The notes beneath the pieces are model-generated. The model was not told the origin of the DNA. It did not search any database and saw nothing but the letters and a program-made list of their open reading frames with translations. Positions 1 to 64,000 of a stretch of DNA of 64,000 nucleotides are shown in pieces; positions within the stretch are counted from its first letter, which is position 1; each line of letters begins with the position of its first letter. The position numbers and the translations under genes were made by a program. The stretch is from Myxococcota bacterium (GTDB lineage: Bacteria; Myxococcota_A; UBA9160; SZUA-336). The DNA lies in assembly GCA_965247115.1 (NCBI GenBank), contig CBDFGR010000003.1, positions 1,472,001-1,536,000 on the forward strand, read 5' to 3'.

Positions 1-607
1 TGGCGTTTCCCGCCCTCCCGAAGCCGTTGGCCGGGACGTCGATCACGTCTCCATCCCGCAGCGGGTAGTTCGTCTCGTTCAGCCCTTCCTCGATGATGTC
101 ATCGAACCGGATCTTGTACACCCCGATCCCGGGTCGGGCCAGGTGCGCACCGTTGAGGGAAGCGACGAAGGTTCCCCCCTGGGCCTGAAGTAGCCCGTCG
201 AGGACGGTCATATCTCCATCGAGTGGGAAGCTCCCCGGACGCACGACCTCACCGGTGACGTGAAAGAAGCGGCTGTTTGAGTCTGCGAGCTCGACGACGA
301 CCGTTGGGTAAACAACGAACTCCTGAATTTTCTCGCGAATCGCGTCTTGAATCTCCGGGATGGTCTTTCCTCGAACCTGCACGTCTCCGATCATCTCTAT
401 CGTGATCCGACCATCCGGCCGCACCACGACCTGTTCGCGCTCGTCGGGTTCTGGGCGGATGGTGACCCAAAGCACATCCGGTGGGGCGACTCGGTACTCG
501 CTCGACTCGGGGTGGTTCTCCGAGTCCGGAAGCAACTTCGGACCGCTGCAGGCCCCGGAGACCATGGCCATAGCCATGAGAAGCGCGACGCATCCGCGTG
601 TTCTCAT
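1..607 (-). CDS. Polysaccharide export/biosynthesis lipoprotein (Wza-like, Poly_export + SLBB), runs off the window edge
   Basis: Hand translation from ATG 607: lipoprotein-like signal (VSGAC), then EYRVAPPDVLWVTI, VVVRPDGRITIEMIGDVQVRGKT, FHVTGEVVRPGSFPL, NYPLRDGDVIDVP. Not in the ORF track because no stop falls in the window. Confidence 0.85.
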   Translation of the reverse strand, partial: MRTRGCVALLMAMAMVSGACSGPKLLPDSENHPESSEYRVAPPDVLWVTIRPEPDEREQVVVRPDGRITIEMIGDVQVRGKTIPEIQDAIREKIQEFVVYPTVVVELADSNSRFFHVTGEVVRPGSFPLDGDMTVLDGLLQAQGGTFVASLNGAHLARPGIGVYKIRFDDIIEEGLNETNYPLRDGDVIDVPANGFGRAGNA

Positions 608-718
608 CCAGTGAATCTCCAAAGTTGAAGCCAGATGGTACCACTTCGAACTGCGACAAGGACTGGTCCAGCGCGGTATCCGAATCCTAGAGCGATCCTA
701 AATCCTCAGAGAAGTCAG

Positions 719-2077
719 CTAGATAAGGGTCGACAGGGAGCGGGCTTCCAGGTAGAAGCGCTTCTCGTCTGCCTCGCCCAGCGAGAAGGTCTTGGCCGGG
801 AGCGCGCCTTCGCGGACGATCGTCCGGAACAGGTCGGCCTTCTGCAGGGCCGGCAGCAGGAAGCCGACGCGATTCGCCTCCGACGCGAGCGTCCGCACGG
901 CTTCGGCGCCGTGGATGTAGTCGATCCGGACGTCGCTGCGCTCCGATGCGTAGGCAGAGAGGAAGGCCTGTAGCGACGCGACCGGCAGGCTCGCTTTTGA
1001 GCGCGCGAGCGTGACGAGCCCGAAGCTCCCTCGGACGACGGTTCCCAGCGCGTGCAGCTGCGGATCGCGCTCGAGCTCGGCCAGCCTCGACAGCAGCATC
1101 GCTTCGTCTGCAAGCTCCTCCAGCGTGCAGCTCGAGCCCTGCGCGGCGAACCAGTCGGTCAGCGCGGAGAGCACGCCCGGCGGGTCGACCCCGAAGACCA
1201 CGCGGTGGATCGGCTCAAAGATCACGCCCTCGTCGTGGACGTTCACGAGCTCCACCAACGCGTGGCGCGCAGGATGGATGGACGCCGCCTCGTCCGTCAG
1301 CTCCGCCTTGACCTCCTCCCAGAGTGTCTTCGCTGCAGCCAGCGCGTGGTTGCCGTCGCCGGCAGCGAAGAGGAGGACGTCGGCGTCTGCCACCCCGTAG
1401 CGTTGCTGGAAGATCTCCGGACGCACGAGCGCGGCCAGAGCGGAGTGAAGCGCGCCGAGACCCTGCTCCGCCTCCACCGCCCAGCCGCGGACGCGTCCTG
1501 CCCCGAGCATCAGCTCCGCGTCGTAGAGGGGTGGCTCCTCTGCGAGTCGCTGTCCCAGGGGCTCGAGCACGCTCCGCTCAGGATCATCGAAGAGGACGAT
1601 CACATGAGGGAGCTCGAGACTTGCCCCCCTGCGCACCGCGAGCCGGGCCAGGATGCGCTCCGGGACCGTGCTCTCGCTGGCTCGAACCAGCGAGCGGGAA
1701 CCCGGCCGGAAGTCGTAGCTATCGAGATCCAGCGCGACTAGCAGGCCGCGCCGCCGTGGTGCTCGGGCCGTGCTCCGTTCGACGTAGACGAAGTTCCGGA
1801 CAGGAGCCCCGAACACACCCCTCTCCAGATACTCCCACATACGTTGCTGAATCCCCGCAGTGCGGTCTTCTGGGGCACCTTCGGCCAGATAGACCTCCGG
1901 GAGGACCAGGTGCAGCGTGGAGGGACTCTGGCCAACCTCCGCTTCGACCTGGCGCCAGTAGTCCGGTTCCGAGGTGTGCTGATCGCAGGCGATGACCGCC
2001 CAGCGGGACAGGTCCACATCGGGAGCAGGAAGCAGCACTTCCGGGACCTGGATGGCCAGGCGGCTGAAGTCGGGCAT
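719..2077 (-). CDS. DUF1015 family protein
   Basis: Motifs WAVIACDQHTS, LHLVLPEVYL, GDGNHALAAAK and KTFSLGEADEKRFYLE. Start placed at ATG 2077 (MPDFSRL). Confidence 0.85.
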   Translation of the reverse strand: MPDFSRLAIQVPEVLLPAPDVDLSRWAVIACDQHTSEPDYWRQVEAEVGQSPSTLHLVLPEVYLAEGAPEDRTAGIQQRMWEYLERGVFGAPVRNFVYVERSTARAPRRRGLLVALDLDSYDFRPGSRSLVRASESTVPERILARLAVRRGASLELPHVIVLFDDPERSVLEPLGQRLAEEPPLYDAELMLGAGRVRGWAVEAEQGLGALHSALAALVRPEIFQQRYGVADADVLLFAAGDGNHALAAAKTLWEEVKAELTDEAASIHPARHALVELVNVHDEGVIFEPIHRVVFGVDPPGVLSALTDWFAAQGSSCTLEELADEAMLLSRLAELERDPQLHALGTVVRGSFGLVTLARSKASLPVASLQAFLSAYASERSDVRIDYIHGAEAVRTLASEANRVGFLLPALQKADLFRTIVREGALPAKTFSLGEADEKRFYLEARSLSTLI

Positions 2078-2156
2078 GGGCGGGCGAGCATAAGCGATCT
2101 CCGTGGCGGGCGCGTTTCCTGTGAGATTTGAAACCGAGCTGCCGATGGGATATATC

Positions 2157-2209
2157 TGGTCTGACCACAATGGTCTGACCACGGTGGTCCGTCCAACATG
2201 GTCTGACCA
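2157..2209. promoter_or_regulatory. Four tandem FadR/GntR-type operator palindromes (TGGTCTGACCA x3, TGGTCCGTCCA x1)
   Basis: Copies start at 2157, 2171, 2185 and 2199. They match the TGGTCNGACCA FadR-subfamily consensus and lie just upstream of a FadR-type gene. Confidence 0.85.
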
Positions 2210-2234
2210 GGACCCCAGTCATCGGAAAGACAGC

Positions 2235-2990
2235 GTGTCACAGCCCCAATCGCTCAGAGACGAGGTTGCCACTCAGCTCCGCAACGAGATCCTGCGCGGC
2301 CAGTACCGCGCGGGTGAGCGGCTTCCCTCGGAGCGGGACCTGGCCGAGCGCTTCGGCTGCAACCGGGGCTGTATCCGCGAGGCGCTCAAAACCCTGGAGC
2401 AGCTCGGCCTGGCCGACATCCGTCAGGGCGGCGCGCGCGTCATGCCACTGCAGGACGCGAGCCTGGACATCGTGGGACCGCTGCTCGAGCTGGAAGAGCT
2501 GCCGGACCCGGAGCTGGTCCGGCAGATCCTCGAAGTCGTGGAGTCGCTCATGGCCACGGCCATGCGGAGCGCGATCCAGCACGGGAGCGAGCTGCACCTC
2601 GAGCGCGTCCGGCACCTGCTGCAGGAGAACAAACAGATTCCGGGCGAGACCGACGACCAGGAAACCGTTCACGAGCTGGTCGAGCTGCTGGTCGAGGCCA
2701 GCGGCAATCTGGTGCTGCGACTCATCTTCCGCGGGCTCCGCTTCCAGTTCATGGGGCGGCTCGAAGCTGCCGGACTGCACCCGCCCCTGAGCCGCGATCT
2801 GTTTGCGCCTGCAGCGGACCAGCTGCTTCAGGCCGTCGAGCGGCGCGACGCCGATGCCGCGGCGCGGACCATGCGCGACCTCATGAGGGTACGCCGCGAG
2901 CACATCCTGAAGGGCCTCGAGGAGGGCCTGGCGCGCACGAACGGCAATGGCAACGGTGCGGGCAGCAACGGGCCAGGAGGGCTGCGCTGA
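2235..2990 (+). CDS. GntR/FadR family transcriptional regulator
   Basis: GntR wHTH (ILRGQYRAGERLPSERDLAERFGCNRGCIREALKTL) plus FCD-like helical C-terminus. GTG start at 2235. Confidence 0.9.
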   Translation: MSQPQSLRDEVATQLRNEILRGQYRAGERLPSERDLAERFGCNRGCIREALKTLEQLGLADIRQGGARVMPLQDASLDIVGPLLELEELPDPELVRQILEVVESLMATAMRSAIQHGSELHLERVRHLLQENKQIPGETDDQETVHELVELLVEASGNLVLRLIFRGLRFQFMGRLEAAGLHPPLSRDLFAPAADQLLQAVERRDADAAARTMRDLMRVRREHILKGLEEGLARTNGNGNGAGSNGPGGLR

Positions 2991-4153
2991 TGCGACTGAA
3001 GGTCATCCTTCCCGCTGCCGCAATCGCTGTCTCCCTCCTGGGAGCGGCCGTTCTCATCGCTACCAGCTCACCTGTCGAGGGACGCCCCTCGGAGCGCCAG
3101 ATCCGACCCGTTCGCGTGCTCGAAGCCCACCCCGGGACCGTGCAGCTGCGCGTCCTGTCACAGGGCACCGTCGCACCTCGGACCGAGAGCGCCCTGATCC
3201 CCGAGGTCTCCGGTCCGGTCGTCTGGGTGTCGCCGGCGCTCGTCTCGGGGGGCTACTTCGAAGCCGGCCAGGTCCTGCTCCGCATCGATCCCCTCGACCA
3301 CGAGGCCGCCCTCGAGCGCGCCCGCGCGAGCGTAGCCCGCGCGGAGGGCGAGTACGAGCATGCCCGGCAGGTGCTCGAACGCCAGCGCGGGCTCGCGTCG
3401 CGCAACGTCGTGAGCGCCGCTGCCCTCGACGAGGCGGAGCGCTCAGGGAGAGTGACCGAGGCCGCGCTGCGCGAGGCTCGCGTGGCGCGCGGCCAGGCGG
3501 AGCGCGACCTTGCGCGCACCGAGATCAAGGCTCCGTTCACCGGACGCGTCCGGGACGAACGCGTGGACGTCGGACAGTTCCTGAGTCGCGGGAACGCGTT
3601 CGGCACCATCTATGCGACGGACTACGTCGAGATCCGCCTGCCCGTTCCCGATCACCAGCTCGCGTACCTGGACGTGCCGCTCTGGGATCGCGGAGACCTC
3701 GAGGGCGACCTACCGGAGGTGACACTGAGCGCTCGCTTTGCAGGAGCAGAGCACGCCTGGCAGGGACACATCGTCCGCACCGAGGGCGAGATCGATCCCA
3801 AGAGCCGAATGGTGCACGTGGTCGCCCGCGTCGAGGACCCCTACGCGATCTCCGCCGACGGCTCACGCCCTCCGCTGGCAGTCGGCCTCTTCGTGAATGC
3901 GGAGATCGCTGGCCGCTCCGCCGAGCAGGTCACGCTGGTGCCTCGCTCGGCCATGCGTGAGGGCAGTCGGGTCCTGGTCGTCGACCAGGAGAACCGGCTC
4001 CGCTACCGCGACGTCGAGGTCCTGCGCATCGATCGCGACGACGTGCTGATCCGGGCGGGCCTCGATGCGGGCGAGCGCGTCTGCATCTCCCAGCTGCAAA
4101 CCGTCGTGGAGGGCATGGAGGTGCGACCCATCCTCGAGACTCCAGAACGGTAG
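2990..4153 (+). CDS. RND efflux periplasmic adaptor (membrane fusion protein)
   Basis: N-terminal anchor, PEVSGPV, coiled-coil hairpin, RTEIKAPFTGRV, LVPRSAM. Overlaps the regulator stop codon. Confidence 0.92.
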   Translation: MRLKVILPAAAIAVSLLGAAVLIATSSPVEGRPSERQIRPVRVLEAHPGTVQLRVLSQGTVAPRTESALIPEVSGPVVWVSPALVSGGYFEAGQVLLRIDPLDHEAALERARASVARAEGEYEHARQVLERQRGLASRNVVSAAALDEAERSGRVTEAALREARVARGQAERDLARTEIKAPFTGRVRDERVDVGQFLSRGNAFGTIYATDYVEIRLPVPDHQLAYLDVPLWDRGDLEGDLPEVTLSARFAGAEHAWQGHIVRTEGEIDPKSRMVHVVARVEDPYAISADGSRPPLAVGLFVNAEIAGRSAEQVTLVPRSAMREGSRVLVVDQENRLRYRDVEVLRIDRDDVLIRAGLDAGERVCISQLQTVVEGMEVRPILETPER

Positions 4154-4163
4154 GACCGGGCTC

Positions 4164-7100
4164 GTGAGCCGGATCATCGCCTGGTTCGTCGACAACTCCG
4201 TTGCAGCGAACCTACTCATGTGCGTGCTCGTGGTCGGCGGGCTGCTCGCCCTGCCGGCGATCCACCTGGAAGAGTTCCCGAGCGTCGATCTCAAGGTGAT
4301 CCAGGTGACCGTCGAGTACCTTGGCGCGGCTCCGGAAGAGGTCTCCGAGGGCGTCTGCGTCCGGATCGAGGAGGCGATCGAGGGAGCCGAGGGCATCGAT
4401 ACGATCCGCTCGACCGCTGTCGAGGGCGTCTGCGCGGTCATCATCGAGCTGCTCGAGAGCGCGGATTCGAGCGACGCCCTGGACGAGATCAAGAACCGGA
4501 TCGACGGGATCTCCACCTTCCCCGAAGAGACCGAGACCCCCGTCGTCTCCCGCCTTCTCATGAGAATGCTCACGCTCCAGATCGCCGTCTCGGGGAACGC
4601 CGACGAGCGCACGCTCAAGCACCTGGGACAGCAGGTGCGCGACGACATCGCCGCGCTGGATGGCGTGTCCCAGGTATCGCTCTCCTTCGTGCGCCCGTAC
4701 GAGATCTCGATCGAGGTCTCCGAGGACATGCTGCGCCGCCACGGCCTGACGCTCGACCAGGTCGCGGCCGCCGTGGGCCGCTCGTCGCTCGATCTGCCGG
4801 GAGGCTCGCTCAAGACACGCGGCGGAGAAATCCTGCTGCGCGCAAAGGGGCAGGCCTACCGCGGCGGCGAGTTCGAGGAGGTCGTGGTGCTGACGCGTCC
4901 CGACGGTACGAACGTCACGCTGGGCGAGATTGCAGAGGTCGTGGACGGCTTTCGCGACGACGACCTGAAGGCGTATCTGGACGGCAAGCCGGCGGTGCTG
5001 ATCCGGGTGGAGCGAGTCGGCGACGAGGACATGCTCGAGATCGCCGCCGCGGTCAAGGCCTACCTGGAGCAGGCGCGCACGCGCATGCCCGAGGGAATCG
5101 AGCTCACGATCTGGTCGGACAGGGCGGCGGACCTGGAGGCGCGGGTGGCCGCCCTGACCGGAAACGCGCGCAACGGCCTGATCCTGGTGCTGCTGATCCT
5201 GGCGCTCTTCCTGCGCTTCCGCCTGGCCGTCTGGGTCGCTGCGGGGGTGCCCATCGCGTTCCTCGGAGCGCTGATGGCCTTCCCCGCCCTCGGACTCTCG
5301 ATCAGCACGCTGTCGATCATGGCCCTGATCCTGGTGCTGGGAATCGTGGTCGACGATGCCATCGTGGTCGGCGAGAACGTGTACACGCACGAGAGCAAGC
5401 ACGAGGACCAGCGTCGCGCAGCCATCACCGGGACCCAGGAGGTCTACGTCCCGGTGATCTTCGGCGTGCTGACGACGGTCGCAGCCTTCTTCCCGCTACT
5501 GATCGTCCCCGGGCGCATGGGCAAGATGTTCGTCGTCATCGGCGCGACGGTCATCGTCTGCCTGCTCTTCTCCCTGATCGAGTCCCAGCTGATCCTGCCC
5601 GCACATCTGGCGCATCGGCGCACGCGCAGCAAGAGAGGGAGCTCGAACACCGTGGTGCGTGGCTGGTCGAGCTTCCAGGAGGGCATGGCAACGCGCCTGG
5701 AGCACTTTGCCCGCGACATCTACCGGCCCTTCCTGGAGCGAGCGCTCGAGTGGCGCTACCTGACCGTTGCCATCGGCATCGGCGTGCTGATCCTGACCGC
5801 GTCGCTGTTCACGAGCGGGCGCATGGCGTTCCAGTTCTTCCCGCCTGTCGAGGGCAACCGCGTCTCCGCGAGCCTGACCATGCCGCGCGGCACCCCACTC
5901 GAGATGACCGCGCGGGCTGTCGACAAGCTCGAAAGTGCCGCGGAGACCCTTCGCGCCCAGATCGACAGTACCCGCCCAGAGGGCGAGCCGAGCATCTTCC
6001 AACACGTGCTGACGGGCATCGGGGGCAAGCTCGTAGTCGACATGGGGCCCGACCGGCCTGGCTTTGCCTCCAGCGGGGCCTACGAGGCCGAGGTCATGCT
6101 CGAGCTGATCCCGGCAGCGGAGCGAGCCGTCGGCTCGAACGAGATCGTCCGACGCTGGAGGGAGCTGGCCGGGATCATTCCCGACACAGTCGAGCTCACG
6201 TTCCTGGCCAGCGAGTTCCACGCGGGCGAGGCCATCAACGTGCAGCTGCGCGGCCGGGACCTCGACGAGCTCAGACTGGCGGCCGCTCAGCTGCGGACCG
6301 AGCTCGCCGGCTTCCCCGGTGTCAGGGACATCGCGGACTCGTTCCGCGCGGGCAAGCAGGAGGTCAAGCTCGAAATCCTGCCCACCGCGAAGCACCTCGG
6401 CCTGACTCAGGACGATCTCGCGCGCCAGGTTCGGCAGGCCTTCTACGGCCATCAGGTGCAGCGCATCCAGCGGGGTCGCGACGACGTCCGCGTGATGGTG
6501 CGCTACCCCCAGTCAGAGCGAGCGTCGCTCGGGGACCTGGAGGACATGCGCATCCGCACGGCCGACGGGACGGAGGTCCCGTTCGCGAGCGTGGCGCGCG
6601 TGGAGCTCGGACGCGGCTACGCGACGATCCAGCGCACGGACCGCGAGCAGGTCGTCAACGTCACGGCCGACGTCGATCGCGCCGTGTCGAGGCCCGAACA
6701 GGTCATGGGAGCCCTGGAGCGCGTCGGGCTCCCCCGCGTCCTCTCCGCGCACCCGGGAGTGAGCTTCAATCTGGAGGGCGAGCAGGAGGAGCGCACGAAG
6801 GCGATGGGCGGCCTAGTCCGGGGCTTCGGGCTGGCGCTTCTCGTCATCTACGCGCTGCTCGCGGTTCCGCTCCGCAGCTACCTGCAGCCGCTCATCATCA
6901 TGTCCGTGATCCCGTTCGGCGCGGTCGGCGCGATCGTCGGCCACCTCATCATGGGCATGAACCTCGTCTTCTTCTCCATTCTCGGCATCGTCGCCCTGTC
7001 CGGCGTCGTCGTGAACGCGAGTCTCGTCCTGGTCCACTACGTGAACCGCACGCGCAGCGAGGGCCTCCCCAGCCACGAAGCCGCGGCCATCGCGGGCCTG

Positions 7101-7358
7101 GCGCGCTTCCGCCCGATCGTCCTCACCTCCGTCACTACCTTCATGGGCCTGGTCCCGCTCATGTTCCTCGGCGGCACCGCCGCCTTCTTCATGATCCCCA
7201 TGGCCATCTCCCTCGCCTTCGGCGTCCTCTTCGCCACCGTCATCACCCTGATCCTCGTCCCCTGCGCCTACCTCATCCTGGAAGACGTGGCCGAACTCAG
7301 CAGCGGCGGACCCGCGGCCGCCGAGGCAGTCTTCACGGGCAGCGGCGGGGCCTCGTAG
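4164..7358 (+). CDS. RND efflux transporter permease subunit (AcrB family)
   Basis: About 1064 aa with NSVAANLLM, LGIVVDDAIVVGEN and RFRPIVLTSVTT. GTG start at 4164. Confidence 0.95.
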   Translation: MSRIIAWFVDNSVAANLLMCVLVVGGLLALPAIHLEEFPSVDLKVIQVTVEYLGAAPEEVSEGVCVRIEEAIEGAEGIDTIRSTAVEGVCAVIIELLESADSSDALDEIKNRIDGISTFPEETETPVVSRLLMRMLTLQIAVSGNADERTLKHLGQQVRDDIAALDGVSQVSLSFVRPYEISIEVSEDMLRRHGLTLDQVAAAVGRSSLDLPGGSLKTRGGEILLRAKGQAYRGGEFEEVVVLTRPDGTNVTLGEIAEVVDGFRDDDLKAYLDGKPAVLIRVERVGDEDMLEIAAAVKAYLEQARTRMPEGIELTIWSDRAADLEARVAALTGNARNGLILVLLILALFLRFRLAVWVAAGVPIAFLGALMAFPALGLSISTLSIMALILVLGIVVDDAIVVGENVYTHESKHEDQRRAAITGTQEVYVPVIFGVLTTVAAFFPLLIVPGRMGKMFVVIGATVIVCLLFSLIESQLILPAHLAHRRTRSKRGSSNTVVRGWSSFQEGMATRLEHFARDIYRPFLERALEWRYLTVAIGIGVLILTASLFTSGRMAFQFFPPVEGNRVSASLTMPRGTPLEMTARAVDKLESAAETLRAQIDSTRPEGEPSIFQHVLTGIGGKLVVDMGPDRPGFASSGAYEAEVMLELIPAAERAVGSNEIVRRWRELAGIIPDTVELTFLASEFHAGEAINVQLRGRDLDELRLAAAQLRTELAGFPGVRDIADSFRAGKQEVKLEILPTAKHLGLTQDDLARQVRQAFYGHQVQRIQRGRDDVRVMVRYPQSERASLGDLEDMRIRTADGTEVPFASVARVELGRGYATIQRTDREQVVNVTADVDRAVSRPEQVMGALERVGLPRVLSAHPGVSFNLEGEQEERTKAMGGLVRGFGLALLVIYALLAVPLRSYLQPLIIMSVIPFGAVGAIVGHLIMGMNLVFFSILGIVALSGVVVNASLVLVHYVNRTRSEGLPSHEAAAIAGLARFRPIVLTSVTTFMGLVPLMFLGGTAAFFMIPMAISLAFGVLFATVITLILVPCAYLILEDVAELSSGGPAAAEAVFTGSGGAS

Positions 7359-7374
7359 AGAGAAAGCGACAGTA

Positions 7375-7396
7375 CGACTCTCCCCGGGGAGAGTCG
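7375..7396. repeat. Perfect 22-bp palindrome, copy 1 (CGACTCTCCCCGGGGAGAGTCG)
   Basis: Read directly. Shares an 18-bp core with 9011-9032. Confidence 0.9.
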
Positions 7397-7515
7397 CACC
7401 TGGTGCGATCGCGCATCGGGAGCACTTGGCGACCGCGCTAGAGCTCCGCCAGGCTTCTTGCGCCTCGGCGTAGCTAAAGGTTACAACTGATACCTCCGAT
7501 GGTAACATTTGATTC

Positions 7516-7710
7516 GTGGGGAAGATACGGCGCGGGAACCTCATCTTCCTCACCTGGAAAGGCGACCATAGTCCCCGCCATGTTCATGTGTACAGGGAGG
7601 GAAAGCTCATCCTCAAGTGGGATCTCGAGAGCGATCGCGCCATGAAGGGCACATCCACACGAAGGATCCTAGCGATCATTCGAGAGCTTCAAGAAGAAGG
7701 CTTGCTATGA
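7516..7710 (+). CDS. DUF4160-type small protein, putative toxin
   Basis: 64 aa with DHSPRHVHV motif. ATGA-coupled to the downstream HTH gene. Confidence 0.75.
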   Translation: MGKIRRGNLIFLTWKGDHSPRHVHVYREGKLILKWDLESDRAMKGTSTRRILAIIRELQEEGLL

Positions 7711-8192
7711 AGATTCGCAGAGCAACTCACAACAACCGCAAGAAGGCCTTCGAGGTCACGACCTATTCCGGCAAGACCTACTGCTTTCCCTATGCCAAGC
7801 TCCACGTCAAGCCATCTCCAACGAACAGGATCCAGCAAGTCTACGTCGACAAGGAGCTTGGAAACGAGGCGTTCACCTACGTCCTGGAATCTGGCGAGGA
7901 AGGCACGGTCCACATCGACCACGTTCTCGAGTACAACGAGGATCCCGCGTTGTTGCGGGATCTTCTCGTGTACAAGCTCACGGTCGAAGCCCAGGAGCGG
8001 ATAGAACGAAGCGCGCTCAGCACACGAGAGATCTGCCGGAAGCTCGGAACTTCCGCTGCGCAGCTCTATCGCCTGCTGGACCAGACAAATATGAGGAAAT
8101 CCATCAATCAGCTCGTCTCGCTGCTCCACATCCTCGATTGCGACGTCGATCTCGTAGTCAAGGAGCGGCCTTCCGAGGGCGCGCAGCCCTAG
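7707..8192 (+). CDS. Putative antitoxin: DUF2442-like N-terminus + C-terminal Xre-type HTH
   Basis: ATG 7707 overlaps the upstream stop. C-terminal LSTREICRKLGTSAAQLYRLLD HTH. Confidence 0.7.
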   Translation: MKIRRATHNNRKKAFEVTTYSGKTYCFPYAKLHVKPSPTNRIQQVYVDKELGNEAFTYVLESGEEGTVHIDHVLEYNEDPALLRDLLVYKLTVEAQERIERSALSTREICRKLGTSAAQLYRLLDQTNMRKSINQLVSLLHILDCDVDLVVKERPSEGAQP

Positions 8193-8210
8193 ATCTATAC
8201 TTCGCCGGAC

Positions 8211-8482
8211 TGGACCATCGGCGTGGACCTGGGGATCAGTACAGCGAGGTGTGTGTGCTGGACGCTGTCGGGGAGATCGAGAAGCGGCAGCGTATAGCGA
8301 CGACGAGTCAAGCGGCACAACGTGTCTTCGGCCCGTTGCCTAAGGCTCGGGTGGTCCTGGAAGCAGGGACCCACTCGCCCTGGCTGAGCCGATTGCTCCA
8401 GACGCTGGGGCACGAGGTCGTCGTCGCGACCCCGCGGCAGGTGCCGATCATCGGCGCAAGCATTACGAAGGACGACAAACGA
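8211..8482 (+). pseudogene. IS110-family transposase N-terminal (DEDD) fragment, frameshifted and truncated
   Basis: WTIGVDLG, then a frameshift in a G-run, then DQYSEVCVLD...VVLEAGTHSPWLSRLL...GHEVVVATPR...KDDKR, after which similarity ends. Confidence 0.8.
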
Positions 8483-8547
8483 GCCGTGTGCTGCACCAGC
8501 GCGTCGAGCTCAGCTTCCGCTGCCTCGCTTAGAACGTACCGCGCCAC
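8479..8547 (-). pseudogene. ParE/RelE-type toxin, N-terminal remnant
   Basis: MARYVLSEAAEAELDAL is a typical ParE N-terminus. It sits directly downstream of a ParD-like gene and then runs into the IS110 fragment. Confidence 0.65.
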
Positions 8548-8923
8548 TCCCTTCCTGAGTGACGCGCCCAGCGCGGTCGTGGCGCTCCTGCAGCCGGCCG
8601 CGGATGCGCTCCATCGCGTGCTGCCCGTCTACCAGTTCACCGCGCTGGATGGCTTCGTATGTCGCGTCAAGACGCTCGCTCATCCTGGCCGCGAAGGCGT
8701 CGCGCTCTGCAGCCCACGCTACCTCGGAGACGCCCTCGGGCGGCCCCAGGTCAACTCCGTCGAGTAGCAGTGAACGGAGTCTCCCTTCGATCTCCTCGCG
8801 CCCCTCTCGCTGGATCTTCTCGCGCATCGCCTCACGCACCAGCTCTGCGACGGAACCGTACATGCCGCTCTGGAGCTTGCGCTGGATGTAGCTCTCGATC
8901 TCATCGGTGAAGTTGATGTTCAC
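8510..8923 (-). CDS. ParD-like ribbon-helix-helix antitoxin
   Basis: MNINFTDEIESYIQRKLQSGMYGSVAELVREAMR is a ParD/RHH N-terminus. Confidence 0.8.
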   Translation of the reverse strand: MNINFTDEIESYIQRKLQSGMYGSVAELVREAMREKIQREGREEIEGRLRSLLLDGVDLGPPEGVSEVAWAAERDAFAARMSERLDATYEAIQRGELVDGQHAMERIRGRLQERHDRAGRVTQEGSGAVRSKRGSGS

Positions 8924-8942
8924 GCGTGGAACTTAGTCGTCC

Positions 8943-8977
8943 TGTCCAAGATTGTCCAGATAGGACACATCAGGACA
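8943..8977. promoter_or_regulatory. Putative RHH operator: TGTCC-N5-TGTCC-N5-GGACA-N5-GGACA
   Basis: Pentamers at 8943, 8953, 8963 and 8973 (10-bp period, inverted arrangement), 20 bp upstream of the parD-like start. Confidence 0.55.
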
Positions 8978-9010
8978 TATCAGAAGTCCCAGGGCTTCGT
9001 AGCGAGAGGC

Positions 9011-9032
9011 GCACTCTCCCCGGGGAGAGTGC
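9011..9032. repeat. Perfect 22-bp palindrome, copy 2 (GCACTCTCCCCGGGGAGAGTGC)
   Basis: Read directly. Shares an 18-bp core with 7375-7396. Confidence 0.9.
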
Positions 9033-9036
9033 ACCC

Positions 9037-9379
9037 TCAGACCTTCTTGGCCTTCAGTCCGATCACGCGGCCGACGTAGCTCGGGATCGGGAGCTTCTCG
9101 TCGGCGGCCTGGATCTCGGCGAGGCGCGTATGGACTTCGGGGGCCATGGGCACGCTGCGGCGGGTCTTGGTGCTGACGTGGAACGACATCAGCTCGTTCG
9201 TCGAGGCGAGGAAGCCCTCCTCCGCGTGGTACATCTCGTGCGCGTAGTGGAAGCGCTTGGCGTCGCAGCCGAAGAGCTGGGTCGTGAAGCGGAGCGGGTC
9301 GCCAAGGCGGAGCTCGCGCTGGAAGGTGACGTGTGACTCCACGCTGAACGTGGTGACGTCGTTCGCTGCCTTGAAGTGC
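9037..9379 (-). pseudogene. Hot-dog fold acyl-CoA thioesterase, 5'-truncated at the IS
   Basis: HFKAANDVTTFSVESHVTFQRELRLGD...DAKRFHYAHEMYH...GRVIGL. The N-terminal WIDYNGHMN-type motif is absent on both sides of the IS. Confidence 0.75.
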
Positions 9380-9383
9380 CTAG

Positions 9384-10658
9384 CAGGCTGCTGAAAAACT
9401 CCTCATCGAAGGGTACCTTGGGAGCGAGCCCCAAAGGGGGAGGCGTGAGAGGACAGGGGACGCTTCAGGGCGGGATGTTCAGCTACGTGTCGCTGGAGTC
9501 GCGGATTCCGGATGATCATCCGCTTCGAGCGATGCGGCGCATGGTCGACACGGCGCTGCAGCGGCTATCGCCGCGCTTCGACGCGATCTACGCCAGAGGC
9601 GTAGGGCGCCCGTCCGTGCCCCCGGAGCAGCTGCTGCGCGCCCTGCTGCTGCAGGTGCTCTACACCATCCGGAGCGAGCGGCAGCTGGTGGAGCAGCTGG
9701 AGTACAACCTGCTGTATCGCTGGTTCGTGGGTCTGGAGCTTGACGAGGTGGTGTTCAGCGCCACGGTGTTCACGAAGAACCGAGACCGGCTGCTCAAGGG
9801 CGAGATTGCCGAGCACTTCTTCGACGCAGTGCTGGAGCAGGCCGAGACCGAGGGATGGGTGTCGTTGGAGCACTTCACGGTAGACGGGACGCTGATCGAG
9901 GCGTGGGCGAGCCAGAAGAGCTTCGTACGGAAGGACGAGGAACGGAGAGACGACGATGACCCGGGCAACCCGACGGTGAACTTCCGAGGCGAGAAGCGGA
10001 GCAACCAGACGCATGCGTCGACGACGGATCCCGACGCACGACTCGCCGGTATGAGAGGCCAAGGCGCCCGACTCGCGTACCAGGGACACGTGGTGACGGA
10101 GAACCGGAACGGCTTGGTGGTCGCGGCGAAGCTCACGCAGGCGTCGGGATATGCGGAGCGCGAAGCGGCGCTCGAGATGGTGGAAGGTCTGGGAGGCGGG
10201 CGTCGGAGGACATTGGGCGGAGACAAGGGCTTCGACACGAAGGGGTTCGTGGAAGAGCTTCGAGAGTTGGGCGTGACCCCACACGTGGCGCAGAACACGA
10301 CGAATCGACGCAGCGCGATCGACGGGCGGACGACGCGCCACCGGGGCTACGAACTGAGTCAGCGTTTTCGCAAACGGGTGGAAGAGGTCTTCGGCTGGAT
10401 GAAGACCGTGGGGCTGATGCGCAAGACCCGACACCGCGGCACGGATCGGGTCGGCTGGGTCTTCACCTTCACGGCCGCAGCCTACAACCTGATCCGGATC
10501 CGCAAGCTGCTGGAGGCCACGTAGGTCATGTGCGAAACCGCCCCGCGATCAGCGGAGCCCAAGACCGGTTCGAACCGGGAATCGCGCCCCGCCCCTCGGC
10601 CGGTGAACCCCCTCGTCGGAAGGACCACCCCTCAACCAGTCACTTTCTCCGCAGCCTG
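9384..10658 (+). mobile_element. IS5-family insertion sequence (1275 bp) flanked by CTAG
   Basis: IRL CAGGCTGCTGAAAAA at 9384; IRR reverse complement CAGGCTGCGGAGAAA ending at 10658; CTAG at 9380-9383 and 10659-10662. Confidence 0.9.
9445..10524 (+). CDS. IS5-family DDE transposase
   Basis: MFSYVSLESRIPDDHPLR, GRPSVPPEQLL, VDGTLIEAWAS, GDKGFD, RKRVEEVFGW. GTG start after a GGGGAGG SD. Confidence 0.93.
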   Translation: MRGQGTLQGGMFSYVSLESRIPDDHPLRAMRRMVDTALQRLSPRFDAIYARGVGRPSVPPEQLLRALLLQVLYTIRSERQLVEQLEYNLLYRWFVGLELDEVVFSATVFTKNRDRLLKGEIAEHFFDAVLEQAETEGWVSLEHFTVDGTLIEAWASQKSFVRKDEERRDDDDPGNPTVNFRGEKRSNQTHASTTDPDARLAGMRGQGARLAYQGHVVTENRNGLVVAAKLTQASGYAEREAALEMVEGLGGGRRRTLGGDKGFDTKGFVEELRELGVTPHVAQNTTNRRSAIDGRTTRHRGYELSQRFRKRVEEVFGWMKTVGLMRKTRHRGTDRVGWVFTFTAAAYNLIRIRKLLEAT

Positions 10659-10732
10659 CTAGGCAGCGGCCGAATGCTGTTGATCTCGACTTCCCACGGG
10701 GCCAAAGTGGAGTCGGGAAGGACGGGACCGGT

Positions 10733-13700
10733 GTGAGCATCCTCGAGACCATCGAGAGCGCGAGGGCCTTTCTGGAGCGCAACGGGCGCGTCTCCCTCCG
10801 CGTCTTGAAGCGCGAGTTCGAGCTCGACGACGAAACTCTCGACGAGCTGGTCGAGGAGCTCGTCGACGTGCAGCAGGTGGCGGCTCGCAAGGGCAAGGTC
10901 CTCTCGTGGGTTATCCCGGTCCCTAGCAGGACGGTCGCCGAGGAGCCGGAGACGCAGGCCGCTCCCACGCCTACGCCGCAGCTATCCGCGCCCCCCCAAG
11001 TCGCCGAGGGCGAGCACCGCCAGCTCACCGTGATGTTCTGCGACCTGGTCGGCTCCACTGAGCTCTCCGAGCGTCTCGACGCCGAAGCCCTGTCCGAAGT
11101 TGTAACCGCTTATCAGAAGACCTGCGCCGCGAGCATCGAGAGCTTCGATGGACACATTGCCCAGTATCTCGGCGACGGCGTGCTCGTCTACTTTGGCTAC
11201 CCGCTCGCGCACGAGGACGACGCGATGCGTGCGATCCACGCGGCCTTGCGCATCCTCGAGGAAGTTCCAGGACTGAACAGCCGTCTGGTCGAGGAACACG
11301 CGGCGTTGCGTGAGCAGCCGTTGCAGGTACGCGTCGGAATTCACACGGGCCCGGTCGTCGTGGGCGAGCTGGGAAGTGGTGAGAAGCGCGAACGACTTGC
11401 GCTGGGCAACACCGTGAACATTGCGGCGCGGCTCGAGGGGGAGGCCGAACCGGGCTCGATCGTCGTGAGCAACGCGACGCGGCACCTGGTGCGGGGCGTG
11501 TTCGTCTTCGAGGAGCTTGGGGAACGTTCGCTCAAGGGAATCGAAGGGCCGGTCGCCCTCTCTCGCCCCGTGCAAGCGACGGGTGGTGTTCGGAGTCGGC
11601 TCGCGCTGGCCGAAGCCTCGGGGCTTACACCCCTGGTCGGACGCGAGCAGCAGGTCGGACTCGTGCTCGAGCGCTGGGAGGAGGCAAAGGCGGGACACGG
11701 CCAGGTGGTCTTGCTCTCGGGCGAGGCGGGGATGGGCAAGTCGCGTTTGATCGAAGTGCTGCGTAAGCACGCCGCGGACGAGCCCCATACCTGGAACGAA
11801 CTGCGCGGCTCGGCCTACCACCAGAACAGCGCTTTCCACCCCGTGATCGAGCTCATCGAGCGGGCGGTGATGTTCACGGAAACCGATTCGCCCGAGGCGC
11901 GCGTGGCGAAGCTCGCGCGAGCGCTCGGCTACTCGGGCTTTCCGACCGAAGAGATCCTCCTGCTCGTTGCCGACTTTCTCGGTCTGCCCCCGCCCGAGAA
12001 CTTGCCTCCGCTGGCGCTCAGCCCCGAGGCGCGGCGAAGGAGGATTCTGGAGACGTTTGCGGTGTGGCCGGTTGCGCTCGCGCAGCGGCAACCCATGATC
12101 ATGATCGCGGAGGATCTGCACTGGTACGACCCCTCCAGTCTGGAAGCCGTGGGCATGCTGATCGAGCAGGTCCCCGCGGCTCCGATTCTCTTGATCGCCA
12201 CCTTCCGCCCCGAATTCGAACCGCCCTGGCCGAGCCGCGCGCGGCTGATGCATCTGCCCCTCCAGCCGCTGACTCCCAAGCAGAGCGAGGCGATGGCCCG
12301 CTACCTCACCGGCGGCAAGCAGCTGCCGCTCAAGGTGCGGGAGGAGATCGTGGCCAAGACGGACGGTGTACCTCTCTTCGTGGAGGAGCTCACGAAGAGC
12401 ATCCTGGAGTCGGACTTGGTGGTGGAGAGCGATGAGCGCTTCGAGCGGAGCGATCCCCTGCCGGATCTTGCGATTCCAACGACCCTTCGCGACTCGCTCA
12501 CGGCGCGACTCGATCGGCTCGGGCCTGCAAAGGAGGTGGCTCAGCTCGCGTCAGTGCTCGGACGCGAATTCTCTCACGATGTGCTCCGGATCGTCTCGCC
12601 CTTGGAGCCTGCAGCGTTGGATCAGGCCCTCGGGGAGCTGGTCGGCGCGGGCCTTCTGTACCAGCGAGGCATCCCGCCGCTCGCCACCTATGTCTTCAAG
12701 CACGCCCTGATCCAGGACGCGGCGTACCAGTCGCTGCTCAAGAAGACGCGGCGCGAACACCACGCGCGGATCGCACAGGTGCTCGAGGAGCGTATCCCAG
12801 AGCGTGCCGCGATCGAGCCGGAGGTCCTGGCGCGCCACTACGAGGAGGCGGGGCTCGCCGCACGGGCGATTGCCTTCTACGAGCGGGCGGGCCAGCGGGC
12901 GACCGAGCGGTCGGCAAGCGCCGAGGCGATTGAGCATCTCTCGAAAGGGATCGAGCTCCTTCGTACCCTCCCGGGAGGCCCCGATCGAGACCGCCGCGAG
13001 CTCCGTCTCCGGCTCGCCCTTGGGGCTCCCTTGCATAGCGCCCGCGGTCAGGGAAGCGCCGAGGTCGAGGAAACCTATGCTCGGGCGCTCGAACTCTGCC
13101 GGGAGGTCGGCGACCCACCGGAGCTGTTTCAGGCGCTCTCGGGACTCCAGATCTTCTATAGGAACCAGGGGCCGGTCGCGCGCGCCATCGAGCTCGGCGA
13201 GGAGCTGCTCGAACTCGCGGAGCGGACGGGCGACACCTCGCAACTCCTGCTCGCTCACTCCGGCCTCGCCCACTCCCTCTTCCCTCACGGGGACTTCTCC
13301 AAGGCGTTGGAGCACTGCGAGCAGGCACTCGCTGTCTACGATCCGAGCGAGCATCGATCACTCGCGTACGTCTACGGGCTGGATCCGGGGATCAGCTCGC
13401 TGAACCTCTCGTCGTGGGCTCTCTGGCAGCTCGGCTTTCCAGAGCGCGCCTTGCAGCGGAGCGAGCAGTCGATCGAGCTGGCGCGGGAAGGCACCCATCT
13501 GTTCAGCATCGCCTCCGCCCTCGTATATGCCGCAGTCGTTCATCTCCTGCGCGGGGAGCCCCCGGCAGCGATGGAGCGGGCCGAGGAAGCGATCGCCATT
13601 TCGACGCAGCATGGTCTGCCGGTCTGGTTGGCCTTTGGGCTACTCCTGCGCGCCTGGGCTCTCTCGCGCGTCGACGACGTGGAGGGCGCCGGCCGCACGA

Positions 13701-14161
13701 TCGGCGAAATGCAGCAGGCCGTGGCCCAGGCGCAAGGAAGTGGCAACGTCCTGTCCATTCCCGGTCCCCTCGGCCTGGCGGCGGAGACGTTCCGCAGGGT
13801 CGGGCGGCTGGAGGAGGCGCTGGGTTCCGTCAACGCTGGGCTCGCCCGGTCGGCCGAGGGACACGTGCCCTTCTGGGACGTGGAGCTCCACCGGTTGAAG
13901 GGAGAGATCCGGCTGGCGCAGGACCCCGCCGCGGTCGAGGAAGCCGAAAGCCTCTTCCTTCGGGCGATCGAGATCGCGAAGAGCCAGGAGGCAAAATCCT
14001 TCGAGCTCCGCGCGGCCACGAGCCTCGCCCGCCTCTGGCCCCGGCAGGGCAAGAAGGACGAGGCCCGCGAGCTCCTCGCTCCGATCTACGACTGGTTCAC
14101 CGAAGGCTTCGACACGCAGGACTTGAAGGACGCGCAGGCGCTGTTGGAGGAGCTGGCGTAG
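10733..14161 (+). CDS. Class III adenylate/guanylate cyclase domain + AAA/STAND ATPase + TPR-like protein
   Basis: TVMFCDLVGST, YLGDGVLVYFG, GNTVNIAARLE, Walker A GEAGMGKS, EDLHW, FKHALIQDAAY, and C-terminal ELRAATSLARLW...WFTEGFDT. Confidence 0.92.
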   Translation: MSILETIESARAFLERNGRVSLRVLKREFELDDETLDELVEELVDVQQVAARKGKVLSWVIPVPSRTVAEEPETQAAPTPTPQLSAPPQVAEGEHRQLTVMFCDLVGSTELSERLDAEALSEVVTAYQKTCAASIESFDGHIAQYLGDGVLVYFGYPLAHEDDAMRAIHAALRILEEVPGLNSRLVEEHAALREQPLQVRVGIHTGPVVVGELGSGEKRERLALGNTVNIAARLEGEAEPGSIVVSNATRHLVRGVFVFEELGERSLKGIEGPVALSRPVQATGGVRSRLALAEASGLTPLVGREQQVGLVLERWEEAKAGHGQVVLLSGEAGMGKSRLIEVLRKHAADEPHTWNELRGSAYHQNSAFHPVIELIERAVMFTETDSPEARVAKLARALGYSGFPTEEILLLVADFLGLPPPENLPPLALSPEARRRRILETFAVWPVALAQRQPMIMIAEDLHWYDPSSLEAVGMLIEQVPAAPILLIATFRPEFEPPWPSRARLMHLPLQPLTPKQSEAMARYLTGGKQLPLKVREEIVAKTDGVPLFVEELTKSILESDLVVESDERFERSDPLPDLAIPTTLRDSLTARLDRLGPAKEVAQLASVLGREFSHDVLRIVSPLEPAALDQALGELVGAGLLYQRGIPPLATYVFKHALIQDAAYQSLLKKTRREHHARIAQVLEERIPERAAIEPEVLARHYEEAGLAARAIAFYERAGQRATERSASAEAIEHLSKGIELLRTLPGGPDRDRRELRLRLALGAPLHSARGQGSAEVEETYARALELCREVGDPPELFQALSGLQIFYRNQGPVARAIELGEELLELAERTGDTSQLLLAHSGLAHSLFPHGDFSKALEHCEQALAVYDPSEHRSLAYVYGLDPGISSLNLSSWALWQLGFPERALQRSEQSIELAREGTHLFSIASALVYAAVVHLLRGEPPAAMERAEEAIAISTQHGLPVWLAFGLLLRAWALSRVDDVEGAGRTIGEMQQAVAQAQGSGNVLSIPGPLGLAAETFRRVGRLEEALGSVNAGLARSAEGHVPFWDVELHRLKGEIRLAQDPAAVEEAESLFLRAIEIAKSQEAKSFELRAATSLARLWPRQGKKDEARELLAPIYDWFTEGFDTQDLKDAQALLEELA

Positions 14162-14183
14162 GGAGCCCGATCCACAATATTTC

Positions 14184-14210
14184 GAACTTCTTTGTCCGGA
14201 CAAGAAGTTC
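14184..14210. terminator. Quasi-palindrome between convergent genes (possible bidirectional terminator)
   Basis: GAACTTC-T-TTGTCC|GGACAA-GAAGTTC. Confidence 0.4.
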
Positions 14211-14232
14211 AGATTAAGGACCGTCCCTAAGT

Positions 14233-15306
14233 TCAGACGCCGGCCACTTCTTTGTAGAGGGCGCGCATGTTGCTCGCGGATGCTCTCCATGACATCTCTC
14301 GGGCTCGCGCTAGGCCCAGGGTGCGGAGGCGGTCGGCGAGCTCGCTGTCGAGGAGGATTCTTCGCAGGGCGTCCGAGAGCGCGTCGACGTCGGTCGCGTT
14401 GATGAGGAGGGCCGCGTCGCCCGCTGCCTCGGGAAGCGAGGCCGCGCGCGAACAGACGACGGGCGTGCCGCACGCCATTGCCTCCAGGACCGTCAGTCCG
14501 AAGCCCTCGTAGAGACTGGGCACGGCGCATACGCGCGCCGCGCTGATGAGGGCGACGAGGTCGGTGTGGGAGAGGGACTCGAGACGGGTGACGCGGTCCT
14601 GCATCTTCGTTGTCCGGATCGTCTCCTGGACTGCAGGCTCTGCGTCTGCGGCCCGTCCGACGAGCACGAGGCGAACGCCCTCGAGCGGGGCCACCGCGCG
14701 CACGAGGGTCTCGAAGTTCTTGCGGGGCGTCACGATGCCGATCGAGATGACGTAGTCGCCGTGCTTCGCTCGGAGCCTCTCCACATCCGCCTGAGAAGCT
14801 GGCGCATACGCATCGGCATCGACCCCGAGCAGAACGGGATGGACGCGATCCCGCGAGAGCCGGTATTCCTCGCGGACCTCGCGAGCCGTGAACTTGCTGT
14901 ACGTGACGACGTGGTCGGCGCGTCCGACGGCCTCGCGGATGCGCCGGCTGCGGCGCTCGTGCCACCTCTCGGTCACCCACTGGACGTTCCGCACGGCGTT
15001 CAGGTCGTGCACCGTCACGAGCTTGGTGATGCGCGGCGTGCGGGGCACGTAGATGCCCATGGAGTGCAGCAGGCGGTCGCCGACCAGCGGGAGGGCGTTC
15101 AACGGATCCTGCAGCACGCGAATGCGCGCGTTGGGCGCGTCTGGCCGGAACAGGTGACCCTTGCGCCAGCGCGAGAGCCGGTAGCAGAGGTGGTAGCGCG
15201 TCTCCGGGTCGAGCTGCAGCAGCTCGCCAACGATGTGTCGGATGGCTCCGCCGATTCCGCCGTACGGGGGTCTGCCCGCCGCCGAGCTGACCTCGAGCGC
15301 GATCAT
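14233..15306 (-). CDS. Glycosyltransferase family 4
   Basis: VTVHDL, PRKNF, PSLYEGFGLTVLEAMACGTPVV. Confidence 0.92.
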   Translation of the reverse strand: MIALEVSSAAGRPPYGGIGGAIRHIVGELLQLDPETRYHLCYRLSRWRKGHLFRPDAPNARIRVLQDPLNALPLVGDRLLHSMGIYVPRTPRITKLVTVHDLNAVRNVQWVTERWHERRSRRIREAVGRADHVVTYSKFTAREVREEYRLSRDRVHPVLLGVDADAYAPASQADVERLRAKHGDYVISIGIVTPRKNFETLVRAVAPLEGVRLVLVGRAADAEPAVQETIRTTKMQDRVTRLESLSHTDLVALISAARVCAVPSLYEGFGLTVLEAMACGTPVVCSRAASLPEAAGDAALLINATDVDALSDALRRILLDSELADRLRTLGLARAREMSWRASASNMRALYKEVAGV

Positions 15307-15355
15307 CAACCACTTGATACCGGAAAAGGGCACCGGACGGTATGCTTCGTCGCCC

Positions 15356-17299
15356 GTGCCAGAGAAGCAGATCGCACCCTACGGAGCCTGGAAGTCGCTG
15401 ATCACCGCCGAGACGCTGGCGCAGCAGACCGTTGGGCTCGGCGAGATGCGTGTATCCGACCAGGACCTCTACTGGATCGAGTCGCGTCCGACAGAGGCCG
15501 GTCGCAACGTGGTCGTGCGGCGCTCCACCGACGGTGCAACCGCCGACGTGACGCCGACCGGCTACAACGCGCGGACGCTGGTTCACGAGTACGGCGGCGG
15601 CGCCTACGCGGTGGCCGGCAGCACCGTCTTCTTCGCGAACTTCGAGGACCAGCGCGTGTACCGGCAGCAGGTCGGAGGCAGGCCCACTCCCGTCAGTCCG
15701 GAGCCGCCGCGTCCGCGCGCTCTTCGCTACGCAGACTTCGAGATCTCCCCCGACGGGAGCCTTCTCTACTGCGTTCGCGAGACCCACCCCGATGGTGGCG
15801 GAGCGCGGAACGAGATCGTCTGTCTGTCTACGGATGGCTCGAGCGAGCCCGTGATGCTGGCGGGCGGACATGACTTCGTCTCGTATCCGAGGCTGAGCCC
15901 CGATGGAGCTCAACTGGTCTGGACCACGTGGGACCACCCGCAGATGCCCTGGGACGGAACCGAGCTCTGGATCGGCGAGCTCGTCGCGAACGGGCTCGAA
16001 GATATCCGGAAGCTGGCAGGCGGCCGCGACGAGTCGATCTACCAGCCGACGTTCAGTCCCGACGGCGTGTTGCACTTCGTCTCGGACCGGAGCGGTTGGT
16101 GGAATCTCTACCGCTGGCAGGACGGAGAGGCGGAGCCGCTGCTGCCGATGGAGGCCGAGTTCGGACGCCCGCAGTGGGGCTTTGCCGGCGCTACCTACGC
16201 CTTCCTGCCCGACGGTCGGCTGGTCTGCATCTGGGGCTCGAAGGGGATCGAGCATCTCGGCGTGCTCGACACCGCAGGGCTTCGCGAGATCGAGACCCCG
16301 TTTGTGGGCTTCGGACGCATCACGGCGAGGGAGTCCGAAGGCTCGCCCGTGGTGTCGCTGGTCGCCGCCTCGCAGACGAGCTCCTCGGCCGTCGTTTCGA
16401 TCGAGGTGCAGAGCGGAAGCGTCGAGGTGATCAAGCGCTCGCACTCCGCGGAGCTGGACGCCGATTGGATCTCGGTTCCCGAGGGGCTGGAGTTTCCGAC
16501 GGACGGCGGCAGGACCGCGCACGCATTCTTCTACGTTCCCCGAAACGCGGGCTTCTCCGGGCAGAGCGACGCCCACCCCCCACTCATCGTGATGAGCCAC
16601 GGAGGGCCCACCGGCGCCACCTCCAGCGCGTTCCGGCTCGGCATTCAGTACTGGACCAGTCGCGGATTCGCGGTCGTCGATGTGAACTATGGTGGGAGTA
16701 CGGGCTACGGACGCGCCTATCGAGAGCGTCTGCGCGGGAACTGGGGCGTGGTCGACACGGAGGACTGCATCCGTGTAGCGCAACATCTGGCTGAACAGGG
16801 CCGCGTGGACGGCGCGCGCATGGCGATTCGCGGTGGAAGTGCCGGGGGATACACGACTCTGTGTGCACTGACGTTTCACGACGTCTTCGCGGCGGGCGCG
16901 AGTCACTACGGCATTGCCGATGCAGAGGCGCTCGCGCGCGACACGCACAAGTTCGAGTCGCGCTACCTGGACTCGATGATCGGGCCGTACCCTCAGGAGC
17001 GCGCCCTCTACAGAGAGCGCTCGCCCATCCACTTTGCCGAGCAGCTCTCCTGCCCGTTGCTCCTGCTTCAGGGGCTCGAGGACGCGGTCGTGCCGCCGCA
17101 GCAGGCAGAGGTGATGGTAGAGGCCCTGCGCAAACGAGGGCTGCCCCATGCGTACCTCGCCTTCGAGGGCGAGCAGCACGGCTTCCGCCGCTCCGAGAAC
17201 ATCGTCCGCGCGATCGAGGCGGAGCTGTTCTTCTACGGGCGTGTATTCGGGTTCGACCCTGCCGATCCAATCGAGCCCATCGAGATCGAGAATCTCTGA
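15356..17299 (+). CDS. S9 family peptidase (dipeptidyl aminopeptidase/acylaminoacyl peptidase)
   Basis: APYGAWKS, HGGPT, nucleophile GGSAGG, QGLEDAVV, EQHGFR. Confidence 0.93.
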   Translation: MPEKQIAPYGAWKSLITAETLAQQTVGLGEMRVSDQDLYWIESRPTEAGRNVVVRRSTDGATADVTPTGYNARTLVHEYGGGAYAVAGSTVFFANFEDQRVYRQQVGGRPTPVSPEPPRPRALRYADFEISPDGSLLYCVRETHPDGGGARNEIVCLSTDGSSEPVMLAGGHDFVSYPRLSPDGAQLVWTTWDHPQMPWDGTELWIGELVANGLEDIRKLAGGRDESIYQPTFSPDGVLHFVSDRSGWWNLYRWQDGEAEPLLPMEAEFGRPQWGFAGATYAFLPDGRLVCIWGSKGIEHLGVLDTAGLREIETPFVGFGRITARESEGSPVVSLVAASQTSSSAVVSIEVQSGSVEVIKRSHSAELDADWISVPEGLEFPTDGGRTAHAFFYVPRNAGFSGQSDAHPPLIVMSHGGPTGATSSAFRLGIQYWTSRGFAVVDVNYGGSTGYGRAYRERLRGNWGVVDTEDCIRVAQHLAEQGRVDGARMAIRGGSAGGYTTLCALTFHDVFAAGASHYGIADAEALARDTHKFESRYLDSMIGPYPQERALYRERSPIHFAEQLSCPLLLLQGLEDAVVPPQQAEVMVEALRKRGLPHAYLAFEGEQHGFRRSENIVRAIEAELFFYGRVFGFDPADPIEPIEIENL

Positions 17300-17360
17300 G
17301 CCCGGGGCTCGCCGCTGGGGCTTGTCTTGCCCCCCGCTGCCCGGCACCTTACCCCGGGTC

Positions 17361-17448
<88 letters not shown>

Positions 17449-17468
17449 CAAGACCTGGAGCTCCAGCG

Positions 17469-17558
17469 GGAGAGATGGCCGAGTGGTTTAAGGCGCACGG
17501 TTGGAAACCGTGTGTGCGTTTACGCGTACCGTGGGTTCGAATCCCACTCTCTCCGCCA
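17469..17558 (+). tRNA. tRNA-Ser(GGA)
   Basis: Anticodon arm CACGG-TT-GGA-AA-CCGTG, long variable arm, CCA end. Confidence 0.96.
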
Positions 17559-17613
17559 ATTTGCTACGTTGCGTGTCCCTCGGGCCGGGCTGTCCGGGGA
17601 TAGATCTGGCCCT

Positions 17614-17690
17614 GCGCCCGTAGCTCAGCTGGATAGAGTGCCAGGTTGCGGACCTGGAGGCCGCAGGTTCGAATCCTGCCGGGCGCGCCA
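17614..17690 (+). tRNA. tRNA-Arg(GCG)
   Basis: GCGCCCG acceptor, anticodon arm CCAGG-TT-GCG-GA-CCTGG (anticodon 17648-17650), CCA end. Confidence 0.93.
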
Positions 17691-17769
17691 GATTCCGCCC
17701 TCCGTTAGAGGACTTGCGCGTTAAGAGCGGACCTATCTCGGTGTAGAGGCGGTGGGCTTCGCGGAGTGC

Positions 17770-20220
17770 TCAGCCACTGTCGTGGGTGGTTGAGTTACGA
17801 ACACCTCGAAGTCGGAGAAGGAGAGGAAAGTCGGGGTCGGCATAGGCCAGCAGGCCGAGCAGCTCGTTTTCGATTTCTCGGGCTTCGGCCTTGTAGCCGA
17901 GCTCACGGTAGCGCTCTGCGAGAATGAGCTGAGTGTTCATCCACTGCCACCTGTTCTGGTAGCTCCGAGACTTGAGTTCAGACGTCTCTTCCAGCACGTG
18001 AAGGGCCCGAGTCGGTTCTTCTTTCTCCAGCAAGGCTCGCGACAGAGATATCGATCCGGGGAGATGGAGCCAGCTCCCCTGAGTTCGCTCGAGCGGCAGC
18101 CCGGCTTCCAGAAACGAGATGGCGGCTTCCGCATTGCCCTCGGCTAGGGCGAGCTCGCCGCGCAGGACCAGAAAGGCGTTGTCCCAATAGAATCCCCCCA
18201 CCGAGGCCTCGAGCTGTGCTAGTGCTTCTCGCGCCTCGGCCAAGAGTCCGACTTGAGCGAGCATTTGAACGAGGCTAAGGGCAAGGGGCGTGCACAGGTC
18301 CTCGTCTGGCGCGCACCAGCGCTTGACGGTAGAGCCCTCTTGTAGAGTATCGCGCAGCAGTGTCCAATCGTCCTGTGCGTTGGCGATAGCCAACGCGTAC
18401 AACAGTCGATGCCACTCATCGGACTCATATCGGACACCGAGATCCGTTCTGGTCTGCCCGATGCTCCAATAGCCGAGGAACAGCTCAAAGGCGACGGCCT
18501 CGCGCAGGTCCGAGTGCATCGAAGGCAGCTTCTTCTCCCAGCGCTCCAGCTCTCCTACCAGGCGGTCCAGATCTCCTCGGATCCACAGGTCCTGGGTCGG
18601 GTAGAGGAGTGCCGCCGCAGCTGCATCTGCATGCCACGTCGTCGGTTGCGGGTCCGACAGTGCAGGAAGGAGCTCCACCGCTTTCGCATACAGGAGCGCG
18701 GCCTGAGTTGGGTCTCCCGCCAAGAACACCGCCCATCCGACAGTCCAGTTTGCCAGGAAGTCGTGGGGCCGCAGCTCTGCCCCTCGCACTAAATAGCGAA
18801 TAGCTTCCTCGACTCGGCCCCCACGCTGCAGGATGAAGACGATGTTGTTGTTTGCCCGGTAGTGATCGGGATAGAGCTGGAGAAGCGCCTCGTAGCTCAG
18901 TATCGCCTGGTCGTCCTGCCCCAGGAAAGAGAAGTAGCTTCCCTCGATGAAGTAGCGCTCGCGCTCGGGCAGCTGCTCGGACAGCTCCAGAGCTCTGCGG
19001 GCGTAAGGAATGAACTCTTCCTGCGGTCGGAGTTGATTTCTGAGCGACTGCGCGAGGAGGGTGTACGCGGAGGCGAACTTCGGGTCCTCGGCGATGGCCT
19101 GCTTCAGCAGCACCTCTGCGATCTGATTGTTTCTCTTTCCAATTGAAATCACCGCATCGGCCTGCGTGTAGAGCTGAAGAGCTCGCAACGAGGTTGTACT
19201 GACTGTCTCGAACTCCTCGTCGCTCACGCGGATCTGCTGGATCTCCTCGCCGAGAATTTCGCGGGCGCTCGTGGCAAGTCGATGGAGGGCCGACAGCACC
19301 TGCTCCTCTCCCTCCGCGGTCTCGCTCAGACTCGCTACGGTGACTCCCTCCATCGGGTCGACGAGCTCGACGCTCAACAGATACGCCGAGCCGAGCTTGT
19401 CGACGCGGGTCGTCAGCAAGGCGCGGATTCCCCCGTCGCGCAGGCAGATCTCGCGACCCACTTCGCCGTCCACGCGGGTGTCCAAGGGCTTCTTCATGAG
19501 CCGCAGGGCGTCCTGGATCCGCTCCCGGGGCACCACATTGACAAAGCGCGAGTTGCTGAGCTCTCGGACCAGGGCGGCCTCGAGTGTGCCATCAAAGAGC
19601 GCCTCGCCGGCGCGATTGTCGAAGGCTGCGACGAGCACCCAATCCCGTTCTTCAAAGGCGAGGGCCCTGACCGACCCATTGGGCCCCCGCGCATACCACC
19701 AGATGATGGTGAGAGCCGCGAGGAGGATCGCCACACCAGCTGCCTGGGCGGGTCGGAGGCCGAACCGTTTCGCTCGGGCTCGTGGAGGTTCTCGCAGGAC
19801 TGGAGCTCGGTCCACAGAGACGGGAGCCTTTCTTTCTCCACGACGCGCCTCCGCCCCCCAGCGCTCTTCGACCTCTGTAACGAACTGATACCCCCGGCCT
19901 CGGCGAGTTCGGATCAGTCGCTGCGTATCGCCGTGGTCGCCGAGTGCGTGTCGTATCTGGCCGATGGCAGTGGTGAAGGCGGATTCGCTGACTTTTGCGT
20001 CCGGCCAGATCTCGTCGAGGAGTTCCGTCTTCGGCACGACTCGGTCGCGGTTTTCTACGAGGTAGAGAAGCAGTCTCGTGGGTTTGAGCTGAAGGTCCGT
20101 GGCCGAGCCCGAGCGGAGCAACTCACAGCTTCGGGCCCGCAGCTCGAAGTCCTCGAAAACGAAGACGCGGCCTAGGGCTGTCGTATCACCGGACTCAGAA
20201 TCCTGAGGGGGTTCAGCCAC
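17770..20220 (-). CDS. CadC/OmpR-type winged-helix + transmembrane + TPR-like regulator
   Basis: N-terminal LLYLVENRDRVVPKTELLDEIWP...IRTRRGRGYQF, one TM helix, DWVLVAAFDN adaptor-like domain, helical repeats. Confidence 0.85.
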   Translation of the reverse strand: MAEPPQDSESGDTTALGRVFVFEDFELRARSCELLRSGSATDLQLKPTRLLLYLVENRDRVVPKTELLDEIWPDAKVSESAFTTAIGQIRHALGDHGDTQRLIRTRRGRGYQFVTEVEERWGAEARRGERKAPVSVDRAPVLREPPRARAKRFGLRPAQAAGVAILLAALTIIWWYARGPNGSVRALAFEERDWVLVAAFDNRAGEALFDGTLEAALVRELSNSRFVNVVPRERIQDALRLMKKPLDTRVDGEVGREICLRDGGIRALLTTRVDKLGSAYLLSVELVDPMEGVTVASLSETAEGEEQVLSALHRLATSAREILGEEIQQIRVSDEEFETVSTTSLRALQLYTQADAVISIGKRNNQIAEVLLKQAIAEDPKFASAYTLLAQSLRNQLRPQEEFIPYARRALELSEQLPERERYFIEGSYFSFLGQDDQAILSYEALLQLYPDHYRANNNIVFILQRGGRVEEAIRYLVRGAELRPHDFLANWTVGWAVFLAGDPTQAALLYAKAVELLPALSDPQPTTWHADAAAAALLYPTQDLWIRGDLDRLVGELERWEKKLPSMHSDLREAVAFELFLGYWSIGQTRTDLGVRYESDEWHRLLYALAIANAQDDWTLLRDTLQEGSTVKRWCAPDEDLCTPLALSLVQMLAQVGLLAEAREALAQLEASVGGFYWDNAFLVLRGELALAEGNAEAAISFLEAGLPLERTQGSWLHLPGSISLSRALLEKEEPTRALHVLEETSELKSRSYQNRWQWMNTQLILAERYRELGYKAEAREIENELLGLLAYADPDFPLLLRLRGVRNSTTHDSG

Positions 20221-20364
20221 TTACGAAGACCTCGCAGTCGCGAGAGCGGTGTCGAGTATCCCACAAGTCCTAGAACGGAGGAAGAGCGGATGTTGAGCTG
20301 AAGTTCGCGTGGGGCCGCTTGTGTAGGTTGGGGAACAACAAATACGCGAGTGCCGGGGGTCAGT

Positions 20365-20865
20365 ATGACGCTCCGAGACGTCGATAGGTGGACTCACTTC
20401 CGCGGCTGGCAGGACGGCAACCGAGCGGTCTGGTCACTCGCCGTTGGAGTGTGTCTGGTGGTGCTGGGATGCAACTCGTTTGGGAGAAAGGTCGAGGAAG
20501 TGCGTTCCGCGATGCTCGGAATGAAGGAACGTGAATTGCTCAGCTGTCTGGGGCCGCCGACCGACTTTGTCATTGATGCGGAACGGCGCATCTTCATCTA
20601 TCGCATGGATCTTCGACGTCGGGCGTTCGTCGATATTGAAGACACACCGAGAACATCCAAATCCACGGTGGTGATTCCAAACGAGCCCGCCGTCTGCAAT
20701 GCGGCATTCCAGATCGATCACGGGGTGATCTCGGACGTAGAGGTGCGCGGAGTCAATCCTCTCGGACTAAATGCGGATTCGATGTGCACCATCGTGGTGG
20801 GCGAGTGCCTCGCAGATCTGGCGTACACTACGGGCCGCTGGCCTGCAGAGGCGCTTACCCCGTAG
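20365..20865 (+). CDS. Hypothetical lipoprotein
   Basis: Hydrophobic stretch ending VLGC, GMKERELLSCLGPP (SmpA/BamE-like) and several Cys. Start uncertain. Confidence 0.6.
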   Translation: MTLRDVDRWTHFRGWQDGNRAVWSLAVGVCLVVLGCNSFGRKVEEVRSAMLGMKERELLSCLGPPTDFVIDAERRIFIYRMDLRRRAFVDIEDTPRTSKSTVVIPNEPAVCNAAFQIDHGVISDVEVRGVNPLGLNADSMCTIVVGECLADLAYTTGRWPAEALTP

Positions 20866-20956
20866 GCCCAGGCTCCGCAGCGCAGTCCAGTTCTCATGCT
20901 GGCAGGCGGGACAGCTGTGTGTTGTGATGAGCTGGCTGACCGCCGGCGACTCTGCA

Positions 20957-21817
20957 TCACGCTCGGTCGGATACGGGGGGCACTGCGAGCGAGCCGCCGA
21001 GGCCGGACGTGCCCGCGCCAGGTCGGACCGCTTCGATGGGGTCGTCCATGTCACCCCAGTACCCGATCGCATAGGCACCCCGCGAGTATCCGATCAGACG
21101 CTGCAGTTGCTCGGGGAGCTTCCTGGCCTGTTCGACGGGCACGCACAGATACTGGTTCTCGTGTTGACGCAACCAGCCTCGGGTGTAGGAGATGATCATT
21201 CCTACACGCGTGTCTGTGGTGGTGTTGGCGCCGGCACCGTGCATCACCGAACCCGTGTAGAACAACGTCGATCCGATGCCCATCTCGGCCACGCTCAGCT
21301 CGGACTCATCGAACCGGGGCCGCCCATCGCTGAGATGACTGCCCACCGCAACACGAGTCGCACCGTTGGCGGCCGTGAAGTCAGTGAACGCCCACATCGT
21401 GGAGAGCTCGACGTCATAACCGACAGGCCAGGGGAATTGGTCCCAGGCCCACTGATCGCGGTGTAACCCCTGGCGGTGTTCGCCAGGAGAGATCGCCACT
21501 ACTTGTGTGGCGTTGAGCTGAACGGTGGTGGCATCAGAAAAGAGGTCGACCGCCGCGCCCAACACGACCGGGTCCGTCACCAGAGGGTGAATCTCGGGGG
21601 CGCGCCCGATGAGTGAGCCGAGCCGCTTGGTCGCTGTCCCCTCGAAGCGCTCCCTACCGTGCTGCTTGACCTCCAGATACGGCTCGAAACTGCTCCGGAC
21701 CGCCGATGCGGTCGCTGCATCTATCAGGTTCTCGACCACGACCGCGCCGTCTCGGCGCAACGTCTCAGCGACCTCCTCGCCAGTTGTTTCGTCTGCTTGT
21801 AGGTACCGCAACGCCAC
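20957..21817 (-). CDS. Phytanoyl-CoA dioxygenase (PhyH) family Fe(II)/2OG dioxygenase
   Basis: LRRDGAVVVENL, QGLHRD, DFTAANGATRV, HGAGAN, WLRQHENQYL. Confidence 0.9.
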   Translation of the reverse strand: MALRYLQADETTGEEVAETLRRDGAVVVENLIDAATASAVRSSFEPYLEVKQHGRERFEGTATKRLGSLIGRAPEIHPLVTDPVVLGAAVDLFSDATTVQLNATQVVAISPGEHRQGLHRDQWAWDQFPWPVGYDVELSTMWAFTDFTAANGATRVAVGSHLSDGRPRFDESELSVAEMGIGSTLFYTGSVMHGAGANTTTDTRVGMIISYTRGWLRQHENQYLCVPVEQARKLPEQLQRLIGYSRGAYAIGYWGDMDDPIEAVRPGAGTSGLGGSLAVPPVSDRA

Positions 21818-21904
21818 GTCAGACAGTGTTACACACCCGAGTCGCCCGTACTTGTTGGGCCGGCCAACCGCCGGCCGGGTCCCCTCAGGTTTGTAATCCG
21901 ACTT

Positions 21905-21926
21905 TGTGAACCGGGTGTGAACCGGG
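21905..21926 (+). repeat. Tandem 11-bp direct repeat TGTGAACCGGG x2 (candidate integrase arm-type sites)
   Basis: Read directly, about 50 bp upstream of a tmRNA-like fragment. Confidence 0.6.
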
Positions 21927-21974
21927 GCCAACCCGCGTTGCTAAGTACGCGCAACTACGCCAGAAAAAGTGGCC

Positions 21975-22001
21975 GGACGCGGATTCGATTCCCGCCGCCT
22001 C
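21975..22001 (+). other. Fragment resembling the 3' end (T-arm) of tmRNA; att-site remnant
   Basis: GGACGCGGATTCGATTCCCGCCGCCTC versus the typical ssrA end GGACGCGGGTTCGA(C/T)TCCCGCCGCCTCCACCA. CACCA and the 5' part are absent. Confidence 0.7.
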
Positions 22002-22219
22002 TGAAAGTGACCGTCGGGCTCCGCAGTACGTTCATGCGTTCTCGGGTGTGCCAGTCTCCAACCAGAGCTCTCCTTCTGCACGGCCGGATGAGCGCGATCT
22101 GTAGCTAATCGGTAGCTACGGGGCGCATAATCGTGGAGGCACGGGCCGCGAGCGAAACGAGGTCCATGGATTCTGGTCGAAGAAGACGCGTCGCGAACTC
22201 CTGCCGCTCCAAAACGCGC

Positions 22220-22279
22220 AGCAACGAGATGAGCCGCAACCTGCTCGGTGAACAGCTCGGTCTCCCGAGGAGCTACTGA
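22220..22279 (+). pseudogene. C-terminal remnant of an acyl-CoA dehydrogenase
   Basis: SNEMSRNLLGEQLGLPRSY* is a typical ACAD C-terminus, TGATG-coupled to the next gene. No upstream body is present. Confidence 0.65.
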
Positions 22280-23382
22280 TGGCAAAGCGCGCGGTCGAGC
22301 CGGTCCGATTTCCCTGGCTGAATCCCGCCCGGTACTCGTTCTCGCTCGGCATCGAGGCCGCCGGCGCGTCCTGGTTGGCCGGCCAGACCGCCGCCGCATA
22401 TGACGCCAAACGAGGCCGGGTCGCGGTGATCGGCACGGGCGCGGAGCAGGCCGCCCTGTGCTGGGACAAGGTGAAAGCAGTGCTGGATGGAGCGGGCCGC
22501 GACGTAGGCTCGTGCTCCGAGCTGGTGGAATATCTCACCGTCGAGGGGCTTCGACAGCAGAGCGAGATCGCGTCTGTCCGCCCGACGGGTCGCGCGGCCT
22601 CGACGATCGTCGTCGAGTCGCTGGTGCGGCCGACCGCGGTCGTCGAGGTTGAAGTGGTCGCCGGTTCGCCGAGAGGCCTTGTGCGGCTTCCGCAAATCTT
22701 GCCGCTAGGCGCAGATGGCACCGTCGTCGCGCCAGGAGACCTCGTGGGTCAGGTCGAGTTTGTCCTCGAGCGGGCCGGAGGGTTGTTGGCCGAACGCGAT
22801 CTCGACCTGACCCACGTGGTGCGGACGGTCGAGCAGACGACTGCTGCTACGCGCGCGGACTACCGCGCCACTGCCGAAGCACGTCGGCGTCTGCTGGGCC
22901 CGGCGTTCCCGGCCTCTACGGGGGTTGTCTCGCCAAAACTGCCGCATCCCGATGTTCTGGTCGCGCTCGATGTGTGGGCTTCGACGCTCCCGAAGCAGCC
23001 TGTGAACCCGGGATGGCCGGCCTTCGACTCGCTCACTTTCAGTCCGGCCGTGCAGGCGGGGAATCTGCTGTTTATCTCGGGGACCACCGCTTGGGATCCC
23101 TCGACCGGTGAGACGGTCGCACCGGACGATATCGGAGGCCAGGCGGAGTTCGTCTACGGACAGATCGACGAGATTTGCAGGGCAGCAGGCGGGTCCATCC
23201 GCGATCTCGTGAAAAGCGTGGAATACGTGACGCCCAGCGGCGTCGATCACTATCGTGACGTCGCCGCGGTGCGGAGTCGGATGCTCGAGCGCCCGTTGCC
23301 AGCTTCAACCGGTGTGGTGGTGGGCGGCCTGCTCAGCCGCTCGTGGCTCATCGAGGTCGAAGCTCTCGCCGTCCTGTCATGA
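22279..23382 (+). CDS. Rid (YjgF/YER057c/UK114) family protein with three tandem domains
   Basis: Three repeats ending VEVEVVA, VALDVWA and IEVEALA; FSPAVQAGNLLFISG in repeat 3. Confidence 0.8.
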   Translation: MAKRAVEPVRFPWLNPARYSFSLGIEAAGASWLAGQTAAAYDAKRGRVAVIGTGAEQAALCWDKVKAVLDGAGRDVGSCSELVEYLTVEGLRQQSEIASVRPTGRAASTIVVESLVRPTAVVEVEVVAGSPRGLVRLPQILPLGADGTVVAPGDLVGQVEFVLERAGGLLAERDLDLTHVVRTVEQTTAATRADYRATAEARRRLLGPAFPASTGVVSPKLPHPDVLVALDVWASTLPKQPVNPGWPAFDSLTFSPAVQAGNLLFISGTTAWDPSTGETVAPDDIGGQAEFVYGQIDEICRAAGGSIRDLVKSVEYVTPSGVDHYRDVAAVRSRMLERPLPASTGVVVGGLLSRSWLIEVEALAVLS

Positions 23383-23849
23383 CGCTGCTGCTCACCGACG
23401 CGATCCGAGCGATGATCGGCCGGACGCTCAGCTACCGGGCACCTGAGGAGCTCGGTCGGGCCTCTATCCGCTATTTCGCCTTGGCCGTCGGGGCGGACCC
23501 GTCACGCTGGAAGGATGAAGCGCCGCCCACGCTCGTGTGCGAGACCAACCAGCTGACGGGCAACGCCGAACCAGACGCAGACGCCTACCTGGGACACGCT
23601 TGGGATCTTTCGCTGCCCGTGCCGTGTCACATGATCCGAGGCGGTAACGACTACCGGTTCGGTCGCCCCGTACGGCCCGACGACGTCATCACTACGACGT
23701 GGGAACTCGTCGACGCCGTCGAGCGGATCGGCACGGGTGGCCGTCCCCTCCTCCTCGTCACCGCGCGCGCGACCTACACTGCCGACGACGGCGAATGGCT
23801 GGCCACGAATACCGAGACGCTCATCTACCGTCCGTCGGAGTCCAAATGA
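23379..23849 (+). CDS. MaoC-like dehydratase N-terminal subunit (hot-dog fold)
   Basis: GRASIRYFALAVG, APPTL, RGGNDYRFGRPVRPDD. ATGA overlap. Confidence 0.8.
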   Translation: MTLLLTDAIRAMIGRTLSYRAPEELGRASIRYFALAVGADPSRWKDEAPPTLVCETNQLTGNAEPDADAYLGHAWDLSLPVPCHMIRGGNDYRFGRPVRPDDVITTTWELVDAVERIGTGGRPLLLVTARATYTADDGEWLATNTETLIYRPSESK

Positions 23850-24238
23850 CCGCTGGCGAACGGCTTCCCGACCTCGAGCGTCGAATCAGCCTCGCCGACA
23901 TGGTCGCCTACGGCGCAGCCACCTGGGACTGGCATCGTCTGCACTACGACGCCGAGCACGCCCTCCGAGCCGGGATGAGAGCGCCGGTCGTAGACGGCCA
24001 GATGCTCGGGGCGCTACTGGCCGACCAAGTGCTTCGGGCGCTCCGCCCCGGGGACCGACTCACACGGCTCCATTACCGAAACCGCGCCCCGGTTTTTCCC
24101 GGCGACGTCATCCGCTGTCAGGCCGTGGTGAGCCGCGTCGACGCCGACCGTGTCGAAGTCGAGCAAACGATCCGGGTCGGCGGCACGGTCGTCGTCGCGC
24201 CCGCGGGCGCAGAGGTCACCTTGGCGCCCGTCCCCTAG
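23846..24238 (+). CDS. MaoC family dehydratase
   Basis: Hydratase motif YGAATWDWHRLHYD, VDGQMLG, PVFPGD. ATGA overlap. Confidence 0.85.
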   Translation: MTAGERLPDLERRISLADMVAYGAATWDWHRLHYDAEHALRAGMRAPVVDGQMLGALLADQVLRALRPGDRLTRLHYRNRAPVFPGDVIRCQAVVSRVDADRVEVEQTIRVGGTVVVAPAGAEVTLAPVP

Positions 24239-24319
24239 CGCGGCCCCGTGCCACCCCCAGAGTCCCGCCCCCTGACGTACTGGCCGACCTGTTGAGCGGT
24301 GTCCGCGGGTTCGCTTACC

Positions 24320-24946
24320 TCACGCGCACATCTTGAGGGTCAGGCGCCACGCTTCGCGCTCCCGCTGCTCGGCCCAGGTGCGAACGATCTCCCAGGCAGC
24401 GCGGGCGATCGCGGTCTCGTGCTCGCCGAAGTCGAGGTTCTCGTGCACGACGAGGTTACGCAGGGCGCGGATGGTGTGCATCATGTTGGCTTCGTGGGCG
24501 GGGAGAAGCTCCTGGCCTCGCAAGGTCGTGATCAGCTCCGCCAGGCTCGGCGGTGGGTCCGACTCCAGGTGCTTGACCCAGAGAGCTCTGCAGAAGCGGT
24601 CGACGTAACGCCAGGCGCCCTCGATACCGAGGCCGGCGCTCGCGGGAGGCGCGGGGGTGCGGGTGCGCCCCCCGCCGCCGGTCCGTCGAGATGCAGGACC
24701 GGACTTGAGCCGACCTCTGCGCCCGGACGCGGCCTGCGGGGCGAGGGTGTTCAGAACCCTCGTATGGTCACCGAGGGGACACTTGCCCTTCTTGCGCACC
24801 AGCGTGCCTTCAGTGGCGAGCTGGCGACAGGCTTCGGCGACCTTCGGGCGGGCCCGGATGCCGGTCTTTCTGGCAAGGCAGTCGTCGCAGCCGCCTCGGG
24901 CGGAATTCGACCGGAGATACGTGAGGACCCGGTCGGTAGTGCTCAT
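24320..24946 (-). CDS. Cys-rich winged-helix N-terminus + HEPN-like C-terminal domain
   Basis: CDDCLA...CRQL...KGKCP, low-complexity linker, helical domain with RxxxxH (RNLVVH). Confidence 0.65.
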   Translation of the reverse strand: MSTTDRVLTYLRSNSARGGCDDCLARKTGIRARPKVAEACRQLATEGTLVRKKGKCPLGDHTRVLNTLAPQAASGRRGRLKSGPASRRTGGGGRTRTPAPPASAGLGIEGAWRYVDRFCRALWVKHLESDPPPSLAELITTLRGQELLPAHEANMMHTIRALRNLVVHENLDFGEHETAIARAAWEIVRTWAEQREREAWRLTLKMCA

Positions 24947-24983
24947 AGGTGGCGCTGGCCTTTTGCTGCAGAGCAGCCGATCC

Positions 24984-25202
24984 CTACTCTTCTCGCGTCG
25001 ATGCCTCGTCTTGCGCTACCCGCAGCTCCGCCTTTGCAGCACGAAGTCCCACGGTCGCGGCTCGGAATCCTGCCTTTGCGATCGAGCGACCTGACTTCGC
25101 CGTCCGGAGCCCTGCCTGGGCAGCCTGTTGGGCTGCCTTCGCGGCCCTCCGTCCCACAGTCTTCGCTCGTCGGCCTGCTTGCTCGAGGTCATTGCGGTCC
25201 AT
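24984..25202 (-). CDS. Small Ala/Arg/Lys-rich helical protein
   Basis: 72 aa, GAGTAGG upstream, codirectional with and 37 bp upstream of the HEPN-like gene. Confidence 0.45.
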   Translation of the reverse strand: MDRNDLEQAGRRAKTVGRRAAKAAQQAAQAGLRTAKSGRSIAKAGFRAATVGLRAAKAELRVAQDEASTREE

Positions 25203-25379
25203 GCGCACCTACTCGGCCGCACCCGGGCTGGCCTTGAGACCTTGCTCGCTGTGCGCGTTCCCGACCCCTCGTTCATCGGGATCACGGAAGAGCCGTCTCG
25301 GGTCTCGGACAGGGGAGACGGGTGTATGCTGGCATCCTGTCAGGAGCTGTAGCCACCAGCGGATTGGAGGCAGGGGAAC

Positions 25380-26447
25380 ATGGAGTTTGGGATTTTCTCC
25401 ACGATTGATGTTCGCCCGGACCGCGGGCAAACGGAAGTGGACTCTACCGAGAACTTCTTGACGCAGTGTGAGTATGCGGAGGAGTTAGGATATGACAGCG
25501 TCTGGCTTGCCGAGCAGCGGTTCTTCCCTGGGTATTCCTGTTCGCCGGCGCCGGAGTTGTTGGCGGCAGCCTTGAGCCAGCGGACCCAGCGAGTCCGGAT
25601 CGGGTTCGCCGTATTGCTTCTGCCCTACCATCACCCGATTCATACGGCCGGGAAGATGGCCACGCTGGACATCCTGACCCGGGGACGGGTGGACTTTGGC
25701 CTTGGGCGGGGAGCGAATCCCCTGGAGGCCGATGTGCTGGGTGTTCCGCTGGCTGACAGTCGAGAGACCTTTTCGGAGCATCTGGAGGTTGTGCTCAAGG
25801 CGTTTACACAGGAGAAGTTCACGCACCGCGGGGTGCACTATGATGTTCCGGAGGAAATCTCTCTCATTCCCAAGCCGGTGCAGAAGCCGCACCCACCGGT
25901 TTGGGTCGCGGCCATCCAGGGCAGTACCGCAGATATCGTCGGAGAGATAGGTCACGGTCTGCAATTGGCCTCGCACTACGCCACGTTTGAGGAGGTCAAG
26001 GAATCTATCGAGCGGTATCGAGCGGCCTTCAAGAAAGCGGGGCATCGGCACAAGCCCCGAGTCGCCGTGTTGTCGGAGGTCTTCGTAGACACGACAAAGA
26101 AGAAGGCACAGGAGGTCGCCGCGGAGTGTTACGTTTGGAACGCCAAGTACACGGGTAAGATCCTGAAGTCGCTAGGGTCCAAACCGATCAAGAGCTACGA
26201 GGGATACTACGAGATGGCCCAGGCGGGCGGAATCCCGGACGAGAAGATGACCTTCGACGCGCTGCAGGAAGTCAATTCGATCGTCGTCGGCGACCCGGAC
26301 TACTGTATCGAGAGACTCAAGGCTTTTGAGGGACTGGGAGTAGACCTGCATATCTCTTGGACGCAAGCGGGCGGGATGCCTCACGAGAAGGTGATGGACT
26401 CGATGAAGCTATTCTCGGAGAAGGTCATACTGGCCCTTCACGTTTAG
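25380..26447 (+). CDS. Luciferase-like (LLM) flavin-dependent oxidoreductase
   Basis: AEELGYDSVWLAEQ, ATLDILTRGRVDFGLGRG, PKPVQKPHPPVW. Confidence 0.92.
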   Translation: MEFGIFSTIDVRPDRGQTEVDSTENFLTQCEYAEELGYDSVWLAEQRFFPGYSCSPAPELLAAALSQRTQRVRIGFAVLLLPYHHPIHTAGKMATLDILTRGRVDFGLGRGANPLEADVLGVPLADSRETFSEHLEVVLKAFTQEKFTHRGVHYDVPEEISLIPKPVQKPHPPVWVAAIQGSTADIVGEIGHGLQLASHYATFEEVKESIERYRAAFKKAGHRHKPRVAVLSEVFVDTTKKKAQEVAAECYVWNAKYTGKILKSLGSKPIKSYEGYYEMAQAGGIPDEKMTFDALQEVNSIVVGDPDYCIERLKAFEGLGVDLHISWTQAGGMPHEKVMDSMKLFSEKVILALHV

Positions 26448-26492
26448 CCGATTGATAGGCTCCGGCGGTTCGCACGGAGCTGGAGAACGCCC

Positions 26493-27614
26493 ATGAGCGA
26501 GTACACCGAGCGCTTGATCTCCGCCGATTCCCACGTCGTGGAACCCGCCGACCTCTGGACCACTCGGATGGATCGAGCCTGGCGCGATCGCGCACCGCGG
26601 ATTACCACGCTGGCCGACGGATGCGACTACATCGTGATCGACGGTCTGCGCCCACGCCCGATCGCCTTCGAGGGGGCGATGGCGGATCTCAAGGCCCAAG
26701 GGCTCGAGATCCCCGCGCCCAAGGGGTATCGATACGAAGACAATCGACCCGGGTGCTGGGATCCCGACGAGCGCATCAAGGACCAGGATCTCGACGGGGT
26801 GTCGGGCGAGGTGATCTATCCCGGAGTCGGCCTGACCCTCGTGCGCGCGCCCGACGCGGAATACCTCTACGCCAGCTGCCGCGCGTACAACGACTGGCTC
26901 GCAGAGTTCTGCGGCGCCTACCCGGAGCGCCTCAAGGGCGTCGCGATGCTGCCCAACCGCGGACCCATCGACTGGGCGATCAGCGAAGCGGAGCGCGCGG
27001 CAAAGCTCGGCTTTGAAAGTGTCATGCTCCCGGCTTGGAATGACGACGTGCCCTACAACTTGCCCGACTGGGATCCGCTCTGGGCCACCCTTCAGGACAT
27101 GGGCGTGGTGGCGAGCATCCACATCGGGGGTCGCGAAACCTATGGCAAGGCACACGGTCCCGGGGCCGGGGGCATCATCATCAGCCAGCTGCGCATCGAG
27201 ATGAGCGACCCACTGCTACGCCTGATCTGGGGCGGTGCGGCTGCGCGCTTCCCCGATATGCGCTGGGCCCTGGTCGAGAGCGGCATCGGCTGGATCGCGA
27301 ACGTGCTGGGCTTCATGGATCACTGGTGGACCGACCACCGCGGCTGGCTCGAACCCAAGCTCGACCTTCCCCCGACCGAATACTTCCGGCGCCAGTTCTA
27401 CGCGACCTTCGAAGACGACCGCGCGGGCGTGCTCACGCGCGAACTGATGGGCGAGGAGAATCTCATGTGGGGCTCCGACTACCCCCACACCGAAGGCGTG
27501 TGGCCATTCTCCCGGAAGCTCGTCGCGCAGAACTTCGCTGGAATCGACGCGGAGGCTACCCGAAAGATAGTCCACGACAACGCGGTCAAGCTGTACGGCT
27601 TTCCCTCGGGCTAG
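26493..27614 (+). CDS. Amidohydrolase_2 family protein
   Basis: ISADSHVVEP, RAYNDWLAEFC, VESGIGW, MWGSDYPH, NAVKLY. Confidence 0.92.
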   Translation: MSEYTERLISADSHVVEPADLWTTRMDRAWRDRAPRITTLADGCDYIVIDGLRPRPIAFEGAMADLKAQGLEIPAPKGYRYEDNRPGCWDPDERIKDQDLDGVSGEVIYPGVGLTLVRAPDAEYLYASCRAYNDWLAEFCGAYPERLKGVAMLPNRGPIDWAISEAERAAKLGFESVMLPAWNDDVPYNLPDWDPLWATLQDMGVVASIHIGGRETYGKAHGPGAGGIIISQLRIEMSDPLLRLIWGGAAARFPDMRWALVESGIGWIANVLGFMDHWWTDHRGWLEPKLDLPPTEYFRRQFYATFEDDRAGVLTRELMGEENLMWGSDYPHTEGVWPFSRKLVAQNFAGIDAEATRKIVHDNAVKLYGFPSG

Positions 27615-27679
27615 GGCTTGTCAAGCGCCCATCCGCGAGTCGATCGACCGTCGCAACGGTTTCGGCTAGCGCTAATGGC

Positions 27680-27835
27680 TTAGCGAGTGGCAACGTAGTA
27701 GATCACGTAGAGCCAGGAGAGTACGCCGTGAACGATCGCCCACAGGATTGACGAGTTATTGGACCAGGAGATGACGATCGCCAGCGCCGCGCCGAATCCG
27801 ATCCCGGATCTCGCGACCTCGGCTCTTACTGCCAT
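27680..27835 (-). CDS. Small two-helix membrane protein (51 aa)
   Basis: Hand translation MAVRAEVARSGIGFGAALAIVISWSNNSSILWAIVHGVLSWLYVIYYVATR with GGAAG upstream. Below the ORF-track cutoff. Confidence 0.8.
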   Translation of the reverse strand: MAVRAEVARSGIGFGAALAIVISWSNNSSILWAIVHGVLSWLYVIYYVATR

Positions 27836-28006
27836 AAGCGCTTCCTTCCGCTAATCCGCCTAGTATGCCGAGCGCGTCTGCGGGTGCAAAAGGCGAGGGA
27901 GAAGAAGCCCCACGTCAGCCAGTCGGCAACGCGAGCTTCCACCCGCGGACCAGGTACGTACGCTTGACGCCAGGCGCCCGCAGCGCCGATGCTACCGGGA
28001 TCGGCT

Positions 28007-28753
28007 ATGCGTACTCTCGCAAGAACTCCACATCCGCTCGCATTCGGCCACGGACGCAGGGGCGGCGCGCCTGCCTTGCGATCCGGCCCGCGAGTCCGCG
28101 CGATCTACGCGGCCAGCATCCTCGTGGCCGGCGTGCTTGCGCTCGTCTATCTCGCAGGGCTGGTTCAGCTGCTCGCCGCGGCGTCCCCGCCGGCACTCGC
28201 CGCGGGGCTGTTTGTGGGAGCGCTCGGCGCCGACCTGCTCACAGCGATGATTCACTGGGCGTGCGACACCTGGGGGAGCGAGGAGACGCCGTGGGTCGGA
28301 GCGGGGCTCATCAAGGGCTTTCGCGACCATCACGTCGATCCGCAAGGTATAGCTTGGCACGACTGGATCGAGGTGAACGGTGTGGCGGCGCTCGCAGCCA
28401 CCGCTGGCTTTCTGCTCTTCTCACCGTTTGCCTGGCAACTCGCGTCGGGAGGGCAGGTCTTCTGGTACGCAGGTTTGTGTTCGCTGATCTGCGTCGCTGC
28501 CGCTGCCAACCAACTTCACAAATGGGCGCACGTCCGAAACCCTCCGGCCGTCGTTCGCGGTCTTCAGCGGCTCGGCGCGATCCTTTCGGCCGGCTCTCAC
28601 GCCCAGCATCACCGGTCGCCTACCAAGCGCTACTGCGTCTCGTTGGGCTGGCTGAACGGTACGCTCGACAGCTTCCGCTTCTGGAGGAGTCTCGAGAGAT
28701 GCGTAGAAGCGGTCATGGGTGCTGAAGCTCGCAGCGGCACGGAGAGAACATGA
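28007..28753 (+). CDS. carF: CarF/TMEM189 family lipid desaturase (plasmanylethanolamine desaturase-like)
   Basis: His boxes HWACDTWG, FRDHH, HDW, QLHKWAH, HAQHH, and YCVSLGWLN...FRFWRSLE. Start uncertain. Confidence 0.85.
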   Translation: MRTLARTPHPLAFGHGRRGGAPALRSGPRVRAIYAASILVAGVLALVYLAGLVQLLAAASPPALAAGLFVGALGADLLTAMIHWACDTWGSEETPWVGAGLIKGFRDHHVDPQGIAWHDWIEVNGVAALAATAGFLLFSPFAWQLASGGQVFWYAGLCSLICVAAAANQLHKWAHVRNPPAVVRGLQRLGAILSAGSHAQHHRSPTKRYCVSLGWLNGTLDSFRFWRSLERCVEAVMGAEARSGTERT

Positions 28754-29265
28754 AGCTTGTCGACTGGCTGGCCGAACACGTTACCGATGATCCAAAGGCC
28801 ATGGAATGGTTCAACGAATCGGGATCGGACGAACGCATTGCGCTCGCGTACAAAGAGCTGCTCTGCGGCTACGAGATCGATCCGGCCAAGATCCTCAAGA
28901 CCACCCGCATGCTGCGCGAGGACGAGCGGCCCGGCCTCATCGAGGTCGTGGAGATCGACTTTCACTCGATCTGCGCCCACCACTTCCTGCCCTTCTTTGG
29001 AAAGGTCGACCTCGCCTATGTGCCCGGCGACAGAATCCTGGGCCTCGGCAAGCTCCCCCGGCTGGTGGATGCCCATGCTCGGCGCTTTCAGATCCAGGAG
29101 GATCTGGTTCGGGAGGTCGCGCACGCGATGATGGACCACGGCCACGCACAGGGAGTGAGGGTCCGGGCCCGTGCGCAACATCTGTGCATGTGCAGCCGTG
29201 GACCCTCCAGTGCGGGGTCCATTACGCACACGGAGTACGCGCTTGGGTGTATGGAGGAGGCGTAG
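28750..29265 (+). CDS. folE: GTP cyclohydrolase I (FolE)-like protein, divergent
   Basis: SICAHHFLPFFG, GLGKLPRLV, FQIQE, HLCMCSRG. ATGA overlap with carF. Confidence 0.8.
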   Translation: MKLVDWLAEHVTDDPKAMEWFNESGSDERIALAYKELLCGYEIDPAKILKTTRMLREDERPGLIEVVEIDFHSICAHHFLPFFGKVDLAYVPGDRILGLGKLPRLVDAHARRFQIQEDLVREVAHAMMDHGHAQGVRVRARAQHLCMCSRGPSSAGSITHTEYALGCMEEA

Positions 29266-30172
29266 TCCCCAATGCCAGGCTCTGCGCGCGGCGCTCTGCG
29301 CCTTGGCCTTCGCGATTGCCGCGGATGCCGGAGGCTCGGAGTTGGCGCGCGATGTGGATGCGAGCACCGGAGAAGCACTTGCGTTTGCGCTTCACGCTGC
29401 GCCGCTTCGCAGCCTCGACATTTCGGCGCTGTCTCGGATCGTCGAACCGAGTGTGCTTCGCGTCTTCGAGCCCCACGAGGAACGCGAGGCCGAGTTCCGC
29501 GCGATCCCGTTCGCCTCCGTGCTCGATTTCCTCTACGGCGACGACTGGAGCGCGCAGCCGGAGTTGCTGCTCCTTTTCACCTGCAGTGACGGCTACCAGC
29601 CCACGATTCCGGTGCAGCGCGTGCTGGAGCACGGAGCCTGGCTGGCGTTCGACCGCGTGGGCCAGGATGGCTTCTCCATCCGCAAGCTCGAGTCCGGCAG
29701 CCGAAAGAGGATCGATCTCTCGCCCTTCTACCTCATCTGGGACAACCTCGAGAGCGCACAGCTCCGCGAGGAGGCCGATTACGGCTGGCCGTACCAGCTG
29801 GTGGGCGTGGACCTCGTGCGAAGCCGCGACCGCTTTCCCCGTTCCGCGCCGGCCGAGGACGCCGCCCCCGAGGTCATCGCCGGCTACGCGGCCTTCGGTG
29901 TTCACTGCAATCGCTGCCACGCGATGAACGGCGAGGGCGGAGCGATCGGCCCCGAGCTCAACTCTCCGAGCAATCCGATCGAGTATCGGGAGCTCGACTG
30001 GCTGCGCAGCTGGATCGACGATCCCGCAAAGATCGTTCCGACCAGCCGGATGCCTCGCCTGAACCCGGCGCTCCGCAATCGAGGCGAGACCATCGAGAGC
30101 CTGCTCGCCTACATGGGCGCCATGTCAAAGCGCAAGCTCGAGCCAGAGAGGGAGCCCCCGGGTGCCCCCTGA
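29243..30172 (+). CDS. Periplasmic c-type cytochrome with N-terminal molybdopterin-oxidoreductase-like domain
   Basis: Signal-like N-terminus, CSDGY, PFYLIW, WPYQL, heme motif CNRCH, distal SRMP. Start uncertain. Confidence 0.8.
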   Translation: MGVWRRRSPQCQALRAALCALAFAIAADAGGSELARDVDASTGEALAFALHAAPLRSLDISALSRIVEPSVLRVFEPHEEREAEFRAIPFASVLDFLYGDDWSAQPELLLLFTCSDGYQPTIPVQRVLEHGAWLAFDRVGQDGFSIRKLESGSRKRIDLSPFYLIWDNLESAQLREEADYGWPYQLVGVDLVRSRDRFPRSAPAEDAAPEVIAGYAAFGVHCNRCHAMNGEGGAIGPELNSPSNPIEYRELDWLRSWIDDPAKIVPTSRMPRLNPALRNRGETIESLLAYMGAMSKRKLEPEREPPGAP

Positions 30173-30842
30173 CGCCGGCGTCTTTGAGACCTTCTACAAC
30201 GGACCGCTCCAGCACCCCGGTTTCTTGTGGATCGCCGCGGGGCTCGCGCTGGGCTTGTGCCTGTCGCGGCAGGGACTCCATCCGAGCCTGCGTGGCTACT
30301 GTGCGTTGCTCGGGCTGGTCTCGATCCTGGACGCCTGGCTCACCTCGGCCCACGTCTTCGGGTTGGGGGCACTGCCTTCGTCGCTGGCAAGCATCGTCCC
30401 GCTCTTCTTCGTCCTGGCCGGGGACTTCCGCTACCTGCTGGTGGTGTGGGCGGGAACGGCCGACGGCCGCCTCGCGCTGCGCCGCCGGAGCGTGCTCAGC
30501 GCGCTGGCGTTGACCGTGGTCGTCCCGCTGTCGACGCAGGTCGTGCTCAGCGCACTGCCCGAAACGATGAGCGGCGCCCGGGTCTTGTTCCTGATCTACG
30601 AGCTGTCGTTCACTGGGCTGACCCTGGCCCTTCTACGCTGGCATCCGAGCGCTCGCTCTCGGGGCTGGATTCGATCGTTGAGCTGGTTCGTGGTGCTGTA
30701 CTACGGATTGTGGGCCACGGCGGACATCATTATCCTCGGAACCGGATCGGACCTCGGCTACCTGCTGCGGATGCTCCCCAATCTTCTCTACTACGGTGGG
30801 CTCATCGCCGCGATCGGGTTGTCTGCGCCGAGGGCCTCTTGA
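30162..30842 (+). CDS. Multi-pass membrane protein
   Basis: About 7 hydrophobic segments; overlaps both neighbours. Confidence 0.75.
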   Translation: MPPDAGVFETFYNGPLQHPGFLWIAAGLALGLCLSRQGLHPSLRGYCALLGLVSILDAWLTSAHVFGLGALPSSLASIVPLFFVLAGDFRYLLVVWAGTADGRLALRRRSVLSALALTVVVPLSTQVVLSALPETMSGARVLFLIYELSFTGLTLALLRWHPSARSRGWIRSLSWFVVLYYGLWATADIIILGTGSDLGYLLRMLPNLLYYGGLIAAIGLSAPRAS

Positions 30843-31114
30843 ATCCGCGCAAGCTTGTCGCCTGGCTGCCCGCGCTGATTCTCCCCGGCGCGACCATCGC
30901 TCAGCTCCTGACGCTTGTGGAATCGGGGAGCGCGGAGAACGTGAGCCCGGTCACCTGGTTCATGTTCATGCTGGCCAACATCGGCGCGCTCTACCTTGGC
31001 AAGCCCCAGAGCGCGCTCGCCCGGCTCCAGATGGCGCTGGCCTTTGGATTGACCGCCCTGCTCGATCTGATCATCGTCGCGATCGTGATCGTCTACCAGG
31101 TGGGCGCGGAGTAG
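30839..31114 (+). CDS. Small 3-TM membrane protein (SemiSWEET/PQ-loop-like)
   Basis: TTGA overlap; AQLLTL...SAENVSPVTWFMF...; 91 aa. Confidence 0.6.
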   Translation: MNPRKLVAWLPALILPGATIAQLLTLVESGSAENVSPVTWFMFMLANIGALYLGKPQSALARLQMALAFGLTALLDLIIVAIVIVYQVGAE

Positions 31115-31262
31115 TATGGGGATCGACGCGGCCAGATTCGCGGAGCATGACGGTCGACGGGGGAGGGGCGGGCCGCCGCGGATCTGGTAGATTCGGTCAT
31201 CCATGGCGTCGCACGCGCAGCACACGAACGACATGCGCGCCACCGTCGCCGAGGGGTAGCTC

Positions 31263-34148
31263 GTGTACCTGATCCTGCTTGCCGCCCTGGTGGGTTCCGG
31301 AGCATGGCTCGTGATGGGAGGGGTTCGCCGTTCCCACCGTCCTCAGATTCGCCTCGGTATCTGCTGGCTCGTGGTCACCGTACTGTTGTTTGCTCTCCTC
31401 AGCTTCTGGGCCGAGATGCTCTGGTTCGGTGCCGTTGGGTACGCAGACCGCTTCTGGACGCTGGTTGCGACGAGGGTGGGAATGCTCGCGCTCGGTGCCG
31501 CGTTGGGAGGCCTCGGTGTTCACCTGCTGACGAGTCCTCTGGCGAAGACGGGCACGGCCTCCCGGACCTCGCTCGACCTGGTCGGTGGCTTCGGCGGAGG
31601 CATTTGGGGCTACGAGAGCTGGAACGAGGTCCTGCTCTTCGCGAACCGCGTACCGACGGAGCTGCGGGAGCCGATCTTCGGCCTCGAGGTCGGCTTCTAC
31701 ATGCTCGAGCTCCCGCTCTACGATCGCTTGTTCTGGCTGCTCTTGTGGATTTGCGGCGTGAGCCTGATTGCTGCCGTCGCGGCATCGTTCAGCCAGCGCG
31801 CGGACGGAACCATCCAGCTGCGTCGGCGGCGCGAGTTCGAAGGGGCTCGAGTTCATCCGATACTACTGATTGGTGCCGCCCTCGCCGTGGTGGTGACCTA
31901 TGGCACGGTCCTCGAAGCGTTCCACCTGCTGTACTCAACATGGGGAGTGGTAGCGGGCGCGGGCTGGAGCGACCTGCACATCCGCCTGCCGGCCCTCGTG
32001 GTGGTGGCGCTCGTGACACTGGGGCTCGGCCTGGCTCCTCTGCTACCAGGCGTCCGCGCCCGCTGGGAGGGCTGGCTGGTCGGACGAGCCGCGAGCCGGG
32101 CTCCCATCAGGCTCGTCACTCCGTCACGCGCTCGTTGGCGCAGCTGGCTCCGCAGCACGGGAGCCGCAGAGGCTCCGGAGCTTGCGGCCGCCGGCACCGC
32201 GTGGGCCGGAATCGCCGCCACCTGGCTCGTGGCGCTCTTGCTCGCGCCGCTCCTGGGACAGTGGCTGCTGGTAGAGCCCAACGAGATCACGCTCGAGAGG
32301 CGCTACATCGAGCACAACATCCAGTTCACACGCCACGGCTTCGGTCTCCACAAGGTAGAGGCCCGGCAGTTCCCGGCGACGGAGCAGTTCACCGACCAGA
32401 TGATGCGGGACAACGCGCACGTTCTGTCCGAAGTGCGGCTCTGGGATTGGCGTGCACTCGACGCAGTCTACAAGCAGTTCCAGGAGATCCGTCTCTACTA
32501 CGAATTTTTCAACGTGGACATGGACCGATACACGATCGGGGACCGCTACCGGCAGGTCATGGTGTCCGCCCGCGAGATGGCACAGCGGAACCTGCCGGCC
32601 CAGAGTCAGACCTTCGTGAACCAGCGCTTCAAGTACAGCCACGGCTACGGGCTCACCTTGAGCACCGTCAGCGACTTCACTCCGGACGGACTTCCGAACC
32701 TGCTGGTCAAGGACATTCCCCCACGCGCGGACGCGGAAGAGCTCCGGGTGGACCGTCCTCAGATCTACTATGGCGAGCTCACGAACTCTCCAGTGGTCGT
32801 CAACACCCGGGAGGAGGAGTTCGACTATCCGAGAGGAGACCAGAACGTCTACATCCGCTATCCAGGAAGAGGGGGTGTACAGCTTTCCAACTTCTGGCGG
32901 AAGCTCGTCTTCGGCTGGAGGTTCGACGGCACACAGTTCCTGGTCTCGAGCTATCCGACCGCCGAATCTCGCATCATGTTCCATCGCCAGATCCACGAGC
33001 GGGTTGCGATTCTGGCGCCGTTCCTGGAGTGGGACCCCGATCCGTACATTGTGCTGGTCGACGGGCGGCTGTTCTGGATCATCGACGGGTACACGACATC
33101 CACCTACTACCCTTATAGCGAGGCGTTCTCCTCGCGAGAGGTGATCGAGTATCGCGAGACGAGCCGCTCCCGCCGCCTGGCGAGCCGCGTCGCACCGCAC
33201 CTGGACGGCGTGAACTACGCCCGCAATTCCGTGAAGGCGGTCGTTGACGCGTTCGACGGGTCAGTGGATTTCTACGTCTTCGATCCAGATGATCCGCTGG
33301 TGCAGGTCTGGCAGCGGGCACTGCCTGGCCTCTTTCGAGACCGCGCCGAAATGCCAGCGGGTCTCCAGGCGCACGTGCGCTACCCCGAGAGCTTCTTGCT
33401 TGCCCAGGGTTTGGTGTACGCCAAGTACCACATGAGCGACCCTGCCGTGTTCTACAACCAGGAGGATCTCTGGGTCCGCGCTACGGAGAAGTATTACGAC
33501 GCTGTGCGCCCGGTGGAGCCCTACTACGTGATGTGGGAGCTCCCCGGTTCCGATCAGCCGGAGTTCGTCTCCGTCCTGCCCTTTACACCGAAGAGGCGCC
33601 AGGTGCTCATCGGCTGGATCGCGGGCCTATGCGACGGGGAGAACTATGGACGTCTGCTCGCGTACAAGTTCCCGAAGGAGAGGCGGGTGCTGGGCCCGCA
33701 GCAGGTGGAGACAAAGATCGATCAGGACCCCATCCTGTCCAGTCAGCTCACGCTGTGGGACCAACGGGGGTCCAGCGTGATACGCGGCAACGTGCTGGCG
33801 ATTCCGATCGAAGATGCGCTCCTCTATGTGGAGCCGATTTACCTGCAGGCCGATACCGCGGCGTACCCCGAGCTCCGGCTCGTGGTCGTGATGCATGGGG
33901 ACGCCATGAGCTATGCGGACACCTTCGAGGGCGCCCTGCAGGGCCTCTTCGATGGAGAGCGAAGAAACCAGCGCCCGTCGGATCTGCTGATGCCCGATGT
34001 GGCGGCGGCCAAAGGACTTGCACGGGAGGCGAACGAGTCCTTCGAGCGGTACCTGGAGCTGCAGGGGGCGCAGCGCTTCGAGGAGGCAGGCCGTGAGCTT
34101 CGCTCTCTGCGCGACATGTTACAGCGCCTGGCCGAGGGTGAGGATTAG
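31263..34148 (+). CDS. UPF0182 family membrane protein
   Basis: EMLWFGAVGY, EPNEITLERRYIEHNI, VRLWD, QEIRLYYEF, YSHGYG, NYARNSVKAVVDA, LLYVEPIYLQ. Confidence 0.93.
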   Translation: MYLILLAALVGSGAWLVMGGVRRSHRPQIRLGICWLVVTVLLFALLSFWAEMLWFGAVGYADRFWTLVATRVGMLALGAALGGLGVHLLTSPLAKTGTASRTSLDLVGGFGGGIWGYESWNEVLLFANRVPTELREPIFGLEVGFYMLELPLYDRLFWLLLWICGVSLIAAVAASFSQRADGTIQLRRRREFEGARVHPILLIGAALAVVVTYGTVLEAFHLLYSTWGVVAGAGWSDLHIRLPALVVVALVTLGLGLAPLLPGVRARWEGWLVGRAASRAPIRLVTPSRARWRSWLRSTGAAEAPELAAAGTAWAGIAATWLVALLLAPLLGQWLLVEPNEITLERRYIEHNIQFTRHGFGLHKVEARQFPATEQFTDQMMRDNAHVLSEVRLWDWRALDAVYKQFQEIRLYYEFFNVDMDRYTIGDRYRQVMVSAREMAQRNLPAQSQTFVNQRFKYSHGYGLTLSTVSDFTPDGLPNLLVKDIPPRADAEELRVDRPQIYYGELTNSPVVVNTREEEFDYPRGDQNVYIRYPGRGGVQLSNFWRKLVFGWRFDGTQFLVSSYPTAESRIMFHRQIHERVAILAPFLEWDPDPYIVLVDGRLFWIIDGYTTSTYYPYSEAFSSREVIEYRETSRSRRLASRVAPHLDGVNYARNSVKAVVDAFDGSVDFYVFDPDDPLVQVWQRALPGLFRDRAEMPAGLQAHVRYPESFLLAQGLVYAKYHMSDPAVFYNQEDLWVRATEKYYDAVRPVEPYYVMWELPGSDQPEFVSVLPFTPKRRQVLIGWIAGLCDGENYGRLLAYKFPKERRVLGPQQVETKIDQDPILSSQLTLWDQRGSSVIRGNVLAIPIEDALLYVEPIYLQADTAAYPELRLVVVMHGDAMSYADTFEGALQGLFDGERRNQRPSDLLMPDVAAAKGLAREANESFERYLELQGAQRFEEAGRELRSLRDMLQRLAEGED

Positions 34149-34158
34149 CGGGGAGTCG

Positions 34159-34971
34159 TCACGGACGCGCCGCGAACTCCGCGGCTGCGTCCTCCATGGT
34201 GTGGAAGACCGCGCCGCGCTCGAGCAGCTGCAGGATCAGCCGTTCGAGCATGAGCATCCTGTGGCCGCGCCCGATCACGAACGGGTGGCACGTGTACGTG
34301 AGCACGCCCCAATCCGTGATTCGAGTCATGTAGATGAAATCGTCGAGCCAGTTCTCGAGCACGCCGCCCGCGTTCCGGAGCCCCTGGCCACGCATGAACT
34401 CGAAGTGCGGATAGTCGTCCAGCGTCCAGCTGATCGGCATCTCTATGAGCGAGGTCTCCTCGCCGAACACCACGGGCTTGTCGAGCTCCATCACGTCGCC
34501 ACTGCGGGCGTGATAGGGCTGGTAGTCATGGCCCATCATGCTGCTCTCGTAGACGAAGGCGTGTTTCAGCAGCAGCTCGACCGTGTGCGGGCTCAGATCC
34601 CAGGCCGGCGAGCGGTAGCCTCTCGCCGGTTGCCCGCTGAGCTTGTGGATGGCGTCGTTCGCACGAACGAGCCCCGCCTCCTCTTGCTCCCGGGATAGCT
34701 GTGCCGGCGCAACGTGGAGCCAGCCGTGATGCGCGATCTCGTGGCCACCCTCGACGATCGCGTTACAGGCGTTTGGATAGGTCTCGATCGTGACGCCCGG
34801 AATGAACCACGTGGCCGGGATCCCGTACTTCTCGAGCAGGGTCAGAATCCGAGCGGCGCCGACCACACCGAACTCGCCGCGCGAGATCGGCGTCGGAGTC
34901 GTCTGTCCGCTCGCGATCAAGCCCGATACGGCGTCGAAGTCGAAGCTCAGGCAGACGATGTGCCTGGTCAT
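34159..34971 (-). CDS. Polysaccharide deacetylase (CE4) family protein
   Basis: LSFDFDA, ATWFIPG, HEIAHHGWLH, GYRSP, HPFVIGR. ATG 34971 after GGAG. Confidence 0.9.
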   Translation of the reverse strand: MTRHIVCLSFDFDAVSGLIASGQTTPTPISRGEFGVVGAARILTLLEKYGIPATWFIPGVTIETYPNACNAIVEGGHEIAHHGWLHVAPAQLSREQEEAGLVRANDAIHKLSGQPARGYRSPAWDLSPHTVELLLKHAFVYESSMMGHDYQPYHARSGDVMELDKPVVFGEETSLIEMPISWTLDDYPHFEFMRGQGLRNAGGVLENWLDDFIYMTRITDWGVLTYTCHPFVIGRGHRMLMLERLILQLLERGAVFHTMEDAAAEFAARP

Positions 34972-35006
34972 TTCTCCCCTCCGGTCATGAGGCCAGGCTG
35001 CTCGGA

Positions 35007-36836
35007 TCAGGGTGCCCGGACTCTCTCCGTCGGTATACGCACCTGTCCACCAGCATAGTGGAATCGGAGCTGCCTGCTCTGGTCGTAGAGCATCACCTCT
35101 CGAACTCCCTGATAATGAAGCCGCCTGGCGATCTCTGTTCCTTCCGCGCGCTGCTCCTCCACCGACATCTTCTTCCACCCGGGCAAGATCGCGCCGACGA
35201 AGAGACGCCCGAAGCCCTGCTTGCGGTAGCCCGAATCGATGTAGCTCGACAGGTCCGCAAGCCTCTCCTCGCTGAAGAGATCAATGGGCCGCGGCTTGAT
35301 CATCTGGAAGCGCATGCCCACCGAGCCCAGCAGCACCACGAACAGGATAGCAGCTGCGCTGATTCGCTTGGCCTTTGTGTCGAGGAAGACGATGGAGGGG
35401 CGCCAGCTCCCCGCATCCGCCGCGGCCCGGAGCGCCTCCCCGCCACCTTCGATAAAGCTCGACTCGGCGCCGGCCTTGCGCGTTGCGTTTCGGATCAGCT
35501 CCGCCAGTGAGGCGTACAGATAGCGATGCTTCGTTGCCGAGATCTCGCGCGCATCGGCGTAGGCACCTTGAGCGATCTGCTGCTTCGTCGTCTGTCGGAC
35601 CTGCTCGTTGAGCTTGCGCACCCAGTCGGACTGGAGAACGGTCGGGCGAAGGCCGAGCTCCACATAGCGTGATCCGAGCGTCGGGAGACGCCGGATCGCG
35701 ATCCCCGTTGCCACCATGCTGCGAATGAGCTCGTCGATGGGCGTCGCGCCACTCGAGAATGCACTCTCCTCGCGCTCGCTCAGCTCCAGGCCTCCGATGA
35801 TCTCGGAGAGGAGCTCGCTGTCGTTTGTCTCGCCGCGCAGACCGTTTGTCTCGCCGCGCAGACGTCCGGCGATCGCACCCTCGACGCGCGCGATGCCCTC
35901 CCGCTGCGAGTCCACACGCTCTTGCGTGGTCTCTCTGGGCTCTACCACAGCGGGTGTCGGGACCACGGGATCGCGCCCGTCGATCCCACTCAGGGTCAGC
36001 GTCTCGTCGTCGTCGAGCTCCACCTCGATCGACAGGATGAGCTCCGAGTCGGCGATCCAGTCGTCCGTCCGCGTCTGGTCGAGCAGATCCTCGTGACGGT
36101 TCCAGACCGCGAGGTTGTAGCCGACGACGGCGCGCAGGATCGACGGGGAGAAGACGGACTCGCCGAGTCCCTGCTTGAGCTCGCGGATCTCCGCCAGCAC
36201 GGGGCTGACGTTCGTGGCCTCCTGCAGGCGCTGCGCCGCGTCGTCGAAGGTCTGGGCAACCTGGACGGGATCTGTGTCGGGATCCAGGGCATCGCCGAGT
36301 GCGTTGGAGTACAGGGTCAGTGCGGGACTGACTTGAACGGGATCGCGCACCATGCGGCGCACGCCAGCACACTGCTCCGACGCGATCATCGTGACCAGGT
36401 ACTCGGTGATCCTGTCGCGACCCGCGCGGCCGCTCTCTGTGCCCACGCAGAGATCCAGCAGGGCGATGACCTCGTCGGAGTAATCGAGGAAGGTCGTCGG
36501 GAGGGTGGCTCGCAGCTGGGAGAGGGGGATCCCCTCGAGCGCGGCGAGCAGCTCCTGCTTCAGCTCGGCGAGACGCAGATCGATCTCGGCGAGCTCGGGG
36601 CGCAGCTCGGGATCACCCGGAGCCGGCTCCCCGCCCCGCGCCAGGCACTTGCTGAGCACACCGAGCCGCTCGCGGATCTCGCGCCAGCGCTCGGGCGCCG
36701 GTAGGGCGCCCGGCGCGCAAGCCGATGGCTCGAGTGCTCGCTGGGCGCCCCGGAGTGCGGCGAAGCTGCGAACTCGTTCTAAGACTTCGAGCTTCGCCGC
36801 AGAGGCCTGACCGGACTCGGACATGGACGCCATCAC
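35007..36836 (-). CDS. Hypothetical protein with C-terminal transmembrane helix
   Basis: 609-aa ORF with GGAG SD, helical composition and a single TM segment (ISAAAILFVVLLGSVGM). Confidence 0.75.
   Translation of the reverse strand: MMASMSESGQASAAKLEVLERVRSFAALRGAQRALEPSACAPGALPAPERWREIRERLGVLSKCLARGGEPAPGDPELRPELAEIDLRLAELKQELLAALEGIPLSQLRATLPTTFLDYSDEVIALLDLCVGTESGRAGRDRITEYLVTMIASEQCAGVRRMVRDPVQVSPALTLYSNALGDALDPDTDPVQVAQTFDDAAQRLQEATNVSPVLAEIRELKQGLGESVFSPSILRAVVGYNLAVWNRHEDLLDQTRTDDWIADSELILSIEVELDDDETLTLSGIDGRDPVVPTPAVVEPRETTQERVDSQREGIARVEGAIAGRLRGETNGLRGETNDSELLSEIIGGLELSEREESAFSSGATPIDELIRSMVATGIAIRRLPTLGSRYVELGLRPTVLQSDWVRKLNEQVRQTTKQQIAQGAYADAREISATKHRYLYASLAELIRNATRKAGAESSFIEGGGEALRAAADAGSWRPSIVFLDTKAKRISAAAILFVVLLGSVGMRFQMIKPRPIDLFSEERLADLSSYIDSGYRKQGFGRLFVGAILPGWKKMSVEEQRAEGTEIARRLHYQGVREVMLYDQSRQLRFHYAGGQVRIPTERVRAP
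35822..35863. repeat. Exact 21-bp tandem duplication (CGTTTGTCTCGCCGCGCAGAC x2)
   Basis: Read directly; in-frame (LRGETN repeated). Confidence 0.9.
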
Positions 36837-36860
36837 TCCCCTCCTTGTGTGCTCGCCCCG

Positions 36861-37319
36861 CTAGCGGTGGCGCGGGTGGAGGCGGGCGGGCGCGTTGCTC
36901 GGGTTGTCTGTTCCCTGGTTGGGGCTGTTGTCCCTGCCGCTCCCGAGGCCGGGGTTCGTGCCGTCGCTGAGGCCAGAGCGGCTGTTCTCCCCGGGGGCCT
37001 TGTCCGGCCTGTTGTGGTCCGCACCCGACGCGAGCGTGCTCCCGTCATCGGCCTCCTCCACGCCGTCACCGGGGTCGCCGTCGGCTATGGTCGGCGCGGG
37101 ACCGTCCGGTACGAGCGCACCGGGCACACCATTGGTGGGCGGCACGGTCCCGGTCGGTCGTTCGATCTCCACGGAGTTGCCGAGGATCTCGTCCGAGAGC
37201 AACAGGATCTCTCCGGAGTCGACCTGTCTGTCCGCGGCGCTGGTGCCAGGGGCAAGCAGGACGAGCGAGAAGCTCAGCATTGCTGCTGCGCTGATTCCGA
37301 TCAATTGCATCAACTTCAT
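36861..37319 (-). CDS. Secreted low-complexity Gly/Asp/Asn/Pro-rich protein
   Basis: Signal peptide (MKLMQLIGISAAAML...TSAA), GAGG SD, C-terminal SGLSDGTNPGLGSGRDNSPNQGTDNP. Confidence 0.7.
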   Translation of the reverse strand: MKLMQLIGISAAAMLSFSLVLLAPGTSAADRQVDSGEILLLSDEILGNSVEIERPTGTVPPTNGVPGALVPDGPAPTIADGDPGDGVEEADDGSTLASGADHNRPDKAPGENSRSGLSDGTNPGLGSGRDNSPNQGTDNPSNAPARLHPRHR

Positions 37320-37362
37320 CTGGATCACCTCTTCTTTCAATCGAACCACTGCAACGACCGGG

Positions 37363-37848
37363 CTAGTCCTTCAGGATGATGTTGTTCTCAATCATCAGGA
37401 CGTCGAGGACATCGTCACCGGGCACGAGATCCGCCGTGGCGACCACGGAGAAGTTCGCGTCCGGATTTGCGTTGATATCAAAGGTCTGGAGCTGGAAGCG
37501 GTAGTAGTTGCCGTCAATCTGGGTCGGGGAGATCACCACGCCGCCTTCGAGCTCGAACCCGATGCGCGCGAACGTGTCGCCGTACTGACCGACCTCGGCA
37601 ATGTAGGCTGTCTGTGCGGTGTGCATTCCGCCGAGAGCCAGGTAGGCCTCGGCGCGATGTGTGCGCAACATGATGTGCTTGGCGCGTGGAATCGCCACGG
37701 AGGCGAGCACCCCGATGATCGCGATGACCAGCAGGAGCTCGACCAGTGTGAAGCCGACGGGGGAGCTGCTGCGGGGTGAGCCGGGCAGGCATCGCGCGGC
37801 GTGCGCGCTCTTGTTGGCGCGCGCGTTCGCCTCTCGAGACTTGAACAT
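37363..37848 (-). CDS. Type IV pilin-like protein (prepilin N-terminal cleavage/methylation motif)
   Basis: G/FTLVELLLVIAIIGVLASVAIP, RAEA. ATG 37848 after AAGGGAG. Confidence 0.9.
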   Translation of the reverse strand: MFKSREANARANKSAHAARCLPGSPRSSSPVGFTLVELLLVIAIIGVLASVAIPRAKHIMLRTHRAEAYLALGGMHTAQTAYIAEVGQYGDTFARIGFELEGGVVISPTQIDGNYYRFQLQTFDINANPDANFSVVATADLVPGDDVLDVLMIENNIILKD

Positions 37849-37854
37849 CTCTCG

Positions 37855-37948
37855 CTCCCTTCGATAGCCGTTCGACCCGTCTGTCTGTGCAGGTGAGGGC
37901 ACTGGCTTTGCGTCCCCGTCTTTCGGCGGGTTTGCCATTGTCGAGGAG
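37855..37948 (-). ncRNA. c-di-GMP-I (GEMM-I) type riboswitch aptamer, G20/A47/U92 variant
   Basis: Minus strand CTCCTCGACAATGGCAAACCCGCCGAAAGACGGGGACGCAAAGCC...GGCTATCGAAGGGAG: GGCAAACC, GAAA tetraloop, GGGACGCAAAGCC and P3/P1 closure. Confidence 0.85.
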
Positions 37949-38118
37949 CCGGCAGAACAAGTCGGCCTGTTCTCTCAGCTCGAACTCCTCATCGGAGTCC
38001 GGCGCGAGAGTCTTGAATCGATCTCGCCTGGGTGCTGGCGAGCGGAGTCGAGCGAGAAGCCCAAAGACTCGGCTACAGGGGAGCCTTCACGAAGAACTGC
38101 GGCAGAGCTGCCGGTCGC

Positions 38119-38967
38119 TCAGTCCTTCTCGAGCCAGCGGTTGAAATGCGGAGTGCGCTTCTCCCGGAACGCGGCCCCGCCTTCGCGCGCGTCTGGATGG
38201 TGGTCGGACACGGCGGTCTTCGCGGCAATCTCGTCGAGCGCCTGGTCGAAGGTCATCTCGGCGGCGTTGTAGATGGAGCGCTTGAGCAGGCGCATGGCGA
38301 CCTGCGGCCCGTTGGCGAGCTCGCGCGCAAACTCCAATGCCCGCTCCTCTAGGGCGTCGGGGGGCACCACCTCGTGCACCAGGCCCAATTCGAACGCCTC
38401 CTGGGCTGTGACGATCCGCTTGCGCATCAGGAAGTCCATGGTGCGCGCAACGCCGAGCAGCTGCACGAGCAAGAACTGCCCGCCCTCGTCCGGCAGCAGT
38501 CCGAAGCGCAATGTCGCGCTGCCCATGCGTGCGTCCGACGAGGCGATACGGAAGTCGCAGCTAAGGGCCAGCGAGAAGCCGGTCTGGATCGCGACCCCGT
38601 TCATGGCGGCGATCGAGAGCTTGTCGAGGTTTCGCAGCGCCTGGTTGACCGGCTGCGACAGCCCGCGCAGACCGTCGTACGTACCGATCGGTGTGTCATG
38701 GCCCGGGGGGATGTTCGGCACCAGCACGGCGTTCGGGTCCGTCGCATGGCCTGAGATGTCGTCTCCCGCCGAGAAGGCGCGCCCGGAGCCGCTGAACAGG
38801 ACCACGCGAACCGCATTGTCAAGCTGGGCCTGGATCAAGGTCTCGACCAGGTCGCGCTTCAGCGGCGCGGTCATCCCGTTCAGTCGCTTTGGCTCATTGA
38901 ATTGGATGTGCGCGATCCCCGGCTCCTGCAGGCTCACCTCGAAGCCCCGGAAGTTTCCCGTCTCCAT
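38119..38967 (-). CDS. Enoyl-CoA hydratase/isomerase family protein
   Basis: RAFSAGDD, AAMNGVAIQTGFSLALSCDFRIA, GLLPDEGG, AFREKRTP. Confidence 0.92.
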   Translation of the reverse strand: METGNFRGFEVSLQEPGIAHIQFNEPKRLNGMTAPLKRDLVETLIQAQLDNAVRVVLFSGSGRAFSAGDDISGHATDPNAVLVPNIPPGHDTPIGTYDGLRGLSQPVNQALRNLDKLSIAAMNGVAIQTGFSLALSCDFRIASSDARMGSATLRFGLLPDEGGQFLLVQLLGVARTMDFLMRKRIVTAQEAFELGLVHEVVPPDALEERALEFARELANGPQVAMRLLKRSIYNAAEMTFDQALDEIAAKTAVSDHHPDAREGGAAFREKRTPHFNRWLEKD

Positions 38968-38971
38968 GGTG

Positions 38972-39967
38972 TTACCCCACTAGCTGACGATAGATATTGG
39001 CGAGCTTCTTCGGGTCCGACTCCGCGATAGAGACCGAGTGCGACCGGAAGCCGGCTGCCTCTGCCTCATCGATCGCATCGATGCACTGCTCGACCGATCC
39101 GGCCGTGCCCAGCTGCTGGACGAGCTCGGCGGGCAGCGCGGTCGTGCCGGCGCCGGAGCCACCCTCCTCCCAGGCCTTGCGCACGGTGTCCGCCTGCTCG
39201 CGGTAGCCCATGCGCACGAAGTGTTCGTAGTAGTAGTCGCCCATGCGCGCGATGTAGAAGGCCGTGTTCGCGGCGAGTCCACCGTAGGTGCGCTTCGGGT
39301 CGTCCGTCACGGACACAGTGCTCGGGTTGCGCACGACCACGTCGTCTGGCTTCCGACCGGCCGCCTTGACCGCGTCGAAGAAGTGATCGAGCTGAGTCTT
39401 CCACTGCTCCTTCGGGATGAAGATCGGGAACCAGCCGTCCGCGATCTCGGCGGTCTGCGCGACAGACTTGGGCGTGACCGACGCGATCCAGATGGGAATG
39501 TGGTCGCGTACCGGCTCGAAGCGAAGCTTGAAGCCGCGCTCGAGCTTGAAGATCTTCCCAGAGTACACGAGCGGCTCCTGCCGCATGAGCATGTTGATGA
39601 TGTCGACGTACTCGCGCAGCCGTGTGAGCGGCCGACCGAACTCCACGCCGTGAAAGTGCTCGATCACGCGGATGCCGGAGCTGCCGAGCCCGATAATCAT
39701 GCGGCCACCGGAGAGCTCGTCGAGTGTTGCGAAGTGCTGTGCGAGCGCACCGGGGCTGCGCGAATAGTTGTTCACGATCGAGGTGCCGAGCTTGATCCGG
39801 CTCGTCTCGCGCACGAGCACCGCGAGGATCGTGAACGCGTCGCGGCCCCAGGCCTCGGCGACGAACAGGGAGTCGACGCCGGCGTCGTCGGCAACCTTGG
39901 CCTGCTCGATCACGTTGTCGATGTCGAAGGCGCCCTGCCAGTTGATCCCTATAGAGAGACTGCGCAT
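38972..39967 (-). CDS. LLM class flavin/F420-dependent oxidoreductase
   Basis: AEAWGRDAF, ATLDELSGGRMIIGLGSSG, AEIADGW. Confidence 0.9.
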   Translation of the reverse strand: MRSLSIGINWQGAFDIDNVIEQAKVADDAGVDSLFVAEAWGRDAFTILAVLVRETSRIKLGTSIVNNYSRSPGALAQHFATLDELSGGRMIIGLGSSGIRVIEHFHGVEFGRPLTRLREYVDIINMLMRQEPLVYSGKIFKLERGFKLRFEPVRDHIPIWIASVTPKSVAQTAEIADGWFPIFIPKEQWKTQLDHFFDAVKAAGRKPDDVVVRNPSTVSVTDDPKRTYGGLAANTAFYIARMGDYYYEHFVRMGYREQADTVRKAWEEGGSGAGTTALPAELVQQLGTAGSVEQCIDAIDEAEAAGFRSHSVSIAESDPKKLANIYRQLVG

Positions 39968-40042
39968 GTTGCTTTCTCCCGGCGCGAGCTCGCACCACGA
40001 GGGGCGAGTATATACCCCGTGACTGGTTCCGGGGTCCGTGGC

Positions 40043-40669
40043 TCAGGCGCCGCCCTCGCGACGAGCGAACACCAGCCACAGGGGATCACGGTTCGGTGGG
40101 GAGCGATCCAGGAACTGCGGCTCGCTGAAGCCGCCTGCGAGCTCGTGGTACGTCGTCACGAGCTGCACCCGGCGTGGAGGCGGCAGAGCGTGGAAGGCAG
40201 CGATTGCCTTGGTGGGGAACAGCCGATGCGACATGGCGACGATCGACAGCCCGCCGGGTCGGAGCACCCTGGCAATCGACGCGAACACCTCGGCGGGTCT
40301 GGTCAGGTACTGGATCGACACCGCGTTCACGACCGCGTCGAAGGACCCGTCCGCGTAGGGGAGCTCCGGCTTCCCATTGAGGTCGTGCACGACAAAGTCA
40401 CTCAGCTGCTGGTTGGCTTCGAGCTCCGCGCGGTTCATTCCCAGGCCGGCCACGCGAGAGTAGGTGGCGTCGGGCGGCAGGTGCGAGACCCACGACGACA
40501 TCAGGTCCAGCACGCTCGCACCTGGAGTCAGGAGCTCGCCGTAGACCTTCGTGAGCTCCGCAATGGTCTCGGGATCGATGTGGGTGACGAAGCGCGGAGC
40601 GTTGTAGAACTCGGCATCAGGAGATTCGTCCTGGCGACGGAAAAGCTCATCGGGAAGGCGGTCGCTCAT
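40043..40669 (-). CDS. Class I SAM-dependent methyltransferase
   Basis: FYNAPRFVTHID, VLDLMSSWVSHLP, LFPTKAI. Confidence 0.88.
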   Translation of the reverse strand: MSDRLPDELFRRQDESPDAEFYNAPRFVTHIDPETIAELTKVYGELLTPGASVLDLMSSWVSHLPPDATYSRVAGLGMNRAELEANQQLSDFVVHDLNGKPELPYADGSFDAVVNAVSIQYLTRPAEVFASIARVLRPGGLSIVAMSHRLFPTKAIAAFHALPPPRRVQLVTTYHELAGGFSEPQFLDRSPPNRDPLWLVFARREGGA

Positions 40670-40699
40670 GCAGCCGCCAGGGTCTCACAAGAGCCTCCG

Positions 40700-42130
40700 C
40701 TAGCACCAGCGCACGCGCACGCGGTAACGGATCTTCTCCTCGCCGCGCTTCGGAACGTCGACGTCGAACTTGAACGTGTGCGCGTCCTGCTTTTGCGCCG
40801 GATGGCTCGACGATACGATATCCCAGTCGCCCCCAACGGGCTCGAAGACCTCCACGCGCACGTCCTCGTCCTTGCGGTTGCGCAGCTCGATCTCCCAGGT
40901 GCTCTCCGACACGCAGCGGCCGAGCGCCTTGAAGTCCATCTGTCGGCGGTCCCCGACCACGTCGAAGGCCTCTCCCATCTTGATGCGGAGCTTCTCGTCG
41001 CGCGGCGTGTGGTCGATCCGGTCCTCGCCAATGAATTGCTGCGATCCCTCGGAGTCGGCCTTGTACACGCGCACGATGCCCTTGGGAAGCGGCATGCCCA
41101 GGCTGTTCTCCTCGCTGTTCTGAAAGTCGAGGTAAACGCCGACCTTCTGGTTGGAGATCACCTGTCCATATGAGCCGCGGTAATACTGGGCCGCGCCGTA
41201 GAAGATCAGTCGCTTCTCGACGCCGATGCCCGAGGCGGAGAGCAGCGTGACCTGCTTCTGCTCGTTGTTCAGGATCGTCGTGGGTCTGTCCAGCGTATAC
41301 AGGTGGTACTCGAAGAAGCTCTCCTCCGAGAATCCCGGGCTCGCCTCCGCCGCCATCGCCATGGTCTGACGGCGTCTGAGCTCGAGCTCCGCCCTTACTC
41401 TCTGCACGTCGCCGGCCACCAGCTTGAGCCGCGTGTCTGCGTAGCCGACGCCGCTCTGGTTGGTGAGCGTGACCCAGCCGGTGAGATCTCCGTTTGCATC
41501 GTTCTCGTCGATCACGAACACGTAGTCGGCCTTCCAGTTCAGCTGCTGGGCCAGGTACGAGACCTCGAGGTTGTGGTGCGGTCGGCCGCTGTCCAGAAGC
41601 CAGCTCAGCGTTGGCCTGGCGATCAGGTTCTCCGGGATCTCCGGAAACGAGATGCGGCCGGGGAAGTTGAACGTGATCTCGTCACCGATCTTGAGGATCG
41701 TGCCGCCGTTCGTTCCCAGCACCTCGGCTTCGTACTCCTCGTCGCGCCCCGTCACCTCGTTCCAGCGGTACACCTTGACCTGCCGCCCCACGTACTTCTC
41801 GAGCAGCTTCTGCGGGCTCAAGAGGTCGTACTGGTAGTTCTGCTCGAGCACGTTCAACCCGTCTCCGTCGAGCGAGCGGATGTAGACGGTCTCCGGCTGG
41901 ATCGTCGCGGCGACGTCGCCGAAGTCGAGCCGGACCTCCCCGCGCCCCAGCTCCAGGTTGCGGCGCTCGCGCACCAGTCCGAAGCCCTGGTTATAGATGG
42001 TGATGCTGAGCGCCTCGCGCTGCTCCGCGTTCGAGTGGAGCCGATTCTGCGCGGCCGCCGGGAAGCTCTGCACGAGAAGCAGCAGACACAAGGGCAGGTA
42101 GCTGCCGGTTAGCCGGAGTGCGCGTTGCAT
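40700..42130 (-). CDS. DUF4139 domain-containing exported protein
   Basis: Signal peptide, ITIYNQGFGLVRE, VLEQNYQYDLLS, FEYHLY, PLPKGIVRVY, IDHTP. Confidence 0.88.
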   Translation of the reverse strand: MQRALRLTGSYLPLCLLLLVQSFPAAAQNRLHSNAEQREALSITIYNQGFGLVRERRNLELGRGEVRLDFGDVAATIQPETVYIRSLDGDGLNVLEQNYQYDLLSPQKLLEKYVGRQVKVYRWNEVTGRDEEYEAEVLGTNGGTILKIGDEITFNFPGRISFPEIPENLIARPTLSWLLDSGRPHHNLEVSYLAQQLNWKADYVFVIDENDANGDLTGWVTLTNQSGVGYADTRLKLVAGDVQRVRAELELRRRQTMAMAAEASPGFSEESFFEYHLYTLDRPTTILNNEQKQVTLLSASGIGVEKRLIFYGAAQYYRGSYGQVISNQKVGVYLDFQNSEENSLGMPLPKGIVRVYKADSEGSQQFIGEDRIDHTPRDEKLRIKMGEAFDVVGDRRQMDFKALGRCVSESTWEIELRNRKDEDVRVEVFEPVGGDWDIVSSSHPAQKQDAHTFKFDVDVPKRGEEKIRYRVRVRWC

Positions 42131-42228
42131 TCGTGTCTCCTTCGGGGTGCTCTCGTGGGATAGGTCGCCACAGCCGCACAAATCGGATCGCGGGCATCCG
42201 CGCGTAGTGGATCCCCCGAGTGTGTCCG

Positions 42229-43113
42229 TCAGAGCAGCAGGGCGCCCTCGCGGATGAGCACGGCACGACCGCCGACCCGGATCTGCCAGCCATCTGGCGC
42301 TCGGTCGACGCGGACGGCAACGCGCCCGGGGCGTCCCACCTCATCTCCTTGCTCCGCGGTGTAGCGAAGTGGGGTCTGGGCCTGGCCGGTCTCCGCCAGG
42401 AAGGCGCCCACGCAGCCGTTGCCGCTGCCGCAGACTGGATCCTCCGGGATTCCCGAGCCGGGGGCAAAGCTACGCACGCGCACCTCGCAGTCCTGCGCCT
42501 GGGCCTCACGGCAGAAGACGGTCGCGGCCGTACCCGTGTGGGCCTCCAGCTCTGCGAGCGCCTGCATGTCGGGGTCGAGGCTGCGCACCCGCTCGAGGTC
42601 GCGCAGGGCGGCGACGTGCCAGGCGACGCCCACGGACACCGTGAGTGGTGGCGCGACGATGTCGGCGGGATCGATGCGGAGGGCAGCAGCGAGCTCGCCC
42701 GCCGACGGACCGGGCTTGAACTGGGGTGTGGGCTGCGTCATGAGGTAATTGCGACGCGAGTCCTCGCAGCTCACCTCGATGGGTTGCACGCCAGCCAGCG
42801 TCTGCTGGCGCAGGGTGAAGCCCCCTCCGTCGCGCTTGAGCGCGCCCGTTTTGAGCAGTGCGTGCGCCGTGCCGATGGTCGGATGACCCGCGAAAGGGAG
42901 CTCAGCTCTGGGAGTGAAGATGCGCACGCGATAGTCGGCTGCGGGAGCGCTGGCGGGGAGCACGAAGGTCGTCTCCGACAGGTTTGTTTCCTTTGCGATG
43001 CTCTGCATCTGGCGATCCGAGAGACCCGTGGCGTCGGGTATCACGGCGAGTGGGTTGCCTTCGAGTGGGGTCTCGGTGAAGACGTCGACCTGAACGATTG
43101 GGATTCGTGTCAT
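42229..43113 (-). CDS. PhzF family isomerase/epimerase
   Basis: VDVFT...GNPLAV, NLSETTF, RIFTPRAELPFAGHPTIG, EDPVCGSG. Confidence 0.92.
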   Translation of the reverse strand: MTRIPIVQVDVFTETPLEGNPLAVIPDATGLSDRQMQSIAKETNLSETTFVLPASAPAADYRVRIFTPRAELPFAGHPTIGTAHALLKTGALKRDGGGFTLRQQTLAGVQPIEVSCEDSRRNYLMTQPTPQFKPGPSAGELAAALRIDPADIVAPPLTVSVGVAWHVAALRDLERVRSLDPDMQALAELEAHTGTAATVFCREAQAQDCEVRVRSFAPGSGIPEDPVCGSGNGCVGAFLAETGQAQTPLRYTAEQGDEVGRPGRVAVRVDRAPDGWQIRVGGRAVLIREGALLL

Positions 43114-43697
43114 GCGGCGAGCTCCAGAGTAGTGAGTCGCAGGAAATAGCGATGCACTCGGGTGTCGCGCGTCAGCTCCGGGTGAAACGTACACGCCATG
43201 TGTGGTCCCTGGCGAACCCAGACCGGTGCCCCTCGCGTCTTGCCGAGAACACGGGACGCCCCCGGGTCCACGATCGCGGGAGCTCGAATGAACACGCCGC
43301 GGACTGGCCCCCCGGATAGCTCCGGTGCTGCGACGTCGTCTACGAAGCTCTCGGTCTGCCGGCCGTACGCGTTTCGCTCCACGGCGATGTCGAGCAGCGC
43401 GAGGCCGGGTGCGGCGGGATTCCGGACCTCCCGAGCCATCAGGATTGCTCCCGCGCAGGTGCCAAGCACAGGAGTCCCACGCGCGGCGAGCTCCACGATC
43501 GGGACGCAGAGGTCGCGTTCGTGGAGCTCTCGCTGCATGGTTGTGCTCTCGCCTCCCGGCAGGATCAGCCCGCTCAGGTCCTCGAGATCCCCCTTCCCGC
43601 GGACCAGGTGGGCGGTCCGACCGAGCCCCGCCAGGATCGCGGCATGGGCCGCGAAGTCTCCCTGGAGGGCGAGAATGCCGATCGCGTCCCCGCTCAC
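43110..43697 (-). CDS. pdxT: PLP synthase glutaminase subunit
   Basis: [40 protein letters not shown]. Confidence 0.96.
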
Positions 43698-44578
43698 GCG
43701 CCGCGCCGCTGGAGCTGCTCTCCGACGGGGATGGCCGCGACGGCGATGCCCTCCATGGCAGCGCCGAGCGGCTCCGCCGCCTCGACGAGCTGCTTTGCGT
43801 CGTCGTAGTGCGTGACCGCGCGCACAATCGCACGCGCGCGCAGCTCGGGATCGCTCGACTTAAAGATCCCGGAGCCGACGAACACCGACTCCGCGCCGAG
43901 CTGCATACACAGAGCGGCGTCGGCGGGGGTGGCGATCCCGCCGGCAGCGAAGTTGGGAACGGGCAGGTGTCCGGTGGCTGCCACAGTTCGCACGAGCTCG
44001 AGCGGTGCTCCGAGCTCCCTGGCTGCGGCGCCCAGCTCGCTGGCTGGGAGGCCCGAGAGTCTGCGCAGCTCGCTCGCGATGGCGCGCAGGTGGCGGACCG
44101 CCTCCACTACATCGCCCGTGCCTGCTTCCCCTTTGGTCCGGATCAGCGCGGCCCCCTCCGCGATGCGGCGCAGCGCCTCGCCCAGGTCGCGGCAGCCGCA
44201 GACGAAGGGCACCCGGAAGGGTCTCTTGTCGATGAAGTGCTCGCCGTCCGCTGGGGTCAGCACCTCGCTCTCGTCGATGAAGTCCACACCGAGCTCCTCC
44301 AGCATCTGCGCCTCGACGAAGTGGCCAATCCGCACCTTCGCCATCACCGGGATGGAGACGGCGCTCATCACCTCGCGGATCTTCGAAACCGCCGCCATAC
44401 GCGCCACGCCGCCATCGCGCCGAATGTCCGAGGGCACGCGCTCGAGGGCCATCACGGCGCAGGCTCCGGCCTGCTCGGCGATCTTTGCCTGGTCTGCGCT
44501 CGTCACATCCACGATGACCCCGCCCTTCAGCATCTCCGCGAGCCCTACCTGGACCTGGCGCAAGCTGGAGTCAGTCAT
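43694..44578 (-). CDS. pdxS: PLP synthase lyase subunit
   Basis: [52 protein letters not shown]. Confidence 0.97.
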
Positions 44579-44597
44579 GATTCTCTTCCCTTTCTGA

Positions 44598-44716
44598 ATT
44601 GTATTTGTATTGGTTCAATATATGATTGATCAGGTATGTCCCGAGCTTATCAAGGGAGATCGAAGCCTACTTGACAAATCTCTCCAGTCAATTGTTATAT
44701 TGTCACCATGACAATA
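44598..44716. promoter_or_regulatory. AT-rich divergent promoter with MocR-type inverted repeats
   Basis: TATTGTCA-CCA-TGACAATA (44698-44716) overlaps the regulator start; TTGTATTGGTTCAAT lies near pdxS; TTGACA at 44671. Confidence 0.6.
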
Positions 44717-46102
44717 GCTTGGATTCCGACGGCTCACTCCGAGAGCTCGGCTCCCCGGTATCGTGCGATCGCCGCTGCTCTCGCGGCGGACATCGCTTCC
44801 GGGGAGCTCCCGGCGGGGGCGCAGCTGCCGACGCAGCGAGCGTTGGCGGACCGGCTCGGTGTGACCGTGGGGACCGTCAGCCGCGCGTACCAGGAGGTGG
44901 CCCGTCTCGGCTTGATCAGGGGAGAGGTTGGCCGCGGCAGCTTCGTCCAGAGCGAGCCGGCGCCGCCAGCCTCCTTCGCGATCTCCGACGAGGAGCGGCC
45001 GGGCCTGATCGATCTCAGCGCGAACTTTCCTCGCTCCGAGCTCGCCAGTGAGCCGCTGCGCCGCATGCTCGAGCAGCTCGCGCAGCGCGAGCAGCTGGCC
45101 GACCTGCTCGAGTACCAGCCTGCAGCTGGCTCGGCGCGGCATCGGACTGCGGGGGCCCGCTGGGTGGAGCGTGCTGGACTCGCGTCCACACCGGACCAGA
45201 TCGTGGTCACGAGCGGAGCCCAGCACGGACTCATGCTCGCGTTCTCCGTGCTGACCAAGCCCGGCGACCTGGTGCTGAGCGCGGCGGTGACCTATCCGGG
45301 CATGACGTCCATCGCGCGGATGCTGCGGCTGCGGCTGGAGGGCCTGCCCATCGATCGCGACGGGATTCGCGCAGAGTCGTTCGAGCGTGCCTGCGAGCAG
45401 GAGCTGCCGAAGGCACTCTTCTGCATGCCCACGCTCCAGAATCCCACCGCGGTCGTGATGCCCGAGCGACGCCGCAGGGAGATCGCGCGCGTGGCAGAGC
45501 GCTTCGGCGTGACGCTCGTGGAGGACGACACGTACGGCTTCCTGCCCTCCACCCGTCCCGCTCCGCTCAGCTCTCTGCGCCCCGAAGACAGCTACTACAT
45601 CTCCGGGCTCTCGAAGTGCGTCGCACCCGGACTTCGGGTCGGCTACCTGCGTGCGCCGGCCGCGAACGCCACGAGCGTCGGCACGAGCCTGCGCACCATG
45701 ATGTACATGGCGCCGCCTCTCACGCTCGAGATCGCAACGCGCTGGATCGAGGACGGCACCGTCGATCGGCTGATCGAGACGCGGCGCCGGGAGGCCCGCG
45801 AGGCCCAGGAGCTCGCAGCCCGCCTGCTCGGGGGTCTGTCGTTTCTCAGCCACCCGGAGTCCTATCACTTGTGGCTGCAGCTGCCGTCGCCGTGGCGGGC
45901 AGAGGAGTTCTGCACGCAGGCCCGTACCAGGGGCGTGGGAGTCCTTCCGGCCGAGAGCTTTGCGGTCGGACGTGGCGCGGCGCCGCACGCCGTTCGCATC
46001 TCGATCTCTGCCGCCCGTTCACGGCAGGAGCTGGAGCGGGGCCTCCGCATCCTGGCGGAGCTCGCGAGCGCGCCCCCTGACGCCGGCGCGACCTTCGCCT
46101 GA
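44708..46102 (+). CDS. MocR/GabR family regulator (GntR wHTH + PLP-dependent aminotransferase domain)
   Basis: LPTQRALADRLGVTVGTVSRAY, GRGSFV, QNPT, EDDTY, SKCVAPGLRVGY. Divergent from pdxST. Confidence 0.93.
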   Translation: MTIAWIPTAHSESSAPRYRAIAAALAADIASGELPAGAQLPTQRALADRLGVTVGTVSRAYQEVARLGLIRGEVGRGSFVQSEPAPPASFAISDEERPGLIDLSANFPRSELASEPLRRMLEQLAQREQLADLLEYQPAAGSARHRTAGARWVERAGLASTPDQIVVTSGAQHGLMLAFSVLTKPGDLVLSAAVTYPGMTSIARMLRLRLEGLPIDRDGIRAESFERACEQELPKALFCMPTLQNPTAVVMPERRRREIARVAERFGVTLVEDDTYGFLPSTRPAPLSSLRPEDSYYISGLSKCVAPGLRVGYLRAPAANATSVGTSLRTMMYMAPPLTLEIATRWIEDGTVDRLIETRRREAREAQELAARLLGGLSFLSHPESYHLWLQLPSPWRAEEFCTQARTRGVGVLPAESFAVGRGAAPHAVRISISAARSRQELERGLRILAELASAPPDAGATFA

Positions 46103-46138
46103 CAGAAGCCGGCTTGCGCGCCGGGGTAGACTGGGTGC

Positions 46139-46732
46139 GTGAAGCTCGGACTCCTTGCGTCTCACCGCGGCACAAACTTGCAGGCCATCATCGACGCGTG
46201 TCGCTCGGAGCGTCTGGCCGCGGAGCCCGCAGTGGTGATCAGCAACAACAGCGGCTCGGGCGCAGCGGAGCGTGCGAAGCGCGAGGGGATCCCGTTTTGC
46301 CATTTGAGCGGCCAGACCCATCCCTCGGCTGAGGCCCTGGATGCGGCTGTCCGCGAGGCGCTCGAGAAACACGGTGTCGAGCTGGTGGTGCTGGTCGGGT
46401 ACATGAAGCGGATTGGCCCGTGTACGCTCGCGCGCTTCGCCGGACGCATCATCAACACCCATCCAGCGCTCCTGCCAAAGTTCGGGGGCACTGGAATGTA
46501 CGGACAGCGCGTGCACGAGGCCGTGCTCGCCGCCGGGGAGACCGAGACCGGAGTCTCGATTCATCTCGTGGACCCGGAGTACGATACGGGACCCGTCATT
46601 GCTCAGTGTAGGGTGCCGGTCGAGCCTGGAGACACCGCCGACTCCCTGGCAGCACGCGTCGTGGAGAGTGAGCACGAGTTCCTGGTCGACACCATCGCCG
46701 CGATCGCGGAGGGGCGAATCCAGCTGCCGTGA
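46139..46732 (+). CDS. purN: Phosphoribosylglycinamide formyltransferase
   Basis: SHRGTNLQAI, INTHPALLPKFGG, VHEAVL, EYDTGPVI. Confidence 0.92.
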   Translation: MKLGLLASHRGTNLQAIIDACRSERLAAEPAVVISNNSGSGAAERAKREGIPFCHLSGQTHPSAEALDAAVREALEKHGVELVVLVGYMKRIGPCTLARFAGRIINTHPALLPKFGGTGMYGQRVHEAVLAAGETETGVSIHLVDPEYDTGPVIAQCRVPVEPGDTADSLAARVVESEHEFLVDTIAAIAEGRIQLP

Positions 46733-47460
46733 CGACGATCGTCGGAGTCGACTGCGCGACGGACCCTCGCAAGGTCGGCCTCGCGCTGGCTCGGGTCCAT
46801 GGCGCGAAGGCACGTCTGCTCGCCGCGGAGTGCGGCTCCGACAGCCCGTCCATGGCGGGACGCATTGCCGAGTGGATGAGCGGGGAGCAGGCAGTGCTGC
46901 TGGCTCTGGACGCTCCGCTGGGCTGGCCCCTCGAGCTCGGCTCCACGCTGGCCGGGCACAGTGCGGGCGAGGTCATTGCTAGCGATCCAAACCGCCTGTT
47001 CCGACGCCAGACCGACCGCACGGTGCACGCCGCGCTCGGCAAGCTGCCCCTCGACGTGGGCGCAGATCGGATAGCGCGAACTGCGGTGGCTGCTCTCCGT
47101 CTGCTCGACGAGCTCCGCTCGCGGACAGGCCACGAGATCCCCCTCGCCTGGAAGTCCGAGCTCGTCGAGCCCACAGCCATCGAGGTCTATCCAGCCGGGA
47201 CGCTCGTTGCGCTGGGTCTGCGCTCCACGGGCTACAAGGAGCCGGGGCAGACGGAGCGTCGTCGCGAGATCCTCGAGATCCTCTCGAAACGCATCGAGGG
47301 TCCCCTGGAGCGCGGCCTGCTGCTGCAGAACGCCGACGTGCTCGACGCCACGCTGTGCGTGGTAGCCGCCCTCGACTTCCTCTCCGGCGCGGTGATTCCT
47401 CCCGAGGAGCCGGAAGTGGCGCGCCGCGAGGGCTGGATCTGGGTTCGCCGGCCCGACTGA
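46729..47460 (+). CDS. DUF429 family protein (predicted RNase H-like nuclease)
   Basis: IVGVDCA, LDAPLGWP, RQTDR, EVYPAG, LDA, EGWIW. Confidence 0.85.
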   Translation: MTTIVGVDCATDPRKVGLALARVHGAKARLLAAECGSDSPSMAGRIAEWMSGEQAVLLALDAPLGWPLELGSTLAGHSAGEVIASDPNRLFRRQTDRTVHAALGKLPLDVGADRIARTAVAALRLLDELRSRTGHEIPLAWKSELVEPTAIEVYPAGTLVALGLRSTGYKEPGQTERRREILEILSKRIEGPLERGLLLQNADVLDATLCVVAALDFLSGAVIPPEEPEVARREGWIWVRRPD

Positions 47461-47488
47461 GCCTCCCGCGCTCGTCTAAGATGGGCGC

Positions 47489-49675
47489 ATGATTGCAAAG
47501 ACCCTCGTGGGCTACGCAGACAGGCTCAGCGTCGCGCCCGGTGAGACGCTGCGCTTCATGGTGAGCTGCTACGTCCCGGGTAGTTACCGGGCGGACATCG
47601 TGCGCCTGATCTGTGGAGACGAATCGGAGCGCGGTGCGGGCTTCAAGGAGGAAGAGTTCGAGACCGCGGTGAGCGGCGAGTATCCCGGGCGCGAGCAGCC
47701 GGTGCATCCGGGCTCCTACGCGATCGTGCCCGAAGTTCCGGCGCTCGAGAGCTTCAGCGCCCAGGTGCTGATCTGGCCGACGCTGCCGCAGCTCGGACGC
47801 CAGGCGATCATGGGAACCTGGAACGAGGCCCAGGCCAGCGGCTTCGCGCTCGGCGTCGACGAGCACGGCGAGGTCGAGCTGGTGCTTGGCTCGGCGGACG
47901 GGAGCGTCTCCCGTCTGGGCTCCGGTCTCACGCTCCAGGCGCGCCGCTGGGTCCGGGTGTCGGCCAGCTATGATGCCTCGACGGGTAGCGCGAGCCTGAC
48001 GCAGAGCCCACTGGGCCTCTCGGTTGCAGAGGAAGCACTGTCCCGGAGTGCGGAGGTGAGCGCGCACTTCCCGCCGGGGATCCGGTCGCCCGCGGCGCCC
48101 CTGCTCTTTGCTGCCCGGGCGGGGGCACCGGTCGGCGGGCACTTCAACGGGAAGATCGAGGCGCCCCGGCTTGCAAAGCGAGCGTTGCCGGCGAGCGAGC
48201 TGCATGCACTGCTCGATCAGCCGGATGCGGTGGTCGCTTGCTGGGATTTCTCGGTCGGGATCCCCACGGAGTCCATCAGCGATCTCTCTCCGAACGCGCT
48301 GCACGGCCAGACCGTGAACCTCCCGACGCGTGCGGTGACCGGCTCCGGCTGGACGGGAAGCGAGCAGAGCTGGCGACACGCCCCGAGCGAGTATGCCGCT
48401 ATCCACTTTCACGACGATGACCTCTGCGACGCCGGCTGGGAGGCGGACTTCGAGCTGCGGGTTCCGCGGAGCTTCCGCAGCGGGGTCTACGCCGCGCGGC
48501 TGCGGCTGGGGGAGGGCGACGACTACGTCACGTTCTTTGTGCGCCCCGCGCGCGGAAGCGCGACCGCGAAGGTCGCGTACCTGGCACCGACCGCGAGCTA
48601 TCTCGCGTACGCGAACAATCGCCTGTCGGTGGCGATGCTCGGCGGGGCGACCGTGCGCAACCCGAACGAGGCGATGCTCCTGGCGCACCCGGAATTCGGG
48701 CCCTCGCTATACGAGCGCCACTCCGACGGCAGCGGCGTGCACTACTCGTCGCACCTGCGTCCGATCGTGAACATGAAGGCGAAGGCCCTGCTGTGGGGCT
48801 TCAACGCGGACAGCAACATCACCGACTGGCTGGAGCACACAGGCCACGCCTACGACGTGATCACGGATGAGGATCTCCACAACGAGGGCCGCGATCTGCT
48901 CGCGTCCTACCGCGTGGTGATCACGGGCAGCCATCCCGAATACTACTCCACGGTCATGCTCGACGAGCTGTCTGCCTACCTGGGTGACGGCGGCCGCCTG
49001 ATGTACATGGGAGGGAATGGCTTCTACTGGCGCATCGCCTTCCACCCGACCAGACCGGGAGTGATCGAGGTGCGGCGCGCGGAGGACGGCACGCGCACGT
49101 GGATCGCCGAGCCAGGCGAGTACTATCACTCCTTCAATGGAGAGTACGGGGGTCTGTGGCGACGCCTGAAACGTCCTCCGAATCGACTCGTGGGGATCGG
49201 CTTTGCGGCTCAAGGCTTCGACAGGAGCTCGCACTACCGCCGTCTGCCGGGGAGCCACGACCCGCGCGCGGCGTTTGCCTTCGAAGGGATCTCGGAGAAG
49301 GAGATCATCGGTGACTACGGCCGCATCGGAGACGGAGCGGCGGGTCAGGAGATCGACCGCTGTGATTTCGCACTGGACTCGCCACGCCACACGCTCGTCC
49401 TGGCCACGTCGGAGGGCCACACCCCGGCCATGCTCCGAACAAAAGAGGAGTTCTTCGCGACCACGACCTGGTTCGAAGACAAGAAAGTGAGGGCGGACAT
49501 GGTGTTCTTCGAGTGTCCTCTCGGAGGGGCGGTGTTCTCGACCGGGTCGATCGCGTACGCCGGGGCGCTGGCACACAACGGCTACGACAACGACATCTAC
49601 CGCATCACGACCAATGTCCTGTCGCGGTTCGTAGATCCCGAGCCCTTCTTGGTACCGCGGGAGTACGTAGGGTAG
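47489..49675 (+). CDS. N,N-dimethylformamidase large subunit family protein
   Basis: GYADRLSVAPGE, LamG-like region, IHFHDDDL, YLAYAN, GSHPEY, YMGGNGFYW, GAVFSTGSI. Confidence 0.9.
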   Translation: MIAKTLVGYADRLSVAPGETLRFMVSCYVPGSYRADIVRLICGDESERGAGFKEEEFETAVSGEYPGREQPVHPGSYAIVPEVPALESFSAQVLIWPTLPQLGRQAIMGTWNEAQASGFALGVDEHGEVELVLGSADGSVSRLGSGLTLQARRWVRVSASYDASTGSASLTQSPLGLSVAEEALSRSAEVSAHFPPGIRSPAAPLLFAARAGAPVGGHFNGKIEAPRLAKRALPASELHALLDQPDAVVACWDFSVGIPTESISDLSPNALHGQTVNLPTRAVTGSGWTGSEQSWRHAPSEYAAIHFHDDDLCDAGWEADFELRVPRSFRSGVYAARLRLGEGDDYVTFFVRPARGSATAKVAYLAPTASYLAYANNRLSVAMLGGATVRNPNEAMLLAHPEFGPSLYERHSDGSGVHYSSHLRPIVNMKAKALLWGFNADSNITDWLEHTGHAYDVITDEDLHNEGRDLLASYRVVITGSHPEYYSTVMLDELSAYLGDGGRLMYMGGNGFYWRIAFHPTRPGVIEVRRAEDGTRTWIAEPGEYYHSFNGEYGGLWRRLKRPPNRLVGIGFAAQGFDRSSHYRRLPGSHDPRAAFAFEGISEKEIIGDYGRIGDGAAGQEIDRCDFALDSPRHTLVLATSEGHTPAMLRTKEEFFATTTWFEDKKVRADMVFFECPLGGAVFSTGSIAYAGALAHNGYDNDIYRITTNVLSRFVDPEPFLVPREYVG

Positions 49676-49722
49676 CCCCCCGGAGGCCGGGATCTTGACT
49701 TGGGGCGGTCCTTGATCTTGAC

Positions 49723-50193
49723 TTACTGTTTGAGCCCGGTCGGGCGAAAGCCAAGCGCCCGCGCAACCACGCGTCCCATCCACGACGCTGCCCAGTCCGT
49801 CACGCGCTGCAGTGCGATCAGGAGGTCTTCCTGCCCGGACCAGTGCGAGCGCACGAGGTCGGGATGCACCTGGTTGAGGATGCGCGAGAGTGCGGCGACG
49901 ACCACGAGCAGATCGTCGATCATGCCGAGTGGCCCCAGTAGCAGATCCGGCAACAGATCGAGCGGGGAGAGCGCGTAGGAGATCCCGATCAGCGCGATCA
50001 CCTTGGCGGAAGTGGGAACGCGACGATCTCTGGCCAGGCGGCCGAGCAGCACGACGAGATCCGGCAGCATGAGAAGCAGATCGCGGAGCCCGGAGCGCGT
50101 ACCGGGTACGCCCGAAACGACGCGTGCGCGCAGCCGATCGTAGAGTCGGGTCTCCCTGGCGCGGATGTCGAGCTCGAGCGGCGGCTGTGCCAT
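49723..50193 (-). CDS. DUF1232/YkvA family membrane protein
   Basis: YALSPLDLLPD...GMIDDL, HWSG. Confidence 0.85.
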   Translation of the reverse strand: MAQPPLELDIRARETRLYDRLRARVVSGVPGTRSGLRDLLLMLPDLVVLLGRLARDRRVPTSAKVIALIGISYALSPLDLLPDLLLGPLGMIDDLLVVVAALSRILNQVHPDLVRSHWSGQEDLLIALQRVTDWAASWMGRVVARALGFRPTGLKQ

Positions 50194-50335
50194 CTGGACA
50201 AGGGTAGCGTCAGAATCGCGCGCTCTCTTGAAGCTGGCGGGAAACGAATCCCCACAACGGAGAATCCAAGACCCCGACCGCGTTCGGATCAGATCGGCGA
50301 GCTGCTGCTGGCGGCCCATTGTGGAGGCAGAACGG

Positions 50336-51874
50336 ATGAACGAGTTCGCGAGCGTCATCGAGGGCAACCGCTACGACGAGGAGCGGCTGGCCCTCACGCA
50401 TCCCCCGGAGCACCGGAACCCCGTGCCCCAGCCGAGCTACAACCTCGTGGTCATCGGCGCTGGCACGGGCGGGCTGATCAGCGCGCTCGTGGCCTCCAGT
50501 CTGGGTGCCAAGGTTGCGCTCGTTGAGCGCGGCCTGATGGGAGGTGATTGTCTCAACGTGGGGTGCGTCCCCTCCAAGGGGGTGATTCGCGCGTCGCGAA
50601 TGGCGGCGGAGCTCCGCGAGTCGCGCGGCCTCGGACTGGAGCTCGACCTGAGCGCCGGGATCGACTTCGGGCAGGCCATGGAGCGCGTGCGGCGCGTCCG
50701 CACCCAGATCAGCCGCGAGGATTCTGTTGCCCGTTACCGGGACGAGTTCGGGATCGATGTGTTTCTCGGCCAAGCGACGTTTGCATCCGACCGCACGCTC
50801 CGGGTCGAGCGTGGTGGCGAGCGTATTGAGCTCGCCTTCAAGAAGGCCGTCATCGCGACGGGCGCGCGGGCCTTGAGCCCCCCGATCGAGGGGCTAGAAG
50901 AGGCGGGCTACCGCACGAACGAGAACATCTTCAACCTGACGGAGTGCCCGCGGAGGCTGGCCGTTATCGGCGCGGGTCCGATCGGCAGCGAGCTGGCGCA
51001 GGCGTTCCGCCGTCTGGGCTCCGAGGTAACGCTCTTCGAGCGCGCCCCACACTTCCTCACCCGCGAGGATGACGATGCTGCCGAGCTGCTCCAGGACGTG
51101 TTTCGCGACGAGGGGATCCGGATCGAGCTCTCGTCGAACGTGCAGAGGGTCGAGCGCAAGGGCGACGAGAAGGTGATCCACTTCGAGAACGGCGGTGGAG
51201 CGCCCAGCGAGCTGGTGGCCGACGAGATCCTGGTCGGCGCGGGGAGAGCCCCGAACGTAGAAGGGCTCGGGCTCGAGGCGGCGAGCGTCGCGTATGACCT
51301 GCGGAAGGGCGTGGAGGTGAACGACCGTCTCCAGACGAGCAACCGGCGCATCTACGCCGTCGGTGACGTGTGCATGGCCTGGAAGTTCACGCACGCTGCG
51401 GATGCGGCGGCCAAGATCGTCGTTCAGAACGCGCTCTTCCTCGGCCGCAAGAAGCTCTCCGATCTCGTCATGCCCTGGTGCACGTATACCTCGCCCGAGA
51501 TCGCTCACGTGGGGCTGTATCCCCACGAAGCCCGGGAGCAGAACGTGGAGATCGACACGTACAAGGTCCCCCTCGACGAGAACAACCGCGCCGTGGCCGA
51601 CGGTGAGGAGAACGGCTTCGTGAAGATCCACACCCGAAAGGGCAGCGACCGGATCGTCGGCGCGACCGTGGTAGCGGCCCACGCGGGCGATCTGATCAGC
51701 CAGGTAACTCAGGCGATTGTCGGCAAGGTAGGGCTCGGCGCGCTCACGAACGTGATCTTCCCGTACCCGACACAGGCCGAGGCGATCAAGCGCGCGGCCG
51801 GCCTCTACACAAGGACCCGCTTGACGCCTTTCGTGAAGAGGCTCTTCGAGGGCTGGCTCGCGCTATCGCGCTGA
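50336..51874 (+). CDS. Pyridine nucleotide-disulfide oxidoreductase (mercuric reductase/dihydrolipoamide dehydrogenase-like)
   Basis: GAGTGG, GGDCLNVGCVPSK, GAGPIG, FTHAA, YPTQAE. No C-terminal Cys-Cys. Confidence 0.9.
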   Translation: MNEFASVIEGNRYDEERLALTHPPEHRNPVPQPSYNLVVIGAGTGGLISALVASSLGAKVALVERGLMGGDCLNVGCVPSKGVIRASRMAAELRESRGLGLELDLSAGIDFGQAMERVRRVRTQISREDSVARYRDEFGIDVFLGQATFASDRTLRVERGGERIELAFKKAVIATGARALSPPIEGLEEAGYRTNENIFNLTECPRRLAVIGAGPIGSELAQAFRRLGSEVTLFERAPHFLTREDDDAAELLQDVFRDEGIRIELSSNVQRVERKGDEKVIHFENGGGAPSELVADEILVGAGRAPNVEGLGLEAASVAYDLRKGVEVNDRLQTSNRRIYAVGDVCMAWKFTHAADAAAKIVVQNALFLGRKKLSDLVMPWCTYTSPEIAHVGLYPHEAREQNVEIDTYKVPLDENNRAVADGEENGFVKIHTRKGSDRIVGATVVAAHAGDLISQVTQAIVGKVGLGALTNVIFPYPTQAEAIKRAAGLYTRTRLTPFVKRLFEGWLALSR

Positions 51875-51877
51875 CCT

Positions 51878-51941
51878 CTAAGAAGCGCAGATGTCGCTAA
51901 GAGCGCAGATGTCGCTAAGAAGCGCAGATGTCGCTCAGAAG
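51878..51941. repeat. Intergenic tandem repeat CTAAGA(A)GCGCAGATGTCG, 3 copies + partial
   Basis: Units 51878-51896, 51897-51914 and 51915-51933, partial to 51941. Confidence 0.9.
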
Positions 51942-53629
51942 TACCCGAGGATCAGGTAGGCGCCGAGCAGGATCGCGGCCCACATGGCCGCCGCTCCCGT
52001 CTTCCAGGGCTCGCCGAGCAGTCCGGGCGGGGTGTGGTGCCGCACGACCTCTCCGAGCAGACGCTTGTAGGCTCGGCGAACGGGCGCGCCGAGAGCCTCG
52101 GCAAGCCGGGTCCCCCCGCTACCGGCGGCCTGCAATAGCGCGGGGGCGGCTCGTCGGTAGAAGTAATCGCTGTCGATATTCGTGCTGTGGAGCTCGGGCG
52201 GATAGATGCCGCGCAGGTTCAGCCAGGCAAACGCCAGTGCGGAGAAGAAGAGCAGCTGCAGCTGGCTGATCACGTGGGCAGAGGTGTAGGGGATGTAGTC
52301 GACTTCGTAGGGCAGGAGTGGGTACAGGAAGGCGGTGGGGAAGCAGCCGTTGAACACGCACAGGACGGCGGCCAGGGTCATGGCAACGAGCATGTTCCGC
52401 GGCGCCTCCTTGCAGCGGATGCCGGAGTCGTGGGCGAAGAAGGCGAAGTAGGGGATCTTGATCCCGGCGTGATGGAAGACGCCCGCTGAGGCGAACAGCA
52501 GCACGAGCCAGATCCAGTCGTACCCCTCTTCGAGCGCTGAGGTCATCACCATCGATTTGCTGACAAAGCCGCTGAACAGCGGGAAGGCCGAGATCGAGGC
52601 AGCGGCCACGATGCAAAAACCGGTGGTCAGCGGCATGCTCTTGTACAGACCGCCCAGGTCGGAGCCGTTGATCTTGCCCGTGCGGTACAGGACTGCCCCC
52701 ATGGACATGAACAGGAGCCCCTTGAAGATGACGTCGTTGAAGGCGTGCGAGACGGCGCCGTTCAGGGCGAGCTCCGTACCCAGACCTATCCCGCAGACCA
52801 TGAAGCCAAGCTGGTTGATCATGCTGTAGGCCAGCACGCGCCGGAGGTCGTTCTCGATCACTGCGTAGAAGATCGGGAACGCGGTCATCGCCGCGCCGAT
52901 GTAGATCAGTGCTTCTGTCCCGGGGAAGCCGCGGGCCATCGCGTAGATCGCGACCTTGGTGGTGAAGGCGCTCAGGAAGACGGCGCCCGTGGGTGTGGCC
53001 TCGGGGTAGGCATCGGTGAGCCAGTTGTGCAGCAAGGGGAACGCGCACTTGATGCCGAAGGCGCTGAAGATCAGGGTCGCCGCGAGCCCGTCGAGCCCGA
53101 TGTAGTCGAAGTCGATCGAGCCCGTCTGGTTGACGTAGAGGATCACGCCGGAGAGGAGCGCGAGACCCGATAGGACCTGGACCACCAGGTAGCGCAGGCC
53201 CGCGGCGGTGGCGCGAGGTGTGCGCCGCGCCCAGATGAGGAAGAGCGAGGTCGTCGCCAGCAGCTCCCAGAACACGAGGAGCGTGATCAGGTCGCCAGCC
53301 AGCACCGCGCCGATTGCGCTGCCCGCGTACATGAGCGAGGAGACGAGCTGAAACGAATCGCGAACCCGGAGCGAGAACAGGCAGGCGATGAACGCGGCGA
53401 TGTGGAACAGGTACGCGAAGATCCGACTGAGCCCGTCGACGCGAACCAGCGTGAGCGAATACGTGAACACGTCGATCTTCAGGTACTCGCCCTCTGGAAA
53501 GCTCCACAGGACGAGAAAGCTCGCCACCGGCAGCAGCAGGATGTACGCGGATCGCAGTGGCCCGCGCAGCACCGGAACGAGCAAGGAGCCGAGGATGAGC
53601 ACCAAAGCGGGGGGGAAGTCACCGATCAT
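51935..53629 (-). CDS. mrpD: Mrp Na+/H+ antiporter subunit D-like (third copy)
   Basis: VFWE, LHNWLTDAYPEA, FTTK, RRVLAYS, FKGLLFM, SGFVSK. Confidence 0.88.
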   Translation of the reverse strand: MIGDFPPALVLILGSLLVPVLRGPLRSAYILLLPVASFLVLWSFPEGEYLKIDVFTYSLTLVRVDGLSRIFAYLFHIAAFIACLFSLRVRDSFQLVSSLMYAGSAIGAVLAGDLITLLVFWELLATTSLFLIWARRTPRATAAGLRYLVVQVLSGLALLSGVILYVNQTGSIDFDYIGLDGLAATLIFSAFGIKCAFPLLHNWLTDAYPEATPTGAVFLSAFTTKVAIYAMARGFPGTEALIYIGAAMTAFPIFYAVIENDLRRVLAYSMINQLGFMVCGIGLGTELALNGAVSHAFNDVIFKGLLFMSMGAVLYRTGKINGSDLGGLYKSMPLTTGFCIVAAASISAFPLFSGFVSKSMVMTSALEEGYDWIWLVLLFASAGVFHHAGIKIPYFAFFAHDSGIRCKEAPRNMLVAMTLAAVLCVFNGCFPTAFLYPLLPYEVDYIPYTSAHVISQLQLLFFSALAFAWLNLRGIYPPELHSTNIDSDYFYRRAAPALLQAAGSGGTRLAEALGAPVRRAYKRLLGEVVRHHTPPGLLGEPWKTGAAAMWAAILLGAYLILGYF

Positions 53630-53897
53630 AGAAGTCTTCGCCGCGCATCAGGACGCGACGCATCTGCTTCGCGATCAGCACGAGCAGTACGCAGGCAACG
53701 AAGCCGTAAATCGTGTAGAAGCCGGGAAAGGCCTCCCACGTCCGATAGGCGTGTCGCCAGTCCGCGATCTCGAGCTGTTGCAGCGCGGCGTTCACGAGAT
53801 CGATCGCCAGCAGGAAGGCGCAGATCGCGTACAGCGTGCGCAGCACCTTCTGCACGTTCTCCGGCCGGTCGAGAAAGCGCTCTCGCTCGGGCGCCAT
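53619..53897 (-). CDS. Small membrane protein within the mrp operon
   Basis: Two TM helices, FPGFYTIYGFVAC...MRGEDFYD; overlaps or abuts its neighbours. Confidence 0.8.
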   Translation of the reverse strand: MAPERERFLDRPENVQKVLRTLYAICAFLLAIDLVNAALQQLEIADWRHAYRTWEAFPGFYTIYGFVACVLLVLIAKQMRRVLMRGEDFYDR

Positions 53898-55358
53898 TCA
53901 GCCTCCCAGCATTCCGTCCAGAAGAGCATAGATCTGCGGGGCATAGAAGAAGAGCACGAGCGATCCGAGTGCGGTCAGGCAGAGTGGGAGGACGCAGAGC
54001 AGCGGAGCCTCGCGGACACCCGTTGCCTCCTCCTTGGCCGGTGCGGCAAAGAAGGCGCGTCCGACGATCGGCATGAGGTAGCCGATCGAGAGCAATGAGC
54101 TCAGCATTAGCACGCCGATGAAGAGGAACTGCTCTCCCTCTGCGGCGCCCAGCGCCAGGTACCACTTGCTCCAGGCGCTGCCAAAGGGCGGAATCCCGAT
54201 GATGCTGAGGGAGCCGAGCAGGAACGCTCCCATCGTAAAGGGCATGGAGCGGCCGATGCCGTCGAGCTCACTGACCGCTTTCTTGTGGGTCGCCACGTCG
54301 ATCGCGCCGGCACAGAAGAAGAGCGTGATCTTGCCCATGGCGTGCATGGCGATGTGAAGCCCTCCGCCCAGGACACCGCTCGTGGTCGCGAGCGCAGCGC
54401 CGAGCACAATGTAGGAGAGCTGGCTTACCGTCGAGTACGCGAGCCTGGCTTTGAGGTTGTCTTTGGTGAGCGCGATGATCGAGGCGATCAGGATCGTTGC
54501 GGCGGCTACGTACATCAGCCAGGAAGACGCCCCGCTCTCCGCGAGGAAGTCGATCCCGAACACGTAGACGACGACCTTGAGCACGGAGAAGACCCCCGCC
54601 TTTACCACCGCAACCGCGTGCAGCAGCGCGCTTACGGGTGTCGGCGCGACCATCGCCGCGGGCAGCCAGCGGTGAAAGGGCATGAGCGCCGCCTTGCCGA
54701 TGCCGAACGCGTACAGGGCGAGCAACGCGATGCCGGTGCCGGAGTCCGCGTGTGAGGCCAGGATGCCACCGGGCCGGAACTCGAGGGTTCCGCTGAGCTG
54801 CCAGGTCCAGATGATGGCAAAGAGCAGGAACGAGACGGAGGTCGCGAGCAGGATGCCCAGGTATGTGCGGCCCCCTTCCATGGCCTCACGTGTCCCCCGG
54901 TGCGTGACGAGGGGATACGTGGAGAGCGTCAGCGCCTCGTAGAACAGAAACAGCGTGAAGAGGTTGCTGGCGAATGCCACGCCTAGCGCGGCCGAGATCG
55001 CGAGGGCGAAGTACGCGAAGAAGCGGGTCTGCTTGCCCTCGCCGTGCCCGCGCATGTAGCCGATCGAGTAGATCGAGGTCACGATCCAGAGACCGGAGGC
55101 GACGAGCGCGTAGAGCATGCCCAGCGGCTCGACCTCGAAGGCGAGCGCAACGCCGGGAAACACTTCCATCAGCTCGAGGCGCGGACGCCCGCCCGCCATC
55201 ACCTCGGGCAGCAAGCTCGCGACGCTGACGAAGGTCAGAAGGGTAGCGAGCAGCGTCAGCGCTTCGCGCAGGTTCGGACGCCGGTCCGCCGCGATCACCG
55301 CGAGTGCTGCGAGCGCGGGCAGTGCGAGCGAGACGCCGATGGAGGCTTCGGCTGTCAC
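53898..55358 (-). CDS. mrpD: Mrp antiporter subunit D-like (second copy)
   Basis: LFYE, HRWLPAAMVAPTPVSALLHAVAVVKAG, KARLAYST. GTG start 55358. Confidence 0.88.
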   Translation of the reverse strand: MTAEASIGVSLALPALAALAVIAADRRPNLREALTLLATLLTFVSVASLLPEVMAGGRPRLELMEVFPGVALAFEVEPLGMLYALVASGLWIVTSIYSIGYMRGHGEGKQTRFFAYFALAISAALGVAFASNLFTLFLFYEALTLSTYPLVTHRGTREAMEGGRTYLGILLATSVSFLLFAIIWTWQLSGTLEFRPGGILASHADSGTGIALLALYAFGIGKAALMPFHRWLPAAMVAPTPVSALLHAVAVVKAGVFSVLKVVVYVFGIDFLAESGASSWLMYVAAATILIASIIALTKDNLKARLAYSTVSQLSYIVLGAALATTSGVLGGGLHIAMHAMGKITLFFCAGAIDVATHKKAVSELDGIGRSMPFTMGAFLLGSLSIIGIPPFGSAWSKWYLALGAAEGEQFLFIGVLMLSSLLSIGYLMPIVGRAFFAAPAKEEATGVREAPLLCVLPLCLTALGSLVLFFYAPQIYALLDGMLGG

Positions 55359-56830
55359 GGGGACGCTCCGAGCAGCTGTTCGGCGGCGAGCTGGGCAATT
55401 CGAGCGCTCCAGCTCGTGAACAGACCGAAGTAAATGCTGGCCCCGATCAGGATCCAGGCGGGAACGAGGATGGACGCGGGCGCCTCGGCCCGCGCTGCGT
55501 CCGCTGGCGGCTCCTGGAAGTAGGCGACCTCGACGACCCGCCACACGTAGATGGCCGCGAGCAGAGAGCTCACGAGGATTGCTGCGGCCACCAGATTCGC
55601 TCCGCTCTCGAGGGCGGACAGGACCAGGTACCACTTGCTCACGAAGCCAGCGGTCCCGGGAACTCCGATCAGCCCGAGGCCACCCAGTACGAAGGCAGCG
55701 GTGGTGAAGGGCATGCGGCGCCCCAGCCCCCGCAGGTCTGCGATCTCGGACGAGCCGAGCCGTGCGACGATGCAGGCGACCACGAGGAACAGTCCGCCCT
55801 TCATCAGAGCGTGGTTCCACAGGTGCACGAGCCCACCGGTCAGCCCGGTGACGGAGCCCATTGCGAGCCCGAGCGTCATGTATCCGACCTGGGAGACGCT
55901 GGAGTAGGCGAGCAAGCGCTTGAGGTCGGTCTGGTTGATCGCGGCGATCGCACCGATGAACATGGCAGCGATCGACAGGGGCAGGAGCAGCGTCGACAGG
56001 TGCAGCGTGTCGAATACGAAGGCCGCCCCGAACACCGTGAAGACCAGGCGGACCAGAAGGTAGTACGCGACCTTCGTCGCCGTTGCGGCCAGGAACGCCG
56101 AGACGACGGACGGCGCGTAGCTGTAGGCGTTCGGTAACCATTGGTGTAGCGGGAAGACGGCCAGCTTGATCGACACGCCCACGGACAGGAAGGCGAAGGC
56201 CGCGTGCAGGGGCCGCGTGTCCGAGACCTCCGGAATCCGCTCGGCCAGGTCCGCCATGTTGAGCGTTCCGGTCATGAGGTACATGAACCCGATCCCGATC
56301 AACACGAAGGTGCCGCCGATCGTTCCCATGACCAGGTAGGAGAAAGCGGCGCGTAGCGCGCGACGACTCTTGCCGAGGCTGACCAGGGTGTAGGCAGCGA
56401 GGGACGAGATCTCGAGAAACACAAACACGTTGAAGACGTCCCCTGTGACCGTCACCCCGAGAAGTCCGGCGAGGCAGAGCAGGAACGTGGCGTAGAAGAG
56501 GTGCTCTCGTCCCTCGGGGATCGCGTGCCCCCGGAGCCCCGGACCGATCAGGAGGACCGTGGACGCGATCGCCGAGACGATCAGCAGGACGAACGCGTTC
56601 GTCACGTCGACCCGGTACTCGATCCCGATGGGGGGAGGCCAACCGCCGAGCTCGTAGGAGATCGGGATCCCACTGAGAGCGCGCTGCAGCAGTCCGATCG
56701 CCATCGCGAGGCACGCCCAGCTCACGGCGATGGCGAAGCCATGCGTGAGCGCCGCGCGGCGGAGCACGAGACAGAGCGGAGCCGCGAGCAGCGGAACGAC
56801 GACCTGTAGCACGGGGAGGTGCTCGATCAT
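55355..56830 (-). CDS. mrpD: Mrp antiporter subunit D
   Basis: GGWPPPIGIE, FNVFVFLEI, LHQWLPNAYSYAP, KRLLAYSS. Confidence 0.9.
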   Translation of the reverse strand: MIEHLPVLQVVVPLLAAPLCLVLRRAALTHGFAIAVSWACLAMAIGLLQRALSGIPISYELGGWPPPIGIEYRVDVTNAFVLLIVSAIASTVLLIGPGLRGHAIPEGREHLFYATFLLCLAGLLGVTVTGDVFNVFVFLEISSLAAYTLVSLGKSRRALRAAFSYLVMGTIGGTFVLIGIGFMYLMTGTLNMADLAERIPEVSDTRPLHAAFAFLSVGVSIKLAVFPLHQWLPNAYSYAPSVVSAFLAATATKVAYYLLVRLVFTVFGAAFVFDTLHLSTLLLPLSIAAMFIGAIAAINQTDLKRLLAYSSVSQVGYMTLGLAMGSVTGLTGGLVHLWNHALMKGGLFLVVACIVARLGSSEIADLRGLGRRMPFTTAAFVLGGLGLIGVPGTAGFVSKWYLVLSALESGANLVAAAILVSSLLAAIYVWRVVEVAYFQEPPADAARAEAPASILVPAWILIGASIYFGLFTSWSARIAQLAAEQLLGASP

Positions 56831-57186
56831 TCAGAGTTCCGGTCGAGCGCGGTGATCTCCCCCTCGTCGGCCGTTCCGTATGCCTTCTGGATGCGCACCA
56901 CGAGGGCCAGACCGACAGCCGTGACGGACACACCCACGACGATCGCGGTCAACATCAGGACGTGAGGGAGGGGGTTCGCGTACACCACGTTGCTCGCTCC
57001 GTCGACGAGGATCGGTGCCGTCCCGTCGGCGACCTTGGCGATGGAGACGTAGAAGATGATCACGGAGACCTGGAACAGGTTGAGGCCCATGATCTTTTTC
57101 ACGAGATGCTCGCGCGCGATCATGACGTAGAGGCCGATCATCATCAGGCCGATCGCGAGCCAGTAGTTCCAGAGCTCGAGAGCCAT
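56827..57186 (-). CDS. mrpC: Mrp antiporter subunit C
   Basis: LVKKIMGL, NPLPHVLMLTAIVV. Confidence 0.92.
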   Translation of the reverse strand: MALELWNYWLAIGLMMIGLYVMIAREHLVKKIMGLNLFQVSVIIFYVSIAKVADGTAPILVDGASNVVYANPLPHVLMLTAIVVGVSVTAVGLALVVRIQKAYGTADEGEITALDRNSE

Positions 57187-58187
57187 CAGGCCGAGCTCCT
57201 GCCGCTGCGGCCCGCGAAGCTGCAGTAGATGATCGTCATGACCGAGGCGACCGTGATGCCGACTCCAAGCTCGACCAGCAGGATCCCGAGGTGCTGTCCG
57301 TGCACCGGATCGTGCGCATCGAGTACGTCGTAGTCGAGGAAGTCGCCGCCCAGAACGAGGCTGGCAACCCCGACACCGGCATAGATCAGGGCTCCCAGTG
57401 CAGCCCCGAGCTCGACGATCCGGGGAGGGACTACGCGCTTCAGCTCGTCCAATCCAAACACCATCGCGTAGAGAATCAAGCCCGCTGCGAAGATCACCCC
57501 GGCCTGGAATCCCCCGCCCGGCCCGAAGTCGCCGTGGAACTGCACGTACAGGCCGAACAGGAGCACGAACGGGATGAAGCGCTTGGACACGACGCGGAGC
57601 ACGACCTTCTCGCTCATCCGCATGCGCATGCGCGGGCTGCTCATGGCGCGATCGCGCCCCTGCTCCGTGCCCCGAGCGTGAATTCCCAGCAAGAGCATGA
57701 CACCGATCCCGGCCGTGAGGATGACGGTGAGCTCGCCGAATGTGTCGTAGCCCCGATAGCTCGCCAGAATCGCCGTCACCACATTTGGAAGCCCGATCTC
57801 GCGTGGGGTCTCCAGCAGGTAGTGGGGAGCGACGTGCTGGTGGATCGGGGCCGCGGGATCAGCGTACGCGGGCATACCCAGCGTGCCGTACACCAGGGCG
57901 GCTCCGGTGACCACGACGATGGCGAGCGCGAGCAGCGGACGGCGCGGCGGACCCTCCTCCTCGGCTGTGAGGGCGAGGGTCCCGAGGATGAGCACCGTAG
58001 AGATCCCTGCACCCACCGCGGCTTCTGTGAACGCCACGTCAACAGCGTCCATCACCGTGAACAGGCCGGCCGAGAGCAGGCTGAAGATCCCCGTGAGCAT
58101 GGCGGCGCCGAACAGGTCCCGGAGTCGCGCGATCGACACGGCGATCACGATGAGGAAGCCGAAGAGGATCAGCTCAAGTGGAAACAT
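57186..58187 (-). CDS. mrpB: Mrp antiporter subunit B (DUF4040 + MnhB fusion)
   Basis: DVAFTEAAVGAG, NVVTAILASYRGYDTFGE, HGDFGPGGGFQAG. Confidence 0.9.
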   Translation of the reverse strand: MFPLELILFGFLIVIAVSIARLRDLFGAAMLTGIFSLLSAGLFTVMDAVDVAFTEAAVGAGISTVLILGTLALTAEEEGPPRRPLLALAIVVVTGAALVYGTLGMPAYADPAAPIHQHVAPHYLLETPREIGLPNVVTAILASYRGYDTFGELTVILTAGIGVMLLLGIHARGTEQGRDRAMSSPRMRMRMSEKVVLRVVSKRFIPFVLLFGLYVQFHGDFGPGGGFQAGVIFAAGLILYAMVFGLDELKRVVPPRIVELGAALGALIYAGVGVASLVLGGDFLDYDVLDAHDPVHGQHLGILLVELGVGITVASVMTIIYCSFAGRSGRSSA

Positions 58188-58497
58188 CGCTTGCGTCGGT
58201 CTCCCGGACCCTGATCCCGCGTGAGTAGGCGGCCTTCACGAGGGCGTGGGTCGCGGTCGGGCTCGTGAGGTGCAGCAGGAAGGCAATCATCACGAGCTTG
58301 ACACTGATCAGCGTTGGCCCGGCCTGGAGCACGAGCCCGAAGAGGATCAGGCTCGCTCCCAGTGTGTCCGTGAGCCCGCCCGCGTGGGTCCGGGAGTAGA
58401 AATCGGGCAGACGGTGCAGGCCTACTCCTCCGATCATGCAGATCAACGCCCCGCTCGCGAGAAGCGCCCAGCTCGCCGCGTCGACGAGCGAGGTCAA
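58174..58497 (-). CDS. mrpG: Mrp antiporter subunit G
   Basis: RLPDFYSRTHA, TSPTATHAL. TTG start 58497. Confidence 0.9.
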   Translation of the reverse strand: MTSLVDAASWALLASGALICMIGGVGLHRLPDFYSRTHAGGLTDTLGASLILFGLVLQAGPTLISVKLVMIAFLLHLTSPTATHALVKAAYSRGIRVRETDASDVST

Positions 58498-58769
58498 GGG
58501 CGCACCTGCTCGTCGGAGCCGAGGTCGCCGTACTTGGAGAAGCGGAGCACGGCCAGCAGGGCAACGTAGCTGATCAAGCCGTAGAGGAGCGCCAGATCCA
58601 GCCACTCCGGGCGCCCGGACAGAAAGCCCGAGACCGCGATCAGCAGCATGGTCTTGGTGGCGAACATGTTCGCCGCGAGGATGCGATCGTAGGCGCTGGG
58701 ACCGAGGATCGCGCGCAGCAGTGCCAGCAGCATCGTGACGAGAACTCCTGCCGCTGCGACGGCGAACAT
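58494..58769 (-). CDS. mrpF: Mrp antiporter subunit F
   Basis: RAILGPSAYDRILA, DLALLY. Confidence 0.9.
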   Translation of the reverse strand: MFAVAAAGVLVTMLLALLRAILGPSAYDRILAANMFATKTMLLIAVSGFLSGRPEWLDLALLYGLISYVALLAVLRFSKYGDLGSDEQVRP

Positions 58770-59254
58770 CAGAGGTCGCTCTCCGCTCCTTCGAGCCAGG
58801 CGACGTGGTCGTTCATGCCCCCGTTGAGCAGTCCGTCGGCCGAGTGCCGTGTCAGTGCGTGTACGAGGAGCGTCTGGTCCCTCACGTCCAACGTGACGGT
58901 TCCCGGGGTGAGCGTGATCGAGTTCGCGAAGATGACCCGCCCCAGGTCTGTCTCCTGCCGGGCACGGATGCGTAGCAGCCGGGGGCGAATCGGCAGGCTC
59001 GGAGTGAGAATGACGCGGGCCACGTGCAGGTTCGCCTTCGCGATCTCCCAGAGGAGCCAGGGTATGTAGAGGAGCGGACGGAGGCCGAGATGGTACGGCT
59101 CGGACTCCGCGTCGATCAGATCCATCCGTAGCGCGAGCAGAAGCGCGATGCCCACCGAGAGCGCTCCGAACGCCAGCAAGAGTGGCTCGCTATGCCCTGA
59201 CCACAGCAGCCAGGTGAAGACAAGCCATGCGGACAAGAAGATGGTGCGGATCAC
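58769..59254 (-). CDS. mrpE: Mrp antiporter subunit E
   Basis: WLLWSG, EIAKANLHVA, ANSITLTPGT, VHAL. Confidence 0.92.
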   Translation of the reverse strand: MIRTIFLSAWLVFTWLLWSGHSEPLLLAFGALSVGIALLLALRMDLIDAESEPYHLGLRPLLYIPWLLWEIAKANLHVARVILTPSLPIRPRLLRIRARQETDLGRVIFANSITLTPGTVTLDVRDQTLLVHALTRHSADGLLNGGMNDHVAWLEGAESDL

Positions 59255-59337
59255 GGTTCCCCCAGGATCGAGCGACCGCGATAGTAAACTGCGGGCGAGC
59301 GCAGGCCAACCGAGGCGCCGCAAGGTATAGTCCTCCC

Positions 59338-59595
59338 ATGCCTCTGCAGATCAGCCCACCCGCGGACGAGACGCGCGCCCAGCTGCGCGAGGCGATCGCC
59401 GCAGCGCTCCCGGAAGCGAAAATCCAGGTGTCTGGCGGCGGCGGGCACTTCGAGATCCACGTGGTCTCGGCGGCCTTCGAGGGCAAGCGTGCCCTCGCCA
59501 AACAGCGCCTGGTCTACGACGCGATCACCCACCTGATGACGGGCGAAAACGCCCCGGTCCACGCCGTGGACCGCCTGGTTACGGAGACTCCGTAG
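59338..59595 (+). CDS. BolA/IbaG family protein
   Basis: GGHFEIHVVSAAFEGK...QRLVY...VHA. Confidence 0.9.
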   Translation: MPLQISPPADETRAQLREAIAAALPEAKIQVSGGGGHFEIHVVSAAFEGKRALAKQRLVYDAITHLMTGENAPVHAVDRLVTETP

Positions 59596-60916
59596 CGCGC
59601 TCGGGCGGCAGTCTGCCGTCGCGGCTGCGCAGCTTGACGACTACGAGCTCGTCCCGTTCCACAGCTCTCACGTAGCCCGCGGCGAGCACGTGCCCGTTGG
59701 GGTCGAGCGCGAGCGTGCGAGCGTCCCCGGCGGCCCGTCCGATCTCTCGCTGCCAGAGCGAGTGCCCGTCCCGGCCGCGGAGCTTCAGCACGAATATCTC
59801 CCTTGGTCCTGCGCAGCCGGCAGCGAGGATGTCAGCGTCTGCGTTCACGGAAACCGCGACGCCCTCGCCGCAGCGACGGCCCCCGTCGAAAGTGCGCTGC
59901 CAGAACTGCCGACCGTCGCTCGAGGCTCGCTTGGTGACGCGGAAGCCCGCGGCGTCTGCCGTCGCCAGGACGAGGTCGCCGCGAACATCCAGGTAGAGGT
60001 CCAGGCCGTGGGCGTCGTCCTGCGGGTCCACGTCGACCCAGCGAGGCGCGCCATTTCTCCCGTCCATTCTCGCGACCACCAGGAGTGTCCCGTTGCTGGC
60101 GGCGGGCACGAGCCACGCCGCAATGACGTCTCCGCTGTCGTCGAGCGAGATCACTCGCGCGGAGAGCGCCGGACCGGAGGAGGTCCCGGCTCGCCCGGCC
60201 TGTAGGCTGCTCTGCCACATCTCCTCTCCGTCGAGCCCGTCGATCTTCAGCACCCCGAGCTTCGGTTCGCCGGGTGCGCCCCACAGGCTGCCTGCGACCA
60301 GGGCGTCTCCCCCGCTCGTGGTGGTGACTGCCGTTGCATCCGGGCGGGTCGTCCAGAGTGGTCGGATTCGGTAGCGCCACAGCTCTCGCCCATCTGCGGC
60401 GGCCAGCTTGAGCAGGCTGAACTCGTTCGGCTCCGCGTCGCGGCTCTGGCCGGCTGCGATCACCTCGCCCCGAGGGTCGAGCGCAAGGGATGTTACCAGC
60501 CCGTCGCCCGACGGCCCCTGCGACAGGGTGTGACGCCAGACTTCCGTTCCGCTCGCACCATCGAGGCGCACCACTGCCGACCTGGACCCGGCTCCGTCGG
60601 AACCGGACTCCGACAGCCCGGCGTCCACGACCGGGTCCACTCCGTCCGCCAGCACGAGTGCGCCCCCGCCGCGGATGCTGCGGCTCCAGAGCGTGCTCCC
60701 GAGAGAGCCCGAGAGCTTCGCGACGCCAAAGCCAGCGGCAAAGGAGCCCGCCACGAACACGTCCCCGCTCTCGTCGACGGCCAGCCCGAGCCGCAGGGTA
60801 CTGCCCGCGCCCCCATCCGGTGTCGCGAGTCGCGCCTGCCAACCATCCCCGGCCGAGACACACCCCACCAGCCAGACCGAAACCGCCAAACCAAGGCCGG
60901 TTCTCCGTGAGACCAC
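59579..60916 (-). CDS. PQQ-like beta-propeller repeat lipoprotein
   Basis: Lipobox LVGC; repeated KLxGxxGxxLW blades. Start uncertain. Confidence 0.75.
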   Translation of the reverse strand: MVSRRTGLGLAVSVWLVGCVSAGDGWQARLATPDGGAGSTLRLGLAVDESGDVFVAGSFAAGFGVAKLSGSLGSTLWSRSIRGGGALVLADGVDPVVDAGLSESGSDGAGSRSAVVRLDGASGTEVWRHTLSQGPSGDGLVTSLALDPRGEVIAAGQSRDAEPNEFSLLKLAAADGRELWRYRIRPLWTTRPDATAVTTTSGGDALVAGSLWGAPGEPKLGVLKIDGLDGEEMWQSSLQAGRAGTSSGPALSARVISLDDSGDVIAAWLVPAASNGTLLVVARMDGRNGAPRWVDVDPQDDAHGLDLYLDVRGDLVLATADAAGFRVTKRASSDGRQFWQRTFDGGRRCGEGVAVSVNADADILAAGCAGPREIFVLKLRGRDGHSLWQREIGRAAGDARTLALDPNGHVLAAGYVRAVERDELVVVKLRSRDGRLPPERATESP

Positions 60917-61168
60917 AGTCGGGAACGTAACGTTTCTGGCCTTGTGGGACCCGGCCGCGGGCGTCCGCGGCCACCCTTGTGGGACCCGGCGCGCGAGCGG
61001 TCGCGCGCCACCCACCTCCGCTCAGGCCTTCGGCCCTCGCTGCGCGCGCCGCATTCTGCGTCGCTTGCAAGGTTGCCAAGCCTCGTAGAACTTGATGTCC
61101 CCAAGTCTAGCTGAGCAGGCGAGAGCGACCGCCGGGGAGACTTCCGGCCTCCGAGGGCGTGACTCGGG

Positions 61169-62632
61169 CTACCTTGAGAAGAGGTCTACGACCTTGGCGT
61201 CAAGGGTGGCGGGTCTGGCGCGGGTGCGGGCCCAGTCGCGCAGCTCTTTGATGCGATCCTCGTAGGTGTCGTAGAGGGGGACCGTCTCGTTGATCGCGTT
61301 TGCCAGGTCGTTGAAATCGAGGTCGCGCGCCTCCGCGAAGGCCTTGTGGAGAGCCGCGTTCACGACCTGCTCCAGCTCCGCGCCAGACAGCCTGCTGGAC
61401 TGTGCGGCGAGCTCCTCGAGATCCAGCTGAAGCGGGTCCCTGCCGCGCTTTCGCAGGTGGATGGAGAGGATCTCTGCGCGCTCGTCGATGCTCGGCAGAT
61501 CCACGAAGAAGAGCTCGTCGAAGCGACCGCGCCGCAGCAGCTCTGGCGGAAGCGTGCTCACGTCGTTGGCCGTCGCCACGACGAAGACGGGCTGTTGCTT
61601 CTCCGACAGCCAGGTCAGAAACGAGCCGAAGACTCGACTCGCTCGGCCGTCGCGGCCCGACGCGGCGAAGCCCTTCTCGATCTCGTCGATCCAGAGCACG
61701 GCCGGAGCGATGGACTCGGCCATTGCCGTTGCCTCGCGGATCGTCTCCTCCGGACCGTTGCCGGAGCCTCCGAACGCGGCTGCCACGTCCAGACGCAGCA
61801 GGGGAAACTGCCACTCCCGTGCCACCGCCTTGGCGCACAGCGACTTCCCACAGCCCTGAACGCCCAGCAGCAGCAGCCCGCGCGGTGTGGGCAGGCCGAA
61901 GCTCCGGGCCTCTTCTCCAAAAGTACGACGCCGTTCGCGGACCCAGTGCTTGAGCTCCCCGAGCCCGCCAACCGCCGCCATGTCCGCGTCGGTGTCGTGG
62001 AAGCTGAGCGCCGGCGTCCGGCGCAGGGCCGCGCGCTTCTCGTGGACCATCCCTGCCACCGCGGTGGCGTTGAGACCCTCTGCGCGGGCGCAGGCCTTGC
62101 GGAACACACGCACCGCTTCGATGTTTGTCAGGCCCAGAGTCGCCCCGACCGCGCTCTGCAGCAGCGCGGGGTCAGCGTCCGGAGCGACCGCTTCCATCAG
62201 GCGGGTCATCTCGCTGGCGCCGGGCAAGGGAAGACTGAGTCGAGCCGCCTCGCGTTGGAGCTCTGGGGGAAGGTCGATGAGGGGGCCGAGCAGGACCACC
62301 ACCTGCGTGCGTTCGGCGAGCACGCCGAGCAGGTCTCGTAGTCTCCGCACCCCGACCGGATCCTCGAACAGCCGATGCGCGTCGAGGATCGCGAAGATCG
62401 CGGAATCGGGCTCCGCCGAGATCGCCTTCAGGCCGTCGTCAAGAGAGCCAGCGCCGTTCCCTCCGGGAATCAAGCCCGACGCGATCGACCAGCAGACGAG
62501 CTTGCGATCGCAGAACCTGGCCGCGTGCTCGAGCACGGCCAGCGCGCGCTCTTCCTCGAAGTTCTCGAAGGTGATCAGCGTCCAGCCCGACTGAATCACG
62601 AGCGCGAGCTCTTCGGTCGCCTCGCGGCTCAT
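61169..62632 (-). CDS. AAA+ ATPase (Ycf46-like)
   Basis: [54 protein letters not shown]. Confidence 0.9.
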
Positions 62633-64000
62633 TCCATGTCCGCGGTGAGCCGGACCACCTCTTCGTAGGCGATCAGTCCCTCGGCAAGCCTGCGCATCGC
62701 GCTCTCGCGCAGCACTTCCATGCCCTCGACCCTGGCGGCGCGAGCGATCTCGTTCGCGTCTTCACCCTTCTTGATCAGGTCGCGCACGCGCTGGCCCACG
62801 TCGAGCATCTCGAACACGCCGGTGCGGCCGTACAGCCCCGTCTGACGGCAATCGGTGCAGCCGTCTCCCCAGCGCACCGCGAGGCGCTCGCGCCGCTCGA
62901 CCGGGACCTTGATGCCGAGGGCGGCGACCTGCTCGGGTGTCAGGAACCCGTCCACTCCGCAGTGCGGGCAGATCCTTCGGAGCAGGCGCTGGGCAAGAAC
63001 GCCGCGCAGCACGCTCGAGAGCAGGAAATTCTCCACGCCGAGCTCGAGCAGCCGCGTTACAGCACCGGCCGCGTCGCGGGTATGGACTGTGGAGAAGACC
63101 AGGTGACCGGTAAGCGCGGCCTGTACGGCCATCTGCGCGGTCTCTCCATCGCGGATCTCGCCGACCATGATGATGTCCGGGTCCTGCCGCAGGATGGAGC
63201 GCAGTGCCTGCGAGAAAGTCACCTCGATCTGGCGCTGGACCTGCACCTGCACGAAGCGCGGGTCGATCATTTCGATCGGGTCCTCGACCGTGGTGATGTT
63301 GAGCTCGGGTCCCGCCAGGTAGCGCAGCGTCGAGTACAGCGTGGTCGTCTTGCCGGAACCGGTCGGGCCCGTGACCAGGATCAGTCCGCTTGGCGACGTG
63401 ATCCACCTCTCGAAGATCTCGCGCTCCTCCGGGTAGAAGCCGAGATCCTGCAAGCTCGAGAGCAGGATCCCCGGATCCAGGATTCGGATCACGATCTTCT
63501 CTCCGAAGGCCGTTGCGATGCTGGAGACGCGGAGCTCCACCTCCTTGTCGCCCCGGTGCGTCTTGATCCGTCCGTCTTGTGGGCGTCTCCGTTCCGCGAT
63601 GTCCATCATGGCCATGACCTTGATTCGCGAGGCGATGGCGGCCTGGACGTTGGTCGGGAACGCCTCGATGTCGTGAAGGATGCCGTCGATGCGAAAGCGC
63701 ACGGCCGCGTCGTTGGCGCGGGGCTCGATGTGGATGTCGCTCGCGCGCTGCTCGAACGCGTAGTTGAGCAGGAAGTCGACCGCACGAATCACGTGCTCGT
63801 CGCTGACCTCGGACAGCTCTGCGTTCGAGCGCAGCTCGACGAGCTCCACCAAGGGCGACTGACGCGTGCTCTCGCCGAGCTCCACCTCCGCGCTCGCGAC
63901 GCTCTTGCGGAAGCCGTAGACACGCTCGACGATCGAGAGAATGTCGCGCTTGGCGGCGACGCAGTAGCTGAGGGGCGCCTCTACGAGCTGCTCCAAGCTC
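62629..64000 (-). CDS. GspE/PulE/PilB family secretion ATPase (5' part outside window)
   Basis: ASDIHIEP, PQDGR, GPTGSGKTTTLY, TVEDPIE, LRQDPDIIMVGEIRD, TGHLVFSTVH, CxxC pairs. Confidence 0.95.
   Translation of the reverse strand, partial: SLEQLVEAPLSYCVAAKRDILSIVERVYGFRKSVASAEVELGESTRQSPLVELVELRSNAELSEVSDEHVIRAVDFLLNYAFEQRASDIHIEPRANDAAVRFRIDGILHDIEAFPTNVQAAIASRIKVMAMMDIAERRRPQDGRIKTHRGDKEVELRVSSIATAFGEKIVIRILDPGILLSSLQDLGFYPEEREIFERWITSPSGLILVTGPTGSGKTTTLYSTLRYLAGPELNITTVEDPIEMIDPRFVQVQVQRQIEVTFSQALRSILRQDPDIIMVGEIRDGETAQMAVQAALTGHLVFSTVHTRDAAGAVTRLLELGVENFLLSSVLRGVLAQRLLRRICPHCGVDGFLTPEQVAALGIKVPVERRERLAVRWGDGCTDCRQTGLYGRTGVFEMLDVGQRVRDLIKKGEDANEIARAARVEGMEVLRESAMRRLAEGLIAYEEVVRLTADME

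Follow-up and report, generated by a model that had tools for sequence, protein, structure and literature searches.

The leader of a type IV pilin-like gene in a Myxococcota genome (G000) carries a GEMM-I aptamer in which U replaces C at pocket position 92. The aptamer belongs to the GEMM-I structural family but lies outside the canonical G20/A47/C92 type and outside GEMM-Ib, and its U92 is a recurrent, conserved natural variant with a studied laboratory counterpart. The leader probably acts as a translational OFF riboswitch for c-di-GMP, transcribed from a sigma28-type promoter, with a weakened pocket and a raised threshold. The window is the whole 64-kb stretch of DNA that was analyzed.

Identity of the Aptamer

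Direct reading of the minus strand gave the same letters as the original prediction had transcribed. A cmscan of the whole window placed the c-di-GMP-I model (RF01051) at 37946-37860 on the minus strand, scoring 60.5 bits (gathering score 35, E 2.4e-9) over the full length of the model (positions 1-87 of 87). The window contained four Rfam matches, this one and three tRNAs; three consecutive tRNA genes lie at 17361-17687 on the plus strand. Pocket bases were numbered as in Vc2, by counting along the sequence and from the Rfam alignment, which also put G21-C46 at 37935/37910, A91 at 37865 and C93 at 37863. The features given for GEMM-I in PMC3764141 (A47, G14-C93, C44 with bulged G83 and a GNRA loop on P2) were all present, and the aptamer occupied the 5′ leader of a gene, as RF01051 members do. 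The GEMM-I riboswitch with G20/A47/U92 that had been proposed from the letters was therefore borne out by both the score and the aligned bases (Table 1).

Narrower classes did not accommodate it. The two Rfam variant models scored below their cut-offs: c-di-GMP-I-GGC (RF03167) reached 54.1 against 59, with A at base 47 where G is expected, and c-di-GMP-I-UAU (RF03168) reached 43.6 against 65.9, with G at base 20 where U is expected. The canonical c-di-GMP pocket of Vc2 (G20/A47/C92) was rejected by the U at 37864, and the GEMM-Ib pocket (A20 with C92) by the G at 37936 and the same U. The canonical 11-nt tetraloop receptor was absent from the aptamer and a CCC/GGG stem stood there instead. Because only about half ("almost 50%") of GEMMs have a clear receptor (Weinberg 2007, PMC1950547), this receptor is not defining for GEMM-I.

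Table 1. Features of the pilin leader and the adjoining genes (window coordinates).
Feature	Position	Strand	Basis
-35 box TCAAG, predicted sigma28/FliA-type promoter	38012..38016	-	motif match
-10 box CCGAT, predicted sigma28/FliA-type promoter	37991..37995	-	motif match
Predicted 5′ leader hairpin adjoining P1 upstream	37954..37973	-	ViennaRNA prediction
GEMM-I / c-di-GMP-I aptamer, CCC/GGGUCG P3 subtype	37860..37946	-	RF01051 match
P1 5′ strand (anti-Shine-Dalgarno), G14 = 37942	37942..37949	-	sequence; subtype pairing
G20	37936	-	alignment; Hoogsteen partner of ligand alpha base per PMC6140456
P2 with GAAA tetraloop 37924-37921, C44 = 37912, C-A mismatch C37926/A37919	37910..37935	-	
A47, stacks between both ligand bases	37909	-	sequence, Rfam alignment
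P3 with bulged G83 (37873), CCC/GGG stem replacing 11-nt receptor, variable tip	37866..37907	-	
U92, replaces C that pairs beta guanine of c-di-GMP	37864	-	U under consensus C in Rfam alignment
P1 3′ strand holding Shine-Dalgarno GGGAG (37859-37855)	37854..37863	-	
Type IV pilin-like gene, 161 aa, 32-aa leader, G|FTLVE site	37363..37848	-	PF07963, TIGR02532 above cut-off
Small Pro/Gly/Asp-rich ORF, signal-like start	36861..37319	-	43 bases 3′ of pilin stop

Conservation of the Aptamer

The same-genus genome G002 also carried U92, and both promoter boxes were unchanged there. A contig from run X7 (study P4) spanned 37810-38400 with six differences, none of them at 37864; runs X3 and X10 spanned this position too, and no difference was found there among those listed. 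The relative and the X7 contig ruled out an assembly error or a private mutation, and C at 37864, which would have pointed to either, was seen in neither. Between the two genomes the core, from P1 to the Shine-Dalgarno minus the P3 tip, showed 0/85 differences, against 4/11 changed bases in the P3 tip, 17/65 four-fold sites of the pilin gene and 20/109 far-upstream bases. By this contrast, the core is under strong purifying selection.

The original prediction had allowed for decay, on account of the C-A mismatch in P2 and the diverged receptor. The mismatch position was unpaired in 4 of the 75 class copies of the CCC/GGG subtype; the odd receptor region was subtype-wide, and its pairs were kept in 69-75 of the 75 copies. 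Decay was ruled out by the conservation of the core, the kept tertiary contacts and the covarying pairs. More broadly, it is very improbable that the leader is decayed or ligand-blind and sets nothing but a fixed translation rate. The P2 mismatch, the missing 11-nt receptor and the non-canonical base 92 would fit such a leader, as would Vc1, in which G at the equivalent of base 92 abolished binding in vitro, with expression not lowered (PMC4744006); against it stand a core fully conserved in a diverged neighborhood, the retention of all tertiary contacts, and a receptor form common to 101 aptamers of several lineages.

Distribution of Base 92

In the class, 117 RF01051 matches were found in 66 of 151 genomes, and 115 of them were genotyped, with those of G064 and G065 left out; 15 further matches from a phylum search lay outside the class and were not counted. 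The CCC/GGG subtype comprised 75 copies: 32 G20/C92, 17 A20/C92, 17 G20/U92, 7 G20/G92, 1 C20/C92 and 1 U20/G92. Outside this subtype there were 40 rows, comprising 36 G20/C92, 2 C92 with base 20 unparsed and 2 weak matches with doubtful ends; C92 was present in 38/40 of these classical rows, which came mostly from one locus. The exact subtype pattern, searched over all species representatives, gave 99 loci with 101 distinct aptamers (54 G20/C92, 23 A20/C92, 14 G20/U92, 9 G20/G92 and 1 U20/G92); these aptamers partly coincide with the class copies and were chosen by the pattern itself. Among named records, the most similar aptamers belonged to Myxococcota or Deltaproteobacteria. A20 together with U92 occurred in 0/75 class copies of the subtype and in 0/101 pattern aptamers.

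The rarity of U92 had thus been overstated, as it was carried by 17/75 subtype copies and arose repeatedly. On an aptamer tree made without both pocket columns, which was poorly resolved, U92 required 11 changes, at least three of them forced by supported branches, against 15.5 with shuffled labels. Homologous genes with differing bases at 92 were found; two PilZ genes, one with C92 and one with U92, were too distant to count as orthologs. All 17 U92 copies retained C44-G83, A47 and a GNNA loop, and they formed 17.4 of 18 core pairs compared with 17.2 for G20/C92, in a table where one misaligned G20 row was counted as A20. The subtype structure covaried, with 92.4% of cells paired and 15/26 pairs changed on both sides (30-47% paired in slid controls); over the 75 copies P1 was paired in 82.7% of cells with 5/8 pairs changed on both sides, and P3 in 96.7%. 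No compensating partner of base 92 was detected, the best mutual information with any column being 0.23 bits without a pairing pattern.

G000 had seven RF01051 matches, all with G20. Base 92 was C in four of them, U in two (this pilin gene and an HDOD gene) and G in one. The second U92 aptamer (L002, C3:1449629-1449717, minus strand) preceded the HDOD-domain gene, and U92 was present in 4/4 HDOD-gene copies from two genera (L002, L034, L043 and L027). Three C92 aptamers (L003, L006 and L007 at C3:1242164, C3:1237615 and C1:204066) preceded PilX-like minor pilin genes. The G20/G92 aptamer (L005, C3:1233046-1233149, minus strand) and its relatives were found before a DUF4124 plus aspartyl-protease gene, and it was kept in G002 with 1/69 core differences. 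All eight G92 rows had U at position 89, which was found in 11/50 C92 rows. Two close subtype aptamers were seen at L020 (G017:C9:19000-19375), with U and then C at base 92, and at L191, both with G92. A20/C92, the cGAMP-type pocket, preceded a lytic transglycosylase SLT gene in 12 of its 17 class copies (L013, L014, L022, L222, L226, and others), and the A20/C92 aptamers of the class are candidate cGAMP riboswitches outside Geobacter.

These patterns also bear on whether U92 is near-neutral for the ligand response, with excess affinity or kinetic control absorbing the change and the base kept by chance or for the ligand-free fold. We consider this improbable. The repeated origins of U92 and the differing base 92 of homologous genes agree with it, and at the four-fold rate a single site would have a ~74% chance of being unchanged between G000 and G002. 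It is opposed by the constant U92 before the HDOD gene in two genera, by C92 throughout nearly all classical rows (mostly one locus), and by the 30-fold reduction of ligand-dependent RNA in Vc2 C92U (10.1101/617340).

Predicted Promoter and Pilin Gene

A sigma28-type promoter motif was newly found ahead of all seven aptamers of the genome. A shared upstream motif was first apparent before four pilin leaders. Scanning for TMAAG-CCGAW with spacers of 12-19, we found that TMAAG-N15/16-CCGAW preceded 57 of 126 subtype aptamers, compared with ~0.06 in shuffles and none on the reverse strand; in G000 it preceded 7/7 aptamers and one of the two flagellin genes. This motif matched the Bdellovibrio consensus TTAAG-N16-CCGATA, a promoter mapped by 5′-end sequencing (PMC3627812). 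Two FliA/WhiG genes scored above cut-off in the genome, as did two flagellins. At the present locus, transcription would start near 37984-37980, ~135 bases 5′ of the AUG. Together, the motif and the aptamers suggest a regulon of FliA to which a second layer of control is added at translation.

The pilin-like protein had the class III signal, with Gly-1/Phe+1, Glu5 and a hydrophobic helix. It was rejected as the major pilin PilA (NF041775 equivalog, 51.6 against 400), and longer PilA-like paralogs were present elsewhere in the genome; a motif scan gave 15 pilin-like starts, including the longer ones. By its sequence, the 161-aa protein is an accessory pilin and not one of the main PilA-like paralogs. 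Its orthologs had leaders of three pocket types, G20/U92 in G000 and G002, A20/C92 in G021 and G20/C92 in G014 (clade support 98/97), and no aptamer was seen in the leader of the G020 ortholog. The small downstream ORF had no Pfam or NCBIfam match and is possibly co-transcribed with the pilin gene; its middle part differed in the run X3 contig. An in-frame AUG within the aptamer (37938) was open through 37849 into the pilin gene without a stop. This frame is probably due to chance, because a P3 tip one base longer in G002 breaks it.

Proposed Switch Mechanism

P1 pairs 37949-37942 with 37863-37854 and thereby covers GGGAG, which lies 6 bases 5′ of the AUG at 37848; the AUG stands 11 bases past the Rfam match. 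This arrangement was general in the subtype: a Shine-Dalgarno-like stretch directly followed C93 in 64/75 copies, and the start codon lay 11-22 bases beyond C93 in 69/75, with a peak (n = 32) at offset 15. The original prediction was right that the 3′ strand of P1 contains the pilin Shine-Dalgarno, and this overlap supports the translational OFF switch it proposed. Transcriptional control was rejected, as neither a terminator-like site on the minus strand nor a sigma70-like promoter was found in 36700-38300.

In folds from the predicted start, the probability of G14-C93 was 0.01-0.23 and the Shine-Dalgarno was 0.46-0.79 unpaired. ViennaRNA predicted that the leader hairpin can extend and, when no ligand is bound, capture the outermost bases on the 5′ side of P1. 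The bound-like fold was 4.6-6.5 kcal/mol less stable than the ensemble, a cost that could be offset by the ligand and the tertiary contacts. Longer folds that began upstream of the predicted start paired the Shine-Dalgarno without ligand, and the ligand-free accessibility therefore depends on the start site. Two contig pieces were obtained from RNA run X20, both outside the aptamer.

When base 92 of this locus was changed to C, the predicted accessibility of the Shine-Dalgarno fell to 0.21-0.24 through a local hairpin. This could give U92 a role in the ligand-free fold even if it were near-neutral for the ligand. As a general breaker of the Shine-Dalgarno hairpin, U92 was rejected: the effect was predicted in G000 and G002, and no difference was seen between 17 U92 and 49 C92 copies. 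An alternative helix between the 5′ strand of P1 and the 3′ strand of P2 was predicted at the locus and rejected as a conserved mechanism, because it beat shuffles in just 28/75 copies.

The switch would then work as follows. The sigma28-type promoter would start the pilin mRNA ahead of the aptamer, and without ligand P1 is predicted to be mostly open and the Shine-Dalgarno reachable. By analogy with Vc2, c-di-GMP would bind at the three-way junction, with one guanine on G20, the other in a G-U wobble with U92, and A47 between them. Binding would close P1 over the Shine-Dalgarno and translation would stop. U92 would lower the affinity, and it would take more c-di-GMP to silence the pilin gene than the genes of the regulon that are under C92 copies; U92 is also predicted to weaken the ligand-independent hairpin over the Shine-Dalgarno at this locus.

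Ligand

In the published pocket, G20 reads the alpha base and C92 the beta guanine, and cGAMP sensors change position 20 to A (PMC6140456, PMC5888326). In Vc2, C92U lowered ligand-dependent RNA as noted above, with partial recovery in vivo at raised c-di-GMP (10.1101/617340). The double mutant G20A/C92U binds c-di-AMP, according to a table in PMC7288161, and it binds c-di-GMP at 4900 nM compared with 0.011 nM (PMC9049102). U92 can thus take an adenine, which makes the idea of cGAMP recognition in the original prediction chemically sound. No measured natural G20/U92 aptamer and no description of the CCC/GGG subtype were found in the literature searched, a set outside which key primary papers lie. 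Natural variation at 20 and 92 was reportedly noted by Smith in 2010, and the Vc2 C92U biosensor of Kellenberger in 2013 is said to have responded poorly to cGAMP.

The genome encoded nine GGDEF domains, of which at least five kept the canonical Asp and an intact GG(D/E)EF. One of the nine had the Hypr signature (Asn339, Ser348, GGDEF and Ala at the cross-dimer position; C2:1522505-1522981), in a receiver-GGDEF protein (L085, C2:1522451-1523920, minus strand). The combination of Ser348, GGDEF and cross-dimer Ala has been linked to mainly cGAMP (PMC6456294), and the best PDB match of the domain was 6D9M, with the same HLVGS stretch. The Hypr-type synthase that the original prediction had suggested looking for was thus found by its signature residues and its PDB match, and the host is predicted to make cGAMP as a GEMM-Ib host does. 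The genome showed no SMODS nucleotidyltransferase.

It is rather unlikely that the aptamer prefers 3′,3′-cGAMP or senses both ligands, with a guanine on G20 and an adenine in a Watson-Crick pair with U92, the reverse of the GEMM-Ib orientation; the Hypr enzyme of the genome would then switch the pilin gene off. Several observations would suit such a sensor. G000 has the Hypr signature and no A20 aptamer among its seven, and the pilin clade switches its pocket, the close ortholog in G021 being A20/C92 and that in G014 G20/C92. The lack of any A20/U92 copy would follow if either change by itself created one site for adenine, and A20 and U92 weakly avoided each other, sharing 2 of 38 genomes against 4.4 expected (P ~0.07). 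Yet the same lack is equally explained by the weak binding of c-di-GMP by the double change (PMC9049102). The Hypr motif was found in 139/151 class genomes (10/151 in the control), so it does not single out the U92 carriers and says little about U92.

In 80 titled loci, with 19 untitled loci left out, A20 was found in 1/33 Gammaproteobacteria-titled aptamers and 18/48 others, and U92 in 3/33 and 7/48; A20 was thus concentrated outside Gammaproteobacteria and U92 not clearly so, although related copies are not independent and 12/17 class A20 copies precede one gene family. Among five U92 genomes, the Hypr motif was absent from three gammaproteobacterial genomes and one 2.2-Mb genome, and present in one. 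In five further genomes, A20 carriers had the motif in 3/4 cases, and the one without it weakens this control. G92 copies do not fit an adenine logic, since G cannot pair adenine as U does; because they too were intact (7/75), position 92 looks relaxed in the subtype more than selected for adenine.

Thus, a weaker c-di-GMP sensor, the other option given in the original prediction, is likelier than a cGAMP route, because U92 does not track the Hypr-bearing group as A20 does. The c-di-GMP switch with a weakened pocket is also in line with the RF01051 match, the conserved core, U92 in Gammaproteobacteria, the tolerance of G92 and the remaining response of Vc2 C92U. It has to be weighed against the Hypr enzyme in a genome without A20, the A20/C92 leader of the close pilin ortholog, the pairing of U92 with adenine in Vc2 G20A/C92U and the slight avoidance of A20 and U92. 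The ligand-free pairing of the Shine-Dalgarno in longer folds, the local nature of the U92 hairpin effect and the expression of Vc1, not lowered by its changed base, also count against it.

Comparison with Known Systems

Vc2 of Vibrio cholerae, the type example of RF01051, has the same three-way junction, G20, A47, G14-C93, C44-G83, GNRA loop and position in the 5′ leader of a pilus gene, and the OFF logic proposed here is that reported for Vc2. The present aptamer differs in U92, in a CCC/GGG P3 stem in place of the 11-nt receptor, in an extended P1 formed by anti-Shine-Dalgarno and Shine-Dalgarno, and in the predicted sigma28 promoter. The Vc2 C92U laboratory mutant (PDB 3MUR, 3UD3 and 3UD4; listed as C92U in PMC10671752) has the same G20/A47/U92 pocket and retains some c-di-GMP response (10.1101/617340). 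It differs in being engineered and in its Vibrio scaffold. The structures 3UD3 and 3UD4 presumably hold linear G-A dinucleotides.

The GEMM-Ib aptamers of Geobacter (Gs1761 and Gm0970) share the fold, a lineage with Hypr GGDEF enzymes and pilus-type targets, and GEMM-Ib-like A20/C92 copies occur in the same CCC/GGG subtype (17/75). In GEMM-Ib, A20 is found with C92 kept (PMC6140456), in contrast to G20 with U92 here. RF03167 and RF03168 share a clan with RF01051 but scored below cut-off, and the present aptamer has A47 and G20. The name of RF03168 (UAU) presumably refers to U as the third base of the pocket. The FliA attack-phase regulon of Bdellovibrio shares the promoter consensus and the use of FliA for non-flagellar surface genes; its riboswitch-bearing merRNA has no downstream ORF (PMC3627812), whereas each aptamer here overlaps a ribosome-binding site.

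Implications

If the most probable reading is true, the leader would be a c-di-GMP switch of the ordinary kind whose threshold has been retuned. What is usefully added is a panel of natural variants built on the same scaffold: the seven leaders of this genome, which are matched in promoter and have C, U or G at base 92, and the pilin orthologs, whose leaders show three types of pocket. This panel makes the ligand of natural U92 aptamers easy to test with matched controls.

A bolder proposal, which we regard as unlikely, is that nature has reached 3′,3′-cGAMP sensing by a second route, G20/U92, with the ligand flipped relative to GEMM-Ib. Both pocket bases of one sigma28-driven translational OFF module would then have changed repeatedly (G20/C92, A20/C92, G20/U92 and G20/G92) in a class where Hypr enzymes are nearly universal; one regulon would read at least two messengers, and orthologs of one pilin gene would switch between them. 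If U92 does read cGAMP, A20 would not be the only mark of cGAMP riboswitches, and the ligand assigned to many annotated c-di-GMP switches would have to be changed.
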